DNA of 64,000 nt from Opitutales bacterium. GTDB lineage: Bacteria; Verrucomicrobiota; Verrucomicrobiia; Opitutales; PNEW01. Numbering within the stretch: position 1 is the stretch's first letter; each line of letters opens with the position of its first letter. The notes below the pieces were generated by a model, which saw only the letters and a program-made list of their open reading frames with translations, was not told the origin of the DNA and ran no database searches. Below, in pieces: positions 1 through 64,000 of the stretch. Both the position numbers and the translations under genes were made by a program. The DNA lies in the NCBI GenBank assembly GCA_965197745.1, contig CBDANS010000006.1, forward strand, positions 864,001-928,000. Reading direction: 5' to 3'.

Positions 1-118
1 AATACGTTCGTGAACTTGGGAAGCAGATTGAGGTTCTTCTTTATCCATTCAAACTGTTAAAAAGTTCGCGTCGAATTTCCATGGATGAAACACTGAAAAT
101 CAATTTTATTATTATAGT

Positions 119-1858
119 TCAAACCGTTTCAGGAATTAAATCCTGTTGGGCACGCCAAAGTTGAGCGTAGCGGCCATTGTGTTCCAATAGTGAAGCATGA
201 TTACCTTTCTCAATTATATTACCATGGTCCAGAACGACAATATGATCCGCCCGCTTTACAGTAGACAGACGATGGGCGATAATAAGAACGGTGCGGTCTT
301 TCATAAGTATATCCAGTGCTTCCTGAATCGCCTTCTCGGTAATGCTGTCGACACTTGAAGTGGCTTCATCAAGGATAATCAGAGGCGGGTTTTTCAAAAG
401 CACGCGAGCAATTGTCAGCCGCTGCTTCTCACCCATGCTCAGGCGGATTCCACGTTCCCCGATATTTGTTTTTATGCCATAAGGCAAGCGGGAGACAAAT
501 TCCCAGGAACGGGCTCCTTTCAGGGCAGTGATAATATCATCCTCGGACGCGTTCTCCCTCGCCAGGCTTAGATTGTCCTCGACCGTGCCATCAAAAAGGA
601 ATGGATCTTGTGCGACAAATCCAATATTACTGCGCAGATCGCCGATCTCTATCTCATTCACATTAATCCCGTTAATAGTCAGCGAGCCATCGGTTATGTC
701 GTAATAGCGCAAAAGAAGATTAGCGACGGTACTTTTACCCGCACCGGTATGACCCACCAATGCGGTCACTTTTCCCGAGGATAAAACAAGATCCAGATTT
801 TCGATAATTTCTTCACGTTCGGGATAGGAAAAGTAAGCGCCCTGATAAACCACTTCAATTAATCCAGTGGGAAATGGTTTGGGATGTTCAACGTTGTGAA
901 CAATTAATGGTTGATCAAGTATATCAAAAACACGTTCACCGGAAACCTTGGCCTCACTGAGCAAATGATTGAGATTATTCAGGCGATTGATCGGTTCGTA
1001 TAGCATGGAACAATAAGCAAAAAATGCCACAAACTGCCCAAAGCTAAAATCCGCATCATGAATTAGTTTATAGCCCCCCATTCCGACCACGGCCACCGTC
1101 CCCAAACTGGCTATGTAACTGGACACGGGGCTGTAAATAGACCAACGGAACATAGCGCGGAGATTATTCATACGCAGGTCTTGTGCTTGCTTAATAAATC
1201 GCCCATGCTCCCGCCCCTTTAAGGCAAAAGAATGAATGAGACGATTTCCTTGAATATCTTCAATGAGAAGACTGTTCAGTTCACTTGCTGATTCACGGAC
1301 TTTTTTCCAGTTGCGGCGTGTGGCACGAGAATGCTGCCAGGCAAGTATAAGTAATATGGGCACGGGTGCCAGGACGAGTACCGCCAATTTTGGCTCCATC
1401 CAAAAGAGCATTGTCGTGATTCCGGCAATAGTGAGAATAGCAACGCTGCCTTGTTCGGTTCCATCGAGAAGCCCGCGCTCGAGATTTTGCACATCTTCGA
1501 TCACGCGGGAAGCAACTTCACCACTTTTTCGACGATCATAAAAAGAAACGGGCAAATCTAATAATTTGGCGTGGAGATCACGGCGAAGATCGAGTAAAAC
1601 TTTCTGTTCTACCGTATTATTTACACGGATACGCAGACTGTTTAGAAATTCACGGCTGAAATAGCATGTAGCTACGAGCAATATGCCCCACCATAAGTAT
1701 TCAAAACGCCCAGCAGTGATGATATCGTCAAAGACCCATTGAATAATACGCGGCACCGCCAGGAGAAATAGCATGCTCCCCACAGCGAGAAAGAGGGTCA
1801 ACCCAAAGAGGTATTTATAACGGAAAAGATATGCTGAAACACGCCAGATAAAATGCAT
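119..1858 (-). CDS. ABC transporter, fused permease/ATPase (MsbA-like exporter)
   Basis: N-terminal TM helices; Walker A GHTGAGKS, signature LSMGEKQR, Walker B IILDEATS. Confidence 0.9.
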   Translation of the reverse strand: MHFIWRVSAYLFRYKYLFGLTLFLAVGSMLFLLAVPRIIQWVFDDIITAGRFEYLWWGILLVATCYFSREFLNSLRIRVNNTVEQKVLLDLRRDLHAKLLDLPVSFYDRRKSGEVASRVIEDVQNLERGLLDGTEQGSVAILTIAGITTMLFWMEPKLAVLVLAPVPILLILAWQHSRATRRNWKKVRESASELNSLLIEDIQGNRLIHSFALKGREHGRFIKQAQDLRMNNLRAMFRWSIYSPVSSYIASLGTVAVVGMGGYKLIHDADFSFGQFVAFFAYCSMLYEPINRLNNLNHLLSEAKVSGERVFDILDQPLIVHNVEHPKPFPTGLIEVVYQGAYFSYPEREEIIENLDLVLSSGKVTALVGHTGAGKSTVANLLLRYYDITDGSLTINGINVNEIEIGDLRSNIGFVAQDPFLFDGTVEDNLSLARENASEDDIITALKGARSWEFVSRLPYGIKTNIGERGIRLSMGEKQRLTIARVLLKNPPLIILDEATSSVDSITEKAIQEALDILMKDRTVLIIAHRLSTVKRADHIVVLDHGNIIEKGNHASLLEHNGRYAQLWRAQQDLIPETV

Positions 1859-1935
1859 TGCTAAAATAACTTGTTTATGGAGATAGATTTTGGCTTGGCA
1901 TCCCTAACAAGTGCAACACATTATTTTAACCCACT

Positions 1936-2376
1936 ATGGCAAAACCTGACACTGGTGAAGTCCTCTATGATCTTCCCTCTCCCTATGTTCCCCACACTTG
2001 CGGACTATTGCACCTCCCTCGTTTTATCGCAAAAATACGTAAACATCTGAAGGGCGAACTCCCCCCCTCCTATCAGAGAAATTTTACCCGTGGATTCGAC
2101 GGTTTCCTCTGCCTTCATCTTGAAGTCGATCCCCAGGAAATTATCGAGGCGGTGCGAACCAGTCATGATGATTCAGAACTTGATGCTAAACTCAAAGATT
2201 TATTTTCCGAAGATCTTCGCGTCGAAGTATGGAACAGGGAATTAGTGCATAAAGGCACCCGTGGTATGGGAAGGGAAAAGCTTGAGGAAATTAAAACCGA
2301 AATGGGAATCGCGGACCGCTCAGACCTGCAATCATTTGCTGATATGATCGAATATGATGAAGATCGTATAGACTGA
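1936..2376 (+). CDS. DUF5069-like protein
   Basis: 146 aa ORF with GLLHLPRFIAKIR and C-terminal IEYDEDR resembling DUF5069. Confidence 0.65.
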   Translation: MAKPDTGEVLYDLPSPYVPHTCGLLHLPRFIAKIRKHLKGELPPSYQRNFTRGFDGFLCLHLEVDPQEIIEAVRTSHDDSELDAKLKDLFSEDLRVEVWNRELVHKGTRGMGREKLEEIKTEMGIADRSDLQSFADMIEYDEDRID

Positions 2377-2479
2377 CACTCGGCAATTTATTCAGTTATT
2401 TGCTGCCGACAAAAACGATAATTCTTAAGCGTATACATTAACCCGTTCTACCCCCAATATAGGGGATAATGATAAGCCT

Positions 2480-3682
2480 ATGAGGAAACCGACGATCGCT
2501 GTATTAACTCTTGCCGTAGCTGCATTTTTTTTGCTCTTTGGTTATGAATGCGCGCGTAGCGCTTCGGTCTCACTTTTTCTTGAAACTTACGGAGCCCATC
2601 GATTGCCGGTGGTCCTGGCACTGGGACCAGTGGGAACCATAATTCTACTCTTTGGTTATGGCAGGTTGCTCTCGCTCGCCGGGACTGAACGCACTCTTTT
2701 TTTTACCACACTCTTGTCAGGCTTGGGTATTTTAGTCTGTTACCTGGCAATAAGCCAGGGGAGTAAAGTGGCAGTGGGCGGTGTCTATGTGCTTCGCGAA
2801 GCCTATATCGTCATCCTCATCGAACAGTATTGGTCATTTATTGACAGCACGCTCAAGTCTGACCAGGCGAAAAATATCAATGGACCAATTTGTGGAATAG
2901 CTTCACTTGGAGCCATTAGCGGCGGCTTATCAGTTGGTCAGTTAAGCGGGTGGTTAGGCACCGATTACCTTCTTCTTCTCGCCGCATTCTCTTTGATTCC
3001 GGCCGCTTTTTTTTCCGCTCTTGCATTCCGGTTAGGGGGAGAACCAACCCCGCCTTCAAAAGATCAGCATGATAAACGTGGGGCTCTCGACTTAAATCTC
3101 TTTCGAAGAAATCGGACCGTTCTGCACATTGCTTATCTTATTATCCTGACGCAAGTAATCGCCACCGTCCTCGAATTGCGATTTAGCAGATCCCTCGAGG
3201 TGGCAATACCGATGATGGATGAAAGAACAGCATACCTGGGAAATTTCTACGCGCTGCTCAATACTACTGCCTTCATATTTCAATTTATAATAACTCCCAT
3301 AATGCTCCGGTCCTTATCATTGCGCCAAGTTCATATGGTTATCCCACTCGTACACATAACTGCTTGCGCCATACTCATAATACACCCTACCCTGTTAGCG
3401 GGAGCCGGAGCTTATCTCCTCTTCAAAGCATTAGATTATTCAGTATTTCGTGCGGGAAAAGAATTACTCTATATCCCGCTATCATTCAACGCTCGTTACC
3501 GGGCTAAAGAAGTGATAGACGCCTTTATTTACCGTGCCTCGAAAGGTTTAACTTCCGGATTCATCGCATCCGCGGCGATACTGTTTGGTCGATTGCCAGG
3601 TGTGATTTATCCATCTATAGCCGTTCTCTCATCCGTGGTCTGGTTATATCTAATAAACCAACTTACGCGTAATCATAAATAG
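2480..3682 (+). CDS. MFS-fold NTT/TLC (Npt1/Npt2-like) nucleotide transporter
   Basis: ~12 TM helices; KALDYSVFRAGKELLYIPL and YRAKEVID motifs typical of NTT-like carriers. Confidence 0.7.
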   Translation: MRKPTIAVLTLAVAAFFLLFGYECARSASVSLFLETYGAHRLPVVLALGPVGTIILLFGYGRLLSLAGTERTLFFTTLLSGLGILVCYLAISQGSKVAVGGVYVLREAYIVILIEQYWSFIDSTLKSDQAKNINGPICGIASLGAISGGLSVGQLSGWLGTDYLLLLAAFSLIPAAFFSALAFRLGGEPTPPSKDQHDKRGALDLNLFRRNRTVLHIAYLIILTQVIATVLELRFSRSLEVAIPMMDERTAYLGNFYALLNTTAFIFQFIITPIMLRSLSLRQVHMVIPLVHITACAILIIHPTLLAGAGAYLLFKALDYSVFRAGKELLYIPLSFNARYRAKEVIDAFIYRASKGLTSGFIASAAILFGRLPGVIYPSIAVLSSVVWLYLINQLTRNHK

Positions 3683-3828
3683 ACCCAGCGTTACTGTTGG
3701 CTATGCAGAAGATAAACCGTAATCACTCTGGACCATGGGTGGATTAGCACTATTCATCATCAACGCCAATTCCACCGTATTTAATTATCAACGTAAAAAC
3801 ATTCTTCAAACCAGGATTATTCAATCAA

Positions 3829-4821
3829 CTAATAAGATTGGGATAATACATCATCTTCCATAATTTCCCCGGATTCGAGTACTTCGAGATTTACGAGCTG
3901 ATTAATTTGCTCACGCACCCTATCGCTGCTTAGAATTCCATAGCTTTCACCCCACAGATCATGACCTATAGCCAGCTTATCGCGAATTATAATATCCCGT
4001 GAAAATTCGAGGAATTCATTTTCTACCTCTCTTGAGATTTCTCGATTTGCCTCAATCATCGCTTTATGCGCCGGTGTGAAATCACCCTCCAGATATTCCT
4101 GCCAACCCTTGGTGAACGCACGCATAAACCGATTTACCGCTCCCTCGTGGGTCTTTAAAAATTCGGTGTTAGCTGCGAGGACAATAGAATTCATATACCC
4201 GCTATCCCAGAGGTTAAGTGATTTAGGTTTCACCCCTTCTTTTTCAATAAAATAAAACTCGGCAATATAAAATCCCTCCTGAATAAATTCTTTGTCAGAA
4301 ATAAATTGACCGAGACCAAAGTTTTGAGGAATGACATTAAAATCGATACCATATTTCTTTTTCACATACGGGATATAAAGCGCTTCAGTTCTCGCCATTA
4401 TCGTTTTACCATTCAGTTCTTCAAAGCTGTTTATTGGATTATCGGCATGGAGCATGAGACCAGAAGGAGAATTATGAAAAACCGCACCAATAATTTTCAC
4501 GGGTAAATCTTCGGTCGCGGCGAGAATTATTTTTGTGCTGTCTGATTGTCCTATCTGCGCGCGCCCTGAAGCCAGCATTTGCGTGACAAGGACGTTGTTC
4601 CCACCACTGACTAAAGTGACATCCAGGCCCTCATCCTTAAAATAATCATTTGCTAAGGCCTGATAGAGCCCCCCGTGCTCGGGTTCGGGAAACCAGTCAA
4701 GTTGAACCGTAATCGGCAATAACCCATTCTTCTCGGTGACAGATTGAGAATTATTATTGCTACAAGCTGATGCCAATAAAAACACCGAAAAGATAAGAGG
4801 AGAAAATAGACTGCGTTTCAT
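3829..4821 (-). CDS. ABC substrate-binding lipoprotein, NMT1/THI5 family
   Basis: Lipobox LASAC; DWFPEPEHGGLYQA motif. Confidence 0.85.
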   Translation of the reverse strand: MKRSLFSPLIFSVFLLASACSNNNSQSVTEKNGLLPITVQLDWFPEPEHGGLYQALANDYFKDEGLDVTLVSGGNNVLVTQMLASGRAQIGQSDSTKIILAATEDLPVKIIGAVFHNSPSGLMLHADNPINSFEELNGKTIMARTEALYIPYVKKKYGIDFNVIPQNFGLGQFISDKEFIQEGFYIAEFYFIEKEGVKPKSLNLWDSGYMNSIVLAANTEFLKTHEGAVNRFMRAFTKGWQEYLEGDFTPAHKAMIEANREISREVENEFLEFSRDIIIRDKLAIGHDLWGESYGILSSDRVREQINQLVNLEVLESGEIMEDDVLSQSY

Positions 4822-4948
4822 ATATATTAACTCAAACTTCCCCTTGTATCACTGTGAATATAGAAGAAAAGGATATATGCTTGTTAATGTGTAAATTGTT
4901 GAATAAGCATCATGGACTAGCTCAAGATGCTAGTGGAGCAGCTGCGTC

Positions 4949-5320
4949 ATGAATACTCCTGATTTCGATAAAATTATTATTCGCGAACTTTCTGTCCATG
5001 CAAAAATCGGATACTCATCCGATGAGCGCGCCTTTCCCCAGCGCTTATTGCTAGATATTGAACTTGGCATAGGCCCCTGGCAACCCGGCTCGCAGGAGGG
5101 GGATCTTGGCACAACCATATGTTATTCTACGGTGAAAGATTTAGTGGAAAAACATATTCAAAGTAAGAAGTGGATTTTATTGGAAGAACTGACAAACGAT
5201 ATTTGCTCATTGATTTTTGAAAAATACGCGTTGGCCAGGCAAATAAAAATAGTGGCAAGAAAGTTTGTTGTTTCCGATACAAAATGGGTGGGAATAGAAA
5301 TAATACGTAACCGTCCTTAA
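4949..5320 (+). CDS. folB: Dihydroneopterin aldolase
   Basis: DKIIIREL..HAKIG..ER..QRL.LD, TICY, LLEEL, RK motifs. Confidence 0.8.
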   Translation: MNTPDFDKIIIRELSVHAKIGYSSDERAFPQRLLLDIELGIGPWQPGSQEGDLGTTICYSTVKDLVEKHIQSKKWILLEELTNDICSLIFEKYALARQIKIVARKFVVSDTKWVGIEIIRNRP

Positions 5321-5346
5321 GAAATCCCAGTAACAGCCCGCAGTCT

Positions 5347-6639
5347 ATGCATGCTAGAGAATTCAATTTCTCCTTCTGGAAAGATAGCATCGCTCGCGAT
5401 CCCGATAAAGCAGCGCGCTGTTTTTTCGATCGCATAAAATCACTTCCTGAAGACGAACTTACTGCCTCCATTAGTTCCTTCATAGATGAAAGTAGATTAA
5501 TTGAAAGTTTTGCGAATGCCGCTGACAACCTTCATCGCCCTCTGGGGGGCGTCCCCTTTTTCCTGAAAGACCTCTTCGACGTCGCCGGTTACCCGACACA
5601 CTGTGGATCGAAAGTTCTTCCCGATATTGGAGAAAAACCTGAAAAGTCTTGTCCTCTTTTTAAAGACATTACTGAAGAAGGTGCGATATATTGCGGTAAA
5701 ACCCAGATGAATGAATTTGCTTATGGTCTCGATGGGCTTAACCCGCACTATGGGGACTGCCCGCATCCACACTTTTCGGACCGGTTAAGTGGGGGATCAA
5801 GCAGCGGATCAGCCTGGGCTGTGGGAAAGGGTATTACACCGTTGGCCTTTGGGACCGATACCGGTGGGTCGATACGCGTTCCTGCTTCATTCTGCGGAAT
5901 TTACGGACTGCGTTTACAACCCAAGCACAAATGGGTTGACGAAGGCTGTTTTCCTCTGGCTCCTACTTATGATTCAGCCGGTTGGTTCACAGCGAGCGCT
6001 GAAGATATGAAAGTCTGTATCGAAACCCTGCTATCACCTGAGCACGACAATAAAAAATTGCGCGGCCTATACTTCGACGACGCAGGAATAACCATTGATA
6101 GTGAAGTGCAGAAAAAATATCGCCAGATGGCAGATCAACTTCAGCTGGAACGAAATGATTCAGTAGAAAATAGATTAACCGCTATTTTCAACAATTCAGA
6201 AAAATATTATGCCGTTCTGCAAAGTTGCGAAGCCTATACTATTCATAGTAAATGGTTAGACAACCAACACGAGCATTACGATCCAGCAGTCTGGCAGCGA
6301 ATTAACCGCGGCCGTTACTGGAAATCAGCGGTTATTGAAGAAGCAGAGAAGCAACAGGAACATATTCGTAACACCCTGTCTGCGATACTCAAAGAATATG
6401 ATTATCTTGTCATACCATCCGTCCCTTGTCACGCGGTAAGAAAGATTGATTTGAGCCAGGGATTTCGAGAAGGATTATTGAGACTGAACACCCCCGCCAG
6501 CATGGCCGGTTACCCGGTGTTAACTATTCCTGTATATTTACCCGACGGGTTAAGTGGTGGTTTGCAGGTAATTTATGCTGACGCTGACAGCCAAATACCA
6601 ATTAACATCCTCGACAAACTAATCAATTCGAGCGACTGA
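5347..6639 (+). CDS. Amidase signature family enzyme
   Basis: KDLFD, GGSSSGSA, GTDTGGSIRVPA. Confidence 0.9.
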   Translation: MHAREFNFSFWKDSIARDPDKAARCFFDRIKSLPEDELTASISSFIDESRLIESFANAADNLHRPLGGVPFFLKDLFDVAGYPTHCGSKVLPDIGEKPEKSCPLFKDITEEGAIYCGKTQMNEFAYGLDGLNPHYGDCPHPHFSDRLSGGSSSGSAWAVGKGITPLAFGTDTGGSIRVPASFCGIYGLRLQPKHKWVDEGCFPLAPTYDSAGWFTASAEDMKVCIETLLSPEHDNKKLRGLYFDDAGITIDSEVQKKYRQMADQLQLERNDSVENRLTAIFNNSEKYYAVLQSCEAYTIHSKWLDNQHEHYDPAVWQRINRGRYWKSAVIEEAEKQQEHIRNTLSAILKEYDYLVIPSVPCHAVRKIDLSQGFREGLLRLNTPASMAGYPVLTIPVYLPDGLSGGLQVIYADADSQIPINILDKLINSSD

Positions 6640-6697
6640 CAACCAAAACATTTGCGTATAAAATACCTGTTTATAATTCATCGATAAATTAAACACG

Positions 6698-6731
6698 AAA
6701 AAGCCGCCGGGCTCTACCCGGCGGCTTTTTC
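6698..6731. terminator. Bidirectional intrinsic terminator
   Basis: AAAAAGCCGCCGGG-ctcta-CCCGGCGGCTTTTTT hairpin after the amidase. Confidence 0.85.
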
Positions 6732-7294
6732 TTACCAAACTACAAATTAAAACTGTGAAATTATCTTCCTTTGCTCAAAAAAAGTATATGATTAGTTAGT
6801 TGGACGTAATTTCATATGAAACGTTCAATAAAACATAAATTATTTAAAAAAATATAAAATAGGATGATTATTCAGTGTCTGGCATATTTATATTAAAAAT
6901 ATGTTAAAAATAAATGGAAATGATAATACACCTGCTAAATTCTCTATAGGACTTATTGCAGAAGTAATTTCAGCGTGTCTATTAAGGAAATAATATTTCC
7001 TATTTATATAATCATAATAGCTGTAAAGGTAACTTCTCTTACAAGGCACTCAGGAATTTTGGGTCATCAGATGATGACCTTGATACTGGATAAAATGAAC
7101 ATTCCAAAATTCTCCATTCAATCGCTAAGCGAGGGAAACAACCTTGCAACAATGTCGCTTTTACTATTAAATGCGATTTTTAAAATATTATAGTAGATTG
7201 TTACGAGGACATTAGAATAAATCTATAATATCACACATACTAAGCAGAATGGACCTTTGAGAAGGAGCTCATCAGCTTATACTTTAACGCTATT

Positions 7295-8404
7295 ATGATT
7301 CCATTTTTAGATTTAAAAGCGCAGTACCAAAGTATCAAAGAAGAGGTTGATGAAGCCGTATTAAAAGTACTGGAAAGCTGCCAGTTCGCACTGGGAGAGG
7401 AAGTAACTTCGTTTGAAAATGAAATGGCCCGTAATTGCAATGTCACTCATGGGATCGCCGTTAACTCCGGGACCAGTGCTTTGCATCTTGCTTTAATCGC
7501 TGCAGGTATTGGTCCAGTGGATGAGGTCATTACCGTACCTTTTACTTTTGTTGCCACCGTTGCCGCTATTGACTACACCGGTGCCACCCCCGTTTTCGTG
7601 GATATTGAACCACAGACCTATACCATGGATGTGGGTCAGATTGAAGGTGCAATTACTAAGAAAACTAAAGCAATTGTCCCCGTTCATCTCTATGGTCAGG
7701 CCGTTGACATGGATCCCATAATGGAGATTGCAAAGCGCCACGGTCTAATCGTTATTGAAGATGCCTGTCAGGCCTATGGTGCGGAATATAAAGGTGTACG
7801 CGTCGGGGGAATTGGTGACCTCGCCTGTTTCAGTTTCTACCCTGGAAAAAACCTGGGTGCCTACGGGGAAGGGGGTATCACCCTGACCAATAATGAGGAA
7901 TATGCTCGGATCATTCGTATGATGCGCAGTTGGGGTGAGGAGAAAAGGTATATTCATAAACTGAAAGGATTTAATTATAGAATGGATGGGATTCAGGGCG
8001 CGGTGTTAAGAGTAAAACTACGCCATATAGAAGGGTGGACAGAAGCCCGTCGCAATCACGCTAAAAAATATGATGCCCTCCTGAGTGAAACTGATTTTAT
8101 CACCCCATATGAGTCCCCGCACAATCGCCACGTTTATCATATTTACGCGCTTCGCGTCCCGCACAGGGATTCTCTTCGCGAAGCACTTGAGGCAGAGAAT
8201 ATTCAAACCGGAATCCATTATTCTATACCCGTTCACCTTCAGCCTGCTTATCTCGATCTTGGCTATAAGCCAGGTGATTTTCCTTGCTCAGAAGCAGCAG
8301 CAAAAGAACAACTTTCACTTCCTCTATATCCTGAAATGGCGACATCGGCTCCCCAGACCGTATTCGATGCGATAGTAAAGTCTGTGCCTCAGGTTACTCA
8401 TTGA
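7295..8404 (+). CDS. DegT/DnrJ/EryC1/StrS sugar aminotransferase
   Basis: NSGTSALHL, EDACQA, SFYPGKNLGAYGEGG (PLP lysine). Confidence 0.93.
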   Translation: MIPFLDLKAQYQSIKEEVDEAVLKVLESCQFALGEEVTSFENEMARNCNVTHGIAVNSGTSALHLALIAAGIGPVDEVITVPFTFVATVAAIDYTGATPVFVDIEPQTYTMDVGQIEGAITKKTKAIVPVHLYGQAVDMDPIMEIAKRHGLIVIEDACQAYGAEYKGVRVGGIGDLACFSFYPGKNLGAYGEGGITLTNNEEYARIIRMMRSWGEEKRYIHKLKGFNYRMDGIQGAVLRVKLRHIEGWTEARRNHAKKYDALLSETDFITPYESPHNRHVYHIYALRVPHRDSLREALEAENIQTGIHYSIPVHLQPAYLDLGYKPGDFPCSEAAAKEQLSLPLYPEMATSAPQTVFDAIVKSVPQVTH

Positions 8405-8421
8405 GGGACAACTTATAGATA

Positions 8422-9195
8422 TTGATGTCAATTTCTAATAAACCGGGATTTATCATCGGCGGAGCCCCACGATGTGGAACTACCTGGCTGTATCATTTAT
8501 TGGAAAAGCATCCCGAGATCTTTATGGCAAAACCGATACAGCCGGAGCCAAAGTTTTTTCTCGTCGATGACCTCTATGCGCACGGAATTAATTTTTATCT
8601 TAGCAACTGGTTTTCTGACATCGGTAATGTTAAAATAGCGGGTGAAAAGAGCACAAACTATTTGGAAAGTGCGGCAACCGCGAAACGGATTCAAACGCAT
8701 TTTCCAGGAATAAAGCTTGTCTTTATCTTACGTGAACCTGCGGAACGGGCTTTTTCAAACTTTCAATGGTCACGTGTGAATGGCCTTGAAAATGAGGATT
8801 TTCCCAAGGCCCTGGAATTGGAAAGCGAACGCGAAAAACATTTGCCTGATGCTCTTCGTTTTTCCCGGCCCTATGCTTATTATTCCAGAGGGTTATACGC
8901 CAATATGCTTAAACCTTATTTCGACCTCTTCAGCCATGATAATATTCTATGTTTAAAATATGAGAATATTAAAGATTATCCCGAACACCTGGCTGAACAG
9001 TTGCACCGTTTTCTTGGCGTTGAAATACGCTCCATTGACTCACAAAATATCGGGGTAATAAATCCTTCGGTAGTTAAACCAAATAAAGAGTCGATACCTG
9101 ACAGTATCATTAAAAGATTAAAGGAGCGCTATACCGAGCCAAACGCCAGGTTGGCTCACCTCTTAGGTCCCGACTTCGAAATCTGGATGAATTAA
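8422..9195 (+). CDS. PAPS-dependent sulfotransferase
   Basis: GAPRCGTTWL 5'-PSB loop and LREPAERAFS 3'-PB motif. Confidence 0.88.
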   Translation: MMSISNKPGFIIGGAPRCGTTWLYHLLEKHPEIFMAKPIQPEPKFFLVDDLYAHGINFYLSNWFSDIGNVKIAGEKSTNYLESAATAKRIQTHFPGIKLVFILREPAERAFSNFQWSRVNGLENEDFPKALELESEREKHLPDALRFSRPYAYYSRGLYANMLKPYFDLFSHDNILCLKYENIKDYPEHLAEQLHRFLGVEIRSIDSQNIGVINPSVVKPNKESIPDSIIKRLKERYTEPNARLAHLLGPDFEIWMN

Positions 9196-9199
9196 TCTT

Positions 9200-10171
9200 A
9201 TGAGCCCCCATTCCGAAAAACCCTGTGTCTGCCTCCTTACCCCTGTTTACAATGAAGAGGATAATCTTCAGCGCTACGAAGAGGAAGTGAAGAAGGTCTT
9301 ATTGTCATCTAAGGTATATAATTTTAAGATCCTTTTAATTGATGACGGCAGTAAAGACAGAAGTTGGCAATTAATCCGTGAAATATGCTCACGGGATTCA
9401 AGATTTACAGGCATACGTCTTTCCCGAAATTTTGGTTCTCATATTGCGTTGAGCGCCGGCTTGGACCAGGTTGAGGGCGATGCTATTGGAATACTGGCCT
9501 GTGATCTTCAGGATCCTCCTGAAGTTATTCTCAGATTTCTTGAAAAATGGAGAGCGGGTGCAAAAATTGTTTGGGGGCGACGACAGACGAGAGATGATGG
9601 GTTCTTTCGCGTTTTAGCAAGTAATACTTTTTTCAGGTTGATCCGTCGATATGCGATGCCCCATGGTTCGAAATTTACGACGGGCAGCTTTCTTCTTATG
9701 GATAGACAAGTCGCAAAGTGTTTTCGCAGTTTTGAGGAGAGCAACCGCATCACATTCGCACTCGTAGCCTGGACTGGATTTGACCAGGAGGTTGTGAACT
9801 ATCACCGCAATCCACGGATTGCTGGCATCTCGGGGTGGAGTTTTGGCAGAATGCTCAAGACAATGTATGATGCTTTTATTGGATTTTCCTTCATGCCCGT
9901 GAAAATAATGACGATGACTGGAATTTCTGCGTTTCTGATAACCTTCATTCTCTCCATGTATTTATTGATATGCTGGTTCATGAAACAAACGATTCCAGGT
10001 TGGACCAGCCAGATGCTGGTATTGGCTTTCTTTTTTGGTGTCCAATTTTTATTGATGGGACTTATGGGCGAGTACCTATTCCGGATTTACGCGGAAGTAA
10101 TTCGACGACCCCTTTACTTTGTAAGCGATAAAATCAGTTCCGATGGCAGAGATAAAAACGATGCCAGTTGA
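9200..10171 (+). CDS. GT2 polyprenol-phosphate glycosyltransferase (GtrB/ArnC-like)
   Basis: PVYNEE, DDGSKD, SRNFG, DLQDPPE, two C-terminal TM helices, RRPLY tail. Confidence 0.9.
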   Translation: MSPHSEKPCVCLLTPVYNEEDNLQRYEEEVKKVLLSSKVYNFKILLIDDGSKDRSWQLIREICSRDSRFTGIRLSRNFGSHIALSAGLDQVEGDAIGILACDLQDPPEVILRFLEKWRAGAKIVWGRRQTRDDGFFRVLASNTFFRLIRRYAMPHGSKFTTGSFLLMDRQVAKCFRSFEESNRITFALVAWTGFDQEVVNYHRNPRIAGISGWSFGRMLKTMYDAFIGFSFMPVKIMTMTGISAFLITFILSMYLLICWFMKQTIPGWTSQMLVLAFFFGVQFLLMGLMGEYLFRIYAEVIRRPLYFVSDKISSDGRDKNDAS

Positions 10172-11297
10172 AGAATTGACCACAGTCTCAGTTAAAAACC
10201 ATTCCAAGAGGCCCCATCTAGATTGGATTGATGGTGATTCTTTTATACTCCCGACCAGGTTGCTCGATAATCCCTTGCTGGTGGACCAGATAGATTCTAA
10301 TGGAACCTTAACGGTAACGGATGAAATTCCTGAAATTAGTCCTGAAGTTGCCACAACTTTACGACTGCATGCCTCCTTTAATGACCGCAAACCAGCATCC
10401 AGCCGTTTTCCCCTCTCCTACCAAATTGTTCCGCCGAGCGTTCGAATGATTCTGGCTTCTGCCATCGGTCGATGGAAACGCCACCAACAAGAACGGTGGG
10501 CAGCATTTCCTCGATGGCCAATAGACTTGAGCGCAGATTTCCTCGACGATTTGTTGAGCCCTTACCCTTCACCTTTTGCTCTTGGTCCAACCCCTGTTAT
10601 TTTATCCCATGACTTGGATTCACCTGAAGGATTGGAGAATGTAATTAAATTATTCCTGCCCATAGAAGAATCCGTTGGAGCTTGTTCAACTAATTTTATC
10701 GTACCCTGCAGTTGGTCCATAAATCATGATCTGTTAAATGAACTAAAGGATCGTGGACATACCCTTGGAATTCACGGCTATGACCATAGCAATACGACGG
10801 CGTTCTCAAATTCTGAAGATCGGAAAAAACGGCTTTATGCGGCACAGACCCTTATTGATGGTTACGCAATTAAAGGTTATCGCTCTCCTTCTCTTATACG
10901 CACACGAGAACTGATTAAAGACCTGGCGTCAATCTACAGCTATGACAGCAGTATTCCGACATCAGGTGGATTATTTCCCGTACCTAATAACGGATGCGCA
11001 AGCGCCCGCCCGTTCAACATTGAGGGAATTATTGAAATTCCACTAAGTATGCCAAGAGACGGGAGTTTGCGTTTTTTAGGTTACAGTCCAAACGATATTT
11101 TTGAAACATGGAAATCTTGCGCGGATATAATCTCCCGTTCGGGTGGCATTATATTTTTACTCACTCATTGTGAGTATCGCTTTTCCGGTAATCCATCTAT
11201 GCTTGAAGCATACCAAAATTTTCTACACTATATCAATGAATCCGATGCGTTTACCTGGAGCACACCCGCTGATATTCTGGAAAAATTCTGCGGTTGA
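10143..11297 (+). CDS. Polysaccharide deacetylase (CE4/NodB-like)
   Basis: LSHDLD, GIHGYDH, GYRSP, YDSS motifs. Confidence 0.8.
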   Translation: MAEIKTMPVEELTTVSVKNHSKRPHLDWIDGDSFILPTRLLDNPLLVDQIDSNGTLTVTDEIPEISPEVATTLRLHASFNDRKPASSRFPLSYQIVPPSVRMILASAIGRWKRHQQERWAAFPRWPIDLSADFLDDLLSPYPSPFALGPTPVILSHDLDSPEGLENVIKLFLPIEESVGACSTNFIVPCSWSINHDLLNELKDRGHTLGIHGYDHSNTTAFSNSEDRKKRLYAAQTLIDGYAIKGYRSPSLIRTRELIKDLASIYSYDSSIPTSGGLFPVPNNGCASARPFNIEGIIEIPLSMPRDGSLRFLGYSPNDIFETWKSCADIISRSGGIIFLLTHCEYRFSGNPSMLEAYQNFLHYINESDAFTWSTPADILEKFCG

Positions 11298-11322
11298 TAG
11301 TGATTAATCGAAATTTCCACCT

Positions 11323-12045
11323 ATGGAAAATTTTATCGATACGGTTTATACAGCCAACCAAAAGCATCTCAACCGTTTTACCGATGTAATCTTACGCTAT
11401 TTTGATGAGGTCCATTCATTCCGCATACTCGATATTGGTTGTGGAACTGGAGAGCAATTATTTGCTTTGTCGGAAAATTTTAAAACCGCTTCATTTATCG
11501 GTGTTGATGTATCGGATCCGAATATTAAAATGGCCAAAGGAAAAGCTGAAAATATCTCCTCTCGTCAACAATTCAGCTTTATCAAAAGCGATTACTTAAA
11601 GCTCGGCATTGAACCCTGCCAACTCATTGTCTCAGACAGCACATTGCACCTCATAGCAGATCCCACACCGCGGTTGTTTACAAAGATTTCCGAAGATTTG
11701 ACCCCAGGGGGAATCCTCATATTTACCATGCCCTATATCTGCTTTTATAACAGTATTCTCGTCACTATCCGTCGTTTATGCCGACTCCTCCGCGGGAGAA
11801 TTACCGATAAAGTAATTTTTTTAATAGGAAAATTAATGCACGCCAACCGGCTCTCTGAAACCGAACTAAGACAACGGGTTCAGTATATGTATCTATTACC
11901 TTATCGTTATCTCTCTGCCCCATTTATTGAAGAACTGAAAAATGAACATTGTTTAGAGTTAATCGATGATACCTCAATAACCCATGAAAGTCTGGCGCAA
12001 CCCAAACACCGAATGGTCGTTTTTCGCAAAAGTAAACCACAATGA
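11323..12045 (+). CDS. Class I SAM-dependent methyltransferase
   Basis: ILDIGCGTG motif I; LTPGG. Confidence 0.85.
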   Translation: MENFIDTVYTANQKHLNRFTDVILRYFDEVHSFRILDIGCGTGEQLFALSENFKTASFIGVDVSDPNIKMAKGKAENISSRQQFSFIKSDYLKLGIEPCQLIVSDSTLHLIADPTPRLFTKISEDLTPGGILIFTMPYICFYNSILVTIRRLCRLLRGRITDKVIFLIGKLMHANRLSETELRQRVQYMYLLPYRYLSAPFIEELKNEHCLELIDDTSITHESLAQPKHRMVVFRKSKPQ

Positions 12046-13013
12046 AATGGGTTCAGATCCTTAAATTGTCTGTTAGTTTAAGCCTCCTTGCGGTGGCTTT
12101 TTATCTATTAGATTGGACTAAGCTTTTTGCTGCGGTTAAAGAAATCACCCCGTGGATTTTTATCTGGGCAGTTTTTATTTCTATCCTTGTTAATGGGGTT
12201 CTTGCTATACGTTGGCATCAATTAACATTAAAAATTGCATCCCTGCCATTGCTCGAAAATTTCAAACATTATTTCTATGGCAGTTTTCTAAATTTTTTCA
12301 CTCCTGCTAACATTGGGGGTGATGCTTACAGGTTGATTGCTTTAAAGCGCCATGTTCCGAGAAGCTTTGTAATTATAACAACCTTACTCCGAGAAAGATA
12401 TCTTGGATTGCTCTCATTTTTTATCGGCTTTATCTTTTGTTTTGGCAGCTTATTTATTTTCAACACCTCATCTTTGATCACGGTAAAGAAAATATATTAT
12501 TATACTGGCTGCATCGTTGCCCTTGGCACCGCCGGCCTCATCTTTACTTCACCTATTATTACCGCCATTACGCAATTTAAACGCATTCGTTCACGTGAAC
12601 GTGTAGTAAATATCTTAAATGGTTTTCGTGATGCCGCTCATTTTGATTCGTTAGCCGATTTTTTAAAACTTATGGGTTTGTCCTTGGTCGCCCTATTCGG
12701 TTGGCTCATTACTGTTGGTATTGTAGGGGTCGATTTAGGAATGGAAATTTCCTGGTTTTATTTAGGAGCCACGGTAATACTCGTTGAGTTAGCGCGCCTC
12801 ATCCCTATCAGCATTCAAGGGATAGGGGTGCGAGAAGGTATGTATGCCTATCTTTTCACCGCTTCGGCGCAGGGCCCTGAGACTGGATTTATGCTTGGAA
12901 CCATAAGTTATTTAGCATTAAGTTTATCTTTACTTATAAGTGGATTGATAGGTTGGTTATTGATGTATTTCATTCCCGCTCAAGAAGGAGACAAAACCCA
13001 AATTAATCAATAG
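12042..13013 (+). CDS. LPG-synthase-TM/YbhN family membrane protein (putative lipid-linked sugar flippase)
   Basis: Multi-TM; RW, NFFTPANIGGD, PISIQGIGVRE motifs. Confidence 0.8.
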   Translation: MKWVQILKLSVSLSLLAVAFYLLDWTKLFAAVKEITPWIFIWAVFISILVNGVLAIRWHQLTLKIASLPLLENFKHYFYGSFLNFFTPANIGGDAYRLIALKRHVPRSFVIITTLLRERYLGLLSFFIGFIFCFGSLFIFNTSSLITVKKIYYYTGCIVALGTAGLIFTSPIITAITQFKRIRSRERVVNILNGFRDAAHFDSLADFLKLMGLSLVALFGWLITVGIVGVDLGMEISWFYLGATVILVELARLIPISIQGIGVREGMYAYLFTASAQGPETGFMLGTISYLALSLSLLISGLIGWLLMYFIPAQEGDKTQINQ

Positions 13014-13076
13014 CCTCTGATTGTCGAATATGAGATGTTACCACCTTACGCCGCTGAATAAACCCAATCGTTACAG

Positions 13077-14069
13077 ATGAAAGATCCCCAAAACCTGGTT
13101 ACCGGTGGAGCTGGTTTCATCGGCTCTGAATTGACCCGCCAGTTATCTATGCGCGGTGAAACCGTTAGAGTGATTGATAACCTGGCAACCGGAAGAGCTG
13201 AAAATATAGCAGACTTGCCTCATGATCAAGTTGAGCTTGAAATTGCCGACATACGCGACGAGGCGAAAATGACGCAGCTCATGAAAGGTGTCGACCGGGT
13301 ATTTCACCTCGCCTGTCTTGGTGTCCGTCATTCAATTCATTCACCTGATGAAAACCATGAAGTAAACGCTAAAGGCGCATTAAATCTATTGAAGGCTGCG
13401 AAAGATTCCCAGGTAAAACAATTTATCTGTGTCTCAAGTTCAGAAGTCTACGGGACCGCTTTACACGTTCCCATGAAGGAGGACCATCCTACTTTTCCCA
13501 TGACTGTCTATGGGGCAGCAAAACTGGCAGGAGAAGGATACGCTCGAGCTTTTTATCGCACCTATGGGTTTCCTGCTGTGGTGGTACGACCCTTCAATAC
13601 ATACGGACCCTGCTGTCACCATGAAGGAGACAGCGGAGAAGTGATACCAAAGTTTATGCTTCGATGCATGGCCGCCCAACCTATGGTTATATTCGGCGAT
13701 GGAAAACAGACGCGGGACTTTATCCAGGTCAGGGATACAGCAAGAGGAATTATCGCTATTGGTCTCTCGGATTATACCCTGGGGCACACCATAAACCTCG
13801 GCTATGGAAAGGAAATTTCGATCAATGAATTAGCACGTGAGATTGCCACCTGTGTCGGCACGATCGATAATCCTGTGATCACCGAGGCTCCTCGACCCGG
13901 TGATACATTGCGGCTGTTTTCAGACAATAGTTTGCTGGAAAAACTCACAAGTTTTACCCCTGAAATAACCCTGAATGAAGGTTTAACCGACTTAAAGAAC
14001 TGGTATGCCAAATCAGGTAAATCACCGGAGGACTTACTTGAGGAGGAAAAAATTCACAACTGGATGTAG
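13077..14069 (+). CDS. NAD-dependent nucleotide-sugar epimerase/dehydratase
   Basis: TGGAGFIG, SSSEVYG, YGAAK. Confidence 0.92.
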   Translation: MKDPQNLVTGGAGFIGSELTRQLSMRGETVRVIDNLATGRAENIADLPHDQVELEIADIRDEAKMTQLMKGVDRVFHLACLGVRHSIHSPDENHEVNAKGALNLLKAAKDSQVKQFICVSSSEVYGTALHVPMKEDHPTFPMTVYGAAKLAGEGYARAFYRTYGFPAVVVRPFNTYGPCCHHEGDSGEVIPKFMLRCMAAQPMVIFGDGKQTRDFIQVRDTARGIIAIGLSDYTLGHTINLGYGKEISINELAREIATCVGTIDNPVITEAPRPGDTLRLFSDNSLLEKLTSFTPEITLNEGLTDLKNWYAKSGKSPEDLLEEEKIHNWM

Positions 14070-14091
14070 CCAATTACCACCTTCAATTATT

Positions 14092-15300
14092 ATGTCGACA
14101 GCAGGTAAACTCATTCCCGTAGCGAAACCCTGGTTGGATGAAGCCGAAGTGCAGGCCGCGGCAAGGCCCATTCTTTCCGGATGGGTCACCCAGGGTCCGG
14201 AAGTAGCTGCTTTCGAAGATGAATTTGCCGATTATGTCGGAGCCAGACATGCCTGTGCCGTCTCCAGTTGTACCACGGCATTACATCTTGCCCTTTTAGT
14301 TGCCGGGGTAAAACCAGGTGACGAAGTAATCACCGTCAGCCATTCCTATATAGCTTCCGCAAACAGCATAACTTATTGCGGGGCAACGCCCGTTTTCATC
14401 GATATTCAACCAGAAACTTTTAATATTGACCCGACGAAAATTAAAGCAGCGATAACTGAGAAAACACGCGCCCTACTCTGCATTCATCAAATGGGTATGC
14501 CGTGTGATTTACCTGCAGTTACGACCATTGCCGAAGCCCATAATCTTCCCGTAATAGAAGACGCCGCCTGCGCCATAGGGAGTGAAATCCATGTTAATGG
14601 GAAATGGGAGAAAATCGGTAAACCTCATGGTGATATCACTTGTTTCTCTTTTCATCCACGAAAACTAATCACCACCGGCGACGGGGGCATGCTTACAACC
14701 TCAAATGAGGAATGGGATAAGCAATTTCGCCTTCTGCGACAACACGGTATGAGCGTATCCGACACACAACGCCATCAAGCAGATGAAGTGATTTATGAAA
14801 GTTATCCTATCCTGGGCTATAATTACCGTATGACCGACATTCAAGCAGCCATCGGCCGGGAACAGCTTAATCGACTCATTGAGATAATCAACCGCCGGCG
14901 TAAACTTGCCGATGTCTACTTTAAATCGTTGAATGACATCCCCGGTCTTATTTTACCATCTGAACCTGAATGGGCTCATAGCAATTGGCAGAGTTTTTGT
15001 GTGCGCCTTCCCGCTCACACCAATCAAAGGGAGGTGATGCAGAAGATGTTGAATGAAGGGGTCGCCACACGCCGGGGTGTTATGTGTGTACACCGCGAAT
15101 CTTTTTATTCCTCAGGGCAAGGGATGCTTGAATCAAGGGGCAACGAGGCGATCAGGAATGCGGACAGTGACTGTCTTAACTTAAGCGAAAGTGAAAAAGC
15201 GCAGGATACAACAATTGTCTTGCCCCTTTATCACCAGATAACTCCTCAAGAACAAGAGCAAGTCATGTCCACCCTCCGAAAAGTATTGGCAGAAATTTAA
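14092..15300 (+). CDS. DegT/DnrJ/EryC1/StrS sugar aminotransferase
   Basis: SSCTTALHL, EDAAC, SFHPRKLITTGDGG; start moved to ATG 14092 (MSTAGKLIPVAKP). Confidence 0.92.
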   Translation: MSTAGKLIPVAKPWLDEAEVQAAARPILSGWVTQGPEVAAFEDEFADYVGARHACAVSSCTTALHLALLVAGVKPGDEVITVSHSYIASANSITYCGATPVFIDIQPETFNIDPTKIKAAITEKTRALLCIHQMGMPCDLPAVTTIAEAHNLPVIEDAACAIGSEIHVNGKWEKIGKPHGDITCFSFHPRKLITTGDGGMLTTSNEEWDKQFRLLRQHGMSVSDTQRHQADEVIYESYPILGYNYRMTDIQAAIGREQLNRLIEIINRRRKLADVYFKSLNDIPGLILPSEPEWAHSNWQSFCVRLPAHTNQREVMQKMLNEGVATRRGVMCVHRESFYSSGQGMLESRGNEAIRNADSDCLNLSESEKAQDTTIVLPLYHQITPQEQEQVMSTLRKVLAEI

Positions 15301-15317
15301 ATTTTAATTCCCGCGAT

Positions 15318-16598
15318 TCAACTCGCTGTCTTTCTCGATGCTCCGTCTTTAATTGAGCGGAGAAGAGAATCCCATTTGCTTACGAGGTCGGGTTTAAGCA
15401 ATAACACCGCAACCCATATAAATAAGCTCATGACGATCCATGATAATCCATTTTTGAAAACAAATATATACGTAAGGTCCCTGATCAGCCAGACGCGCTG
15501 CTCGGGAACAAAATGGATAAATAAATAAACGGTTTCACTCCACATATAAATAAAAAGCAAAATGAGTAAACCCCGGGCGCTAACCTTAATTTGTTTTGAT
15601 ACCTTATAATGTTTTGCCACATCAAAAAGATAGGGAAACGTAAAGAGTAAGAAGATTGACCGATAATCGTAATTGCTGAGAGCAAAAAAACAGAAAGTAA
15701 TAATTGATACACCGAGGATAAAATAATTTACATTTAAGTTGGAAGTAACGGGAAGGGTAATTTTGGATTTAGTGATGATGAGAATACTGCCACAGGCGAT
15801 TATTACGATGCCGAGAAGGACGAAAATTTTGGTCGTCCCCGCATCAAATTTTAAAAAATGAAATACCAGTTTTGCTCCATAGGTATAGAAATCAATGGGC
15901 GCTGGAACGGTCTTCGTTATCAGCGCCAAATCATCCAGGTAAATTATAATATATCCGGTAATGGCGACGGCGGCTAAAAAATAAAGCCAGCACAGCCTTC
16001 GGATTTCATGAATCTTCCGTATAAAAAGGGCAAACTCCATTACCGGATAATATTTCAGCCCTGTTGCAAAAAAACAAAGGAACCAGGCCAGGGGAATGGC
16101 TGCTCGTGAACGCCATTCAAAGAGGAGAGGGACAAATAAAACGATAATAAATAAAATGATGTCTACGTTACCCCGCTCCATCGCCAACATCACTCCGGGC
16201 GAGCATATTGCTCCAAAACCCGCGAGCACTTCAACCCACGATCTGGGCTTTAATAAAAGCAGGGCGAGAATGAGAAAAGTGCTGTTCATAATCATAGCCA
16301 CCACACTTACGTGATTCGTGTTCAGGCCCATATGACCAAAAATGGAATACCACCACATGGGATATGAAGGTGTCCCCCTGCCCAATGGATCCAGAGGATT
16401 GGAAATCATGCGCCTGACATCCCAACCGAGCATATGCCCTTCAGTATGAGCGAGGACACAATGCATATCGAGAAACGGATAATCAAGATAGTGGGGACCG
16501 ATGATTAATCTCCACAGATTGGGAAAGAAGAGTAAATTTATCCAGCACCCAACTACCAGACCGACCATTAAAATAAACTGGATTTCACTTCGTTTCAT
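15318..16598 (-). CDS. Multi-pass membrane GT-C-fold glycosyltransferase (GT87/DUF2029-like)
   Basis: ~11 TM helices; PFLD, YP, ERGNVD, LKYYP motifs. Confidence 0.6.
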   Translation of the reverse strand: MKRSEIQFILMVGLVVGCWINLLFFPNLWRLIIGPHYLDYPFLDMHCVLAHTEGHMLGWDVRRMISNPLDPLGRGTPSYPMWWYSIFGHMGLNTNHVSVVAMIMNSTFLILALLLLKPRSWVEVLAGFGAICSPGVMLAMERGNVDIILFIIVLFVPLLFEWRSRAAIPLAWFLCFFATGLKYYPVMEFALFIRKIHEIRRLCWLYFLAAVAITGYIIIYLDDLALITKTVPAPIDFYTYGAKLVFHFLKFDAGTTKIFVLLGIVIIACGSILIITKSKITLPVTSNLNVNYFILGVSIITFCFFALSNYDYRSIFLLFTFPYLFDVAKHYKVSKQIKVSARGLLILLFIYMWSETVYLFIHFVPEQRVWLIRDLTYIFVFKNGLSWIVMSLFIWVAVLLLKPDLVSKWDSLLRSIKDGASRKTAS

Positions 16599-16667
16599 CT
16601 ATGATTCCGAATCCTTCAGGAATTATCATCACCCCTTCACGTATTGAGTTAATTTATGGAGTAATCT

Positions 16668-18512
16668 TTAAGGGAGCATTCGTAAGACATGGGTCATATA
16701 CGCTTCATCGGACTCAAATGTCGTCGGTTCCTCCCACTCTTCACCCAATTTTTCATAGACCGCGATTTCTTCCTTTAATGCCGCGTCCTCCACTCCAATA
16801 ATACGACTCAGGCGTGAGACCATATGAGGGCGCATTCGCATTTCATCGATGAGTTCCAATTCCACGCCTTCGTGAAGTTTTCTCCCAGCTGGAACTTCTT
16901 CTAAAGTTTCAGGGTCAATTTGAAACCTCTGCAAGACTAAGATCTGTGAATATATTCTTTTATTTAAGGTAAATTGCAGTTGTCGAAGATGCCTGTTTAA
17001 AAAATAAATCGGGGTGCTGGCACGGTTATGACATATCATCGGCAGCGATGATTCAGCGATGATAAGCGTATTTTCTGTAGTATTTGAACGAATATAATCC
17101 ATGGCCCAGTCGACTTCGCGGCTGGAGACGTACCCATTGGTAATTTCGTGTTGAGCATTAACGGGCCCAATGAAAGCAATTATATAAAGCGGTAAAGAGA
17201 CGAAAATGACGTTCGGCAATCGCCGGGTTTTCATAAATTCTTTTAATACAAATACTATACTTAATATAAAAAATAAATGGAGGGGGAGAGACAATCTGGA
17301 AGCCATCGGATCATCGAGCTGCCCCCAGTGATAAGTCATTAGAAGAAACAGGTTCACGAACATGGCAATCATCGTGGAATAAAAAATTAGATGAGGACCG
17401 GGTCTGGAGAAAATCTCCCGCATATGCTTCAGCCCATAGACGGTCATAAATATAACACTCGTCACTCCCAAAAGTGAAAGGAAGAAAGAGTTAGTCCAAT
17501 CATCTTCGAAATTAAAGAGGTAATAAATCGCCCTTTGCAGATTAGGAATGAAATTATCCAGAGAGAAAACCATCCCTCCGGGATCTCTCACCTGCCAGAA
17601 TCCCCGGTCAGCGAGGAAGACCTGATTAACGACTAATGGAGGAAGTAAAAGCAAAGGTGAAAAAGCAGAAAACCAGTTCATGCTGACCTTACGCTTTGCT
17701 ATCCAATTAACGAGAACGATTGTTGCTAAAACCAGGATAAAGAGGATTGATTCATATCGTGTTTGTGCCAGTAAAACGGTTGTTAATATAAAAATACTCA
17801 GGCCTTCATTATTATCTCTTTTCAAGTAATACCATGCCGCATGCATGAATATGAGGATCATGCATATATTCATTATTTCAAATCCACCACCTGTGGCATT
17901 CTGAGCGACGAGGGGAATGGCGGTAAGCAGTAAAACCCCCAGGATGCCATATCGCTCACCTCCTATCCGGTAACACCACGAATAAATTAAGGTGGATAAA
18001 AGAAGGGTTATTATTCCATTAAGAATTAAAGCATTCTCTGGTCGATAGCCCGTAAGGTCATGGAAAAGCGAAAGGATGAAGGAAAAAAAATAGGGTCTTT
18101 TATCAACAAAACCCTGCTGTAAATGAAGATGTCCATTAATGTAGTGCGCTCTCCCGGTTACCGAAACTTCACGTTCGGTATGCATTCTCAGCGAATTTGA
18201 TAAAAGAACATATTCATCATAGAGTATTTTAAAGCGATGCGGTTCATGAAGGTGCAAAAAAACAGTACAGAGCAATAGGGTAAGGATCCCCCATCGATGC
18301 CGGCACCAGGATAAATTTCTTCGCCACTCCTTTTTCACCATCCCTGTCAATAACCATGCGAATGCTAAAGCAGTTGCGAGAATGGCCCAATAACCTAGAT
18401 GTCTGGTTATCCAAATAGCCTGCTTCTGACTTATAAGGATAAAGGTGAAAAAAAGTGTAGAGAGAGACGAAAGGGTAAGGACTGATATTTTAAGAAATAA
18501 TGGCCTGACCAT
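16668..18512 (-). CDS. ArnT/PMT-like GT-C membrane glycosyltransferase
   Basis: Many TM helices; DE motif in first loop (LYDEY), KRPYFF, QTRYE; soluble C-terminal domain. Confidence 0.6.
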   Translation of the reverse strand: MVRPLFLKISVLTLSSLSTLFFTFILISQKQAIWITRHLGYWAILATALAFAWLLTGMVKKEWRRNLSWCRHRWGILTLLLCTVFLHLHEPHRFKILYDEYVLLSNSLRMHTEREVSVTGRAHYINGHLHLQQGFVDKRPYFFSFILSLFHDLTGYRPENALILNGIITLLLSTLIYSWCYRIGGERYGILGVLLLTAIPLVAQNATGGGFEIMNICMILIFMHAAWYYLKRDNNEGLSIFILTTVLLAQTRYESILFILVLATIVLVNWIAKRKVSMNWFSAFSPLLLLPPLVVNQVFLADRGFWQVRDPGGMVFSLDNFIPNLQRAIYYLFNFEDDWTNSFFLSLLGVTSVIFMTVYGLKHMREIFSRPGPHLIFYSTMIAMFVNLFLLMTYHWGQLDDPMASRLSLPLHLFFILSIVFVLKEFMKTRRLPNVIFVSLPLYIIAFIGPVNAQHEITNGYVSSREVDWAMDYIRSNTTENTLIIAESSLPMICHNRASTPIYFLNRHLRQLQFTLNKRIYSQILVLQRFQIDPETLEEVPAGRKLHEGVELELIDEMRMRPHMVSRLSRIIGVEDAALKEEIAVYEKLGEEWEEPTTFESDEAYMTHVLRMLP

Positions 18513-18522
18513 TTAAACATAA

Positions 18523-18554
18523 AAATACCGCCCAGTACATACTAGGCGGTATTT
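18523..18554 (-). terminator. Hairpin/terminator between pilin and GT-C gene
   Basis: AAATACCGCC-cagtacatacta-GGCGGTATTT with T-tract on the minus strand. Confidence 0.65.
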
Positions 18555-18573
18555 AATTTAAATTTTAATTAAC

Positions 18574-18957
18574 TTATTGTGCGAATCCGACAGTTGTGCC
18601 GTCTGCTTTGGTCACCACGAGAGAAGTGAATCCCGCAGTAATAGGGAATAAGCCTGCATAGCTTTCTCCCGCTACCGCTGCCGGTAATGTCTTCACATAC
18701 AGATTGGTGCCGATGATATCGGCCTGTGCCGCTGACGTCTGCCCTTCTTCAATGAAGTATTGGTCGGATGCGGAAGCGATCTGTCTCAGATTGTTGATAA
18801 TGGTTTTGTCCTGTGAGGTCTGGCGGACTTTATTGAAAGCCGGGATGGCCATGGCAGCCAACAGACCGATGATTACGACCACGATCATAATTTCAACAAG
18901 GGTAAAACCCTTATTCGATTTTCTATTAATCATAATATTCTTTTCTCCGTTTTTCAT
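18574..18957 (-). CDS. Type IV pilin / prepilin
   Basis: Class III signal KG|FTLVEIMIVVVIIGLLAAMAIPAF. Confidence 0.92.
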   Translation of the reverse strand: MKNGEKNIMINRKSNKGFTLVEIMIVVVIIGLLAAMAIPAFNKVRQTSQDKTIINNLRQIASASDQYFIEEGQTSAAQADIIGTNLYVKTLPAAVAGESYAGLFPITAGFTSLVVTKADGTTVGFAQ

Positions 18958-19135
18958 GTTAACTTATTCTCCCTTTTACAGTTAAAAGAGAGAACGATTA
19001 CTATACTTGATAAAAGCCGCACTTGCCAAGATAAATATAGCACTTTAATGCAAAAAATATACCTGCAGGGGTCTTTGCTTATAACCCTGTTTATTATGCT
19101 CTAACTTGTTTAAAGTTAGAGCATAATAAAACTAT

Positions 19136-20149
19136 TTAAATACCCGCGCCGGGGTTCAATGCCTTGGCAAAGATCATCTTACCGCCAGCTGACGGTAAAA
19201 TACTTTGCACTTCTATGCGCACTAGCTGCCCGATGAGATTGCTCCCATCATTGACCACAACCATGGAACCGTCTCTTAGGAACCCCACTGCCTGGCCCGG
19301 TTCTTTGCCTTCTTTGACCAGATCAACTTCAAATATTTCTCCTATATTTAGTTCGGGATTGATCGCTTTCGCCAGGGCGTTGATGTTCAGCCAATCAATG
19401 GAGTGAAACCCCGCCATTTGCGCGAGATTGAAATCGGTAGTCATAATTTTAGCATTCAGAGATTGAGCGAGAAATATCAGCTTGGCATCGACATTTTGAC
19501 GCCTACTCACATCGCTATCATGAATGCGAATATCGATATGTTCTAATCTTCTTAATTGATTGAGCACTTCCAGCCCTTTGCGTCCTTTAGCTTGCCGTTG
19601 GGGGTCACTGGAATCGGCTACTCGCTGCAGTTCATCGAGGACAAATCGCGGGATGACTAAAGCATATCCCATAAACTTACTCTCGCAGATTCCGACAATT
19701 CTACCATCGATTAAGATACTGGTATCTATTACCACAAGCGGGACGTCTACCCCATGTGGTTCAAATCGAACATAAGGTATGACAAGATTAAATTCATCAC
19801 GATCGCGCAAGGCAATGACCGCACCTAAATACATTAAAATAATAAAGAGTGCCAGACGCACTAAGTAGAGGATTTGCGGATCACCGTAATCAAAAAGAGG
19901 AGAACTTGAAATGAAAACGGCGATGAGTCCTCCGACAAAAAGGCCAAAGGTTAGGGCAGTCAAACCACGGAGCGAAAACCCTTTTAAAAAAACATCTACA
20001 AGGATAACCAAGATGCCAATGCTCGCCCCAATAAAAAGGGCAAGCTTTTGGTACTGATCCCAATCAGGAACTGAGTAACAAACGAGATAACTTCCCGTGA
20101 CGCAGAGCAGAAAAAATAAAATACGCAATATGATAATTGTTCTAGCCAT
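19136..20149 (-). CDS. PIN/TRAM domain membrane protein (YacL-like)
   Basis: N-terminal TMs, DTSILIDGRI PIN motif, C-terminal GKEPGQAVGFL.DGSMVVV TRAM. Confidence 0.88.
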   Translation of the reverse strand: MARTIIILRILFFLLCVTGSYLVCYSVPDWDQYQKLALFIGASIGILVILVDVFLKGFSLRGLTALTFGLFVGGLIAVFISSSPLFDYGDPQILYLVRLALFIILMYLGAVIALRDRDEFNLVIPYVRFEPHGVDVPLVVIDTSILIDGRIVGICESKFMGYALVIPRFVLDELQRVADSSDPQRQAKGRKGLEVLNQLRRLEHIDIRIHDSDVSRRQNVDAKLIFLAQSLNAKIMTTDFNLAQMAGFHSIDWLNINALAKAINPELNIGEIFEVDLVKEGKEPGQAVGFLRDGSMVVVNDGSNLIGQLVRIEVQSILPSAGGKMIFAKALNPGAGI

Positions 20150-20320
20150 GGGAAATGTATAAATAAGGGAATGTTACTCAAAAAAAGTATAATAAAAATC
20201 CCTCTTGTTTTATTTACAAAGCATACCTCCTGTCGGTGGTTAAAGGCAGATCGACGTTTTATGTAAATGATGAATTTCTAAATAATTATTATGCCCCCAT
20301 CAAAAATATGCAAACAGGAA

Positions 20321-20440
20321 TTAAAACTTTAAGATATATACGATCAGCGGCAGGAGCACTCCAATTAAAATAAGAAGATAAAGTAGGTTGAGATGACGAT
20401 AGGCCTTCGCTTTTTCTTCATCGTTTGGTAAATGAGACAT
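20321..20440 (-). CDS. Small 39-aa single-TM protein
   Basis: Manually read ORF MSHLPNDEEKAKAYRHLNLLYLLILIGVLLPLIVYILKF, below the ORF-track cutoff. Confidence 0.5.
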   Translation of the reverse strand: MSHLPNDEEKAKAYRHLNLLYLLILIGVLLPLIVYILKF

Positions 20441-20677
20441 TATTTAATATTATCAATTAATATATAAATGTTAAGCTCAAAGGTTCGGCCCCTGTCACAA
20501 CCTGCTCCAATTATAATCCAAGTCCGGAAATTCTGCTTTTGAGCGGCAGTTTAATGTGTTAAGTAATTTGTTAATTTCATATATAATAGTAGGCTAATGT
20601 TGAGGCTCTCGATTTTGAGAGCCAAAAGAGACTTAATATCTCGACAATGAGCTTAGTAAATAATCACTAGGAAGCGT

Positions 20678-21553
20678 GTGTTTAATCAAATAACCATACT
20701 TGCGCCCGGACTGCTTGGCGCTTCAGTTGCCATGGCGGTAAAGGAGAGATCGCTAGCAGGGCGCATCGTCGTATGGTCGCGCCGAGCCGAGACCCGTGTG
20801 GCGTGCACCCATCAACCATGGTGTGACGAGGTCTTTGATCAACCCTTTCAAGCGGTAGAGGGATCCGATCTCACTGTTGTCTGCAGCCCGGTGGAAACTA
20901 TCCATCCTCTGGTCAGCAAAATCGCTGGACATCTAAAAGCAGGGGCGATCGTCACTGATGTCGGCAGCACAAAAAGTCTTATTTGCCGTTACGGTCACGC
21001 CGTCATGCCCTCGGATCGAGCCTTCATCGGCTCGCATCCCATGGCCGGTTCTGAGAAAACAGGGATGGCCCATGCTCATCCGAATCTATTCAATGAAAAA
21101 CCCTGTTTTGTTACACCTCTTGTTGATTCTGAGGTTAAAGCTTTGGACCAGGTGGTTGATTTCTGGAAAGAACTCGGCATGGAGGTCGCCACTGTCTCAC
21201 CGGAAGAACACGATGAAATAGTAGCTAATATCAGTCATCTTCCTCATATTATCGCCTCTTCTCTGTGTAGCTACCTCGCGTCAAAAGATCCATCATGGCG
21301 TAGCTTGGCCGGTAATGGATTACGGGATTCCACCCGTATAGCCTCCGGCGACCCCCAACTTTGGAAGTCCATCATCGAACAAAATCGCGAAGAAATAATA
21401 CGCGCGATCAGTGACTTTGATGAAGAACTCCACGCTCTGAAAACCGCTATTGCTAATGATCAAATATTCGAAGTTATTAATATACTTGAAAGAGGTAAAA
21501 AGTATCGTGACCGGATTCGTCTCTCCCCAGAGAACATTGAAATGGATGAATAA
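20678..21553 (+). CDS. tyrA: Prephenate/arogenate dehydrogenase
   Basis: TDVGSTK, HPMAGSE, HDEIVA..SHLPH. Confidence 0.9.
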   Translation: MFNQITILAPGLLGASVAMAVKERSLAGRIVVWSRRAETRVACTHQPWCDEVFDQPFQAVEGSDLTVVCSPVETIHPLVSKIAGHLKAGAIVTDVGSTKSLICRYGHAVMPSDRAFIGSHPMAGSEKTGMAHAHPNLFNEKPCFVTPLVDSEVKALDQVVDFWKELGMEVATVSPEEHDEIVANISHLPHIIASSLCSYLASKDPSWRSLAGNGLRDSTRIASGDPQLWKSIIEQNREEIIRAISDFDEELHALKTAIANDQIFEVINILERGKKYRDRIRLSPENIEMDE

Positions 21554-21636
21554 GATTTCAAATTTTTCAATTTGGAAGATTATAATAATTTTCGTAAATA
21601 ACTTTTGAGGTTCACTGAAAATATACATTTTAGATT

Positions 21637-23010
21637 GTGATCGAATTGCCGATAGAACCATTCACCCTGCCTGCTTCCGGCATCGTCTCTTTGCCTGGAT
21701 CCAAGAGTATAACCAACCGCGCTATCATCTTAGCTGCCCTCAGCGATGGACCGGTTACTCTTCGAGACGCATTATTCAGTGATGATACGTCAGCGATGCT
21801 TACCGCCTTGGAGGATTTAGGATTTAACTTAACGACCAATGAATTAGATGCTGAAATAAATATCGAGGGGTTGAGTGGCAACATCCCATGTAATAAAACT
21901 AAAATCCACGTAGGTAATTCCGGCACTGTCGCACGCTTTCTCACCGCATTTCTATGTCTCAAGAAAAATGGGCATTACAATCTAGACGGAGACGATGCTA
22001 TACGCAAAAGGCCGATGGGGGGTCTTTTAGATGTCCTTATAGAACAGGGAGCTGAAGTCATTTTTGAAGGAGAGGAAGGGCACTTCCCATTCCTCCTAAA
22101 GACCCACGGTCTGAAGGGTGGATTAATCGAAGTCAATGCCCGTGCCAGCAGCCAATTTCTCTCTGCCCTCCTCATGGTCGCCCCTTTCACAGAGCAAGAC
22201 GCCACGATCCGCAGGATAGATAAAAAAGTAAGAAAGTCTTTTATCCATCTCACCCATAAAATGATGGAAAGTTGGAATCAGAAAATATCAACTGATCATG
22301 AAACGATGATTAAAGCGCGAGGTCGTTACTCCATAAATAAGGACGATTATATTATCGAACCTGACGCTACGGCGGCCAGCTACTTCATTGTATTACCCCT
22401 CATAACTGGTGGAGAAATTACGATAAAAGGAGCATCCAGAATCTCTAATTCAATTCACTTAAACCTTCAGGGGGATACCAGATTCGCTGACATATTGATC
22501 AATGAGAACTTGATCTCCAATTCCAGGCATGGCGATACACACTTTCTCCCTGGCTCTTCCCGCCATGGTATCGATCAAAACTTTTATGAGTTTTCTGATA
22601 CCTTTATGACCATCGCTGCTATTGCACCCCTATTGGAAAGCAGAACACGGATCACAGGTATTGGACACACGCGGCATCAAGAAACAGATCGTATTGCCGC
22701 GATGGCAACCGAACTGCGAAAATTGGGCCAGGAAGTAATCGAAGAGGACGATGCTCTGGAGATTCTACCCAGCCGTTCATCATTAATAGAAAAAGCTAAA
22801 GAGGGCGTGACTATAGAAACCTACAAGGACCACCGCATTGCCATGAGTTTTGCCGTCCTTGGATGCGCTGATTTAAAGAGGGACGGAAGACCCTGGATGA
22901 GCATTATTGATCCCTATTGCTGCGCAAAGACATTTCCCAATTTTTTTGATGTTCTCAATGAATTACGTGAGAACTCCTTAATAAATAAAGACTGCCGGTC
23001 AGGAGGCTGA
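21637..23010 (+). CDS. aroA: EPSP synthase
   Basis: PGSKSITNR, GNSGT..RF, SSQFLS, RHQETDR, DHRIAM. Confidence 0.95.
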   Translation: MIELPIEPFTLPASGIVSLPGSKSITNRAIILAALSDGPVTLRDALFSDDTSAMLTALEDLGFNLTTNELDAEINIEGLSGNIPCNKTKIHVGNSGTVARFLTAFLCLKKNGHYNLDGDDAIRKRPMGGLLDVLIEQGAEVIFEGEEGHFPFLLKTHGLKGGLIEVNARASSQFLSALLMVAPFTEQDATIRRIDKKVRKSFIHLTHKMMESWNQKISTDHETMIKARGRYSINKDDYIIEPDATAASYFIVLPLITGGEITIKGASRISNSIHLNLQGDTRFADILINENLISNSRHGDTHFLPGSSRHGIDQNFYEFSDTFMTIAAIAPLLESRTRITGIGHTRHQETDRIAAMATELRKLGQEVIEEDDALEILPSRSSLIEKAKEGVTIETYKDHRIAMSFAVLGCADLKRDGRPWMSIIDPYCCAKTFPNFFDVLNELRENSLINKDCRSGG

Positions 23011-23025
23011 ATTCTATACTAACTG

Positions 23026-23706
23026 GTGATGCCTTCCGAAAAATTTATAATTATCGCGATAGACGGTGGAGCGGCTTCCGGAAAATCAACAACAGCCAGG
23101 GCAGTGAGTGAACGCCTTAATTATTTATATGTGGATACAGGAACTCATTACCGAATGGTGACTTATTTGATGATCAGGGATGGCATAACTCCAAACGATT
23201 CGACAACCGTCAAAGCCTATCTTAAAGATAGACCTCTCGAGACAAAAGTTGATAAACATCGCGAGATTATGTTTATCGATGCAGGGCATCCGGATGAAAG
23301 TGACCTGCGCAGCGCTGAGGTGAATAATCAAGTGTCTCGCTTCGCGGCCCTAAAACCTGTGCGTCAATTTCTTTTCAATTACCAGCGCAATCTCGCAAAA
23401 GTGGCACAAGAGCTTGGCTTTGCAGGGATCATTATGGAGGGGAGAGATATTGGATCCATTATTTTCCCTCATGCTGATTACAAAATTTTCCTTGAAGCTA
23501 ACCCTCTTACGCGTGCTGAGAGACGCGCCCTGGATGGCCAGAAAGATGCCATTACCCAACGCGATCAATTAGATTCCGAACGGAACACGGCGCCCCTTAT
23601 CTGCCCACAAGGTGCAATAAGAATTGATACTTCACAAATACCACTTGAAGCGGTAGTAGAAAAAATTTGCGCCATCATAGTCGAAGGCAGTGAAAGCGAT
23701 AACTAA
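23026..23706 (+). CDS. cmk: Cytidylate kinase
   Basis: AIDGGAASGKST, DTG..YR, EGRDIG. Confidence 0.92.
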   Translation: MMPSEKFIIIAIDGGAASGKSTTARAVSERLNYLYVDTGTHYRMVTYLMIRDGITPNDSTTVKAYLKDRPLETKVDKHREIMFIDAGHPDESDLRSAEVNNQVSRFAALKPVRQFLFNYQRNLAKVAQELGFAGIIMEGRDIGSIIFPHADYKIFLEANPLTRAERRALDGQKDAITQRDQLDSERNTAPLICPQGAIRIDTSQIPLEAVVEKICAIIVEGSESDN

Positions 23707-23710
23707 ATAA

Positions 23711-24355
23711 ATGGAAAAAGAATCATCTGCTTATAAACTGGCCCGAATTTTATCCCGAATATTATACCGAGGGATTTACGGTGTAGAATTTACCGGAATT
23801 GAAAATATTCCGGCAAAAGGTTCATTCATTCTCGCCACCAACCATGCGAGTTATTTCGACCCCTCTCTCGCGGGTTATGCCTTGCCTCGGCCCATATATT
23901 ATTTTGCCCGCAAAACACTCTTCCGCTATCGTATTATAGCCTGGATTCTTCCCCGTTTAAATACAATTCCCGTCGATCGGGACGGGCCATCTGATATCAC
24001 CGCCTTTAAGCGTGTCCTCGAAATCCTCAAGGATGGACACGGCATGCTTATTTTTCCCGAAGGAACACGCACTTCCGATGGTAATTTACAAAAGGTTAAA
24101 TCTGGAATCGGTCTTCTCGCCTGTCGTTCACAGGCAATCGTTGTCCCGGGGCGTATTTTTGGGAGTTACGAAGCCTTCAACCGCAATCATAAAATTCCAA
24201 AATTAAAGGGATCGCTTTCTGTTGTATACGGGAAACAGATGTTGCCCACGGAATATGAAACCGATGGGCCCGCCAAAAAACGCTATGCCGAAGCATCACA
24301 TCGGATTATGAAACGTATAAGTGAAATTAAGAATCCGCGCCTTGAAAAAAACTGA
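23711..24355 (+). CDS. plsC: 1-acyl-sn-glycerol-3-phosphate acyltransferase
   Basis: NHASYFD and FPEGTR motifs. Confidence 0.88.
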   Translation: MEKESSAYKLARILSRILYRGIYGVEFTGIENIPAKGSFILATNHASYFDPSLAGYALPRPIYYFARKTLFRYRIIAWILPRLNTIPVDRDGPSDITAFKRVLEILKDGHGMLIFPEGTRTSDGNLQKVKSGIGLLACRSQAIVVPGRIFGSYEAFNRNHKIPKLKGSLSVVYGKQMLPTEYETDGPAKKRYAEASHRIMKRISEIKNPRLEKN

Positions 24356-24459
24356 AACAATTGCTCTTCATTTATCAGGTATTCAGAAAGAGCGTTAATT
24401 TATCGCCCGCATATTTTTCACACTTGACTTTAACCGTCACTGGCAAATCTTCTATGCCC

Positions 24460-25059
24460 ATGCAACTGGTCTGTCTAGACCTCGAGGGAGTACTTTTACC
24501 AGAAATATGGATAGCTTTTGCCGAGGCTGCAGGCATCCCTGAACTTAAGCGAACCACTCGCGATGAGCCCGATTATGATAAACTCATGCGATTTCGATTG
24601 GGAATACTTGAACGAAATAATGTTAAGATCAGTGATATACAGGAGATTATCCATACCCTTGATCCTCTTCCTGGAGCTGTTGATTTTATCAACAAACTTA
24701 AAGCACAAACGCGGGCAATCATTCTTTCAGATACATTCGAAGAATTTGCTAAACCCCTTATGACAAAGCTCGGGAACCCCACTCTATTTTGTCATAATTT
24801 AGAAATTGATGACAATGGTCATATAATTAACTATCACTTACGCCTGAAGGATCAAAAACGTCTGGCTGTAGAAGCATTTAAAAAATTGAATTTTACGGTA
24901 ATTGCGGCAGGCGACTCTTATAACGATCTCTCCATGATCCGGGCCGCAGATCATGGAATTCTCTTTTGTCCTCCTGATGCAATGCAAGCAGAGAATAAAG
25001 ATTTACCTGTGGCCACTGATTATGACGGGCTCTACGCATGTTTGGAGAAATTTATTTAA
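24460..25059 (+). CDS. thrH: Phosphoserine phosphatase / homoserine phosphotransferase
   Basis: CLDLEGVL.PEIW, TTRDEPDYD.LM, GDSYND. Confidence 0.92.
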   Translation: MQLVCLDLEGVLLPEIWIAFAEAAGIPELKRTTRDEPDYDKLMRFRLGILERNNVKISDIQEIIHTLDPLPGAVDFINKLKAQTRAIILSDTFEEFAKPLMTKLGNPTLFCHNLEIDDNGHIINYHLRLKDQKRLAVEAFKKLNFTVIAAGDSYNDLSMIRAADHGILFCPPDAMQAENKDLPVATDYDGLYACLEKFI

Positions 25060-25122
25060 GGTCATTGGCTAACCGTCATTATCGCTTTACTGTTCAATCG
25101 CTTTTTTCTTTTGTCATGGACG

Positions 25123-25695
25123 ATGTCACACACAAATCAAAAAGAAATACTTGAGATATTTAAAGAGACTGGTGCCTTGATGACCGGACATTTCATACTG
25201 CGCTCTGGTCTTCATAGCGGTCACTATTTTCAATGCGCAAGGGTGTGTGAATACCTGGACCGCGTCGGACGGCTCGCTGAACTATTGCTGGATAAACTAC
25301 CACCCTTAGATTATGAAACGGTTATTGCACCGGCAATGGGAGGGCTGGTCCTTGGACAGGAAGTGGCGAGACAGGCTCAAAAACGATATCTTTACGTTGA
25401 AAAAATCGACGATGCCCTCACTCTTCGACGTGGATTTGTTATAAATCCGGGGGAAAAGCTCCTTGTGGTCGAAGATGTATTCACCAGAGGAGGACGCATC
25501 AAGGAAACGCTTGAGATAATTAAATCAAAAGGCGGTATTCCCGTCGGCATAGCCGTGCTCGTCGATCGAAGTGAAGGGAAGACCCAATTTGAAGTACCCT
25601 TAATATCACTTTTAGAATTAAGTTTTCCCACCCACAAGGCAGATGAACTGCCTGAAGAATTAAAAGCAATAACCCCCGAAAAGCCGGGCAGTTAA
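25123..25695 (+). CDS. pyrE: Orotate phosphoribosyltransferase
   Basis: GHFILRSGLHS, VVEDVFTRGG. Confidence 0.92.
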   Translation: MSHTNQKEILEIFKETGALMTGHFILRSGLHSGHYFQCARVCEYLDRVGRLAELLLDKLPPLDYETVIAPAMGGLVLGQEVARQAQKRYLYVEKIDDALTLRRGFVINPGEKLLVVEDVFTRGGRIKETLEIIKSKGGIPVGIAVLVDRSEGKTQFEVPLISLLELSFPTHKADELPEELKAITPEKPGS

Positions 25696-27212
25696 GGGGC
25701 CGATCTTCTCAAGCGGAGAGCAATATAAACAAACTTTCCCCTATCATATATCCAAAGCTTATTGATCCCCCTTCGTAATAAATCCTTGGCCTGATCTATA
25801 CTAGCAACGGGTCTATCATTTAATTCTACAATCACCATTCCTTCACGTATAGAATTTGCATAAGGTGATTTTATATCTACCTCGGTTACAATCAATCCAT
25901 CTACCTCATCCGGTAGCTCGTATTTTTCCGCAAGACTTTCCGAAAACTTACTCACTATTACGCCTTCAAGAAATTCCCTCCCTAAATCATCATCATCTAC
26001 TAAACCGGTTTCCAAGTTACCGAGGACCACATTGAGTCTGCGCTTTTTCCCATCGCGCATAACGGTAACGGCTACTTCTTTGCCGGGTTGCATTGAGGCA
26101 ATCTTCAAGCGCAGGTCTTGAGTAGAAGCAACCTCATGATCTTCCACCGCAACGATCACATCCCCGCGCTGGATCCCCGCTTTCTTCGCCGGCAGACCTT
26201 CTTGCACTTGCACGACAAGGGCCCCTTTAGTGCTCGTAAGATTAAAGGCTTCAGCAAGATCGGCAGTGATATCGTTAATCGCTACACCAAGATACCCGCG
26301 CTGCACCGTGCCGGTCTCAAGCAGTTTGACCATCACCGAACGCGCTAAATTTGTTGGAATCGCAAAACCGATTCCTATATTTCCCCCCGACTGTGAAAGA
26401 ATGGCAGTGTTGATCCCAACAAGACGTCCGTCCGCATCAACGAGAGCGCCTCCTGAATTCCCCGGGTTGATAGAGGCATCTGTTTGAATAAAATTTTCAT
26501 AGCTTTGATTACCGAGTAATCCTAATTCTGTTCTCTTGGTTGCCGATACAATGCCTTGAGTAACCGTCGTCCCAACACTGAGCGGATTTCCAATGGCAAA
26601 GAGAATATCCCCAACTCGCAGATTGTCACTATTCGCCATATTCAAATAAGGGAGGTCTTCGGCATCCACTTTGAGAACAGCCACATCAGTCCTTTCGTCC
26701 GAACCGACAATTTCGGCGAGAAACTCAACATCTTCAGACAGACTTACACGAATCTCGTCAACATCATTGCCGCGGTCATCCGTAATGACATGGCGATTAG
26801 TTAAAATATAACCATCTTTCGAAACAATCACTCCCGATCCCATTCCAGATAACAATTTCCGTTCCCGACCATTCTCTTCTCCCTCATTCCCATCTCGAGG
26901 ATAGGGGACACCATAAAACCGTCTCAGCATCTCTTCTAAAGGATCGACCCTTCGCTCCCGCATGACACTGACGATACGCGACGCATAGACAGCAACTACC
27001 GCAGGAGTGACACCATCAAGAACATCGGCAAAGCTTACAATGCGTCCCTGTCTTGAACGATCAATCGAATTGTTGTCTACCGGAAAATGTTTCTCAGCAT
27101 CGGTGAGCCGTGATGCAGCCAATTCAGGGTTATCTGATTTTGCCAGTAATTCATGTATCGTGTAGCTAGCCGCCACGGCAAATATTAAAAGTAATAGTAA
27201 TAGATTACGCAT
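25692..27212 (-). CDS. DegP/HtrA serine protease with PDZ domains
   Basis: TNRHV, FIQTDASINPGNSGG, two PDZ-like regions. Confidence 0.93.
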   Translation of the reverse strand: MRNLLLLLLIFAVAASYTIHELLAKSDNPELAASRLTDAEKHFPVDNNSIDRSRQGRIVSFADVLDGVTPAVVAVYASRIVSVMRERRVDPLEEMLRRFYGVPYPRDGNEGEENGRERKLLSGMGSGVIVSKDGYILTNRHVITDDRGNDVDEIRVSLSEDVEFLAEIVGSDERTDVAVLKVDAEDLPYLNMANSDNLRVGDILFAIGNPLSVGTTVTQGIVSATKRTELGLLGNQSYENFIQTDASINPGNSGGALVDADGRLVGINTAILSQSGGNIGIGFAIPTNLARSVMVKLLETGTVQRGYLGVAINDITADLAEAFNLTSTKGALVVQVQEGLPAKKAGIQRGDVIVAVEDHEVASTQDLRLKIASMQPGKEVAVTVMRDGKKRRLNVVLGNLETGLVDDDDLGREFLEGVIVSKFSESLAEKYELPDEVDGLIVTEVDIKSPYANSIREGMVIVELNDRPVASIDQAKDLLRRGINKLWIYDRGKFVYIALRLRRSAP

Positions 27213-27346
27213 CTTAAATTTGAATGATATGACAATTTAAGTTAGAGTTCCGCAAATAGTCAGAGCATAAGGGCAATCCCCTTCTCGCCACCAGACTGGT
27301 TGAGGTGAAACTAAACGGCTGATCCCGTCAACTGGATATAACTTTT

Positions 27347-28294
27347 TTAGAATCCCTGGAGTTTAAAAAGACTGGTAACACTTTCATGATTATTGATACG
27401 CAGGATAGCCTGAGCCAAAAGAGGGGCAACACTCAATACTTTGATGGGCAAATCGCGTGTATCGATAGGAATAGTGTCAGTGGTTATGAGTTCATCGATA
27501 GGCCCCTCTTTGAGCCGTTCATAACCGAGTTCGTGGAGCATGATGTGACTGACGGCCGCGCGTACTTTGGTCGCACCCTTCTCTTTAAGAAGATTAGCTG
27601 CGGCACAAAGTGTCCCCATGGTTTCGGTAATATCATCGATAATGAGAACTTCCCTTCCCTCCACCTCGCCGACAAGATTAATGGCTTCGACCGTAGTCGC
27701 ACTGGTACGTCGTTTGGCCACGAACCCGAGTGCGCAACCAAACATATCAGCATAAGCCGCGGCCATTTTCAAACCACCGACATCAGGGGAAAAAATCACC
27801 ATTTTTGAGCTGTCGATCTGTTTCAAGTATTCATAAATAACGGGCGATGCATAGAGATGATCCATGGGAATATCAAAAAAGCCCTGAATTTGCTGAGCGT
27901 GGAGATCTATCGTTAAAATACGGTCAGCTCCTGCCGTAACGAGAAGATTAGCAATAAGCTTTGCCGTGATCGGCACTCGCGGCTGTTCTTTTCGGTCTTG
28001 TCGGGCATAACCGAAAAAAGGCATGACGGCAGTGATACGTTGAGCAGATGCGCGGCGCGCGGCATCTATCATGATAAGCAACTCCATGATATTATTGTTG
28101 GCCGGGACACAGGTAGACTGGACGATAAAAATATCTTTACCACGAATATTCTCGGTTATTTTTACACTCGTCTCACCATCCGGGAAATGGCCCACTTCGC
28201 AGGCGCCAATGGGAACCCCTATGAAACTGCATATTTCATCAACGAGCTTGGGATTTGATTGCCCTGATAAAACTTTTAGCTCCCCAACTTGCAT
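27347..28294 (-). CDS. prs: Ribose-phosphate pyrophosphokinase
   Basis: FPDGE, YARQDRK, DLHAQQIQGFFD, SPDVGG. Confidence 0.96.
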   Translation of the reverse strand: MQVGELKVLSGQSNPKLVDEICSFIGVPIGACEVGHFPDGETSVKITENIRGKDIFIVQSTCVPANNNIMELLIMIDAARRASAQRITAVMPFFGYARQDRKEQPRVPITAKLIANLLVTAGADRILTIDLHAQQIQGFFDIPMDHLYASPVIYEYLKQIDSSKMVIFSPDVGGLKMAAAYADMFGCALGFVAKRRTSATTVEAINLVGEVEGREVLIIDDITETMGTLCAAANLLKEKGATKVRAAVSHIMLHELGYERLKEGPIDELITTDTIPIDTRDLPIKVLSVAPLLAQAILRINNHESVTSLFKLQGF

Positions 28295-28308
28295 AGATCT
28301 AAACGATT

Positions 28309-29358
28309 TTAATTATCCGTTTTTTTCTCTAACAATTTTTCGATATTAGCAACTTTTTTGAATAAATCCGGCAACTTGCGCAATAGGACATCTATTTTTC
28401 TCGCGAGCATCAGAGGCATGACCGGAGTAGCAGTGACCTTGCTCCCTGGGTCTAAATCACGATTAACCCCTCCCTGAGCACCGATTATCGTTCCTTTCCC
28501 AATAGTGATATGACCAACCACGCCGACCTGACCCGCTAGCGTTACATTATCTTCAAGCGTCGTGCTTCCAGAGATTCCCGATTGTGCAGCTATAATACAA
28601 TTTTTCCCAATTATTACATTATGCGCTATCTGAACCAGGTTATCGATTTTTGTCCCCTGACAAATTCGTGTTTCATTAAATCGTGCTCGATCCACAGTAG
28701 TATTCGCTCCAATTTCTACGTCATTCTCTATTACCACACGCCCGATTTGAGGGTTTCTATGATACACTCCATCGCTTAAGTCATAGCCATATCCATCGGA
28801 GCCCACAACCACACCTGCGTGCAGTCTCACGCGATCACCTACTTCACAATGTGATGACAATACTACTTGCGGCATGAATCTGCAATCCTGACCCACTTGT
28901 GTATTTCGTCCGATGAAAACCATCGCATCGAGTACCGTTCCCTTACCGATCACCGCCATTGCTTCTATCACACATTGGGGTCCAATCGAAGCTTCAGGGT
29001 CAATGGAAGCTGATTGATCTACTATTGCTGTAGGATGGATACCTGGTGGAGGTGGGGGTGCGTGACGCTCCTCAATTTGCGCACATACCTTACTGAGCGC
29101 CAGAGAGGGATTAGGCACACGCAAGTAAAGCTGGTTCTTATTCGGACTCCCTTTATAATCCTCAGGTAAAAGCACAAATGAAGCACGCGATGCGGGTACT
29201 TGCTTGCGGTATTTATTGTTCCCTAAAAATGACAAGTCCCCGGGACCTGCTGTATCAAGAGCTGCGATACCGGTTATCTGTATGTCTGCGCCCCCCTCCA
29301 CACACCCTTCTCCGATGATGGTGAGGATGTCATTAATCGATAAAGATATATCCATCAC
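28309..29358 (-). CDS. lpxD: UDP-3-O-acylglucosamine N-acyltransferase
   Basis: Hexapeptide repeats; GSDGYG, KIDNLVQIAHNV; follows bamA-skp. Confidence 0.95.
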   Translation of the reverse strand: MMDISLSINDILTIIGEGCVEGGADIQITGIAALDTAGPGDLSFLGNNKYRKQVPASRASFVLLPEDYKGSPNKNQLYLRVPNPSLALSKVCAQIEERHAPPPPPGIHPTAIVDQSASIDPEASIGPQCVIEAMAVIGKGTVLDAMVFIGRNTQVGQDCRFMPQVVLSSHCEVGDRVRLHAGVVVGSDGYGYDLSDGVYHRNPQIGRVVIENDVEIGANTTVDRARFNETRICQGTKIDNLVQIAHNVIIGKNCIIAAQSGISGSTTLEDNVTLAGQVGVVGHITIGKGTIIGAQGGVNRDLDPGSKVTATPVMPLMLARKIDVLLRKLPDLFKKVANIEKLLEKKTDN

Positions 29359-29579
29359 TAGAGCTTCATTAGGTCTTATCCAATAATCATAAAGGTGGAG
29401 GGCAGTATCACCAAGCTCAATTTCTATTACTTATTATAGAGCGTTCCTCCGCAGAGCATGCCTAATCGGTAATTAAGCCCTGAATAAATGATTATGGTGT
29501 GAGGCTGAGACTTGAGAAAATAGACGAAGACAAAACCTCGATTCAGTTGGCAGCAGATATGAAGGTACCAGGAAATATA

Positions 29580-30158
29580 TTAATTTCCCGGGGCATCCTC
29601 GTTAATCTTCGCCAGAACATCATCAGTGATATCCCAAGAAGGTTTAGCATATAGCACATTGGGTATACCGAGCGTGGAAGAACCTGATGTATCAAATACC
29701 AGTGACGCATTTTGTGAAACTGCTATTGCCAATGTGACTTTTTTAATTTCATCTAACATGAGGTCACGGTGCGTGCGCTGCCGCTGTTGGAGTGAACGCT
29801 CTGTATTTAACTGATATTGTTGAATCTCACGTTCCTTTTCCTGAATTACTTTTAATTTTTCCTGTGCCTCAAGTTTAGCCTTGTTGCGGAATTCATCAGT
29901 AAGCGCGGGATTATTAATCCTCTCGCGAAGATTGTTAAACTCCTCTGCAAGCACTTTGCCTTCTTCTACCAGCTCTTCTGCCTGCCCTTGCGCTTGCGCT
30001 ATGCTGTCTTTGAGCTTTTCGTTCGCTTCCTTCGTTTTATAATAATTGTTGTAAAGTTTAGCCATGTCAACGGTCACTACCTTTAACTCTTCAGAGAAAC
30101 AGCTATAGGTAAATGCCCCAATTACGATAAGAGAGAGAATAAATTTTTTCATCATCAA
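29580..30158 (-). CDS. skp: OmpH/Skp periplasmic chaperone
   Basis: Signal peptide, coiled coil, DITDDVL C-terminus; synteny. Confidence 0.85.
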   Translation of the reverse strand: MMMKKFILSLIVIGAFTYSCFSEELKVVTVDMAKLYNNYYKTKEANEKLKDSIAQAQGQAEELVEEGKVLAEEFNNLRERINNPALTDEFRNKAKLEAQEKLKVIQEKEREIQQYQLNTERSLQQRQRTHRDLMLDEIKKVTLAIAVSQNASLVFDTSGSSTLGIPNVLYAKPSWDITDDVLAKINEDAPGN

Positions 30159-30195
30159 TTGTTGTCAGAATTAATCTAATAAATTTTATCCAATT

Positions 30196-32520
30196 TTAAA
30201 ACCTTGGCCCAAAAGTAAAATGAAACTGAGGGCCATCATCATTAAGACCATCATCCGTGATAGGAATACCATAATCTAAACGCATGGGCGCTCCCAGCAC
30301 TTGAATCCGGAGGCCGAAACCCCAGTTATCATTGTAATTTGAAAAACTAAAATCCCCTTCACGGAGGTTTACAAAGCCTAAATCATAAAATAAAGCAAGT
30401 CTCATATCTTCTGATACTTTAAACGTATACTCGACACTAAAAAAACCAAAAGTGTTCCCACCGATAGGATCCAGAGTTATGGGATCTTTGGGACCTATCT
30501 GGCGAAATTCGAATCCCCTGACGTCATCAGGCCCCCCCAGGAAAAAGCGTTCAAAAAAGGGTACACTTTGGTTATTGAGAGAATATATTGACCCGGCTCG
30601 CGCATAAATACCGAGTGTTTGTTCCAAAAAGTTATGCGTGGGGAAAAATTGAGCGCCGCGCCCCTCGATTTTAAAGTATTCGGTGTCACCGCCAAGACCT
30701 GCAAATTCAGTCCTTAATTCGAGACGATTACCCCTTCTGCTATAAATGATTCTATCACGCATATCACGGATTAGATCCACCTTGATTTTGGAGACTGATC
30801 GTTCACCCTCTTCCGCTTTAATAACCGGCGATGCAAATTCAGCAACGTCAAAAATATCCACAACTTCATAGCGGTAGGTTAGCCGACCATCTAAATTTTT
30901 ATACAGGCGCTTGCGAAGAGAGGTTTGAAGACCGGTACGTAATTCATTAAAACTAACACTGACGAAATCCGTAGAAACACGGAATAAATCCACTTCCAAT
31001 GCCAGGCGCTGATCAAACAACCAGGGTTCAATGAAAGTTATACCGTACTCTTCTGAACGCGACCCAATTTCCGCACGTAATCGCAGCTTTTGACCATCTC
31101 CCTGGAAAAAAGAACGCCAATTAAACAGATCGAAATTACCTTGCGCAACCTCTCCAGTAAAGATCCCCTTGCGTAGCGAACTGAATCCGGCCCCAAATGA
31201 AAGGTTCCCGGTACGCCCTTCTTTGAGCGATATTTTCATGTTTCGGCGTTTCGGGATGTTGGTTTTTTCCGGCGACACAACCACATTATCAAAATACTGT
31301 GTGTTTATGAGACGCGCTTCGCTGGATTTCATACGCACACGGTCGAACACGTCACCGGGTGCGAGCGATAACTCTCGTAGAATAACAACACTTTTAGTTT
31401 TAGTGTTCCCTTCTATATTAATCGATTCCACGAGGATCTCTTCACTCTCATGAATGAGATAATTAATATCGATATCACCCGTAACCAGATTCGGTTTGCG
31501 CTCCGCTCGTATTCTTGTGTCGATATGCCCTTTTTGCCCAAACAAATCACGCAACTTAGTATTGTCACTATCAAGTTTATTAGGATCGAAAACCTCACCC
31601 GGGTTAAGCTTCAAATTACTTAGTAATTCGTCATCAGAGTAGAGGGTATTACCATCAAACGTTACATCCCCCACCTGGTACTGCCGTCCCTCATTAACAT
31701 TTATTGTTATACCGATTGTATTATCAGACGGGTAATCCAGGGTAACACTGGCATCCGAGATATCGACATCAAGATATCCCCTTTTTTTATAGAGGGCAAG
31801 TAGCGCATCAATATCTTCTTGAAGCGTTTCATCTTTAAATCGCCCCTTGCTAAATATTGCGTTCTTAAATGAATACTGCTTGGTTCCCAAGGTATTTTTC
31901 AATTTGCGATCACCGATTGCCTTGTTGTTAACAAACTTAACGTATGCTATTTTCAACCTTTGCCCTTCATCGATGCGGAATATAACTTTGCCATAACCAG
32001 TCCCCGGGTCTTTGCTTATTTCATAATCAACAGAGGCTTGGGAATAGCCTTTACCCTGATAGTACTCAAATATTTTATGGCTGTCATCCTTGACTCGCCG
32101 CTCGTCGAGAGTCCCATTTTCTCGAGAAACAATTTCTTCCTTAAGGCGAGCCCTTTTCATTTTATGATTTCCGGTAATTACGATTTCTTCGATTCGGTAT
32201 TTTGCTTGAACGAGAAAAGTTAGCTTCAGTTCACCATTCTCCATCTTCTCGGATTTGACCTCGATAAAATCTAAAAATCCGGTGTTATATAAGGAACGTA
32301 TGGAACGGTCTACTAAGCTTTGATTATATTCCATCCCTTCACGTATTTGTATACGGGCAAGGATGGCATCATCGCTAAGGTTTTGAATGTCCTTAAATTC
32401 GATAACAATTTTTCCCACTTTAGAAAGTGGTTGGGTAACCTCTTGCGCTGTCAATAGTGGTAAGTTTACAGTACAAAACAGGGTAATAACCCACAAGAGT
32501 GAGATGAAGTGCACGCGCAT
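30196..32520 (-). CDS. bamA: Outer membrane protein assembly factor
   Basis: POTRA repeats, VRGF motif, C-terminal Phe. Confidence 0.95.
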   Translation of the reverse strand: MRVHFISLLWVITLFCTVNLPLLTAQEVTQPLSKVGKIVIEFKDIQNLSDDAILARIQIREGMEYNQSLVDRSIRSLYNTGFLDFIEVKSEKMENGELKLTFLVQAKYRIEEIVITGNHKMKRARLKEEIVSRENGTLDERRVKDDSHKIFEYYQGKGYSQASVDYEISKDPGTGYGKVIFRIDEGQRLKIAYVKFVNNKAIGDRKLKNTLGTKQYSFKNAIFSKGRFKDETLQEDIDALLALYKKRGYLDVDISDASVTLDYPSDNTIGITINVNEGRQYQVGDVTFDGNTLYSDDELLSNLKLNPGEVFDPNKLDSDNTKLRDLFGQKGHIDTRIRAERKPNLVTGDIDINYLIHESEEILVESINIEGNTKTKSVVILRELSLAPGDVFDRVRMKSSEARLINTQYFDNVVVSPEKTNIPKRRNMKISLKEGRTGNLSFGAGFSSLRKGIFTGEVAQGNFDLFNWRSFFQGDGQKLRLRAEIGSRSEEYGITFIEPWLFDQRLALEVDLFRVSTDFVSVSFNELRTGLQTSLRKRLYKNLDGRLTYRYEVVDIFDVAEFASPVIKAEEGERSVSKIKVDLIRDMRDRIIYSRRGNRLELRTEFAGLGGDTEYFKIEGRGAQFFPTHNFLEQTLGIYARAGSIYSLNNQSVPFFERFFLGGPDDVRGFEFRQIGPKDPITLDPIGGNTFGFFSVEYTFKVSEDMRLALFYDLGFVNLREGDFSFSNYNDNWGFGLRIQVLGAPMRLDYGIPITDDGLNDDGPQFHFTFGPRF

Positions 32521-32525
32521 ACTGG

Positions 32526-33974
32526 TTAAATTGATTTAGCGGAGTAATTCTCGAAACGAGTTATTTCCGGAAGAAAAGTAAGGGGAACCATCCCTATTGG
32601 GCCGTTACGCTGTTTTGCTACGTACAAGTCAACCACATTATCTGAGGAAGACGGGGAATCTGCTTCTTCACTGGCTCCCCTTCTCGCCAGGAGAAGGACA
32701 ACATCGGCATCCTGTTCAATCGAACCCGAATCTCGTAAATCCGAGAGCCGTGGCAATCTTTTTTCTTTTTCTGAATCACGGTTGAGTTGACTTAAGACAA
32801 GCACAGGGACTTTCAGTTCCTTTGCCATCGCTTTGACCCCACGAGATATTTCAGAGATTTGCTGCCATCTTTCCATACGGCTGACGGCGCCAGAGATGAG
32901 CTGCAGATAATCGATAATAATTAAGCCAAGTCTTTGTTTGGCGTGCATCCGCCGAGCTTTTGCTCGCATTTCAAGCATCGTTATCTGACCGGATTCATCA
33001 ATCCACAGAGGCGCTGCTTTCAAGGCTTTGGCATCTCGACTCAAACGGTTCTGGTCCTCACGGGACACCATCCCGTCTTTTATCCTCTGCATGTTTACCC
33101 GTGAATGGCTGCATAAGAGGCGAAGCGCGAGCTGACTTGCACTCATCTCCAAATTAAAGAACAGCGTGGGAACCGGCTTTCTCTTTTCGTCGTTGGGGAA
33201 AGTGGCGGCCTCCGCAATATTTAAGGCGAGCGATGTTTTTCCCACGGAGGGGCGCGCGGCAAGAACGATCATCTCTGAAGCGTGAAAGCCGAAGGTCATG
33301 CGGTCGAGGTCAATAAACCCCGTCGAAACGCCACTCAATTCTCCTTTATTTTGAAGCAGGACATTAATCAATTTTACCGCCGAGTCGATGGACTCCTTAA
33401 TGGGAATAGCTGATTCCGAGACACGATCCTGGCTGATCTCAAAAATTTTCTCTTCCGCTGTTTCGAGAAAATTATCCAATCCGTCCTGAGAGTGATAACA
33501 GTCGTCGATAATTTGTGTTGCGGAATTAATAAGCCGTCGCATAAGACATTTTTCTCGGACAATTTCCAACCAGTATTTCGCGTGCGCGGTAGTCTCAATG
33601 CGACTAGTGAGATGGGTAATGGCACTGTATCCCCCAATTCCTTCAAGGGCGTTTTGGGATTCGAGTTTTTCGACAAGAATAATCTCATCGACCACCGACC
33701 CCTCTTCATAGATTTCGAGAAGGGCTTGAAATATAATCTGATGAGCGGGCTTATAAAAATAGTCGGGGTTAATTCTAGCTTCAAGACAGGTGGCCATTAT
33801 TTCCTGACCCCCATCCATAATACATGAAGCTAGAAGTCCTTCCTCGGCATCGATATTATGGGGAGCAACGCGTTCAAGCAATTCAGACGATCCCGAAACG
33901 GGATCGTTGCTTGTAGCGGGGCGATTCTTACGCTCACGCCCCATTCCATTTGTTAATCCTTTTTTCGTAGGCAT
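32526..33974 (-). CDS. dnaB: Replicative DNA helicase
   Basis: AARPSVGKT, IDYLQL, SQLNR, DLRDSGSIEQDAD. Confidence 0.97.
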   Translation of the reverse strand: MPTKKGLTNGMGRERKNRPATSNDPVSGSSELLERVAPHNIDAEEGLLASCIMDGGQEIMATCLEARINPDYFYKPAHQIIFQALLEIYEEGSVVDEIILVEKLESQNALEGIGGYSAITHLTSRIETTAHAKYWLEIVREKCLMRRLINSATQIIDDCYHSQDGLDNFLETAEEKIFEISQDRVSESAIPIKESIDSAVKLINVLLQNKGELSGVSTGFIDLDRMTFGFHASEMIVLAARPSVGKTSLALNIAEAATFPNDEKRKPVPTLFFNLEMSASQLALRLLCSHSRVNMQRIKDGMVSREDQNRLSRDAKALKAAPLWIDESGQITMLEMRAKARRMHAKQRLGLIIIDYLQLISGAVSRMERWQQISEISRGVKAMAKELKVPVLVLSQLNRDSEKEKRLPRLSDLRDSGSIEQDADVVLLLARRGASEEADSPSSSDNVVDLYVAKQRNGPIGMVPLTFLPEITRFENYSAKSI

Positions 33975-34001
33975 TGCCTAGGAGCCGGTTTATACCGGAG
34001 T

Positions 34002-34475
34002 TTAGTCTTCTTTTTCGATCGGGTTTTCGGAAACAACCTCGAATTCAAAATCTACAGTAATCTCAGGATGTATTTTTATCCGCGCACTATGTTTCCCCAA
34101 GGATTTAACCTGATTGTAAATTTCAATTTGCTTTCGCTCAACAACTATCTCATGCGCGGCCAGTTGTCCTTGAAGGTTATGGGTCGTAACGGCGCCGAAC
34201 AGTTTGCCCCCTGGACCCGTCTTCATGGCAATGGCCAGATGTAAACTTTCAATTTTTTTTGCGCGTTCTTCGGCATGCGACAGATCCAGCGCCATGCGGT
34301 TTTCGCGTCTTTTTACCAACGCTTCTATTTGTCTACGATTTGCATGATTAACAGGAACCGCTATCTTTTTTGGAAATAGTAAATTGCGCGCATAACCTGC
34401 TTTTACTTGAACTTGATCACCTTCATTGCCCAATTTTTCTATTGGTTTAAGAAGTAATATTTCAGTCGTAGCCAT
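34002..34475 (-). CDS. rplI: 50S ribosomal protein L9
   Basis: LG..GD.V.VKAGYARN, KLFGAV. Confidence 0.95.
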   Translation of the reverse strand: MATTEILLLKPIEKLGNEGDQVQVKAGYARNLLFPKKIAVPVNHANRRQIEALVKRRENRMALDLSHAEERAKKIESLHLAIAMKTGPGGKLFGAVTTHNLQGQLAAHEIVVERKQIEIYNQVKSLGKHSARIKIHPEITVDFEFEVVSENPIEKED

Positions 34476-34526
34476 GGTATCTATCTTTAAAAATTAGTGG
34501 TTTGTTACGGTGCATCCGTTAACGTC

Positions 34527-34982
34527 TTAAAAAGGAACATCGTCATCAATATCCGATACTTCTTCACTTGCTGAAGAGGTCAGTGAATTATCAGATTCTG
34601 ATTTACGGGAGGGGGGGGTAACACGCTCATAACCTGAGCCCCCTTCATCACTGCGGCTACCGACAAACTGGAAGCTCTCCAGAATCACTTTGAGCTTACT
34701 GCGCTTTTCACCGGTCTTACTCTCCCAAGAATCCAGCTGAAGACGTCCTTCGACGAGAATAGGTCTCCCCTTACTCATATATTTCCCTATTACTTCCGCT
34801 TGACGACCAAAGACATCAACATCAACAAAGGTGACTTCTTCGCGGTTATTACCATCACTATCACGAAAGGTGCGATTGACCGCTAAACCTATTTGGCAAA
34901 CAGGAGTTCCTTTTGGCGTAACCCTTAGCTCTGGATCACGAGTCAAATTCCCCATGAGGATTACTTTATTATAAGAAGCCAT
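34527..34982 (-). CDS. ssb: Single-stranded DNA-binding protein
   Basis: NKVILMGNLTRDPE; acidic DDDVPF tail. Confidence 0.96.
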   Translation of the reverse strand: MASYNKVILMGNLTRDPELRVTPKGTPVCQIGLAVNRTFRDSDGNNREEVTFVDVDVFGRQAEVIGKYMSKGRPILVEGRLQLDSWESKTGEKRSKLKVILESFQFVGSRSDEGGSGYERVTPPSRKSESDNSLTSSASEEVSDIDDDVPF

Positions 34983-35001
34983 GACACCTTAAAATTATAT
35001 C

Positions 35002-35307
35002 TTATACTGCTGATTGTATGATGATGCGTTTAACGGCATTTTCAAGACGCAAGTTATCTTGGAGCGCGCGGGGTGATTCTGGAGGACCTTCAAAATAAAT
35101 ATGTAAATAAAAGTCAGCAGGATGCTTTTTATCTGTAACTCTTGCAAAATCTATGCGCCCGTGGTTATCAACCTCGCTAACTTTACCCCCTACTTTAACA
35201 ATTGCCGCTTTAAGCTGGTCAACGACACTATCAATCGTCTCTTCGAGACCCCTTGTATCGAGGATGAAAGAAGCATTGTAGCGATGTTTAATTTTTGTCC
35301 TGCCCAT
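35002..35307 (-). CDS. rpsF: 30S ribosomal protein S6
   Basis: S6-like size and pattern between pth and ssb; start taken at MGRTK. Confidence 0.85.
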   Translation of the reverse strand: MGRTKIKHRYNASFILDTRGLEETIDSVVDQLKAAIVKVGGKVSEVDNHGRIDFARVTDKKHPADFYLHIYFEGPPESPRALQDNLRLENAVKRIIIQSAV

Positions 35308-35890
35308 CAGTATTTTTATTCCTTTGATTAATTTGATTCTTGGCAAGGTTCGGCCCTCTGTCAATAAGTAGCTGCAGACTGGTCAAATAATCCTCCATTT
35401 TATTATTCACAATTTCTCGTTCTTCAGCACTGAATTTCCCCAGGACAAAATCTTTTAATTCAATTTGAGGTGGATATTTTGGCCCGATTCCGACACGAAA
35501 TCGAGCAAAACCATTATCCAAATGCTGGAGTGCGCTTTCTATTCCGTTATGGCCGCCCGCGCTTCCGGTTGTTGTAATTTTAATTTCTCCAAAATCAATC
35601 TGTACTTCATCGTAAATGATGATCAAATTTTCTACGGTTATTTTATAGTAATTACAAAGTGGACCCAGTGAGCGGCCGCTTTCATTCATGTACGTTTGTG
35701 GTTTTACCAGGAGTAAAGATTTCTCACCATTTGTAAATCGAACCACTTCAGCTTCAAAACGGGTTTCGGTTTCCCATTTTCCCCCCTTATTTTTATTCAA
35801 TGCATCAATAATTTCAAAACCTATATTATGGCGCGTGTAGCGATAACTCTCTCCTGGATTACCCAATCCTGCAATAACCAGAATAGACAT
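35288..35890 (-). CDS. pth: Peptidyl-tRNA hydrolase
   Basis: GLGNPG..Y..TRHNIG, KPQTYMN, GGHNG. Confidence 0.96.
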   Translation of the reverse strand: MSILVIAGLGNPGESYRYTRHNIGFEIIDALNKNKGGKWETETRFEAEVVRFTNGEKSLLLVKPQTYMNESGRSLGPLCNYYKITVENLIIIYDEVQIDFGEIKITTTGSAGGHNGIESALQHLDNGFARFRVGIGPKYPPQIELKDFVLGKFSAEEREIVNNKMEDYLTSLQLLIDRGPNLAKNQINQRNKNTDGQDKN

Positions 35891-35975
35891 AACTGAAATA
35901 AGCTATTTTTAAATACAAAGTCAAAAATGTGACTTAAGCGCTAATCCCTATAGCGCAGGTGCCGCGCTCAATATC

Positions 35976-36665
35976 TTATGAAGCAGATTCCGACTTCTCA
36001 TCCACGCCCTTGTCTTCACTCTTTGGTTCGCCGGCTTCACCTTCTTCCATTTCTTCGCCTTCTTCTAATTCTCCTTCTTCAGCCACATCCTCCACGACCT
36101 CTTCCAGAATAGCAGGTGCCATACAAGATACAATCTGCAATTCGGCATCACCTATAAATTCAACCCCCTTAATATCCGTAAGATCTCTGATATGGATTGA
36201 ATCACCTATGGAAAGCTCGGATACATCAATATCGATGGTTCCAGGCAAGTCGCGTGGTAAACAACGTATTTCCAACTCGTGCGCTGATACTTCAAGCAAA
36301 CCTCCTTCATTTTTAACACCGATAGCTTCATTGAGAATACGAACTGCAACATGGGTATGCATCGTTTCCGTAGCCGAGACTTCGTGAAAGTCAATGTGGA
36401 TAAAATGATCTGTTCGTGGATCGCGTTGTACTTCTTTAACAATTGATAGCGCCGACTCTTTGCCCTCGACTTCAACCTGAATTAAAGCGCTAACTCCAGC
36501 TATCATTTTCCAGAGTGCTCGGAAATCATTCTGTTCAATGATGAGCGGTTGGTTGCCCTTTTTCCCATAGATGACCGCCGGAATCTTTCCCGCAGCGCGT
36601 AAACGCCGATTTATGTTTCGTCCCGTTTCTTCTCTCGGAAAGACTTTGAGTTCTAATTGATTCAT
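35976..36665 (-). CDS. rplY: 50S ribosomal protein L25 (Ctc form)
   Basis: RRLRAAGKIPAVIYG, HIDF, acidic tail. Confidence 0.95.
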   Translation of the reverse strand: MNQLELKVFPREETGRNINRRLRAAGKIPAVIYGKKGNQPLIIEQNDFRALWKMIAGVSALIQVEVEGKESALSIVKEVQRDPRTDHFIHIDFHEVSATETMHTHVAVRILNEAIGVKNEGGLLEVSAHELEIRCLPRDLPGTIDIDVSELSIGDSIHIRDLTDIKGVEFIGDAELQIVSCMAPAILEEVVEDVAEEGELEEGEEMEEGEAGEPKSEDKGVDEKSESAS

Positions 36666-36884
36666 TAACTTAAAATTGACGGGGATATTCATACCCCAGG
36701 CGAAAAAACCTTAAATACATAAAGTTATGTTATCAAAATGCAATCAAAAGTTTTGATTTCTTTCACTCTGAAATGAGTACTTACGCACCCTTATGATCCT
36801 TTATGCGTTATATTCAGTTTAAATCATATCGCGGTCACGATACACGCTTGAATAATATGAGATATAACTCAAATATTTCAACCC

Positions 36885-37718
36885 ATGAAATTATTTCGGG
36901 CTCTTGATGCTTTTTATATTCAAAGTGAAAATCAATGGTACCGCTCAAAGAATATAGCATTGGATGATCTCTTTTCTTCAAGCAATCCAAGTGATTGGTT
37001 GAGGAATGAATTAAGTAATATTGACTCTCTCCAATTGAGTGCTGCGGTAGAGGATGAACCTCTTTTGCCGCCCTTACAAAACCAGGAAGTATGGGCTGCT
37101 GGCGTGACTTATTATCGCAGTCGGGAAGCCCGCATGCAGGAGTCAGAAAAAGCGGGGGGTGATGCCTTTTATGATCGCGTCTATGATGCCGACAGACCTG
37201 AATTATTTTTTAAAGCATCACCGGCACGAGCGGTTGGTCATCGGCAGAAAGTAGCTATACGCAGTGATTCTAAATGGAATGTTCCTGAGCCGGAGCTAAC
37301 CCTCGCAATCAATGCCAATGCAAAAATTTTTGGTTTCACCATTGGTAACGACATGAGTTCACGTGATATCGAAGGGGAAAATCCTCTTTATCTACCCCAA
37401 GTAAAAGTCTATCAAAAATCCTGCGCCCTTGGACCTGCATTAGTCTTGTCCGATAATTTAAGCCCCGAAACAGTAATATCCCTGGAAATAGAACGGTCAG
37501 GAAAAACCTGTTTTCAGGGTAACACGCGATTATCTCAAATAAAAAGACCTTTTGATAATCTAGTTGAATATCTTTATCGAGATAACGCTTTCCCTTGCGG
37601 CTGCTATCTTATGACTGGAACGGGAATTGTTCCGACTGCTGATCTATCCCTGCAATCAGGTGACTGCATCAAAATTTCCATAGACTCACTCGGCTCACTA
37701 GAAAACGAAGTTGAATAA
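36885..37718 (+). CDS. Fumarylacetoacetate-hydrolase family (2-keto-3-deoxy-pentonate dehydratase-like)
   Basis: [38 protein letters not shown]. Confidence 0.85.
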
Positions 37719-37741
37719 AAGTAAATTCAGTGGGGTGATAA

Positions 37742-40110
37742 TTAATAATGCCGATCTGTAACGCTATCAATGGCATTTGAGAGCATTGATATATTAATCG
37801 GTTTCGGCAGAAAAAAATCCATACCTGCCTCGAGGCAAGCCTCGTGGTCATCATGCATGACGGAAGCAGCAAGGGCAACGATGCGGGGTTGACGGTCAGG
37901 GGGAAATCTTCCCTTATCCTTTTCGTCACTTCCAACCCACTCATATTACTCATCTGAATATCCATGAGAATTACGTCATAATTTTTCCGATTCAATAATT
38001 CAAGCGCCTCCAATCCGTTAGCCGCCAGATCTGGATCAAACCCCAACCGCTCTAAAGTTTTTATGGTCATAACTTGACTCGTATCAGGATCTTCCACGAG
38101 TAGTATTTTAAGCGCTTTTCTCTGATTTATTTTTTCCGCAGCCAATTGATTTATACCATCTATCTCTAAAGCTTTCTCTTCATTGACACGCAGGACTTGT
38201 AATAATTTTTCGCGCAAATGTTGAATGAGGATAGGTTTAAAAAGTCGCACGGCTGAAGGGACCCGCAATTTTCCATTTAAGGAATCCGGTTTCCCCGGCG
38301 AATAAATAACAACCAAGGGCAAATTACTATTGTTAGCGAGAGAGATTATTTTATCCGCAATGCTTTCGACTTGCATCCTCAACCACTGTGCGTCGATAAA
38401 AATAACTTTAAAACTGGTTATATCATCTTCTAAAAGCCTCACCGCTTTATCCGCCTTATTAACTATTAGCGTAGAGATATTTAAGCGTTTTAATTTTAAG
38501 ACGAGATCGCTGTAAGCCGTGCTGTCTTCAAAAATCAATGCTTTCTTTTCATTCTCCCATTTTATATGAAGATTTGGCGCAGGCGTAATGGAAAATACTT
38601 TTACCGTGAATGTAAATGTAGACCCTTTTCCAATATCACTTTCAACCGCGAGATCTCCCCCCATCATCTTTGTCAATCGTTCACTGATGGTAAGTCCGAG
38701 ACCTGTGCCCCCAAAATAACGCGCCGTTGAATCGTCGCCCTGGTTAAAAGCTTCAAAAATATATTTAAGCTTATCTTCTCCTATTCCAATTCCTGAATCA
38801 CTGATGGAGAAGCGAAGGAGAGCCGATCGATCGGAAAATTGTTCTACAATTGAAGCGGCGACGATGATTTCACCGTGCATCGTGAACTTAGTGGCATTGC
38901 TTAAAAGATTGATAAGTATTTGCCTTAAACGATTGGGATCAGAGTGTATTTCAAGGGGAAGATTTTCATCCTCGTCACAGATAAAATCCAGATTTTTAGC
39001 GAATATTTTCGACGAGAAAAGCGCCAGTGTTTCCTGTAACCAATCTTGAAGATTGAAAGGAATACATTCGATATCCAGTTTGCTTGCTTCCATCTTCGAA
39101 AGATCGAGAATATTATTCAATAAACTGAGCAGGTTTTTTCCTGAATTTCTGATCGTATCCAGGCACTCCTCCTGCTCCTCATCCAGAGAGGTTTCGTAGA
39201 GTAATTCACACATCCCCATTAAGGCGTTCATAGGTGTGCGTATTTCGTGGCTCATATTGGCAAGAAATAAAGATTTCGCACGATTAGCTGACTCCGCGCG
39301 CTCACGGGCAGCATCAAGGTTTTCCTCTAATCGCTTGTGCTCACTAATATCCGTAAATACTCCATTCCAAATAATACTGCCGTCATTTTCTGGCACTTCG
39401 GGAACGGAGCTGCCACGTATCCATTTTAAAACCCCATCTTTGGTCCTGAATCTGAAATTATAAGTCCAAGGCTCAAGAGATTTCGCCGAATTATTTATCG
39501 ATTTCAATAGCGCTTCTACATCTTTTGGATATATAGCGTTCCATCCTAGTTCGAAATCTGCTTCTAATTCCTCTGCCTCATACCCAAAAAGTTCTTTTGC
39601 TCCGCGACTTATAAAAGGGAAACTCATCTCGCCTTCCTTGCTCAATCGAAACTGGTAAACTGCACCAGGAATAACATTGGTTAATCGATTAAGATTTCCC
39701 TCGCTTTCTCTTAAACGCTTTTCTGTTTTTACACTTTGGGTGAGGTTTTGAACCGTACCCAGCACTTGCTTGATGCTTCCGTCCGCATGGTGTAGGTGAG
39801 CGGCAACCGTAATATTCAATTTCAACTGCCTTTTTGCGCGATCTCTCATCTGGTCGACAAAACTGAAAGTTTGACCCGGTTCCAGTTTTTGCAATTCGCT
39901 TAAGCATGAAGGAACGTCATCCTCCGTACCGCATTGCAGGGCAGAGGGGAGAAATCTTGAACCTAAAGATTGAATTTCCGGCAAGGTGTAACCCAGTAAA
40001 TCCTCAAACTCTGGATTGGCGTAGACAAATCGATTATCTTTAATATCAAATATAAAGATTGAGCAGGGCAGAGAATCAGCAGGCAGAGACGGGGATATCT
40101 TATTGCTCAT
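37742..40110 (-). pseudogene. PAS-PAS hybrid sensor histidine kinase with a frameshift in the C-terminal receiver
   Basis: H box FLANMSHEIRTPMN, N/G boxes, receiver ILMDIQM; receiver end (RIVALAAS..CLEAGMDFFLPKP) lies in another frame after the G5 run at 37899-37903. Confidence 0.8.
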
Positions 40111-40407
40111 AGATCAGTATCGCAATAAATTCTATTTATAGAGTGAGTGTTTTAACAAAATTCACTAACCGTATTTTATCGCGAAAGAGAAAAGCATCAT
40201 TATCACCTGACTTCTTGTTAAATAAAACTACGAGGGGCACTGGTGACGGGACATAATTATTGATTTACTGAACTAATATTATTATACTTATCGAATAAGA
40301 TTTGCGCTCGGCCCCAAGGGAATCCACCCTTTCTATAGTGGCTTGCTCACGACACTCTCGAAATTATAATTAATGCTTATCTTTTTGCTTCCTCGTAAAC
40401 AATTGAT

Positions 40408-40482
40408 GTCCCCATAGTTCAATGGATAGAACCGCGGTTTCCTAAACCGTTAATCCGAGTTCGAGTCTCGGTGGGGGCACCA
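40408..40482 (+). tRNA. tRNA-Arg(CCT)
   Basis: Acceptor GTCCCCA/TGGGGGC, D-loop AATGGATA, anticodon arm GCGGT-TTCCTAA-ACCGT, TTCGA T-loop, encoded CCA. Confidence 0.95.
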
Positions 40483-40516
40483 GCCTTCGCTCCCGCGGTG
40501 GCGGGACTGGCAAGCC
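40483..40516. repeat. REP-like GC hairpin after tRNA
   Basis: TCCCGC-ggtg-GCGGGA; same stem as 49478-49493. Confidence 0.5.
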
Positions 40517-40704
40517 AGCTATTGGCTGTTGCGACATAACGAGGGACTTTAAAACTACTATTACCTGGCAAAGGCTGCGTGCTTTCTCTTACTTTCCGCA
40601 AATTTCAATAACGACGTGACGAGAAAGTTTTCTCATAAGTCATAATCGCCGAAAAGCACCCTGAAACCGTGTCAGATAAATAGATGCGCCGTGCTCCTAA
40701 TGTA

Positions 40705-41688
40705 TTACTTCTTAATTTGTCCCAGCCAATTGGGCACTTTTTTAACCCATTTATTCAGCTCTTCCAATTGGGTTTCCAGCACACCGAGACGTTGGTAAAC
40801 GTGCGAGGGAAATCTTCGCTCCATAAAGTAGGTAAAAAAATGTGTAAGCATAGTCGATTCATTTCTCATCATTTGACTGAGATAAGATAGTTGAGACACG
40901 ATTAAGGTCGCAATGTAATGATTATCGTTGATCAGTGAATTTTCAATGTACTCGGTACTTAATTTACTTTCTTCAAGTTTAAGTATCCTTATACCAGAAC
41001 GTTCAGCGATATTCTGTAAAATGCCATAACAACGAACCAGTCTGTGATAAACATCTGCTGGAACTTTACCGCGTTCGAAATGGGGTGGTGGTGGAAGCGA
41101 TTCTGCATCGGGAAAAAACAATAATAAACGGGAAGCGTGTTCAATCGCTGTTGTTATTTCCTGGTAGACATCTGACGGGGTTAATTGTCGATCAAGAAGA
41201 ATATTAAATTGTCGTTGGGCCGTAATTATAGAGCGGTATACATCGGAGGGTGTCATTCTGGGATCCACGGGCAACTCCTGAATCTGATCGCTGATTTCAT
41301 ATTTTTGTTTTACAATACGGGTCTGATTGAGTGAAGCGTTCACCATTGCAAAAACATGGGTGGGCATAATTTCCCCTTCCGGGGTATCGGGTGGCGTTGC
41401 CAGTTCTTGCGTATGTTCGTAACAAAGCTGATTGGCCAACTCAAAAAGGGCACTCGCCTGGGCGTATACTTCGCGGGGAACCGCACCGGTTACTCTGAGT
41501 TCTGATTGGTAATTCTTGGGTTTACCCATCTCGTAGCGTATCAATTCCAGCTCCTCTCTTAACAAAGCTGTGCGGGCAAATACGTCCGATGGCTCTATTT
41601 CCCTGGTCTCAGCTGTATTTGGTTTAAAAGCCAGCAACAAATAAATTATCAATATCAAAGAATAAAATAATCTATTTTTAAATATCAT
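40705..41688 (-). CDS. Secreted hypothetical protein with internal P-x-D/H-V-F/Y repeats
   Basis: Signal-peptide-like N-terminus; ~7 copies of the motif. Confidence 0.7.
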   Translation of the reverse strand: MIFKNRLFYSLILIIYLLLAFKPNTAETREIEPSDVFARTALLREELELIRYEMGKPKNYQSELRVTGAVPREVYAQASALFELANQLCYEHTQELATPPDTPEGEIMPTHVFAMVNASLNQTRIVKQKYEISDQIQELPVDPRMTPSDVYRSIITAQRQFNILLDRQLTPSDVYQEITTAIEHASRLLLFFPDAESLPPPPHFERGKVPADVYHRLVRCYGILQNIAERSGIRILKLEESKLSTEYIENSLINDNHYIATLIVSQLSYLSQMMRNESTMLTHFFTYFMERRFPSHVYQRLGVLETQLEELNKWVKKVPNWLGQIKK

Positions 41689-41871
41689 ATATGTTTAAGT
41701 GATCATTTTCATGGAAACAGAAGCTAACGCCATAGTTTCAATTTATATATGTGAGAAAATAATAGCAAGTGAGATACACTGAATCAGAATTATCAAATTT
41801 CGGTGGCATAGCATTTAACCTATTGGTAAAACCGATGCATCAATTCCCATTGTTAATGATTATCCTAAAGT

Positions 41872-41909
41872 AAAAAAAAGCCGCCCCTTAAAACGGGACG
41901 GCTTTTTTT
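41872..41909. terminator. Intrinsic terminator
   Basis: AAAAAAAAGCCGCCCC-ttaaaac-GGGACGGCTTTTTTT. Confidence 0.75.
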
Positions 41910-41931
41910 AAGATACTTATCGTTAACTTAG

Positions 41932-41950
41932 TTAACTTATTGTGCGAATC
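41932..41950 (-). pseudogene. Vestigial 3' end of a pilin gene copy
   Basis: 19/19 identity to 18569-18587 (last codons FAQ*, plus downstream bases); abuts an IS end. Confidence 0.55.
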
Positions 41951-42007
41951 TGATTGGACCCCGTTTTTCGTACCAATTATTATGTGAGAGAGTTACCGGG
42001 TATTAAT
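41951..42007 (-). mobile_element. Isolated IS3 terminal fragment
   Basis: 57 bp identical to 56270-56326, starting at the terminal TG. Confidence 0.9.
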
Positions 42008-42155
42008 AAGTTTTTTACATAATAAAAGGAAACCCCGCTTTTAATCTAATTCTATTGCCTTTGTTTTTGATAACATTGTTTCTCTAAGACTAAGATAGGG
42101 CGAATGCCATGTTCCCTTCTATAATTATGTAAAACAATTAACTGCTGAAAAATAA

Positions 42156-43067
42156 ATGAAAATGAATATCGGATTTATTGGTGTAGGAATAATGGGAACT
42201 GGGATGGTATCCAACCTGTGTAAAGACGGTTTCTCCGTTAAATTTGTGGCAAGAGACGATGAACGCTCACGTGCTAATGCGCGCATCGCAAGAGAAAAGG
42301 GGGCCGTGGAAGTTGAGAATTACGAGATGCTTGCTATCGATAGCGATGTAATAATGCTCAGCCTTCCGGACTCTAACATTGTCGAACATGTCCTTTTGTC
42401 AGATCAAGGGATTGGCCCTCACCTTCGCAAGGGACAGGTAGTTGTAGATTTTTCAACGAGTTATCCCCCCTCAACACGCAAATTGTCTGAAACGCTGAAA
42501 TCCCGGGATATTGATCTCATCGATGCCCCGCTGACCGGCAGCAAACCGCAAGCCGATACGGGAACCTTAAATGTTATTGTCGGTGGACCTGAGAAAATTT
42601 TTGAAATAATTAAACCCGCATTTAATGCTATTGCCTCCAATGTCATTTATGTCGGTTCAGTCGGCATGGGGCATACCATAAAGTTGATCAATAATTATCT
42701 TGGTCAGACTAATTTAGCGGCCATTTGTGAAATTCTCGTCTTTGCCCAGACCTACGGTGTCGATCTACAAAAACTGCATGAAGTAGTTTCGGTCAGCGGC
42801 GGAAATAGCACATCATTTCAAGGCTGTATGCCACGATTCATGGCGCGTGACTTCGCCATTAATTTTCAGCAAAGATTAGTTCTGAAAGATATTCGTTACA
42901 TGACCGATTTCACTCGCGAAGCAGGTGTTCCCACCCCTCTTGCTGATACCTTACTTGCTATTCATGAACAAGCTTTTGCCAACGGTTATGGTGAAGAAGA
43001 TACTACTGCGATGCTCAAATTCTTTGAAGAAAATGCTCGCGGGTCATCCCCTCCGAAAAGCAAGTAA
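42156..43067 (+). CDS. Beta-hydroxyacid dehydrogenase (GarR/MmsB-like)
   Basis: GFIGVGIMG, DAPLTG, KLINN. Confidence 0.88.
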   Translation: MKMNIGFIGVGIMGTGMVSNLCKDGFSVKFVARDDERSRANARIAREKGAVEVENYEMLAIDSDVIMLSLPDSNIVEHVLLSDQGIGPHLRKGQVVVDFSTSYPPSTRKLSETLKSRDIDLIDAPLTGSKPQADTGTLNVIVGGPEKIFEIIKPAFNAIASNVIYVGSVGMGHTIKLINNYLGQTNLAAICEILVFAQTYGVDLQKLHEVVSVSGGNSTSFQGCMPRFMARDFAINFQQRLVLKDIRYMTDFTREAGVPTPLADTLLAIHEQAFANGYGEEDTTAMLKFFEENARGSSPPKSK

Positions 43068-43133
43068 ACCTGGTATTGATTAGGCAAGGCTTCTTTACTG
43101 AGCGGGAGCAGGATAATTAACGCAGGCTGTAGA

Positions 43134-44711
43134 TCAATCCGGCTTGAGTGATTTCATTACCTGTCTAAAAGTCAAAGGGGGTTGTTCAGGTATTTTAATA
43201 GGGATGATCAAGCTGACCAGGTATCCAACTACTAAGGTTGCCGATATTCCAAGCGGTGCTGGCCATATCCAACTGAGTTCGCTGAAGAAAGCGACATAAA
43301 TTGCGGTAGTCAGACCCCCAATAGCCCCTATCACGACACCGATGCTATGTGTTTTACTGCTGAACATCCCGAGGACAAAGATTCCAAAGAGCGGACCGTA
43401 AAATGATCCGATAATTCTATTCGCAACCGCGTATAATTCCCCCATACGTCCCACGTTACTGGCAACAATTATCATAACTATTCCTATACCGAGGTTAGCG
43501 ATACGTGAAACAAGAATTTGTTTACGCTCTTCCTCGGCACTGAGATTTTCAGCGGGCCGAATTCTCCCCAGGTATAACCGGTTATAGAAATCTACGACAA
43601 TAACCGAAGTCGTAGAATTAATAGCGGCATCGACACTGGATAATGACGCTGCAATAATAGCGGCGATGACCAATCCGGTTAGACCGACTGGAAAATGATT
43701 CGCCATAAAATAAGGTAAGATATGATCATTTTGAATGCCCTGAGGAAATCCGGCATGATGATAAAAAGCGAATAACGCCAGTCCCACAAAACCGAGAAAT
43801 ATCATCCACACCGTATCGGATACCGCATTAATAAGATACGACTTTCTCGCTTCATCTACGGAGCGAATTGCCTGGAAACGCAGGATGGCAATCTGATCGG
43901 CTGTAAATGCTGTGATTCGACCAATCAATACCGCGAGGACAATACCAACCAGTGTCAAATCTTCTGTCAGGTAGAGACGAATTTTCTCCATTATCGTAGC
44001 CCCCTGCATTTCAGGGATGTCTGCGGTCAAATTTATCCTCCCTGATTCCTGGGCCAACCGGTAAAGTTCACTAAACCCACCGGGGATATTTGAGATGATA
44101 AAATAAAGGGTGGCAAAGAGACCGCCAAACATCACAAAGAATTGTGTTACATCCGTCCAGATAACCGCTTTCATTCCCCCCAGCATGGTGTATATCGTGA
44201 CCAATGATCCCAGGATAATGATCATCCAGGATATATCCAATTGACCACCCGTAGCCGCTTTTACGGCAAGACAGGGAACATATAACGCGGCTCCCATCCA
44301 ACCGAGTCGCCACAGTATAAATATAGTTGAACCAACAACACGGACTGCGAGACCAAAGCGAAGTTCTAAATATTCATAGGCCGAAAAAACATTCAGGCGT
44401 CGGTAAAACGGAATCGTTACTTTTGTCACCCACGGATAAAGGGGTATCCAACTTAAAAATGACATGACCGTTACCATGCCGATTCCAAATACGACCGCTG
44501 GAGTATTGATATAATCGAGCCCGCTGTTAAGAGCCGCCATGAGCGAAATGCCAACGCTCAACCATCCCAGTTGCTTTCCGCTTTTAAAAAAATCGTCGAG
44601 GGTTTTCTGTTTCCTCGAAAAGTAAAATCCGATCCCAATGAGGGTGCCCAAGTAGAAAAAAATGATCAAACCATCAATAAGATTGATCCCACTGTTGTTC
44701 ATGGTGTTCAA
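43134..44711 (-). CDS. Sodium:solute symporter
   Basis: SAYEYLELRFG, GGMKAVIWTD, ASLSSVD. Confidence 0.92.
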   Translation of the reverse strand: MNTMNNSGINLIDGLIIFFYLGTLIGIGFYFSRKQKTLDDFFKSGKQLGWLSVGISLMAALNSGLDYINTPAVVFGIGMVTVMSFLSWIPLYPWVTKVTIPFYRRLNVFSAYEYLELRFGLAVRVVGSTIFILWRLGWMGAALYVPCLAVKAATGGQLDISWMIIILGSLVTIYTMLGGMKAVIWTDVTQFFVMFGGLFATLYFIISNIPGGFSELYRLAQESGRINLTADIPEMQGATIMEKIRLYLTEDLTLVGIVLAVLIGRITAFTADQIAILRFQAIRSVDEARKSYLINAVSDTVWMIFLGFVGLALFAFYHHAGFPQGIQNDHILPYFMANHFPVGLTGLVIAAIIAASLSSVDAAINSTTSVIVVDFYNRLYLGRIRPAENLSAEEERKQILVSRIANLGIGIVMIIVASNVGRMGELYAVANRIIGSFYGPLFGIFVLGMFSSKTHSIGVVIGAIGGLTTAIYVAFFSELSWIWPAPLGISATLVVGYLVSLIIPIKIPEQPPLTFRQVMKSLKPD

Positions 44712-45395
44712 GTTATCAATTTATGGTTTATACAATATGAAACCATTTTGAATACTAAGTATCATTTACAGTATGATCCTTCAGTATACCAAGTATGTTT
44801 CAAGAATTATGATCACCATTTCTATAGATTCGTGTTCACGCGAGTTCCCTTTGTGCAGGTTACAGGCTCTATTATCTTTTAGAAACCGGGAGGTGGGAAA
44901 AGGCGGAATCAGCGCATCATGTTTATTCTTACGATTCAGCAGCAGGATTCACATTGATATAGAAACAGCAGATAAAAATTATCTATAAAATCCCGTTGAC
45001 TGCCCCCGACTAGAAGAATTGCTCTTAGATTGGCTCCAACGGGATCAAAAACGGGTGGTAGAGGAGTGACAAAGCTAATTCTCGGCTGATTCACCTTCGC
45101 CCCTTGCAGGTCTACGTCACCAGTCCAGGGACATTAATATATATCCCATGGCTGCTGACAAAGACCCAATTCCCCCTGGACGACCCCTGGCAAAAGACCA
45201 GCGATAAGGATAATCCTATGAGGATGATAGCGTTGACTCCCGGACTGATGTCCGAGGGGTTAAATGAGAAAAGTCCATAATTATTTAAGCTAAGGAACTA
45301 CCCTGCTTGACAGGGTCTGATTTCTTAATTTATCTTTCGCGGTGCAGTGAAAATAAAAGGCTTTAAATGGAATAATAGATGGGGGAAAATTAGAA

Positions 45396-46298
45396 ATGAA
45401 AAATTTTGAGTATATAGCGCCCACAAGTTTACGGAAGGCAACATCCTTGCTGGCCGAAAAAAATGGAAACGCGCGAATCCTGGCGGGGGGCACAGATCTT
45501 CTTGTCCAACTGAGAGTCAATAGATTTCAGGTCGATCGCGTCATCGATGTGAAAAACATCCCCGAGCTTAACGAGCTATCATACGGATCTAAAAAAGGGC
45601 TATCCATAGGCGCTGCGGTCCCTTGTCATCGCATATATGAGGATTCTGAGTGCACACAGCGCTATCCCGGATTGATAGATTCAGCATCTATCATCGGGGG
45701 TATCCAAATCCAGGGAAGAGCCTCTTTTGGGGGTAATATCTGTAATTCATCACCGAGTGCAGATACGATTCCCGTTCTCATAGCCTATGGCAGTAAATGC
45801 GAAATTGTCGGCCCTAATGGTAAACGTATGGTGCCTATGGAAGACTTTTGCACAGGGCCAGGGAAGAACATTTTAGAACCAGGTGAAATACTCGTGTCGA
45901 TTCGGATTCCATCCAATAAGAAAGATTCCGGGGCCCATTATCTTCGGTTTATTCCCAGAAATGAAATGGACATCGCGGTCGTGGGCGCAGGAGCCTATGT
46001 CGAGCTGGGCAATCGGAAAAAGAAATTTAAAAAAGCTCGCATTTCTCTGGGAGCAGTCGCCCCTACGCCACTTTTTGTTCGCGAAGCCGGTGAATTGCTG
46101 ACCGGGCGCGAAGTGAGCGACGATACGATTGAGGAGGCGGCGGAAGCGGCAAAAGCGGCGGCCCGCCCTATTTCGGATATGCGCGGGACAGCGGAATACC
46201 GAACCCATTTGGTGGGAGTATTGACTAAACGGGCACTGCACGGTGCTGTTAAACGTGCCCGTGGCGAGTTTGTCCCCAATGCGGTGCAGGCAAGTTAA
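45396..46298 (+). CDS. Xanthine dehydrogenase family FAD subunit (CoxM-like)
   Basis: AGGTDL, ASFGGN, DMRGTAEYR. Confidence 0.92.
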   Translation: MKNFEYIAPTSLRKATSLLAEKNGNARILAGGTDLLVQLRVNRFQVDRVIDVKNIPELNELSYGSKKGLSIGAAVPCHRIYEDSECTQRYPGLIDSASIIGGIQIQGRASFGGNICNSSPSADTIPVLIAYGSKCEIVGPNGKRMVPMEDFCTGPGKNILEPGEILVSIRIPSNKKDSGAHYLRFIPRNEMDIAVVGAGAYVELGNRKKKFKKARISLGAVAPTPLFVREAGELLTGREVSDDTIEEAAEAAKAAARPISDMRGTAEYRTHLVGVLTKRALHGAVKRARGEFVPNAVQAS

Positions 46299-46355
46299 CC
46301 CGCATGATAATTATAAATTACAATTGATTAAGAATCCTATTAAACAACGAATCTT

Positions 46356-46838
46356 ATGAATAGAGTTCACGTACAGTGTAAGATAAATGGAGAGACAATC
46401 GAATTTCTCTGCGAACCACGGCAAAGCTTGCTCGAGGTCTTGCGGGAAGAACTTGGATTTACCGGGAGCAAGGAAGGCTGCAACGATGGTAACTGTGGCG
46501 CATGCACGGTAATCATGGATGGCGTGATCGTCGATTCCTGCCTTGTTTTTGCCGTCGAAGTCCAGGGAAAAGAGATCACTACCGTAGAGGGAATTGCCAC
46601 ACCCGCTGGTTTGCATCCCCTGCAACAGAAATTCCTCGAGAACGCAAGTCTGCAGTGCGGGATCTGCACCCCCGGATTTCTCGTTGCTGCTAAAGCTTTG
46701 CTCGATCACAACCCGAATCCGACCGAACATGAAATTCGCCATTGGCTGGCCGGCAATCTATGCCGTTGTACCGGATACGATAAGATTATCCGAGCGGTTC
46801 AGGATGCCAGTGCGGTCATAAGTAGCAAAAGTGCCTGA
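46356..46838 (+). CDS. Xanthine dehydrogenase family 2Fe-2S subunit (CoxS-like)
   Basis: GC..G.CGACT, QCGICTPG, NLCRCTGY. Confidence 0.95.
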   Translation: MNRVHVQCKINGETIEFLCEPRQSLLEVLREELGFTGSKEGCNDGNCGACTVIMDGVIVDSCLVFAVEVQGKEITTVEGIATPAGLHPLQQKFLENASLQCGICTPGFLVAAKALLDHNPNPTEHEIRHWLAGNLCRCTGYDKIIRAVQDASAVISSKSA

Positions 46839-46849
46839 AAATAAAAATC

Positions 46850-49177
46850 TTGAATGAGGAGAAAAAGCTGATGTCAAACAACTCAGGAAATGGAAAGTAT
46901 AAAGTAATAGGGACACGCCCTATCCGCCACGACGGGACAGATAAGGTCATCGGTAAAGCGATCTATGGTGGCGATGTCCGCCTGCCCGGCATGCTCCATG
47001 GCCAGATCCTCCGCAGCCCCCACGCTCACGCACGCATCAAATCCATTGATACGAGCAAGGCGGAAGCGCTGGAAGGGGTACGCGCGGTGGTCACCTCAAA
47101 AGATTTACCCAAAACCAATGAAGACGACATGATCGATTTGGGCGAGGGGATGACCCGCTTAAAATATATACGCGATAACATCCTGGCCAGCGATAAGGTT
47201 CTTTACCGGGGGCATGCAGTTGCCGGTGTCGGAGCGATTAACCAGCAAACTGCTGACGAGGCACTCTCGCTGATAAAAATTGAATACGAGGTCTTACCGC
47301 CCGTAGTCAATGTTCTCGAAGCGATGAAGGATGATGCCCCGTTACTTCACGATACCCTGACCACGGTTGAACTAGAAGAGGAAACAGACAAAAAGAGCAA
47401 TATTGCGGCTCACCTCCAGAACAAAATAGGTGACCCGGACAAAGGATTTAAAGAAGCCGACATTGTAATCGAGCACGAATTCAATACCGCCACTGTCCAC
47501 CAGGGCTATATCGAACCCCATAATGGCACTGCGGTATGGAATCCTGACGGTCAACTCACGATATGGACCAGTACCCAGGGTGCATTTGTGGTGCAAAAGC
47601 AAGCAGCCGCTGTTCTTGATCATCCTATTTCCAAAATTAAAGTAGTACCCCAGGAGATTGGCGGTGGTTTTGGGGGTAAAATTCCAATTTATTTAGAGCC
47701 GGTGGCCGCTCTGCTCTCCCGTAAAACCGGGCTTCCGGTAAAGTTGCTTATGACGCGGGCGGGTGTTTTCGAAGGCACAGGTCCTACTCCAGGGAGTTAT
47801 GTCCGCCTTAAATTAGGCGCGGACAAGTCGGGCAAATTGGTCGCTGGTGATGCCTATCTTGCCATCGAGGCCGGTGGGTACCCAGGTTCACCGATGTTTT
47901 GTGGGGTTATGTGCGTATTTTCCTGTTACGAGATCCCCAACGCAATTGTCAATGGATATGATGTGGTGGTGAATAAACCGAAGGTGGCCCCCTACCGGGC
48001 GCCGTGTTCGACCCAGGTAGCCTTTGCGATCGAAACGATGATGGATGAAATTGCCGAAAAACTGGGTATGGATCCTTTTGACTTTCGCCTTAAAAATGCC
48101 GCAAAAGAGGGAATGCGCCGCGTCGATGGACTCGTTTACCCGCGCATTGGCTGTGTGGAAACGATGGAAGCGGGAAAAGGCTCAGACCATTATACTTCAC
48201 CTTTAGAAGGACCCTATCGTGGCCGAGGTGTGGCCACAGGTTATTGGTTTAATATTGGGTTTAAATCCTGCGTTACGGCCAGTGTTAATGAAGATGGCAC
48301 CGTCAATCTGATGGAAGGATCAACGGATATTGGGGGCAGCCGCACCTCGATCGCTATGCAATTCGCAGAGGTCCTCGGATTACCCGTTGAAGACGTTAAT
48401 CCCCGGGTAGGTGACACGGGAGAAATCGGTTTTAATGACGTCACTGGGGGCAGCCGCACGACCTATGCAACCGGTTATGCCGCCCATAATGCAGCTCAAG
48501 ATGTTAAGGGTCAAATGCTGGAGCGCGCGGCCAATCACTGGGAGGTGTCAGCGGATGAGGTGGAGTATTCTGACGAACTTTTCAAACTTAAGAGTGACTC
48601 GTCTAAGAAACTGAACTTCAAAGAATTAGCTGCCATAGTCAGTTCATCTGACAGCCCTGTAATCGGGCGAGGCACCGTCAATCTGGGCTTCCATATCGGC
48701 GGTTCATTTGCGACAAATGTAGTCGACGTAGAAGTGGATCCCGAGACCGGGAAAGTAAAAATCCTCCGCTTTACCGCTATCCAAGACGCCGGTAAAGCCA
48801 TTCATCCCAGTTATGTTGAGGGCCAGATGCAAGGGGGCTCGGTCCAGGGTATAGGATGGGCATTGAACGAAGAGTACTTCTACAATGCGGATGGTAAGAT
48901 GGAAAATTCGACTTTTCTGGATTACCGCATCCCGACTGCGCTCGATCTGCCAATGATAGAAACCATCATTGTCGAGGTTCCCAATCCGAGTCATCCCTAT
49001 GGGGTGCGCGGTGTGGGTGAAGCAAATATCGTACCTCCACCCGCCGCAATTACCAATGCAATATACAATGCCATCGGCATTCGCTTCCGCGAATTACCGG
49101 TGCGACCTGATCGGATTGTAGCAGCTCTCGCAGCAAAGAAGGAATCCGAACCCCTGGAAGCCGTGGCCGGGTCTTAA
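46850..49177 (+). CDS. Xanthine dehydrogenase family molybdopterin-binding subunit (CoxL-like)
   Basis: RSPHAHA, GGGFGGK, GGSRT, EGQMQG, RGVGE. Confidence 0.93.
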   Translation: MNEEKKLMSNNSGNGKYKVIGTRPIRHDGTDKVIGKAIYGGDVRLPGMLHGQILRSPHAHARIKSIDTSKAEALEGVRAVVTSKDLPKTNEDDMIDLGEGMTRLKYIRDNILASDKVLYRGHAVAGVGAINQQTADEALSLIKIEYEVLPPVVNVLEAMKDDAPLLHDTLTTVELEEETDKKSNIAAHLQNKIGDPDKGFKEADIVIEHEFNTATVHQGYIEPHNGTAVWNPDGQLTIWTSTQGAFVVQKQAAAVLDHPISKIKVVPQEIGGGFGGKIPIYLEPVAALLSRKTGLPVKLLMTRAGVFEGTGPTPGSYVRLKLGADKSGKLVAGDAYLAIEAGGYPGSPMFCGVMCVFSCYEIPNAIVNGYDVVVNKPKVAPYRAPCSTQVAFAIETMMDEIAEKLGMDPFDFRLKNAAKEGMRRVDGLVYPRIGCVETMEAGKGSDHYTSPLEGPYRGRGVATGYWFNIGFKSCVTASVNEDGTVNLMEGSTDIGGSRTSIAMQFAEVLGLPVEDVNPRVGDTGEIGFNDVTGGSRTTYATGYAAHNAAQDVKGQMLERAANHWEVSADEVEYSDELFKLKSDSSKKLNFKELAAIVSSSDSPVIGRGTVNLGFHIGGSFATNVVDVEVDPETGKVKILRFTAIQDAGKAIHPSYVEGQMQGGSVQGIGWALNEEYFYNADGKMENSTFLDYRIPTALDLPMIETIIVEVPNPSHPYGVRGVGEANIVPPPAAITNAIYNAIGIRFRELPVRPDRIVAALAAKKESEPLEAVAGS

Positions 49178-49180
49178 TTC

Positions 49181-49444
49181 ATGGCTAAGGTTTTGATACC
49201 TCCCTTAATGCAGAAATTGACCGACGGGAAAACTGAAGTTTCCGTAGAAGGTAAGACTGTGCGGGAGGTCATTGAAAACCTGGAAAAAGCATTCCCGGGG
49301 ACCAAGGATCGTATATGTGAAGATGGCGCTATCCGCCCGAATATCGCAGTTGCCGTTAACAGCGAAATTATAACTACCGGTTTGCGCCAGAAAATAGATC
49401 CCAAATGTGAAGTGCATTTCCTTCCCGCCATAAGCGGGGGGTGA
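49181..49444 (+). CDS. MoaD/ThiS-like sulfur carrier
   Basis: Ubiquitin-like size, C-terminal PAISGG. Confidence 0.88.
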   Translation: MAKVLIPPLMQKLTDGKTEVSVEGKTVREVIENLEKAFPGTKDRICEDGAIRPNIAVAVNSEIITTGLRQKIDPKCEVHFLPAISGG

Positions 49445-49462
49445 TGAAGGATACCTTATAAT

Positions 49463-49508
49463 TTGTCATTGCGAGGATCCCGCAAACGCGGGAGACGTGG
49501 CAATCCAG
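49463..49508. repeat. REP/RPE-like palindromic repeat
   Basis: TTGTCATTGCGAGGA-hairpin-GACGTGGCAATCC; related copies at 52418-52548. Confidence 0.8.
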
Positions 49509-49628
49509 ATTATTTAAATATTAGGTATTATAGATCTTTTATCCTACTTCATTCTTTCGTCAATACACCATAGTCATGGGGGACTCATTCTGTTGCGTCC
49601 GGAAATATTATATTTTTATACTTATCTC

Positions 49629-49655
49629 GGCCACGACGGAGCGTGGCCCTCCAGA
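49629..49655. repeat. REP-like hairpin
   Basis: GGCCACGACGGAGCGTGGCCCTCCAGA; 26/27 identical to 63857-63883. Confidence 0.8.
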
Positions 49656-49669
49656 TTTTATCTTACCCG

Positions 49670-51001
49670 CTATTTCTTCTCCAGATTATTTATTTTCTCT
49701 CGCAACGCATCCCGCTCGATTAAGCAATTATGCAGGCGGTAAGCCGCTTCATGTAAGACCTGGAGGCGACTCCAGCTTTCCCAGAACCCAGCGACATAAA
49801 ATGATTGCATTTTTTTTCTCAGCTTTTCGGATATTTCGATTTTTTCGTCTAATGGCGGAGTGATAGGGACCTCGATGGTTGAAAAATCTGACTCCTCGTC
49901 CATTTTTTCTATTGCTTCCATCACTTTTGCTACGGGAATGTCCTTAATACAGGTGCGATAATCAAAGAGGCAGTACCACTGGCATCCCTTGCAGGGAATA
50001 TCTCCCTGCAGGACTTTGACTCTGCCCCGCTGCGGGAAAAATCGCCTTTCCTGTCCCGCTCCAAATAACGCCACAGTAGGGCAGTCCAGAGCCGCAGCCA
50101 AATGCGTGTAAGCCGTATCGTTGCAGATAAAAAGTGAAACCTCATGTATCAAGCGAGATAAATCAGGAAGATCCTGTGGTGAAAATATTCGCCGCTCATT
50201 ATCTAATGTCGTGGGAAATTCCTTAAAAGTTGCCCCATCATCAGGCCCTTCAATCCATATCACCTGGTAACCCGCAGCCTTTAATTTCTCACTCAATTTC
50301 AGAAAATTATCGAACGGCCAGGCCCGTTTGATGTTCTCTCCCACTCCGGGCGCAATAGCGGCCATTTTTTTGCTACTCGATAGCAAATCATCAGTCTTAT
50401 TTTTAAAATTTAGGTCCATCGACAGTTTTCGATCATCATTGAAGAGAAGGGTGAATAGTCGACCGAGTTGCGTATATTCCGAATCTTCCAGTGACGAGGG
50501 GATTTCTTCGGTAAAATAGGGCTCCTCAACACCAACTATCTGTGCCACATGTCCCGTAAATAACTGGTAGGTATCATTTTTCTCAAACCCCACACGTCGA
50601 GGAGCTCGACTCAATGCAATTGTTAAATCGCTCAGCCAACTTCTATTAATCATCGGCGAGATGGCAGTATCCCAGGAAATGGCTTCGATGAATGCTTTCC
50701 ACCAGAGAATAAGATCCGTGGTATCTTCACCCCAATCACTGAGGGGATGAACGGGATAGGGAAGAAAATGGATACACCCGGATGGCTCGTGGCCCAAACG
50801 TTTAGCCTCGACCACGGGGTCGCCGTTGAGATCGAGCAAAAAAACCCCAGCCTTGGGAAGAAGTTCGGCGACCGCGTCCATCCCGGTGCGGACATGCCAG
50901 ATAATCCGCGCATCAGGGTTGGCTTCCAGGAGTTGCTGCACGTAGCCCGCCGCGATTAACTGGTCTCCCAGGGAATCCGGTTTTGATATTAAAATATTCA
51001 T
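49670..51001 (-). CDS. GT9 glycosyltransferase (heptosyltransferase-like)
   Basis: DSLGD, KRAWP, NDTAYTHLAAAL..PTVALFG, Cys-rich PC..C...C. Confidence 0.85.
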   Translation of the reverse strand: MNILISKPDSLGDQLIAAGYVQQLLEANPDARIIWHVRTGMDAVAELLPKAGVFLLDLNGDPVVEAKRLGHEPSGCIHFLPYPVHPLSDWGEDTTDLILWWKAFIEAISWDTAISPMINRSWLSDLTIALSRAPRRVGFEKNDTYQLFTGHVAQIVGVEEPYFTEEIPSSLEDSEYTQLGRLFTLLFNDDRKLSMDLNFKNKTDDLLSSSKKMAAIAPGVGENIKRAWPFDNFLKLSEKLKAAGYQVIWIEGPDDGATFKEFPTTLDNERRIFSPQDLPDLSRLIHEVSLFICNDTAYTHLAAALDCPTVALFGAGQERRFFPQRGRVKVLQGDIPCKGCQWYCLFDYRTCIKDIPVAKVMEAIEKMDEESDFSTIEVPITPPLDEKIEISEKLRKKMQSFYVAGFWESWSRLQVLHEAAYRLHNCLIERDALREKINNLEKK

Positions 51002-51116
51002 GATTGCCGCTAATTCTCTAGCTAGTCCACTCTCTATTTGATGGCAAGTTTAACCACGGATGTGCGTGAATTATCATCTACACAATAATATGAAGAGAAA
51101 ATTATAGAGTATATTG

Positions 51117-51132
51117 TGTTCCACGTGAAACA
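51117..51132. promoter_or_regulatory. parS (ParB binding site)
   Basis: TGTTCCACGTGAAACA, one mismatch from the TGTTTCACGTGAAACA consensus; intergenic. Confidence 0.85.
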
Positions 51133-51242
51133 ATATCCGTGACAGATTATGATCGAATAAAGCCCTCTTCCAGTAGATATTGAGATCTGCATTATGAATG
51201 TATTTTCATCGTGAATTCTTCGTGGTTTCATAATATTAAAAT

Positions 51243-52265
51243 ATGAAATGGTCGGTCATTATCCCCATGGGGAGGCCGGAAAGAGCAGGAAACACCCTGC
51301 GCTCACTGGCGAACCAGAGCTACTTCCCTGAGTCCTGGGAGGTCCTTCTTGTCGGTGTTAAAGCGCGGGAAGTTACCGATGCGTTTCCAGATCTGCCAAT
51401 TGTCCCCGTTCCACTTGAGAGAAATGAACTGCCCCCAAAAACGCGGCTCATAGGCTCCGATCATGCCCAGGGTGACTGGTTTATTTTCGTTGATGACGAC
51501 ATGGAACTGGCACCCGACTATTTTCAATGTCTTAACTCCATAATAAATAATGATAGGGCTGATGGAGAAAAACCGCCCGCCGTTATTGGGGCTCGCTTAC
51601 CGGGAGTGAAAAATAACTTTTGTGACCGCCTTACGAATATTTCAAATTTCTGGTCCCAGCAAGGTGACCTACCCGGCTCGCGTCCCTGGCTATACAGTGC
51701 GGCAATTGCTATCCGTGCTAATGCTTATGAGAAAGTCGGTGGATTTAACCCTCACCTGCCCAATGGTGAGGATATCGATCTTACTCAAAAGCTGGTTCGG
51801 GCCGGCTACAATCTGCTTTATGAGCCCTCTCTTATCGCCTACCATAATCATGGTCGTACCACCCCTTTAAAGATGCTGGTCTACTTCTGGAAAAACGGTA
51901 ACACTGCCCTGTTTTTCAACCAGGAGTCCCTGGTGACGCGCTGTTTCAGCTTTAAAACTGTTATCATCCACGCCTGGAACGACCTGCAAAATAATCGGCG
52001 CTTAAACGTTTCTCAGGTATCCGGGTTTTACCGATGCTTCCCTTTTATCCTAATCAACTACTTCATTTTTCAATCCTCGATCGAGTGGCACTATCAGAAA
52101 TATCTCTGGGAAAACAGCCAGTTTCGTCACCTTCCTCTTCCTCAAGCCGGAGACCAAAGTTCCTTCCAAGCGTTCGTCCATTTTAAAAAGAACCACCCTA
52201 TAATAGGCGCACTTCTTTATGCCCGGGCGATGATCGAGGATTTCCGCCACCCGGTGCGGAGGTGA
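51243..52265 (+). CDS. GT2 family glycosyltransferase
   Basis: SVIIP, FVDDD, GGF, GEDIDL. Confidence 0.88.
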   Translation: MKWSVIIPMGRPERAGNTLRSLANQSYFPESWEVLLVGVKAREVTDAFPDLPIVPVPLERNELPPKTRLIGSDHAQGDWFIFVDDDMELAPDYFQCLNSIINNDRADGEKPPAVIGARLPGVKNNFCDRLTNISNFWSQQGDLPGSRPWLYSAAIAIRANAYEKVGGFNPHLPNGEDIDLTQKLVRAGYNLLYEPSLIAYHNHGRTTPLKMLVYFWKNGNTALFFNQESLVTRCFSFKTVIIHAWNDLQNNRRLNVSQVSGFYRCFPFILINYFIFQSSIEWHYQKYLWENSQFRHLPLPQAGDQSSFQAFVHFKKNHPIIGALLYARAMIEDFRHPVRR

Positions 52266-52300
52266 GGTTAGTCTTAGGCTGTAGACGCTATGAAGTGATA

Positions 52301-52741
52301 TGGAGCGGGCTGTCCCTTGTACCCTTCTTATAATTTGTGCTTTAAAGATTAGTACGCGCCAGGGACAGCACGTTCCACCTAATCTCACTGCTTATTTCTT
52401 AGCACTTACCTTCTCACTTGTCATTGCGAGGAGCAACGCGACGCGGCTACCGAGCAACAGCGACATCTTCCATTCCAGGCAAATGTCGGTTGCGTATTGA
52501 CATCCCCCTGGATTGCCACAGTCGGTAACACCTCCTTCGCAATGACAAAAGGAGAAATTTAGAAATCGTTTTGTCTGCAATTGGCCCTGAGCGCATGCCG
52601 AAGGGAGGGCTCATTGAAGGCCAAGCTGCAACAAGCATCCAGGATCAGGGATCCTACCCCTGCATGATTTTCTTAACCACAATCACCTTGACTCGCCGTA
52701 GTTCTCAGACATTAGCGTGCTAGGGACAGCCCGCTCCACCT
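52301..52741. repeat. Mosaic of REP-like hairpins
   Basis: TGGAGCGGGCTGTCCCT (52301) inverted against AGGGACAGCCCGCTCCA (~52722), partial copy ~52360, inverted RPE-like pair 52418-52548, CCCTGAGC..CGAAGGG ~52585-52604. Confidence 0.75.
52448..52501 (+). mobile_element. 54-nt structured mini-insertion within a REP-like repeat
   Basis: Interrupts the GGC(A)ATCC arm that is intact in sister copies; begins TACCGAG, ends GAC. Confidence 0.6.
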
Positions 52742-52864
52742 CGCTCTCAGTGTTTGTCGTTTACTTCCATCCACTTATTCCAGATGTCACGATAGGTGCT
52801 CTCGAGGCGCCTTGTAAAACTTTCTTCGTCCATCAGGGGGCTTTTCTCCATGCGTGATCGAAGG

Positions 52865-54182
52865 TGGTCGTGACCACGAAAACTGGTACACTTGAAAAGT
52901 TAGTCTGGGTAACCTAGAAAGGACTCAGACAATGAAAGGCAAAAGATACACAACTGAAGAGAAAATACGGATGCTGCGGCAGGCGGACAAAGGGAAAACG
53001 ATCCTGGAAGCATGCCGCGAGAACAACATTAGCGAACAGACTTTCCACCGCTGGAAGCGTGAGTTTGGGATGATTGATGTCGACCAGGCCAAGCGGATGA
53101 AGGAACTCTTTGAAGGAGAACGCGCGGTTAAAACGGATGCTGGCGGACAAGATGCTGGGGATAGAGATCCTGCAGGAGACCCTCGAAAAAAAACTGTAAG
53201 CCCTGGGCACAAGCGGCAAGTGGCAGAGAGACTTGTGGCTCGGGGCCAGTGTTCGATGCGAGCGGGGTGCCGGTACTTTCGGCTGCACCGTTCCACCTAT
53301 GCGTATAAGGCGAAGCATCCGGATGCTTGGTTAATGAAACTGAAGGCGGCAGTAAGGCGGTTATCACGGCAATATGCCAGGTGGGGCTATCCGAAGATCA
53401 CGAAGCTGTTGAAAGACGAAGGCTGGGAGGTGGGTAAACGTCTCGTGCAAGGTCTACGACGCGAACTGGGCTTGGCGATCCCCCAACGCAAGCCAAGACG
53501 TCGGGGCAGGGGTGTTTCCACCGGGCTGCCGACCAAGGCCGAACATCCCGGCCATGTTTGGACCTGGGATTTTATCCACGATAAGACGGTCCGCGGTGGC
53601 AGTTTAAAAATGTTGACCGTGCTCGATGAGTACACCCGCGAGTGTCGAGTGATCCATGTTGATCGCCATATCAATGCGGAAACGGTGCGCGGTATCATGC
53701 AAAAACTGCTTGCCCGTCATGGGCCGCCACAATATATTCGCAGTGACAACGGTTCCGTTCCGAGGAGCGAAGCGACGACATGCGAAGCCATTCATTGAAA
53801 AGGAATTGAGAGCCTGGCTAACTGCGATGAAAATCAAAACCCTCTATATCGAACCAGGAAGCCCTTGGCAGAACGGATACATTGAATCGTTCCATGCCCG
53901 TTTTCGCGAGGAGTGTTTAAACCGTGAACAGTTATGGACTTTGACCGAAGCCCGCGTGGTCATCGAAGATTGGCGCTGGCTTTACAATCATGTCCGACCC
54001 CACCGCAGCCTCGGCAACATCACTCCACGGCACTTCACTGAAAACCTCAATACCGAAGGCTCGGGCTCCATTCGGGCTACGCCCTCATTGCGCCCAAGCC
54101 TTGACTTCCTCTACCAACTTAACTTCAACATTAACCTCTCCAGACTAACTCTCCCGGTGGACCAGTTTGTGTAACCCGACCA
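52865..54182 (+). mobile_element. IS3-family element, inactivated (copy 1)
   Basis: ~44-bp imperfect TIRs TGGTCG...GTTAGTCTGG; OrfA HTH, A8 slippery site, OrfB WTWDF/SDNG/PWQNGYIES; frameshifts; no TSD seen. Confidence 0.92.
53758..53789 (+). mobile_element. 32-nt hairpin mini-insertion in IS3 OrfB
   Basis: TTCCGAGGAGCGAAGCGACGACATGCGAAGCC between DNGS and FI; shifts the frame. Confidence 0.75.
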
Positions 54183-54792
54183 CAGACAAAGACAAATATC
54201 TTTAAGGGACAGATTTTGCTGCGGGGAAATTATATAAAAATAATTCATGCTTTCGTACGCTCGATTGAATGGTTTCGAGGCCGATGGGGTTTTTAAAGCT
54301 TCGAAGCTTAATTTGATTTGCCCGTGAAGGGGTCTGAGTGCCTCGAGAAAGGGCGTTTGCATCTTAAGGCAGGGAATGGGTTGTTTCATAACGAAGGAGC
54401 ATCGTACATTGTAGAGCAAATTTAAGCGGGGTTCTTTTTAAATAATTTTGGCTGTCAAACCTTGCCCTTTGTAAATATATTTTCCAGCGAGCAAATCGAT
54501 ATATGGACTAAGGGTCGGTCAGCTGATCGACCCCCCCGCCCCCTAGTAACATGATTTACTCTCTCTTCGATTTATTTCAAAATTAGCGGACACCCGCGAT
54601 GTTAGACGGCGAACTTTTTCTTGATGGGAATACCCTTAAATTATGGGTCGCAATGGGTGTGGCAGTAGTATGTCAACACCGGCTTAATCAGGGTTTTAAA
54701 CTGGGGCTTACTCCTTAATTATCGATTATCTAAGACCGTTAGGAAATTATAAGTTAAAAATAATATATTGATGATCAATAACTTACAAACTT

Positions 54793-54820
54793 ACTAGACA
54801 TAATAGTTGTTGTGCGGTTC
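54793..54820 (-). other. dif-like XerC/D recombination site
   Basis: GAACCGCACAA-CAACTA-TTATGTCTAGT, an 11-6-11 layout resembling GGTGCGCATAA-TGTATA-TTATGTTAAAT. Confidence 0.5.
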
Positions 54821-55355
54821 ACCTTCTAAGACCTCCTCTCGGTGCCGTCCTCTTTTGGTCCACGCACACTGGCGCTGATAACGGTCTGCTCAGGCAACCT
54901 GAGCAAGGAGCAGTCACTCTTTTTTAAGTGTGTCCACAGGTTGGCCTTCATTGCGGACAACCTACAATATCACTTAATCAATGGGCAGATCGATTAGAGA
55001 GGATCGTGTCGATCCTCCCTCTCCTTTTTTAGTGGTCTACTTTTCACCAGAGTTAGTGCCAGAAAAAAAATGATAATATTGACAGCAGCAATTTGCGCGC
55101 AAAAAAAATGCCCCACCTCTCAGATTCAGGAAGCATCTGAAAACAGCGACGGAACAGTTGCCCCTCGAAATAAAATCTGTCATGAAAAACTGTAAAATGC
55201 AGTTGCGAAGCAACGGTTTGTCCAGGAGCTATCCTTGGGTTCGATAAATCAGTCTCGTCATACACGACAGGATTCTATGAAATGGTGCCGAAAGTAAACT
55301 TCTTACCCAAACTCGTGTCAGGCAAGTAAGGTGGAGTTATGGGAGCTATGAACCG

Positions 55356-56269
55356 ATGAATATACTTCAAGAGATGTTGAATTCCGTTTTAGCAGATTCC
55401 GACTTTGACAAATACTCTGACGATCTGCATGCAGCGTCAGGCGATATTATTCCTAGGATTGCCAACAAAACTGCAGAATCTATATTAACCAGACATCTCC
55501 TTCCCCTATTCATCTCAACAGATTTAGAAGCAGGAACCGATTTCAACCGCGAGTTCCGCAACGCCGTCGTGCGGTCAGGTGATACTGTATTTGAGGCACT
55601 TACCAGGATGCACGCCCGACCGTGCCAGGTATCATCTGCCATTCTCGTCTTACGGCGTACCGGTTATGCATACGACACGCTCGCACGGTGGCGAACCCTG
55701 CATGAAATTTCAGCGATGAGTTCTCTTATAAGTAAGCATGGTAAGGAACTAGCAGAAAAATATCTGCTGCACGATACCATACAGCGATATAAGATAGCAT
55801 GTCAGCACCAGAAATATAAAGAGCAATTAATGAGGAACCAATTACGCAGGAGGAATTTGACAGTCTCAAGTCAGAACACGACCAGCTCGTAGCTCGATTC
55901 GGCGAGTCGATAAGAAGGAATACGGCTGGGCAACTTCAATACTTGGAAAAGATCTTCCCACGATAAGCGACATTGAAAAACACGCTAACTTGGAACATAT
56001 GAGGCCTTATTACAGAATGGCGAGTGACAACGTGCACGCAAACTCTCACGGCGATTACTTTAGGATAGGGTTGAGTCAGATTCTTCACGATGATGATCTA
56101 CTTCTAGCTGGCGCAAGCAGTATGGGGTTGGCTACTCCTACTCATTCTACTGGGATTGCATTAAACCAAATAACCTCGAATTTGCTTTTAAATGTGTTGA
56201 ACTTCGACTGCTTAGTCATCTCAAATACACTCCTTAAATTAGTACATGAGATTTTGAAAGTATTCCTTG
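55356..56269 (+). pseudogene. DUF5677-like protein, frameshifted and cut by an IS
   Basis: ARWRTLHE in ORF 55356-55892; YYRMASDNVHAN in ORF from 55990; 3' end runs into the IS3 terminus. Confidence 0.55.
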
Positions 56270-56656
56270 TGATTGGACCCCGTTTTTCGTACCAATTATT
56301 ATGTGAGAGAGTTACCGGGTATTAATGGTTTTAGGATTGATGTATATGAGAGATCTTGGCGCAGTGAGGGCGTAGCCCGAACGCGGCCAAGAGCGGAAAG
56401 GAATGTGACAAACTCTTGTGGGCTTTTAAAGCCTAATCGACTGTGGGGATGTTCATTGTTATAGGTCTGACGCCATTGTTCTATTAGCACTTGCGCTTCA
56501 GCCACGCTGAGCAACACTTCACGGTTCAAACACTCATCGCGTAAGCGGTTGTGAAACGACTCGATGAAACCGTTTTGCCAGGGACTGCCCGGATCGATAT
56601 ATATCGCCTTGATCTTTTTGTCGGACAACCACTGCTGCACCTGATGAGCAATGAAT

Positions 56657-56688
56657 GGCTTCGCATGTCGTCGCTTCGCTCCTCGGAA
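56657..56688 (-). mobile_element. 32-nt hairpin mini-insertion in IS3 OrfB
   Basis: Exact reverse complement of 53758-53789 at the homologous codon. Confidence 0.75.
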
Positions 56689-56816
56689 CACTGCCGTTGT
56701 CACTGCGGATATAGCTAGGAACTCCCTCTTCATCGATGGTTTCGCTGAGTACCGAGAGAACATCGGTTGAGGTGAGCTGTCGAGCTACCCGGATGCGTAA
56801 ACATTTACGCGTATAT

Positions 56817-56859
56817 GTCTTCGCTTCGCTTGAGTGTCGTCGCTTTCAGCTCCTCGGTA
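56817..56859 (-). mobile_element. 43-nt hairpin mini-insertion in IS3 OrfB
   Basis: TACCGAGGAGCTGAAAGCGACGACACTCAAGCGAAGCGAAGAC between LID and YTR; adds an in-frame TGA. Confidence 0.7.
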
Positions 56860-57622
56860 CATCGATCAAGGTCATCATCTTTAGCATACCGCCATTGTCT
56901 GTACGATCATGGACAAAGTCCCAGGACCAGACGTGATTGCGACCGGTTGCTTTAGTAGGGAGCCCAGTAGAGATCCCCTGACGGTGTCTACGCTTTTTTG
57001 GTGGCTTTACCTGTAAGCCCGAAGAACGTCGCACTGCCTGTACAAATTTCCTGCTTGCCGCCCAACCTTCTTTCACCAGCAAGGCACGAATGCGCCGGTA
57101 ACCGTAACGGGGATGTTCCCAGGACAAGGTCAAAATCCGCTCGGCCAATTGCTGAGCCTTCTTACTGGCCTGCTTGGGTCGGTAGCTGTACGTTGACCAA
57201 CTGAGGCTGAGATAAGCACAAGCCCTCTAAAACGAGCACAGCCCCTTCTCAGCCGCATCTTTTACTGCTCGCTTCTTCTGCTTTGGGCTCACCATTTTTT
57301 TGAGAGCGTTTCCTCCAACACCCGAAGCTTGAGCATTTGATCAGCGAGCATCTTCTTCAGCTCCGTATTCTCCTTTTCCAGCTCTTTAAATCGCTTCGCA
57401 TCAGCCAGCTCCAAGTTGCCATACTTTTTGCCCCAGCGATAGAAGGTCTGTTCACTTAGGTTGTTGCCGTGGCAGACTTCCTGCACGGTTTTGCCCGTAT
57501 CGGGCTGCCGCAGTATTGCTATGATCTGTTCTGTTGTATATCTTTTTCTTTTCATTGAGGTTATCTGTTTATCCCGATAACCTCTCTCTGTTAATGATAC
57601 CATTTTTGGGGGTCACTCCAAT

Positions 57623-60016
57623 GCAAAGTCTCCTTCTGAAAATATCTACGATTGGATTGATCAGTGCGCTCATTATTGCCTCAAATTGAATCAGAAAAAT
57701 AAAACAGTACACTATTTTTTATTATCAAATGGTCTCAAAACAGGACTGTTTGTATGGGATCAAGCAAATGCAATACTTGAGCTTGGTTTTGAGGATTTCT
57801 ATTTAGGAGGTGAACTCTATGAGAAACTTAGGAATATTATCTGTGTTGATACGTTTAAAAAAGGACTGGGGGCACCTGATCCAGGTAGAAATATTCTATT
57901 ACGTAAGATTCATAAAGAAGAAGCACAAAAAGTCTTTATAAACTGTCACAAGTATATTTGGAATACCGAGAAAAGGGGCCCACTATCGGCATTTACAGAG
58001 TTCGTAAAGTTGATATTCCTTAAATTGTGGAACGATAGAATTTTGCACGAGAATTTTCGTCCCGATTATTCAGGTAAGTTACTTGTCCCGCAATCTGCTA
58101 ATACTTTCTCAATTTTGTGGATAGAATCCAGAGAGAAAGACCACGGCTCCCCGGTAAACGATATCTCTTTCAAGAACCTGATAACACATATTGAAGACGA
58201 TATAGACAAACGGAATAAAAAGAGAATTTTTGATCAGAATGAACAGATTGAGTTGAAGCCTACAACAATTAAAGGAATTGTAAAAAAACTTGAAAAAATA
58301 GATCTTTACGGAATCGATGAAGATTTAAATGGGAGGTTGTTTGAGACCTTTTTGAATGCGACAATGCGAGGTCAGGCATTGGGGCAATATTTTACACCAC
58401 GAAGCATTGTTTTACTTGCTACCGAATTGGCTGAATTGAGGACAGATTCAAATTATATTGAAAAGGTTTTAGATGGTAGCTGTGGGACAGGTGGATTCTT
58501 GATAGAAGCCATGTCAATTATGAGAAACAATATTCGTGAGAATGATTCTTACTCGATTCAAGAAAAAAAGAAATTAATAGAGGTAATTTGCAATGAAAAG
58601 ATATTTGGAATAGATGCGGCATCCGAGCCAAATCTGGCAAAGATATCAAGGATAAATATGTATCTGCATGGGGATGGAGGCAGCCATATCTATTTTGCGG
58701 ACGGTTTGATAAAAAATATTCAGGTCGATAAAACTGATCCGCGGGAACTACAACGGGAAATTGAGGAAATGAAGCATGAGTTTGGTCCCAGTTCTTTTGA
58801 TGTTGTTTTAACCAATCCCCCTTTCTCAATGTGGTACGAGGAAAAGAATGAGTCTCAAAAACATATACTTGAGCAATACAACCTAACCCAATATAAAACA
58901 AAACCCCCGAGAACACGACTAAGAGGAAGTGCACTTTTTATCGAACGATATTGCGATTTACTACGACCAGGGGGCAAACTGATCACTGTTTTGGATGAAA
59001 CTGTATTATCTTCAGGACAATATTCTTACCTGAGAGATTTCATCCGAGAAAAGTTTATCATTCGAGCTGTGATCTCATTGCATGGTGATGCATTTCAGAT
59101 GGCGAAAGCCAGGGTCAAAACTGCTTTAGTATATTTACAAAAGAAAAAATATCCGGATGATGACCAACCAGCTGCATTTATGTACTCTTCTATTAGATTA
59201 GGTGTAGATGATATGCCAATCACAACTAATCCAGAAAAGGTGAAAAGTGCTCGTGAATTGGCAAGGGAAGAAATCAAAACAATTCTGGAGCTCTATAAAA
59301 GATACAGAAAGGGCGAAAAGGGTGAGTGGTTCGTCCAAACAGCAAACCTGAACGATCGCTTGGACGTTAAGTCATGTGTGGATATGAGAGGCCGGATGAT
59401 TGAACGCTGGGAAAAGGGAAGTTACGAGGTTAGTTCGCTCGGCGAGCTGTTGACACCCCAAAATGATACTGTAATGCCAAAAGATAATCCAAACAAGGAA
59501 TTCAGAATACTCGAAATCACGTACTCGGGCAGGTGTTATATAAAAGAAAAGCGAGCTGGACGAAATATTAACTATAAAAAAATGACGGTAGTACATACTG
59601 GGGACCTGATATTTTCGAGTTATAATACTTTTCAAGGTGCAATGGGTTATGCAACAGAGGAAATTGATGGCGCGGTAGCATCAAATAGTTACATCGTTAC
59701 ACGTGCGAATAATATAGAAGATTCCCTTTATTTATGGTCTATTCTAAGAACAACAGAAATTCGTGCAGAATTTCTTACCTCTGCAATCGGGATGGGTAGG
59801 CAAACAGTAAAATGGGATAAGATTTGCACAGTCCAAGTTCCATTATTGCATCCAAGTCAAAGAGAAGCTATCGGACAGAGAGTAATGGAGCATTGGGAAG
59901 CAGAAAAAAGGGCGAAGGATGGAATAAGCGCGATCTCAAGAGAACTGCACAACAAATTTGATGTTGAGTCTCTAAGTTCACAAAAACGGTTTTTAGGGGC
60001 AAAACCACCCAAATAA
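57623..60016 (+). CDS. Fused restriction-modification enzyme (N6-adenine MTase plus specificity domain, type IIG-like), 5'-truncated by IS3
   Basis: GQYFTPR, DGSCGTGGF, TNPPF; frame open upstream of 57686 as AKSPSENIYDWIDQCAHY (remnant of an HsdR_N-like nuclease motif). Confidence 0.85.
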   Translation, partial: AKSPSENIYDWIDQCAHYCLKLNQKNKTVHYFLLSNGLKTGLFVWDQANAILELGFEDFYLGGELYEKLRNIICVDTFKKGLGAPDPGRNILLRKIHKEEAQKVFINCHKYIWNTEKRGPLSAFTEFVKLIFLKLWNDRILHENFRPDYSGKLLVPQSANTFSILWIESREKDHGSPVNDISFKNLITHIEDDIDKRNKKRIFDQNEQIELKPTTIKGIVKKLEKIDLYGIDEDLNGRLFETFLNATMRGQALGQYFTPRSIVLLATELAELRTDSNYIEKVLDGSCGTGGFLIEAMSIMRNNIRENDSYSIQEKKKLIEVICNEKIFGIDAASEPNLAKISRINMYLHGDGGSHIYFADGLIKNIQVDKTDPRELQREIEEMKHEFGPSSFDVVLTNPPFSMWYEEKNESQKHILEQYNLTQYKTKPPRTRLRGSALFIERYCDLLRPGGKLITVLDETVLSSGQYSYLRDFIREKFIIRAVISLHGDAFQMAKARVKTALVYLQKKKYPDDDQPAAFMYSSIRLGVDDMPITTNPEKVKSARELAREEIKTILELYKRYRKGEKGEWFVQTANLNDRLDVKSCVDMRGRMIERWEKGSYEVSSLGELLTPQNDTVMPKDNPNKEFRILEITYSGRCYIKEKRAGRNINYKKMTVVHTGDLIFSSYNTFQGAMGYATEEIDGAVASNSYIVTRANNIEDSLYLWSILRTTEIRAEFLTSAIGMGRQTVKWDKICTVQVPLLHPSQREAIGQRVMEHWEAEKRAKDGISAISRELHNKFDVESLSSQKRFLGAKPPK

Positions 60017-60035
60017 ATAAAATCCCGATACTACA

Positions 60036-60173
60036 ATGAAAACAAAACAAGAGAAAACCCTAGCCGGAGCAGTCAAAGCCATCGGAGCCTACAAACCAAC
60101 GGCACTGCCTAAGCAACCAAAGCAAACACCTCCAATCAAAGAGCTTAAAAGGAAATGGAAAATAAGCAGGTAA
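60036..60173 (+). CDS. Small basic 45-aa protein
   Basis: MKTKQEKTLAGAVKAIGAYKPTALPKQPKQTPPIKELKRKWKISR directly after the R-M gene. Confidence 0.4.
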   Translation: MKTKQEKTLAGAVKAIGAYKPTALPKQPKQTPPIKELKRKWKISR

Positions 60174-60189
60174 TACCTCCTTTTGGGGC

Positions 60190-60207
60190 AATAAGTATAT
60201 AATTCCC
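60190..60207. mobile_element. Possible IS1595-family (ISNwi1-like) terminal inverted repeat
   Basis: Reverse complement GGGAATTATATACTTAT fits the ggnnatTAT end pattern; no partner end found. Confidence 0.4.
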
Positions 60208-60381
60208 TTATTTTATTAGATTTAAAATGCGTTACCCGCCTGAATACGCAAGGTGTTCAAGCAACGCTTAAATGTTTGTAGTGTTAACAACGTAATTCGA
60301 TCGAATTGAACGCATAAAATAACAAATTTTTACCTGTTTGTCTATCATCCGAAAGAGGGATATCAGGTGATCCCAAATAGA

Positions 60382-60507
60382 AACACGGATTCAAGCGGAT
60401 TAGCAAGTAAAAAGTCCTCAGAAAAGACAGAATTTTTTAGGAATAGACTAACAGCGGATTAAGCGGATGACACGGATTTGAATAAATAATCGAAAAAATG
60501 CGGATCA
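60382..60507. repeat. CGGAT repeat array upstream of GxxExxY
   Basis: cacggattcaagcggat; cagcggattaagcggatgacacggat (9-bp period). Confidence 0.7.
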
Positions 60508-60641
60508 GTTAATTGTATTCTTTTACTTTCGTTTTAAAGAGACTCCAGGTTATAGATTAACTCTTAAGATGGGAGAAAGAATTACGTGTTTATTAATATT
60601 TATACAATGCCTGCAGATAACGCATATTCAGTATCTAAAAC

Positions 60642-61017
60642 ATGATGTCACAATTGATTCACAAGGAGTTGAGTAGAAAGATATTAGGTGCTGCTATGAC
60701 GATTTTGAATGAGTTGAAACCTGGGCTAGATGAACGACTTTACGAAAATGTTTTATATTGATTTAATAGAATCCGGGTCCCAAGTAGAGCAACAAAAGCG
60801 ATTTCATGTGAACTACAAAGGGAAGCACATTGATACTCTAGTCCCTGATTTAATCTTGGATAACACCTTTATCGTAGATACTAAAGTGGTATCCGAGTTT
60901 AATGAAACTCACATCACCCAAATGATTGGCTACCTGGCGATTACAGACTTGAAACTAGCGCTTTTATTGAGTTTTAAAAACATTGAGCTTAATTGGAAAC
61001 GGGTTGTCCGCAGTTAG
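60642..61017 (+). pseudogene. GxxExxY (PD-(D/E)XK nuclease-like) protein, frameshifted
   Basis: MMSQLIHKELSRKILGAAMTILNELKPGLDERLYEN then a frame change into PDLILD..IVDTK..Q.IGYL. Confidence 0.85.
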
Positions 61018-61045
61018 ACTCGGATACTGTGTCTAAATTTAACTG

Positions 61046-61224
61046 AATATCCGTGATATCCACAGCTCTATCATGTTTCTATTCTGTCCTATCCGTGATA
61101 TCTGAGTCATCCGCGGTCATAACTTTTCCCCTATCTTATTCATAAAAATCTGCGGAATTTCTAAACTATAAATACGCGGTACATCAAATCCTTAATATCC
61201 GCATCATCCGCAATATCCGCGGTT
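61046..61224. repeat. ATCCG repeat array downstream of GxxExxY (inverted against the upstream array)
   Basis: atccgtgatatccac; atccgtgatatctgagtcatccgcgg; atccgcatcatccgcaatatccgcggtt. Confidence 0.7.
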
Positions 61225-61228
61225 TATT

Positions 61229-61510
61229 TTAAACAATCTTGACGATCAAGCGGTCGGAATGGGAATCGGAGGCAAGCGTGGATTTCACCTCACTATCAGT
61301 CGGTGAACCGGGGACATTCAAGCCAACTGGAGGAGGACTCAGTGAAGGATCTCTCACTAAAGGGGGCTTGTTATTATAATTCAGCTCCAGCCCTGCAGCC
61401 TCTGAAAAACCGAAAACAGGGGCCAAAAGCTGTCTCTGCTCCAAGGTTTCCATCCAAATCCTGGACGACCTGTTTTTGATAATCCTTTTTCTGCTCTTTT
61501 TATGTGCCAT
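61229..61510 (-). CDS. Small protein with planctomycete-type LEPR-xLL leader
   Basis: Basic N-terminus then METLEQRQLLA. Confidence 0.55.
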   Translation of the reverse strand: MAHKKSRKRIIKNRSSRIWMETLEQRQLLAPVFGFSEAAGLELNYNNKPPLVRDPSLSPPPVGLNVPGSPTDSEVKSTLASDSHSDRLIVKIV

Positions 61511-61566
61511 TAGATATTAGCTGTTTAATCCTATATTAAGATGGGTCGGATAGTTTATTTATTCCG

Positions 61567-62847
61567 TTAAGACGTTTCGGGATGGTTAAAATTGTTCCTC
61601 GAAGGCGCTTTGGTATCAACAATCAAGCCGGGGCGTTCCCCGGGAGTAAATTCGTTGGCTGCGCGCATGATGAGATGTTCGCCCAGGGAAAGACGGGTGT
61701 TATTGGACCGCGCAAGCAATTCATTCATGCGAAGTTCCACTTTTTCAAGCCAGGTTGGTTCATCCGGCGTTATCTCTTGTTCTTTAACCTCTTCAGAGAG
61801 GGGAGATTCTATGACAAAACTGTAATCCATTTCCAATGGAGTAAACAGATCACCCGCCGTTGAATCATAGTCTATTTCATAAACAGGTTCCCTATTGTCG
61901 GCCACAAGCTGATGGGGAAGCCACACTCCTGAATTATAGAAATTTTCTAAAAAATAAGTATTAAGTGCTTCTTCACTTATACGCTCATCCGCTACCTTCA
62001 GGTTCTCATCTCTTGCCGTTGCACTATCGTCAATAATTTCTGAATCGAACTCATTTAAAGCTGATGGCAGCTCAAATGATTCAGATTCTGTAATATTGGA
62101 ATCCTCAGCAATCGCGTTTGGGTAAGCTATAATATCTTCATGAGAATCCAGATTAGAGCGGTATGATTCAAGTTCTTGAGAATCAAAGACACGGAATTCC
62201 GCAAGGAGAGAATTCACGCCATTCTGGACACTGGGTTCATCACCAAGGAGGCCGAGTTGAGAGTCCTCAAGCCCTATTACAATAAAATCATTGGGCACGA
62301 AATTGGTGCGTACTGTCTGGTCCGGATTCAAACTTAATAACCAGAAGGTGCTTTCAGGATCATTTATTTGCAATTCCAGGCTATCCAGATCGCTATAAAG
62401 AAATGTTTCCGAAAAATCCTCCGCTTCAAAAAAGGTATTGCCCCCCTCGAGAAGCATGAAGGGCGCTGGATCTACAAGGCCCATCACCTCAACATCTTCT
62501 GTAATCAGTGATCTGTGGACAGGAATATCTACATGCAGATTGTCAAGATCGACAGCAAAAAGCCGGTCAATACCACGTGTCCCTACAAGGGAAACGTCGG
62601 TAAATGACGAAGCTGCCACATTTTTAACATTGTTGGGTAAATAATCTACGTTAATGACTAAACTTCCAGTATTATTACCCTTTAAAGTAATCTGCGAGTC
62701 GCTTGGAAACCAGACAAAATCAAACTGAAAATTAGAATCGGTATCCACGGCGGCATCCAGCCAAGGAAATTCCGTTGTCAGCAAAGTCCGGTCTTCGAGC
62801 AGTTCAAGCTGAAGCCCACTACTTATTATGGAGGGTCTCTTTACCAC
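61567..62847 (-). CDS. Acidic extracellular-type protein with LEPR-xLL leader
   Basis: LELLEDRTLLT near the N-terminus; D/E-rich. Confidence 0.65.
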   Translation of the reverse strand: MVKRPSIISSGLQLELLEDRTLLTTEFPWLDAAVDTDSNFQFDFVWFPSDSQITLKGNNTGSLVINVDYLPNNVKNVAASSFTDVSLVGTRGIDRLFAVDLDNLHVDIPVHRSLITEDVEVMGLVDPAPFMLLEGGNTFFEAEDFSETFLYSDLDSLELQINDPESTFWLLSLNPDQTVRTNFVPNDFIVIGLEDSQLGLLGDEPSVQNGVNSLLAEFRVFDSQELESYRSNLDSHEDIIAYPNAIAEDSNITESESFELPSALNEFDSEIIDDSATARDENLKVADERISEEALNTYFLENFYNSGVWLPHQLVADNREPVYEIDYDSTAGDLFTPLEMDYSFVIESPLSEEVKEQEITPDEPTWLEKVELRMNELLARSNNTRLSLGEHLIMRAANEFTPGERPGLIVDTKAPSRNNFNHPETS

Positions 62848-62923
62848 GGGTTACCCTTTTTCAAAATTAAACCAACAGGATAGTTGTTGTTAAGCAATAA
62901 ATCAACCCATTTCCGTGAAATTT

Positions 62924-63748
62924 CTAATTTGTCGTCCCCGTGTCGGTTATTAACAGACGCGCGGCGAGCCCCGCTGAAACAGATTCTGACGGACTGATTT
63001 CCAGTTTCACGCGAAAAGTGCCACTGGAGGGATCGATAAGCGGGTCGACATAGACGACTTCAGCAGTGGCCTGTTCTCCACGTGAGGGTCCATCGAGGAT
63101 TTCTATATTGAGGGTTGTGTTCGCATGTAAAGATCCAAAGAGATGCGATCCGCAATAGACGACAAGCTCTAACCGGGTGTCATCTAGGACGCGGGCCACT
63201 GTTTCCAGCCGTTCCACTGATTCACCTACAGACTTATATTTTTTTAGGAAAATACCCGCGATAGGTGATTTAATCTTCTTTTTTTCGAGGCGGATTTGAG
63301 TGGTTTCCAGTGTAGCCTGGGCTTGTTTGTATTGGCTTTCCGCTTTCGCTAGAAGGTATACGGATTCTTCGTACTCTCTTTCACTCTGGATATTATCATT
63401 GTAGAGCTTTTCTGCTCGTTCCATGTCTTTGCGTGCTTTTTCCAACTCTGCCACGGCTCCATCCAATATAGCCTCTGATTGATTAACCGCTGCTTCTTCT
63501 TCCCGTGCATCCAATTCCAAAATGACTTCCCCTGAGATTACCCGCTGTCCTTCCTCTACACGATACGATTTAATAATACCCGCGGAAGCCGCACTAAGCT
63601 TAATATCTTCGCGCGGTAACAAAACCGAACGCAAGGAACCCCGATAAGCCCCTGGCTCAAGGAGGTAGGTCGATGAAGAGGGTAACTGGCCCACCGCTAA
63701 TAGCGATGGGATGAGAAATAGGATAATGAGTGCGACAGCTCTTATCAT
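62924..63748 (-). CDS. Membrane-fusion / RND periplasmic adaptor protein
   Basis: Lipoyl halves (VEEGQRV..G, IKSPIAG) around a coiled coil; DPSSGTFRV. Confidence 0.88.
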   Translation of the reverse strand: MIRAVALIILFLIPSLLAVGQLPSSSTYLLEPGAYRGSLRSVLLPREDIKLSAASAGIIKSYRVEEGQRVISGEVILELDAREEEAAVNQSEAILDGAVAELEKARKDMERAEKLYNDNIQSEREYEESVYLLAKAESQYKQAQATLETTQIRLEKKKIKSPIAGIFLKKYKSVGESVERLETVARVLDDTRLELVVYCGSHLFGSLHANTTLNIEILDGPSRGEQATAEVVYVDPLIDPSSGTFRVKLEISPSESVSAGLAARLLITDTGTTN

Positions 63749-63856
63749 AAATTGGAGGGAGTCAGTGCCTGTCGGCCATAGCCCATCGGGCGAAGGTTGA
63801 TTGCGTCCGGAATAAATTAAATAAATAATTAACCCATTTTTAATGTATCACCAAGT

Positions 63857-63883
63857 GGCCACGACGGAGCGTCGCCCTCCAGA
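63857..63883. repeat. REP-like hairpin
   Basis: Near-identical to 49629-49655. Confidence 0.75.
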
Positions 63884-63895
63884 AAATAACACCCA

Positions 63896-64000
63896 TCAGA
63901 ACCAATGGATTCTTAAAAAGTGGACCACGTCCCGGAACATAATATAGGCCAGGGGTCGTCTACCAATAATAAATGCGGCATTGCCAGTATAGCCCATTTT
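63896..64000 (-). CDS. C-terminus of a probable HlyD-like protein (partial)
   Basis: KMGYTGNAAFIIGRRPLAYIMFRDVVHFLRIHWF* resembles C-termini of PVC HlyD-family proteins; runs off the window. Confidence 0.5.
   Translation of the reverse strand, partial: KMGYTGNAAFIIGRRPLAYIMFRDVVHFLRIHWF

What the first reader, a model, noticed from the sequence alone, without database searches (positions are those of the whole stretch)
52448..56859. Candidate new family of tiny structured insertions that target AAT sites inside other mobile DNA
Seen: four insertions share one junction pattern. G|TTCCGAG...GCC|ATTC (32 nt, twice), G|TACCGAG...GAC|ATAT (43 nt) and C|TACCGAG...GAC|ATCC (54 nt). Each begins T(T/A)CCGAG, ends in C before AT, has no clear target duplication, and folds into hairpins (GCGAAGC mini-hairpins or a long stem). 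The empty sites would be GAATTC (DNGS-E-FI), GAATAT (ID-E-YTR) and CAATCC, so each insert appears to replace the first A of AAT. CAATCC is shown directly by intact sister repeats; the other two are inferred from IS3 consensus. I saw none in housekeeping genes. Inference: a non-coding micro-element with non-DDE chemistry, possibly acting on single-stranded DNA, that parasitises or silences transposons. I do not recognise it as a described element.
Basis: partly seen in the sequence, partly recalled or inferred. Interest (0 to 1): 0.9.

Follow-up and report, generated by a model that had tools for sequence, protein, structure and literature searches.

The report
Tiny hairpin inserts breaking transposase genes
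These are real copies of an apparently undescribed family of 24-45-base hairpin-bearing DNA inserts that land at a few exact spots, mostly inside the transposase genes of jumping elements in Opitutales bacteria, and how they move is still unknown.

Summary
The conserved "head" (T-W-CCGAGGA-R-C, a small hairpin, G-Y-GACGACA) occurs 121 times in this genome. Of these, 118 lie in IS3-family transposase genes at just three Glu codons, all in sense orientation. The other 3 lie in tRNA T-loop-derived palindromes, and none lies in a housekeeping gene. Empty sister alleles in the same genome show GATGAATAT and GTGAATTC, so the one-base replacement (or two bases, counting the element's 3' A) holds. The 32-nt insert is 32/32 identical in IS lineages whose flanks are about 64% identical, so it entered them separately and recently. 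Most copies then multiplied by riding on the broken IS copies. The head occurs in 28 of 201 Opitutales genomes and matches no Rfam family. No enzyme could be assigned; links to Ssn-like GIY-YIG and RAYT-like genes are weak, and no read shows RNA-level removal. Earlier agents of this scan reported the same family on other Opitutales DNA.

The parts
53758..53789 (+). Class A micro-insert, 32 nt. It has the head TTCCGAGGAGC-GAA-GCGACGACA and a second GCGAAGC mini-hairpin, and ends in C. It splits the Glu codon of DNGS-E-F in an IS3-family transposase (IS1-type copy), causing a frameshift and a stop.
   Evidence: Empty sister copies are shown. There are 72 copies at this site in the genome.
56657..56688 (-). 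Class A micro-insert, identical 32 nt, at the same codon of a second IS3 lineage (IS2-type) on the minus strand.
   Evidence: It is 32/32 identical to the copy at 53758, while the 200 nt to its right are 127/200 identical. An empty GAA-TTC allele lies at C7:970608.
56817..56859 (-). Class B micro-insert, 43 nt. It has the head TACCGAGGAGC-TGAAA-GCGACGACA, then GCGAAGC, and ends in GAC. It splits the Glu codon of LID-E-YTR in the same IS2-type copy. The net addition is 42 nt and it carries an in-frame TGA.
   Evidence: There are 10 empty alleles reading GATGAATATACG and 31 copies of this class.
52448..52471 (+). Related shorter module (TACCGAGC-AAC-AGCGACATCTTCC) following GCGGC inside a hairpin repeat. 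Empty sisters read GCGGC|AATCCAGG there.
52420..52546 (+). Host of that module: a hairpin repeat with terminal inverted repeats GTCATTGCGAGGAG...CTCCTTCGCAATGAC. The same repeats bracket small GIY-YIG (Ssn-like) genes elsewhere in the genome.
   Evidence: The architecture matches NTS-ssnA-NTS as described in PMC11893778 (sections read).
52871..54182 (+). IS3-family element (IS1-type copy) carrying the class A insert. The left end is approximate. Its transposase is split into ORFs 52932-53798 and 53656-54174.
   Evidence: The right end comes from loose ends.
56271..57620 (-). IS3-family element (IS2a-type copy) carrying class A and class B inserts. Its transposase is in three ORF pieces.
   Evidence: There are 14 copies at 98.5-100% identity, all with both inserts, and several have 4-bp target duplications.

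Best explanation
The inserts are members of a lineage-specific family of ultra-small (about 24-45 nt), non-coding, non-autonomous mobile DNA repeats of Opitutales.

Anatomy. Each has a conserved 5' head: T, then A or T, then CCGAGGA, a two-base-pair stem closing a mostly G-N-A triloop, then GACGACA. A variable tail follows, often holding a second GCGAAGC mini-hairpin and ending in C (or CA).

Insertion (shown). A copy enters in one fixed orientation at a G/C-A-A/G-T site. It makes no target duplication and replaces one base (or two, if the 3' A is counted as part of the element). In this bacterial family it has entered three Glu codons in the catalytic core of several IS3-family transposase lineages. 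It has also entered T-loop-like palindromes beside tRNA genes. Every IS-borne copy breaks the reading frame or brings a stop, so it inactivates that transposase copy.

Amplification (copies shown; trans-mobilisation inferred). The broken IS copies then multiplied, presumably mobilised in trans by intact copies. This is why the genome holds about 120 inserts from perhaps 10-15 primary events.

Spread within an IS lineage (inferred). Short-tract gene conversion also moves or removes the insert between copies.

Mechanism (inferred, not shown). The element is handled as single-stranded DNA by a trans-acting protein that recognises the head hairpin. Candidates are an Ssn-like GIY-YIG nuclease or a RAYT-like HUH enzyme. 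Neither is established.
For: Reality and scale:
- 121 head matches in this genome: 118 in IS3-homologous loci at three codons, all sense; 3 in T-loop palindromes; 0 elsewhere.
- 0 hits for the reversed control pattern.

Filled and empty alleles:
- Site B has 10 empties reading GATGAATATACG, and site A has an empty GTGAATTC.
- Four intact 403-aa copies differ from five compared filled copies (of 9) essentially only at the insert, over about 1.24 kb.

Separate recent entries:
- The 32-nt insert is 32/32 identical in three IS lineages whose right flanks are 124-127/200 identical between IS1 and IS2 types.
- The 4 nt directly 5' of the junction remain lineage-specific: TTCC, CAGT, ATCG.
- A different variant sits at the same codon of a 35%-identical IS3 lineage in another genome (L119).

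Hitch-hiking: 14 IS2a and 9 IS2b copies all carry inserts A and B, and at least 3 have 4-bp target duplications.

Disruption: frameshift or in-frame stops in every class.

Hairpin: the closing pair covaries. It is GC in 12, AT in 4 and GT in 1 of 17 distinct heads with none unpaired, and 2 of 500 shuffles reach this. Across all 43 distinct heads the counts are 32 GC, 7 AT, 3 GT and 1 mismatch.

Distribution: head present in 28 of 201 Opitutales genomes.

Gene conversion:
- The synonymous TTC/TTT flank change travels with the insert.
- All four combinations of two polymorphic sites exist among near-identical copies.

Single-strand and partner hints:
- GNA triloops are DNA-type mini-hairpins (recalled knowledge).
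- The first 20 nt of the head match 17/20 with the interior of the local Ssn-type repeat, whose inverted repeats bracket four small GIY-YIG genes.
- Y1_Tnp is present in 25 of 28 head-positive genomes against 81 of 173 head-negative ones (my tally).
Against: - No enzyme is tied to the element. The Ssn-like protein was found in only 5 of the 28 head-positive genomes, and not in G038, which has 77 heads.
This genome has a single RAYT-like gene that is not flanked by the repeats.
- GAAT alone cannot explain the targeting: there are 47,761 such sites, and 1,199 GATGAAT sites.
- DNA folding of the empty IS3 sites shows no common hairpin context, so target recognition is unexplained.
- Replacing one or two target bases is not what known HUH, DDE, serine or tyrosine recombination does (established knowledge).
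- The junction is not uniform. Some copies keep both A's (L134/L238, L135/L136).
- Most empty alleles at site A read GAG rather than GAA, so the direct precursor allele is seen only once, at C7:970608.
- No de novo event or excised form was observed.
- All reads laid were assembled contigs, not raw reads.
Confidence: 0.6

Rival explanations
1. Homing-like spread only. A site-specific nuclease cuts empty or filled alleles, and repair copies the insert between homologous IS copies by gene conversion. Under this view there is no transposition proper, and the few founding events were illegitimate accidents.
For: - Near-identical IS1b copies differ at the insert plus a linked synonymous change 3 nt downstream (TTC against TTT).
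- All four combinations of two polymorphic sites occur, which shows short-tract conversion among copies.
- Surviving empties mostly carry GAG, as expected for cleavage-resistant alleles.
- Small GIY-YIG genes are present.
Against: - The insert is identical in lineages whose sequence differs right up to the junction (4 lineage-specific bases next to the G), which homologous repair from another lineage would overwrite.
- It occupies non-homologous sites: three codons, T-loop palindromes and mosaic repeats.
- Empty GAA-T alleles persist at site B in 10 loci.
Confidence: 0.2
2. The inserts are scars or miniature remnants of a larger integrating element, such as an integrase island that targets T-loop-like sequences. 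Only its two ends would be left.
For: - Copies sit exactly in the T-loop position of tRNA-3'-end-derived palindromes beside tRNA genes in this and other genomes.
- A tyrosine-integrase element interrupts an IS3 transposase at a T-loop-like TCGAATCG.
- A serine-recombinase island abuts a class C insert at C4:33221 and its C5 twin.
Against: - The integrase junction in IS3 lies at a different codon (YIES|F) and lacks the head.
- No gene-bearing element bounded by head and tail was found in this genome: all 121 heads have their tail within about 45 nt.
- No direct repeat of an att core flanks the inserts.
Confidence: 0.1
3. The insert is an inherited, functional part of these IS elements, for example a regulator of transposase expression. 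On this view it is removed from the RNA or bypassed by the ribosome, so the IS copies are not dead.
For: - All 23 full-length IS2a/IS2b copies carry inserts A and B and still multiplied.
- No intact IS2-type copy exists in this genome.
- The head contains a Shine-Dalgarno-like GAGGAG.
Against: - Empty, intact alleles exist in this genome, in relatives and in other sequencing runs.
- Simple removal of the insert leaves the frame one base short.
- Classes differ in frame effect (+31, +42, +35/36 nt) and carry stops.
- No matching take-off and landing codons are shared by the classes (reading).
- In the one RNA run, a contig runs through the insert. The only skipping contig carries the extra letters AG of an empty DNA allele.
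- The insert is 32/32 identical against about 64% identical flanks, which rules out ancient inheritance.
Confidence: 0.05

Closest known systems
Small dispersed repeats (SDR) of Nostoc and relatives (Elhai et al. 2008, Genome Res 18:1484). The paper is not held; I saw it only in reference lists and in one descriptive passage of PMC5861425. Other details are recalled.
   Same: Both are very small (tens of nucleotides), hairpin-forming, dispersed repeats that appear mobile. Both are found at specific short target motifs and inside other repeats, and neither has a known enzyme.
   Different: The lineage (Opitutales) and the sequence differ. Here the commonest hosts are three fixed codons of IS3 transposase genes and T-loop-like palindromes. 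One or two target bases are replaced, and most copies are amplified passively by their IS host.
REP / REPIN elements with RAYT transposases, and the GTAG- and CGTC-tagged REP superfamilies (PMC3116915, passages; PMC3733652, abstract and passages)
   Same: Both are 20-40-nt hairpin repeats with an unpaired conserved tag at one end. Both are sometimes clustered in mosaics and sometimes sit inside genes (Opitutus terrae is named as rich in intragenic REPs in PMC3733652). Both are thought to be moved in trans as single strands.
   Different: The tag here is TWCCGAG, not GTAG or CGTC. The stem is only 2 bp plus a triloop. The copies are overwhelmingly intragenic (in transposase genes) and disruptive, not in-frame. 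No RAYT gene flanked by them was found.
NTS / Ssn-related motifs with SsnA, the GIY-YIG single-strand-specific nuclease (Chenal et al. 2025, PMC11893778; Results parts and Discussion read)
   Same: This genome has Ssn-like 102-aa GIY-YIG genes bracketed by inverted hairpin repeats beginning GTCATT, the NTS-ssnA-NTS layout. The interior of that repeat shares 17 of 20 bases with the head of the micro-inserts.
   Different: The micro-inserts lack the GTCATT...AATCC-type outer stem that defines the motif. This Ssn type co-occurs with them in only 5 of 28 genomes. Ssn is a nuclease with no known joining activity, and NTS repeats are reported as rarely intragenic.
IS200/IS605-derived miniature elements (PATEs) (recalled knowledge)
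   Same: Both have subterminal hairpins, no terminal inverted repeats and no target duplication. Both insert in one orientation relative to an asymmetric target.
   Different: Those elements insert 3' of a fixed tetra- or pentanucleotide and lose no target base. Here the 5' flank shares only a final G or C, and a base is replaced.

Membership tests
REP/REPIN (RAYT-mobilised) | Conserved GTAG (or CGTC) tag next to a 5-13-bp palindromic stem | tested here: not met
   The tag is T-W-CCGAG and the stem is 2 bp with a 3-6-nt loop. Family features were taken from PMC3733652 Table 1.
REP/REPIN (RAYT-mobilised) | A RAYT gene flanked by the repeats in the same genome | tested here: not met
   There is one RAYT-like gene in G000 (NF047646 at 66.6 bits, below its cut-off of 80) with no head motifs in its flanks. 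Only sporadic proximity was seen in other genomes.
Ssn-related motif (SRM/NTS) | CGTCATT-type tag, palindrome, AATCYRG tail | tested here: not met
   The micro-inserts lack the outer stem and tail. The host repeat at 52420-52546 does fit. The consensus was taken from PMC11893778.
Ssn-related motif (SRM/NTS) | Co-occurrence with an ssnA-type single-domain GIY-YIG gene | tested here: inconclusive
   Both are present in G000, G032, G060, G049 and G070, that is 5 of 28 head-positive genomes. Of the 13 Ssn-positive genomes, 8 lack the head. Only one protein query at E<=1e-8 was used.
MITE (DDE-mobilised miniature element) | Terminal inverted repeats and a target-site duplication | tested here: not met
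   There are no inverted termini and no duplication. A target base is lost instead.
IS200/IS605-type miniature element | Insertion immediately 3' of a conserved tetra- or pentanucleotide, with nothing lost | tested here: not met
   The 5' flanks share only the last base. One A is replaced at sites A, B, C and D.
Intron or translational-bypass element | Removal or skipping restores the reading frame | tested here: not met
   Excising the insert leaves the frame one base short. No known RNA family matches. No precise-skip contig appears among the 15 joints shown in the one RNA run or the three other runs; 27 further joints were not shown.
Small dispersed repeats (cyanobacterial SDR) | Sequence families SDR1-8 of Nostocaceae | not testable with these tools
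   The paper is not held. The resemblance is by description only.

The most novel reading that the evidence does not exclude
The inserts represent a new way of moving DNA. A sub-50-nt single-stranded hairpin element would be pasted in by an unrecognised enzyme that swaps out one or two target bases. Its preferred targets, T-loop-like sequences and three catalytic-core codons of DDE transposases, would make it act as a natural, heritable disabler of insertion sequences.
Probability: 0.25. Interest if true: 0.85.

Novelty: new variant of a known kind. Interest (0 to 1): 0.7.

Why it matters
If these elements move by themselves, they are among the smallest site-specific mobile sequences known. 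They also come with unusually clean filled and empty sites: the same codon hit in transposases that are only 35-60% identical. That makes the unanswered question of how REP-like and SDR-like micro-repeats move directly testable with oligonucleotides and a handful of candidate proteins.

They also show a second layer of parasitism. Micro-elements disable transposase genes and are then amplified by the very insertion sequences they broke. This matters for annotating IS 'pseudogenes' and for models of transposon control in bacteria.

Tried and rejected
- **RNA-level removal.** I laid one metatranscriptome run and three other runs, all as assembled contigs. Skipping contigs across the 32-nt insert all carry extra letters (AG, AGTTT, TAG, and CT on the + strand), which identify empty DNA alleles and not splicing. 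Absence of a clean joint in contigs proves nothing, and only 15 of 42 joints were shown.
- **Known RNA families.** None matched in the window region or in seven related loci.
- **Reverse transcriptase.** RVT_1 was found in 1 of 5 head-rich genomes, G038 only, so a retro-mechanism is unlikely.
- **Hairpin context of IS3 targets.** DNA folds of 8 empty sites show no shared structure.
- **Integrase island as parent element.** Its IS3 junction lies elsewhere and lacks the head.
- **RAYT flanks.** There is no consistent head motif next to Y1_Tnp genes in 12 loci from five genomes.
- **Viral contigs.** Of 19 pattern hits, only 2 (one sequence seen twice) look like true elements.
- **Scan of genome contigs.** It cannot give a distribution outside Opitutales, but there are look-alikes in Woeseiaceae.
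- **Resemblances to the hammerhead core and the 8-17 DNAzyme core.** I considered both from memory and dropped them, because conserved positions do not fit.
- **Frameshift or hopping readings.** I examined the codons by eye and rejected these readings.
- **** timed out after listing the 32-nt copies. Faster plain-pattern scripts replaced it.


Full report
**1. What is there.**
The window is G000:C6:864001-928000 of a 4.45-Mb, 7-contig Opitutales genome (order named by record titles and by earlier notes). Two IS3-family elements lie in the flagged stretch. An IS1-type copy spans about 52871-54182 (+) and an IS2-type copy spans 56271-57620 (-). Both have HTH_Tnp_1, HTH_21, rve and rve_3 domains, split over several ORFs.
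- a 32-nt block at 53758-53789;
- the identical block at 56657-56688 (-);
- a 43-nt block at 56817-56859 (-).

Read through, each block gives a frameshift or an in-frame stop.

**2. Scale and sites.**
A pattern for the shared 5' part (the "head") finds 121 copies in the genome:

| Site | Copies | Host |
|---|---|---|
| Glu codon of DNGx-E-F (site A) | 72 | IS3-family transposase |
| Glu codon of LID-E-YTR (site B) | 31 | IS3-family transposase |
| Glu codon of LRD-E-CLN (site C, a third class of 36 nt) | 15 | IS3-family transposase |
| T-loop-like palindromes just downstream of tRNA-Asn-type genes | 3 | tRNA-derived repeat |

- All 118 IS-borne copies are on the coding strand, and none lies in any other gene.
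- The full head has no hit for a reversed control pattern in 201 genomes.

**3. Empty sites.**
About 122 IS3-homologous loci exist in the genome. Uninterrupted sisters show site B as GAT-GAA-TAT-ACG in 10 loci and site A as AGT-GAA-TTC in C7:970608. Equivalently, if the following A is counted as the element's last base, two bases are replaced.
- Most other empties at site A read GAG. These include four intact copies encoding a 403-aa transposase in this genome and 8 of 8 empty IS2-type copies fetched from two genomes of the same family.
- The junction is not perfectly uniform. In G060 the class C insert is followed by AATG, and in two other genomes T-loop hosts read GGTTCG + insert + AATCC.
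- Contigs from other runs reveal further population-level insertions at other spots of the same two IS copies, near 53193/53196, 53869, 56532/56535 and 56577.

**4. Mobile, not inherited.**
- The 32-nt insert is 32/32 identical in IS1a, IS1c and IS2a copies. Yet the 200 nt to its right are only 124-127/200 identical between IS1 and IS2 types.
- The four bases directly before the junction stay lineage-specific.
- A different variant occupies the same codon of a VDNGPEF-type IS3 lineage in another genome (L119).

The site has therefore been entered repeatedly and recently.

Copy number, by contrast, is mostly passive. All 14 IS2a copies (98.5-100% identical) and all 9 IS2b copies carry inserts A and B, and at least three have 4-bp target duplications. 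No IS2-type copy in this genome is intact. An empty IS2 allele is abundant in another run and in relatives, so mobilisation in trans is plausible but inferred.

Within the IS1b subfamily, filled and empty copies are otherwise near-identical. The insert travels with a synonymous TTC/TTT change, and all four combinations with a second polymorphism 650 nt away exist. This shows short-tract gene conversion among copies.

**5. Anatomy.**
- The head is T, A/T, CCGAGGA, R-C, loop, G-Y, GACGACA.
- The R...Y pair covaries. In 17 distinct triloop heads it is GC 12, AT 4 and GT 1 with none unpaired, and 2 of 500 shuffles reach the observed score. Over all 43 distinct heads the counts are 32 GC, 7 AT, 3 GT and 1 mismatch, and some of the 43 are probably chance coding matches.
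- Loops are mostly G-N-A triloops, the stable DNA mini-hairpin type (recalled).
- Tails vary. In this genome the tail is a second GCGAAGC hairpin; elsewhere it is a longer GACCGG...CCGG stem.
- No Rfam family matches.

**6. Distribution and hosts elsewhere.**
- The head occurs in 28 of 201 sampled Opitutales genomes: 119 in G000, 77 in G038, 69 in G060 and 18 in G032.
- Outside the family of G000 the usual hosts are T-loop-like palindromes and 5' tRNA fragments beside intact tRNA genes.
- In G038 the hosts are mosaic arrays in which head-like modules follow one another.
- The site A sequence of the IS1 lineage (GACAACGGTTCCGAATTC) resembles those T-arm palindromes. This may explain why it is hit, but sites B and C do not resemble them.

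**7. The fourth insert.**
It sits in a 127-nt hairpin repeat (52420-52546) whose inverted termini also bracket four small GIY-YIG genes. This is the NTS-ssnA-NTS layout of Chenal et al. 2025 (paper sections read). Empty sisters read GCGGC|AATCCAGG. Filled ones have about 24-26 extra bases beginning TACCGAG and ending CATCTTCC(AT). The window copy also looks like a hybrid of two hairpin types. Its head is a shortened version of the main head, so it is a relative and not the same class.

**8. Search for the enzyme.**
- The Ssn-like protein is found in 13 of 201 genomes, only 5 of them head-positive. G038 has none.
- Y1_Tnp is found in 106 of 201 genomes.
- The one RAYT-like gene here is not flanked by the repeats.
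- RVT_1 is found in 1 of 5 head-rich genomes.
- A tyrosine-integrase element sits in an IS3 copy at another codon, without the head.

No partner can be named.

**9. RNA-level rivals.**
In the single RNA run, one contig runs through the insert. The one skipping contig carries the AG of an empty DNA allele. Removing the insert would leave the frame one base short in any case. These were contigs, so the test is weak.

**10. Comparison and novelty.**
The closest described things are cyanobacterial small dispersed repeats, tagged REPs/REPINs and Ssn-related motifs. Defining features of each were tested and not met, or could not be tested (see membership table). Literature searches for Ssn/GIY-YIG, small dispersed repeats, Opitutales repeats and REP-interrupted IS3 genes gave no description of this family. 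The Elhai 2008 paper and any supplements were not available to me.

Earlier agents of this scan described the same family on another Opitutales genome, and related repeats in this genome. Where I repeated their claims (real inserts, base replacement, dead IS copies that still spread), my results agree.

Noticed in passing
window about 53105-53112 (own genome alignment columns 333-335): Near-identical IS1b copies carry either CTC-GAG-AAG or CTC-TTTG-AAG in orfA. The 3-nt form gives the usual split orfA/orfB that needs a -1 frameshift at A-AAA-AAA. The 4-nt form fuses everything into one 403-aa ORF. Both forms occur in filled and in empty copies.
   Followed up: partly
own genome C7:1541977-1542282, C7:1545599-1545904, C7:483586-483879, C6:787886-788155: Small GIY-YIG (Ssn-like) genes are bracketed by inverted GTCATTGCGAGGAG repeats. 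Two copies are intact and two are broken by stops.
   Followed up: partly
own genome C7:1065131-1066400 (-): A 429-aa tyrosine-integrase element is inserted in an IS3 transposase gene at the YIES|F codons, at a T-loop-like TCGAATCG. That same IS copy also carries a class A micro-insert.
   Followed up: partly
own genome C4:33221-34800 and C5:224477 onward: A class C-like micro-insert in a truncated IS3 copy is directly followed by an island encoding a resolvase-type serine recombinase. The two loci are 99.6% identical up to about 104 nt past the insert and then diverge.
   Followed up: partly
window 53193-53196, 53869, 56532-56535, 56577: Contigs of other sequencing runs carry additional TACCGAG-headed insertions at these places of the two IS copies. 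One is in reverse orientation at the frameshift heptamer. These insertions are absent from this assembly.
   Followed up: no
own genome C6:355396-355700 and C5:236400-236620: An intact tRNA gene is followed by one or two about 98-nt units. Each unit is a palindrome built from the tRNA T-arm and acceptor end, with a micro-insert in the T-loop position.
   Followed up: partly
L166-L182 (genome G038): Mosaic repeat arrays in which two or three head-like modules (TTCCGAGGGAGC..., TACCGAGGAGC..., TTTCGAGC...) follow one another. This genome has 46 Y1_Tnp matches and 11 reverse-transcriptase matches.
   Followed up: no
own genome C6:163380-163706 (L117): The single RAYT-like gene is followed by an ORF with a DnaA-C-terminal-like helix-turn-helix segment. 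A similar ORF lies on the other strand nearby.
   Followed up: no
window 55356-56325: Two adjacent ORFs (178 and 111 aa) between the IS copies look like pieces of one broken gene of unknown family.
   Followed up: no

Follow-up and report, generated by a model that had tools for sequence, protein, structure and literature searches.

How does the same short insert come to lie at the same catalytic codon of two transposase genes that otherwise share little more than half of their bases? The question is raised by a 64,000-nucleotide stretch of an Opitutales genome (the window), in which two IS3-family elements, A and B, lie on opposite strands. Bacterial genomes commonly contain very small dispersed repeats, whose movement is largely obscure. 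Here, dozens of near-identical filled and empty sites provide unusually clean before-and-after alleles, which yield an exact junction rule (a dinucleotide AR replaced, with no duplication) and a defined target resembling a tRNA loop. They also present a puzzle, in that the insert-bearing transposase genes have multiplied and yet continue to evolve under purifying selection. One solution would be that broken copies are systematically at an advantage, because they are moved in trans or because a conversion drive disables transposases; the other would be that bacteria clear tiny inserts from their messages in an unrecognised way, and both answers bear on how genomes control insertion sequences.

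An insert common to two diverged IS3 elements

The features of the window are given below with coordinates and strand.

52448..52472, + strand: related mini-insert 'X1' (TACCGAGCAACAGCGACATCTTCCA) within an Ssn-type hairpin repeat, whose inverted partner repeat (52507-52546) is without X1
52865..54182, + strand: IS3-family element A, 1318 bp, terminal repeats TGGTCGTGACCACG... / ...CCCGACCA, defined by blastn copies and their ends, with domains HTH_Tnp_1, HTH_21 and rve/rve_3
52932..53798, + strand: truncated A transposase frame, 288 codons (HTH, catalytic Asp 1 and 2), ending ...SDNGS-VPRSEATTCEAIH-stop
53758..53790, + strand: mini-insert gamma in A, 33 nt, TTCCGAGG...GAAGCCA, replacing AG/AA of a Glu codon (net +31), defined by exact match and empty/filled pairs
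53791..54174, + strand: remaining, C-terminal part of A's transposase, read in the +1 frame (FIEKEL...; rve_3; catalytic Glu in GYIESF)
56270..57620, - strand: IS3-family element B, 1351 bp, terminal repeats TGGAGTGACCCCCA... / ...GGGGTCCAATCA, defined by copies, ends and domains
56299..56763, - strand: frame with the C-terminal part of B OrfB, downstream of gamma (FIAHQVQQWL...)
56656..56688, - strand: mini-insert gamma in B, same sequence as the A copy
56816..56859, - strand: mini-insert beta in B, 44 nt, TACCGAGGAGCTGAAAGCGACGACACTCAAGCGAAGCGAAGACA, replacing AA in the LID-E-YTR Glu codon; net +42, in frame, carrying TGA
57289..57603, - strand: OrfA of element B (HTH_Tnp_1)

Assignment to the IS3 family was based on domains, motif spacing and termini. 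HTH_Tnp_1, HTH_21, rve and rve_3 were found in an intact copy of 403 residues and in the window fragments, the termini read TGG.../...CCA in both families, and duplications of 3-4 nt were present at several copies, not all. Read directly, the 403-residue frame has SDNG ... GYIESF, the D and the E lying 36 residues apart, in keeping with a DD(35)E triad whose second Asp belongs to a DNG motif. The first-pass annotation had named SDNG as the carrier of this second catalytic Asp. That annotation had also described A and B as diverged elements with different termini, and this holds: overall DNA identity is 732/1367 (53.5%), the proteins are 51-56% identical, and the termini differ from each other when copy ends are compared.

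The identical 32-mer originally reported in the two genes proved slightly longer. A 33-mer (GTTCC...GAAGCC) matches exactly at 53757-53789 (+) and 56657-56689 (-), and the identity spans 34 nt counting flanking bases, located after SDNG-S on both coding strands. Because A and B are on opposite strands, the two copies form an inverted pair in window coordinates and are identical along the coding strands. Shuffled sequence (n=100) gave no match to the 33-mer at up to three mismatches. Across gamma, A and B agree in 34/34 columns, compared with 45/98 and 47/79 in the flanking 100 columns on either side. Identity ends immediately on the 5' side (GGTTCC vs GGCAGT), and on the 3' side it extends for 8 further bases (ATTCATTG, codons F-I). 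Even positions of gamma that vary elsewhere (first two bases, loop and spacer) are the same in A and B, and this pattern of identity already points to an insert that is probably younger than the split between the two families. Genome-wide, 73 gamma copies were counted (up to three substitutions), every one at the same position of IS3 OrfB-like sequence. In element A, the upstream frame (ORF 52932-53798) stops 11 codons into or after gamma, and the C-terminal part resumes in the +1 frame.

Near-identical copies without gamma have GAG or GAA at this codon, so gamma is a discrete insert, and since no single contiguous deletion turns the filled form into GAG or GAA, the filled state is the derived one. 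At all five sites with empty/filled pairs, the change from empty to filled follows the rule S-AR-W to S-X-A-W, where X denotes the insert; at gamma the net gain is 31 nt, in agreement with the length and the frame break first proposed. The A-replacement model put forward then was nearly right; over all sites, the insert plus A takes the place of the target dinucleotide AR. Insert states of the 74 full-length copies are mosaic (gamma only in 29, beta and gamma in 24, none in 4, four inserts in 4, plus others), with gamma filled in 67/74. At gamma, the A family has 35 filled and 5 empty copies, and the B family of the present genome (G000) has 24 copies filled at beta and gamma against none empty. 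The tree does not confine gamma to a single clade but has it in both families and the majority of their sub-lineages, and the flanks do not have the look of a simple gene-conversion tract, the 5' flank differing within 2-6 nt. Site-specific insertion or homing, as suggested at the outset, is supported by such a discrete insert at one DNG-x-E-F codon of both families.

Four empty A copies, comprising two haplotypes, are nested within a filled sub-lineage of the tree. Apart from lacking the insert, they differ from their filled sisters at a single linked base, 3 nt downstream, and their 403-residue transposase frame is intact. In G002, a relative from another genus, we found 46 beta-filled sites, mostly in one lineage with an empty gamma site; this lineage has about 41 filled copies and at least two near-identical beta-empty copies with an open OrfB frame of 346 codons. 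At gamma, G002 has 57 empty and 14 filled copies. Empty copies with the family-typical Glu codon occur in both families. In Cerasicoccus, the homologous codon of another transposase is occupied by an insert of a different variant, and the same contig also has an empty copy. The IS copies also recombine, including at X: chimeric A/B copies join exactly at X, and in one IS copy sequence has been deleted between two X inserts. In the sub-lineage of the empty A copies, other polymorphisms also show all four gametes, a pattern by which the idea of short-patch conversion centred specifically on X is weakened.

Related inserts in transposases, tRNA loops and Ssn-type repeats

Related inserts were found at four further codons of the same transposases. 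Members of this family, X, measure 23-45 nt, and all begin with T[A/T]CCGAG and end with CA ((C)CA); the branch in this window has the core CCGAGGAGC-loop-GCGACGACA-N-GCGAAGC. Their targets are the most conserved catalytic codons of the transposases (LID-E, DNGS-E, PW-Q and RD-E), and every site has its own X variant. Beta was found in B and two basal A lineages, gamma in nearly all lineages of both families, while delta and epsilon, two further inserts of this genome, occur in no copy of two young bursts of B. Beta and gamma lie in the same codon phase, and one Ruficoccus insert in a different phase. Related inserts measure 23, 31, 35 and 42 nt, lengths that do not obey one common reading-frame rule. 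A search for cargo within the variable loop recovered solo halves at about chance numbers only, and a metagenome scan for X at the gamma site returned four hits, all of them chance, without X beyond the pattern. No description of this insert was found in the literature searched.

Outside transposase genes, the X core was located in partial tRNA copies, within their T- or D-loop sequence, that adjoin intact tRNA genes; such cases come from Opitutales, Woeseiaceae and a Lentisphaerae MAG, and the core is conserved across phyla. Partial copies of the 3' or 5' part of a tRNA are present at these tRNA-linked X units, and on a Woeseiaceae contig X bounds a 10.6-kb cassette. We found no integrase in this cassette or beside the three tRNA-linked units of the present genome, and no recurrent neighbour genes of the tRNA-linked units, apparent matches being the translated repeats themselves. 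The Woeseiaceae contig also holds two recombinases beside two frames of ~1,040-1,090 codons, a locus that we guessed to be type I restriction and set aside as unrelated.

The present genome contains ~99 GTCATTGCGAGGAGC...GCAATCCAGG repeats, laid out as in NTS repeats (CGTCAT-hairpin-AATCYRG). Inverted copies of these Ssn-type repeats flank four small GIY-YIG genes (C7:483646, C7:1542004, C7:1545659 and C6:787949). The core CGAGGAGC-loop-GCGACGA is common to X and the Ssn-type repeats, and a sister type of X lies inside 52 of them. The tRNA-linked X units also occur in genomes without this repeat tag. Set against the REP or CGTC-tagged repeat (SRM) superfamily, with its 5' tag (GTAG or CGTC), palindromic stem and short CCA tail, X has a CCA tail and the core just named, but no inner tag and no paired stem; by eye, the tRNA-linked units align end to end with the SRM.

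Reading frames, copy bursts and transcripts

When the inserts were removed in silico, complete frames were obtained in 32/40 A copies and 26/34 B copies, as well as in three of the four copies with all four inserts. In the two largest B lineages, both carrying beta and gamma, dN/dS was 0.08-0.15 for each segment, also for the stretch after gamma that is read in the +1 frame. This assembly yielded no intact B gene: all 34 full-length B copies have at least one insert, as do B-like fragments. B has undergone two young bursts of ~15 and ~9 copies, and insert states are uniform inside each burst in the tree. Thus, the insert-bearing lineages are those that multiplied, with frames that are otherwise intact and under purifying selection; because of this, removal or bypass of X during expression keeps some plausibility, if not much.

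Established ways of removing or tolerating an insert were compared with these features. There was no Rfam match at E<=1 in 52800-57700 or the tRNA-linked units, the folding energy was worse than that of shuffles (z +1.35 and +1.52), and X is without a stable fold or Watson-Crick hairpin. At 31-44 nt, the inserts have none of the catalytic RNA structure of a group I or group II intron or other ribozyme. An intein does not fit a net +31 that shifts the frame, nor the in-frame TGA of beta. For translational bypass, beta has an in-frame AGC-UGA...AGC, and gamma and epsilon are without a frame-restoring pair. A MITE is likewise at odds with the ends T[A/T]CCGAG and CCA, which are not inverted repeats, and with a target in which two bases are replaced and none duplicated. 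Inspection revealed no hairpin, BHB-like or IRE1-like splice-site structures.

Transcripts were assessed by comparing two metatranscriptome runs and two probable DNA runs with 52800-57700 as Logan contigs, in which rare spliced forms, strand and level are invisible; the metatranscriptome runs came from another study and contributed small shares (0.20 and 0.06). Contigs from the RNA libraries included both the filled form and a GAG-type empty form. No splice junction (G-CA-TTC or TCC-TTC) was seen among the RNA contigs, which cannot show rare forms, and the sole 'empty' RNA contigs carry GAG, which is not obtainable by splicing the filled form. RtcB, considered as a possible ligase, is present in G000 and was not found in G001-G003; G001 and G002, assembled in 1-2 contigs, also contain filled copies.

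Possible origins of the insert and comparison with known systems

To the following reading we give about an even chance: gamma is a miniature, site-specific, non-autonomous insert that breaks the transposase frame and spreads with IS copies and, in a homing-like manner, from copy to copy. X would enter a very short target, S-AR-W, where AR would be replaced by X + A with no target duplication and no inverted ends. Its usual home is apparently GTTCG^AA^TCC (T-loop) or GGTCG^AA^TGG (D-loop) in spare partial tRNA copies, which may mark the junctions of accessory-gene cassettes. In IS3, Glu codons within the best-conserved catalytic motifs (GGTTCC GAR TTC and others) resemble this target. Each site would have been hit rarely, and later spread would have come from riding transposing IS copies and from short-patch, homing-like copying between copies. 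Within a transposase gene, X would act as a disruption, by frameshift or in-frame stop, and filled copies would be non-autonomous, having been mobilised by the few intact copies or else having undergone conversion once they had landed. Several results strain this reading, i.e., the bursts of B without an intact B source and with ends unlike those of A, the frames that are intact in silico, the low dN/dS and the lack of a consistent neighbouring enzyme. In IS911 work, transposases of the IS3 family reportedly act mainly in cis, which disfavours movement of filled copies in trans, and one variant per site is awkward for a free-moving element.

A rival explanation, which we consider unlikely, is that X is harmless, owing to protein-dependent RNA excision via the constant ends (5' U[A/U]CCGAG ... 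CCA 3') or to recoding. Filled IS copies might then be fully autonomous and the few empty copies rare back-conversions, a corollary that is just as tentative. Three filled lineages multiplied (A gamma; G000 B beta and gamma; G002 beta), and the uniform state of each burst, the restored frames, the constraint downstream of the inserts, the missing intact B gene, the common codon phase of beta and gamma and the resemblance of AGC-UGA ... AGC in beta to a take-off/landing pair all agree with removal or skipping. However, no ribozyme family or fold was detected, the four lengths and the varied stop positions exclude one translational rule, the AGC pair leaves the frame at gamma unrestored, and the Ruficoccus insert is in another phase; moreover, the RNA contigs, in which rare forms are not visible, include the filled form and show no splice junction, and RtcB was not found in G001-G003 even though two of these hold filled copies. 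In its widest form, which we likewise consider unlikely, X would be a new bacterial intervening sequence of 23-45 nt, poor in structure and with constant ends, removed or skipped by host proteins and homing into conserved-motif Glu codons and tRNA-loop-like DNA; IS3 copies with up to four X would then remain fully active.

It is quite improbable that X instead represents silencing of IS3 elements, on the side of the host or of an element, with a site-specific enzyme repeatedly placing X in catalytic codons by cleavage-driven homing. We are equally doubtful that such an enzyme, belonging either with the cassettes at tRNA loops or with the repeats of the Ssn-type ssDNA nuclease, converts active copies singly. 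The choice of the most conserved catalytic codons and the high filling of gamma would suit silencing, as would the co-converted base 3 nt downstream, the limitation of between-lineage identity to the insert (flanks differ within 10 nt) and the core found in repeats that flank GIY-YIG genes. On the other hand, delta and epsilon are absent from all copies of both young B bursts, so conversion is not generally efficient; the four gametes reflect ordinary recombination, enough alone to mix filled and empty states; and tRNA-linked units in genomes without the Ssn-type tag, together with the absence of a candidate enzyme adjoining X, also speak against it. Very improbable, finally, is an old single event for each insert in an IS3 ancestor, inherited ever since, with cross-family identity due to strong selection on the insert. 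The separate variant at each site, the wide distribution of gamma and beta and the conservation of the core across phyla are compatible with such inheritance, but the variable positions are also identical between A and B where flanks are ~50% identical, and each family has empty copies in which its typical Glu codon is found, these being the majority at gamma in G002.

Among known systems, intragenic GTAG- or CGTC-tagged palindromes of the REP type include Rickettsia RPE-4/-6 and numerous examples from Opitutus terrae, and they are most abundant in a member of the same order (Di Nocera et al., 2013; PMC3733652). X is like the intragenic repeats of this type in being very small and inside protein-coding genes, and like the CGTC class in its unpaired CCA tail; for that class, no dedicated transposase is known (PMC3733652). 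The repeats are palindromic stem-loops, usually read through in frame and not bound to one codon (PMC3733652), whereas X has no Watson-Crick hairpin, breaks the frame or adds a stop, replaces a dinucleotide and occupies the same codon in divergent genes. The second comparison is with Ssn-related motifs, or NTS repeats, and SsnA ssDNA nucleases (Chenal et al., 2025; PMC11893778). The repeats of the present genome match the NTS layout given in that paper (PMC11893778), and X shares with them the core noted above but is without the GTCAT tag and the paired stem.

As with homing introns and inteins, an identical insert lies at one conserved-motif codon of divergent hosts, empty and filled forms coexist, and a neighbouring base is co-converted. 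The likeness to introns and inteins drawn by the first-pass annotation goes no further: a frame-shifting insert of 31 nt, with relatives of 23, 35 and 42 nt, has no Rfam match, folds worse than shuffles, and has no ribozyme, reading frame, homing endonuclease gene or splice product. Elhai and colleagues reportedly described, in 2008, SDR repeats of 21-27 nt in Nostoc and relatives, which cause no target duplication and are nested in other repeats. These are like X in size class, lack of duplication, nesting and the obscure mechanism of both, and their sequences and hosts differ; catalytic-codon hits in transposases, dinucleotide replacement and a tRNA-loop target are, to our knowledge, not among their features.

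Mobile translational-bypass inserts exist in mitochondria as 'byps', and we know of no bacterial counterpart of SOS splicing. Inserts of the T4 gene 60 type (bioRxiv 10.1101/2022.08.31.505936) are, like X, short, mobile and interrupt coding sequence; they leave the gene alive and depend on take-off and landing codons that match, as well as on a structured gap. Here only beta has such a pair, leaving gamma unexplained. SOS splicing, by which DNA transposons are removed from animal mRNAs, is a conceptual analogue of end-recognised removal of an inserted element at the RNA level, but it is an animal process that is triggered by paired inverted repeats and removes large elements (PMC12779559), and X has no inverted ends. 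The tRNA-linked X units resemble the att junctions of tRNA T-loop islands in lying beside a tRNA 3'-end copy that starts in the T-loop, downstream of an intact tRNA, and in bounding cassettes; in contrast to att junctions, many are ~100 nt from the tRNA and without cargo or integrase, and X in IS3 has both junctions within 31-45 nt.

In the search for an enzyme, no recombinase, Y1 transposase or other gene consistently adjoined X, and no reverse transcriptase (PF00078) was found in G000, which is 92% complete. Two Y1/RAYT transposase loci were considered, neither with X-like flanks, and so were 14 tyrosine recombinases of G000, some beside IS3 copies and none linked to X. One integrase element interrupts an IS3 at the I-E-S codon.

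An insert shared by two IS3-family transposase genes

Two IS3-family elements in the window, A and B, each carry a short insert in the transposase gene:

52865-54182, + strand, IS3-family element A
56270-57620, - strand, IS3-family element B

The 33-mer GTTCCGAGGAGCGAAGCGACGACATGCGAAGCC occurs exactly at 53757-53789 (+) and 56657-56689 (-); A and B lie on opposite strands, so in coding orientation the two copies agree at every base. Overall, A and B have different terminal repeats and share 53.5% of DNA positions (732/1367 columns) and 51-56% of protein positions. Within 100 columns on each side of the insert, identity was 45/98 (left) and 47/79 (right), compared with 34/34 in the insert itself. 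The 5' limit of identity is the insert boundary (GGTTCC-G vs GGCAGT-G), and at the 3' side identity runs on for 8 further bases, which are the conserved F-I codons. In 100 shuffles no match to the 33-mer was obtained, even when 3 mismatches were allowed. The first-pass annotation, which had reported an identical insert in two divergent IS3 elements, is thus confirmed on this point, far from chance.

Across the source genome (G000; 7 contigs, 4.45 Mb, the window being C6:864001-928000) we found 73 copies with at most 3 substitutions, all 73 between SDNG-x and F-I of IS3 OrfB-like sequence, a site here called gamma. The empty site reads GGTTCC GAG TTT ATT, GGCAGT GAG TTC ATT or GGCAGT GAA TTC ATT, and the filled allele G-[TTCC...GAAGCC]-A-TTC, so that a Glu codon gives up its AG or AA for 33 nt, a net gain of 31. 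One empty copy has an intact frame of 403 aa; there the Glu at this site is the E of DNGSEF, 4 residues past the second catalytic Asp, with the catalytic Glu (GYIESF) 36 residues past the same Asp. For A in the window, the frame stops after 11 more codons, with the rve_3 part resuming in the +1 frame.

When the full-length copies, 40 of them A-like and 34 B-like, were aligned, related inserts were polymorphic at five sites.

Sites of related inserts in the 74-copy alignment
alpha: directly after the A-run in the OrfA/OrfB overlap; net +23 nt; filled in 6/40 A; opposite orientation
beta: LID-E-YTR; net +42 nt; filled in 2/40 A and 28/34 B; in frame, with TGA
gamma: SDNGS-E-FI; net +31 nt; filled in 35/40 A and 32/34 B; the site of the 33-mer
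delta: PW-Q-NG; net +41/42 nt; filled in 1/40 A and 10/34 B
epsilon: RD-E-CLN; net +35 nt; filled in 8/34 B

Every insert of this family, X, has T[A/T]CCGAG at its 5' end and (C)CA at its 3' end, and the junctions at all sites follow S-AR-W -> S-[X]-A-W. Each site has one variant, which recurs there across lineages and families. Elsewhere in G000, the beta/gamma/epsilon type was found only in three units adjoining tRNA genes.

The large B lineage of the relative G002 (loci L060, L063, L068 and L071) has an extra insert of 27 nt net, with an in-frame TGA, in the leucine-zipper region of OrfA (TTCACGAGCGCAAGCGAG...), which looks like another member of X; in G000, a different insert occupies this place in one copy. 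A-family copies in G000 also show a 1-nt length polymorphism, TTT vs GA, at alignment columns 249-251 (near 53109-53111), giving a fused 415-codon frame or the classical OrfA (100) and OrfB (354), both among near-identical copies; one-base gaps at 53109/53111 were also seen in sequencing-run contigs aligned to the window.

Direction of change and exchange among copies

One contiguous deletion in a filled allele cannot yield GAG/GAA, so the empty state is ancestral and the filled state derived. In a tree of all 74 copies, computed with insert columns left out, both families have gamma-filled copies throughout, with a mosaic of insert states. The four fully empty A copies lie within a filled sub-lineage; they differ from their filled sisters only in the insert and a linked TTT/TTC 3 bases downstream, and comprise two haplotypes, each also present among filled copies. 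All four gametes were found in this sub-lineage at other polymorphisms too; copies thus recombine often, which can by itself shuffle filled and empty states. Between families and B sub-lineages, identity is limited to the insert, with flanks diverging within 2-10 nt, and A and B also agree where X is usually variable (its first two bases, loop and spacer). The pattern favours recent, precise copying from one IS3 copy to another over ancient inheritance, which, even under selection, we regard as very improbable. The idea of site-specific insertion or homing, proposed at first pass, holds.

The inserts act as recombination points. A/B chimeras joined at the gamma insert, in either order, were seen at G000 C7:1673744 and at three loci (L028, L031 and L043) of a named Opitutales MAG, and at G000 C6:1393320-1393345 the start of gamma is fused to the end of epsilon in one IS3 copy, with the intervening DNA deleted. 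At G000 C7:1062100-1066385 (L050), another IS3 copy is interrupted at ATT GAA TCG (I-E-S, the catalytic Glu) by an element of ~4 kb with genes for a tyrosine integrase (428 aa) and an excisionase-like protein and a further frame of 193 codons; two of the four empty A copies (C4:136043 and C7:1352039) have a similar integrase gene directly upstream.

Spread of the filled lineages and its possible explanations

The lineages that have done well are the filled ones. Filled copies predominate at gamma among A elements of G000 (35 filled, 5 empty). Beta and gamma are both present in every copy of two young B bursts, of ~15 copies (99% alike) and ~9 copies; none of the 34 full-length B copies lacks an insert, nor do any of the B-like fragments seen. 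In G002, gamma is empty in 57 copies and filled in 14, and the 46 beta-filled sites are mostly of one lineage, with at least two near-identical beta-empty copies having an open 346-codon OrfB frame. The IS3 copies are at different loci, with 3-4 nt duplications at several, and therefore came by transposition. When inserts were removed in silico, frames were complete in 32/40 A and 26/34 B copies, including three of the four copies carrying four inserts. Between the two B bursts, dN/dS was 0.08-0.15 in OrfA, before beta, from beta to gamma and after gamma; the corresponding dS values (0.62, 0.56, 0.90 and 0.13) also show a mosaic history.

The simplest account, to which we give about an even chance, takes X to be a disruptive mini-insert and filled copies to be non-autonomous; it invokes only known processes and fits the nested empty copies and frequent recombination. 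Filled copies would then have been moved by a few intact copies, or converted after landing, and intact copies were seen for A in G000 and for B in G002. Transposases of this kind are reported, from work on IS911, to be mainly cis-acting. Hard for this account are that broken copies won three times, that insert states are uniform within bursts, and that B multiplied in G000 without an intact gene. These population patterns would fit well if X were taken out or skipped during expression, a reading we nevertheless consider unlikely: mechanistic support and structure are absent, RtcB was not found in the relatives G001-G003, and the available contigs, which cannot show rare forms, contained no splice junction. 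A conversion drive that disables transposases is less likely again.

The comparison with introns and inteins made at first pass fails. In an Rfam search (E<=1) of 52800-57700 and the tRNA-linked units, only tRNAs and two weak sub-threshold matches were obtained, to an RtcT-type RtT and a plastid UTR model, and the insert, rich in purines and with GCGANG repeated, has a less stable predicted fold than shuffled sequence (z +1.35 and +1.52). An intein is ruled out, the insert being too short and in the wrong frame. The lengths of 23, 31, 35 and 42 nt and the differing stops (beta has TGA, epsilon TAG and delta no stop) rule out a single translational rule. The AGC-UGA...AGC arrangement in beta could be a take-off/landing pair; gamma has nothing comparable that restores the frame.

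Distribution of X and related repeats

The exact gamma insert was found in two relatives of another genus of the same family and was absent from 38 other genomes of the order searched; metagenomes scanned for X in this position yielded only 4 matches, all due to chance. A scan with CCGAGGAGC-N1-8-GCGACGACA-N0-6-GCGAAG, one genome per species, returned at least 37 loci, of which several, within coding sequence of GC-rich genomes, look like chance. The other matches listed form two classes, Opitutales IS3-type transposase genes and units adjoining intact tRNA genes. In the first class, the named Opitutales MAG has the same gamma and beta inserts in IS3-type transposase genes, Cerasicoccus carries another X variant at DNGP-E-F, the homologous codon, and has an empty copy on that contig too, and Ruficoccus has a variant at W-x-YNN in a different codon phase. 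The tRNA-linked units, found among the matches listed in Puniceicoccaceae, Opitutaceae, Pelagicoccus, Woeseiaceae and a Lentisphaerae MAG, have X in GTTCG^AA^TCC of a partial tRNA 3'-end copy or in GGTCG^AA^TGG of a partial 5' copy. On a Woeseiaceae contig, two X units 10.6 kb apart flank accessory genes (ECF sigma/FecR/TonB receptor, MFS and HipA), among which there is no integrase. Two G000 loci (L001, C6:355530-355720; L002, C5:236530-236620) have one or two units of ~98 nt 3' of two intact tRNA genes, and in each a hairpin is followed by GGTTCG, an X element and a duplicate of the 3' end of the tRNA; their match to RtT RNA is weak and sub-threshold (23.7 bits; gathering score 45).

A sister type of X, TACCGAG-[short co-varying stem]-GACATCTTCCA, is found at GC^AA^TCC inside 52 hairpin repeats, including one in the window:

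52448-52472, sister-type X in a hairpin repeat whose adjacent inverted partner is empty

In all, G000 has ~99 of these hairpin repeats (GTCATTGCGAGGAGC-loop-GCGACGA-AGCAATCCAGG; window examples 52420-52546 and 49465-49505), often as inverted doublets, and their layout matches that of the NTS/SRM repeats of the Ssn-nuclease type (CGTCAT-hairpin-AATCYRG) in Chenal et al. 2025 (PMC11893778). Four small GIY-YIG genes (C7:483646, C7:1542004, C7:1545659 and C6:787949) lie between inverted copies, an arrangement reported for ssnA in that article (Chenal et al. 2025, PMC11893778). X and the NTS-type repeats of G000 have a common core, CGAGGAGC-loop-GCGACGA, and by eye the tRNA-linked units align with these repeats end to end, including the following AATCC. 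The NTS-type repeat tag is absent from the genomes with tRNA-linked units, so a functional tie between X and Ssn nucleases is only a lead.

The X element is a new form among very small bacterial repeats, and its alleles are unusually informative. A literature search of main texts found no description of the insert of 31 nt net. Repeats of 21-27 nt were reportedly described by Elhai et al. in 2008. The closest published precedent found is the CGTC-type and intragenic REPs, which, in Di Nocera et al. 2013 (PMC3733652), are said to end in a CCA tail with no known transposase (CGTC type) and to be most numerous in Opitutus terrae (intragenic). Directly beside element B, a 776-aa frame (57686-60016, +) contains an NPPF-type motif in translation, by which it looks, by eye, like a putative N6-adenine DNA methylase or restriction-modification protein.
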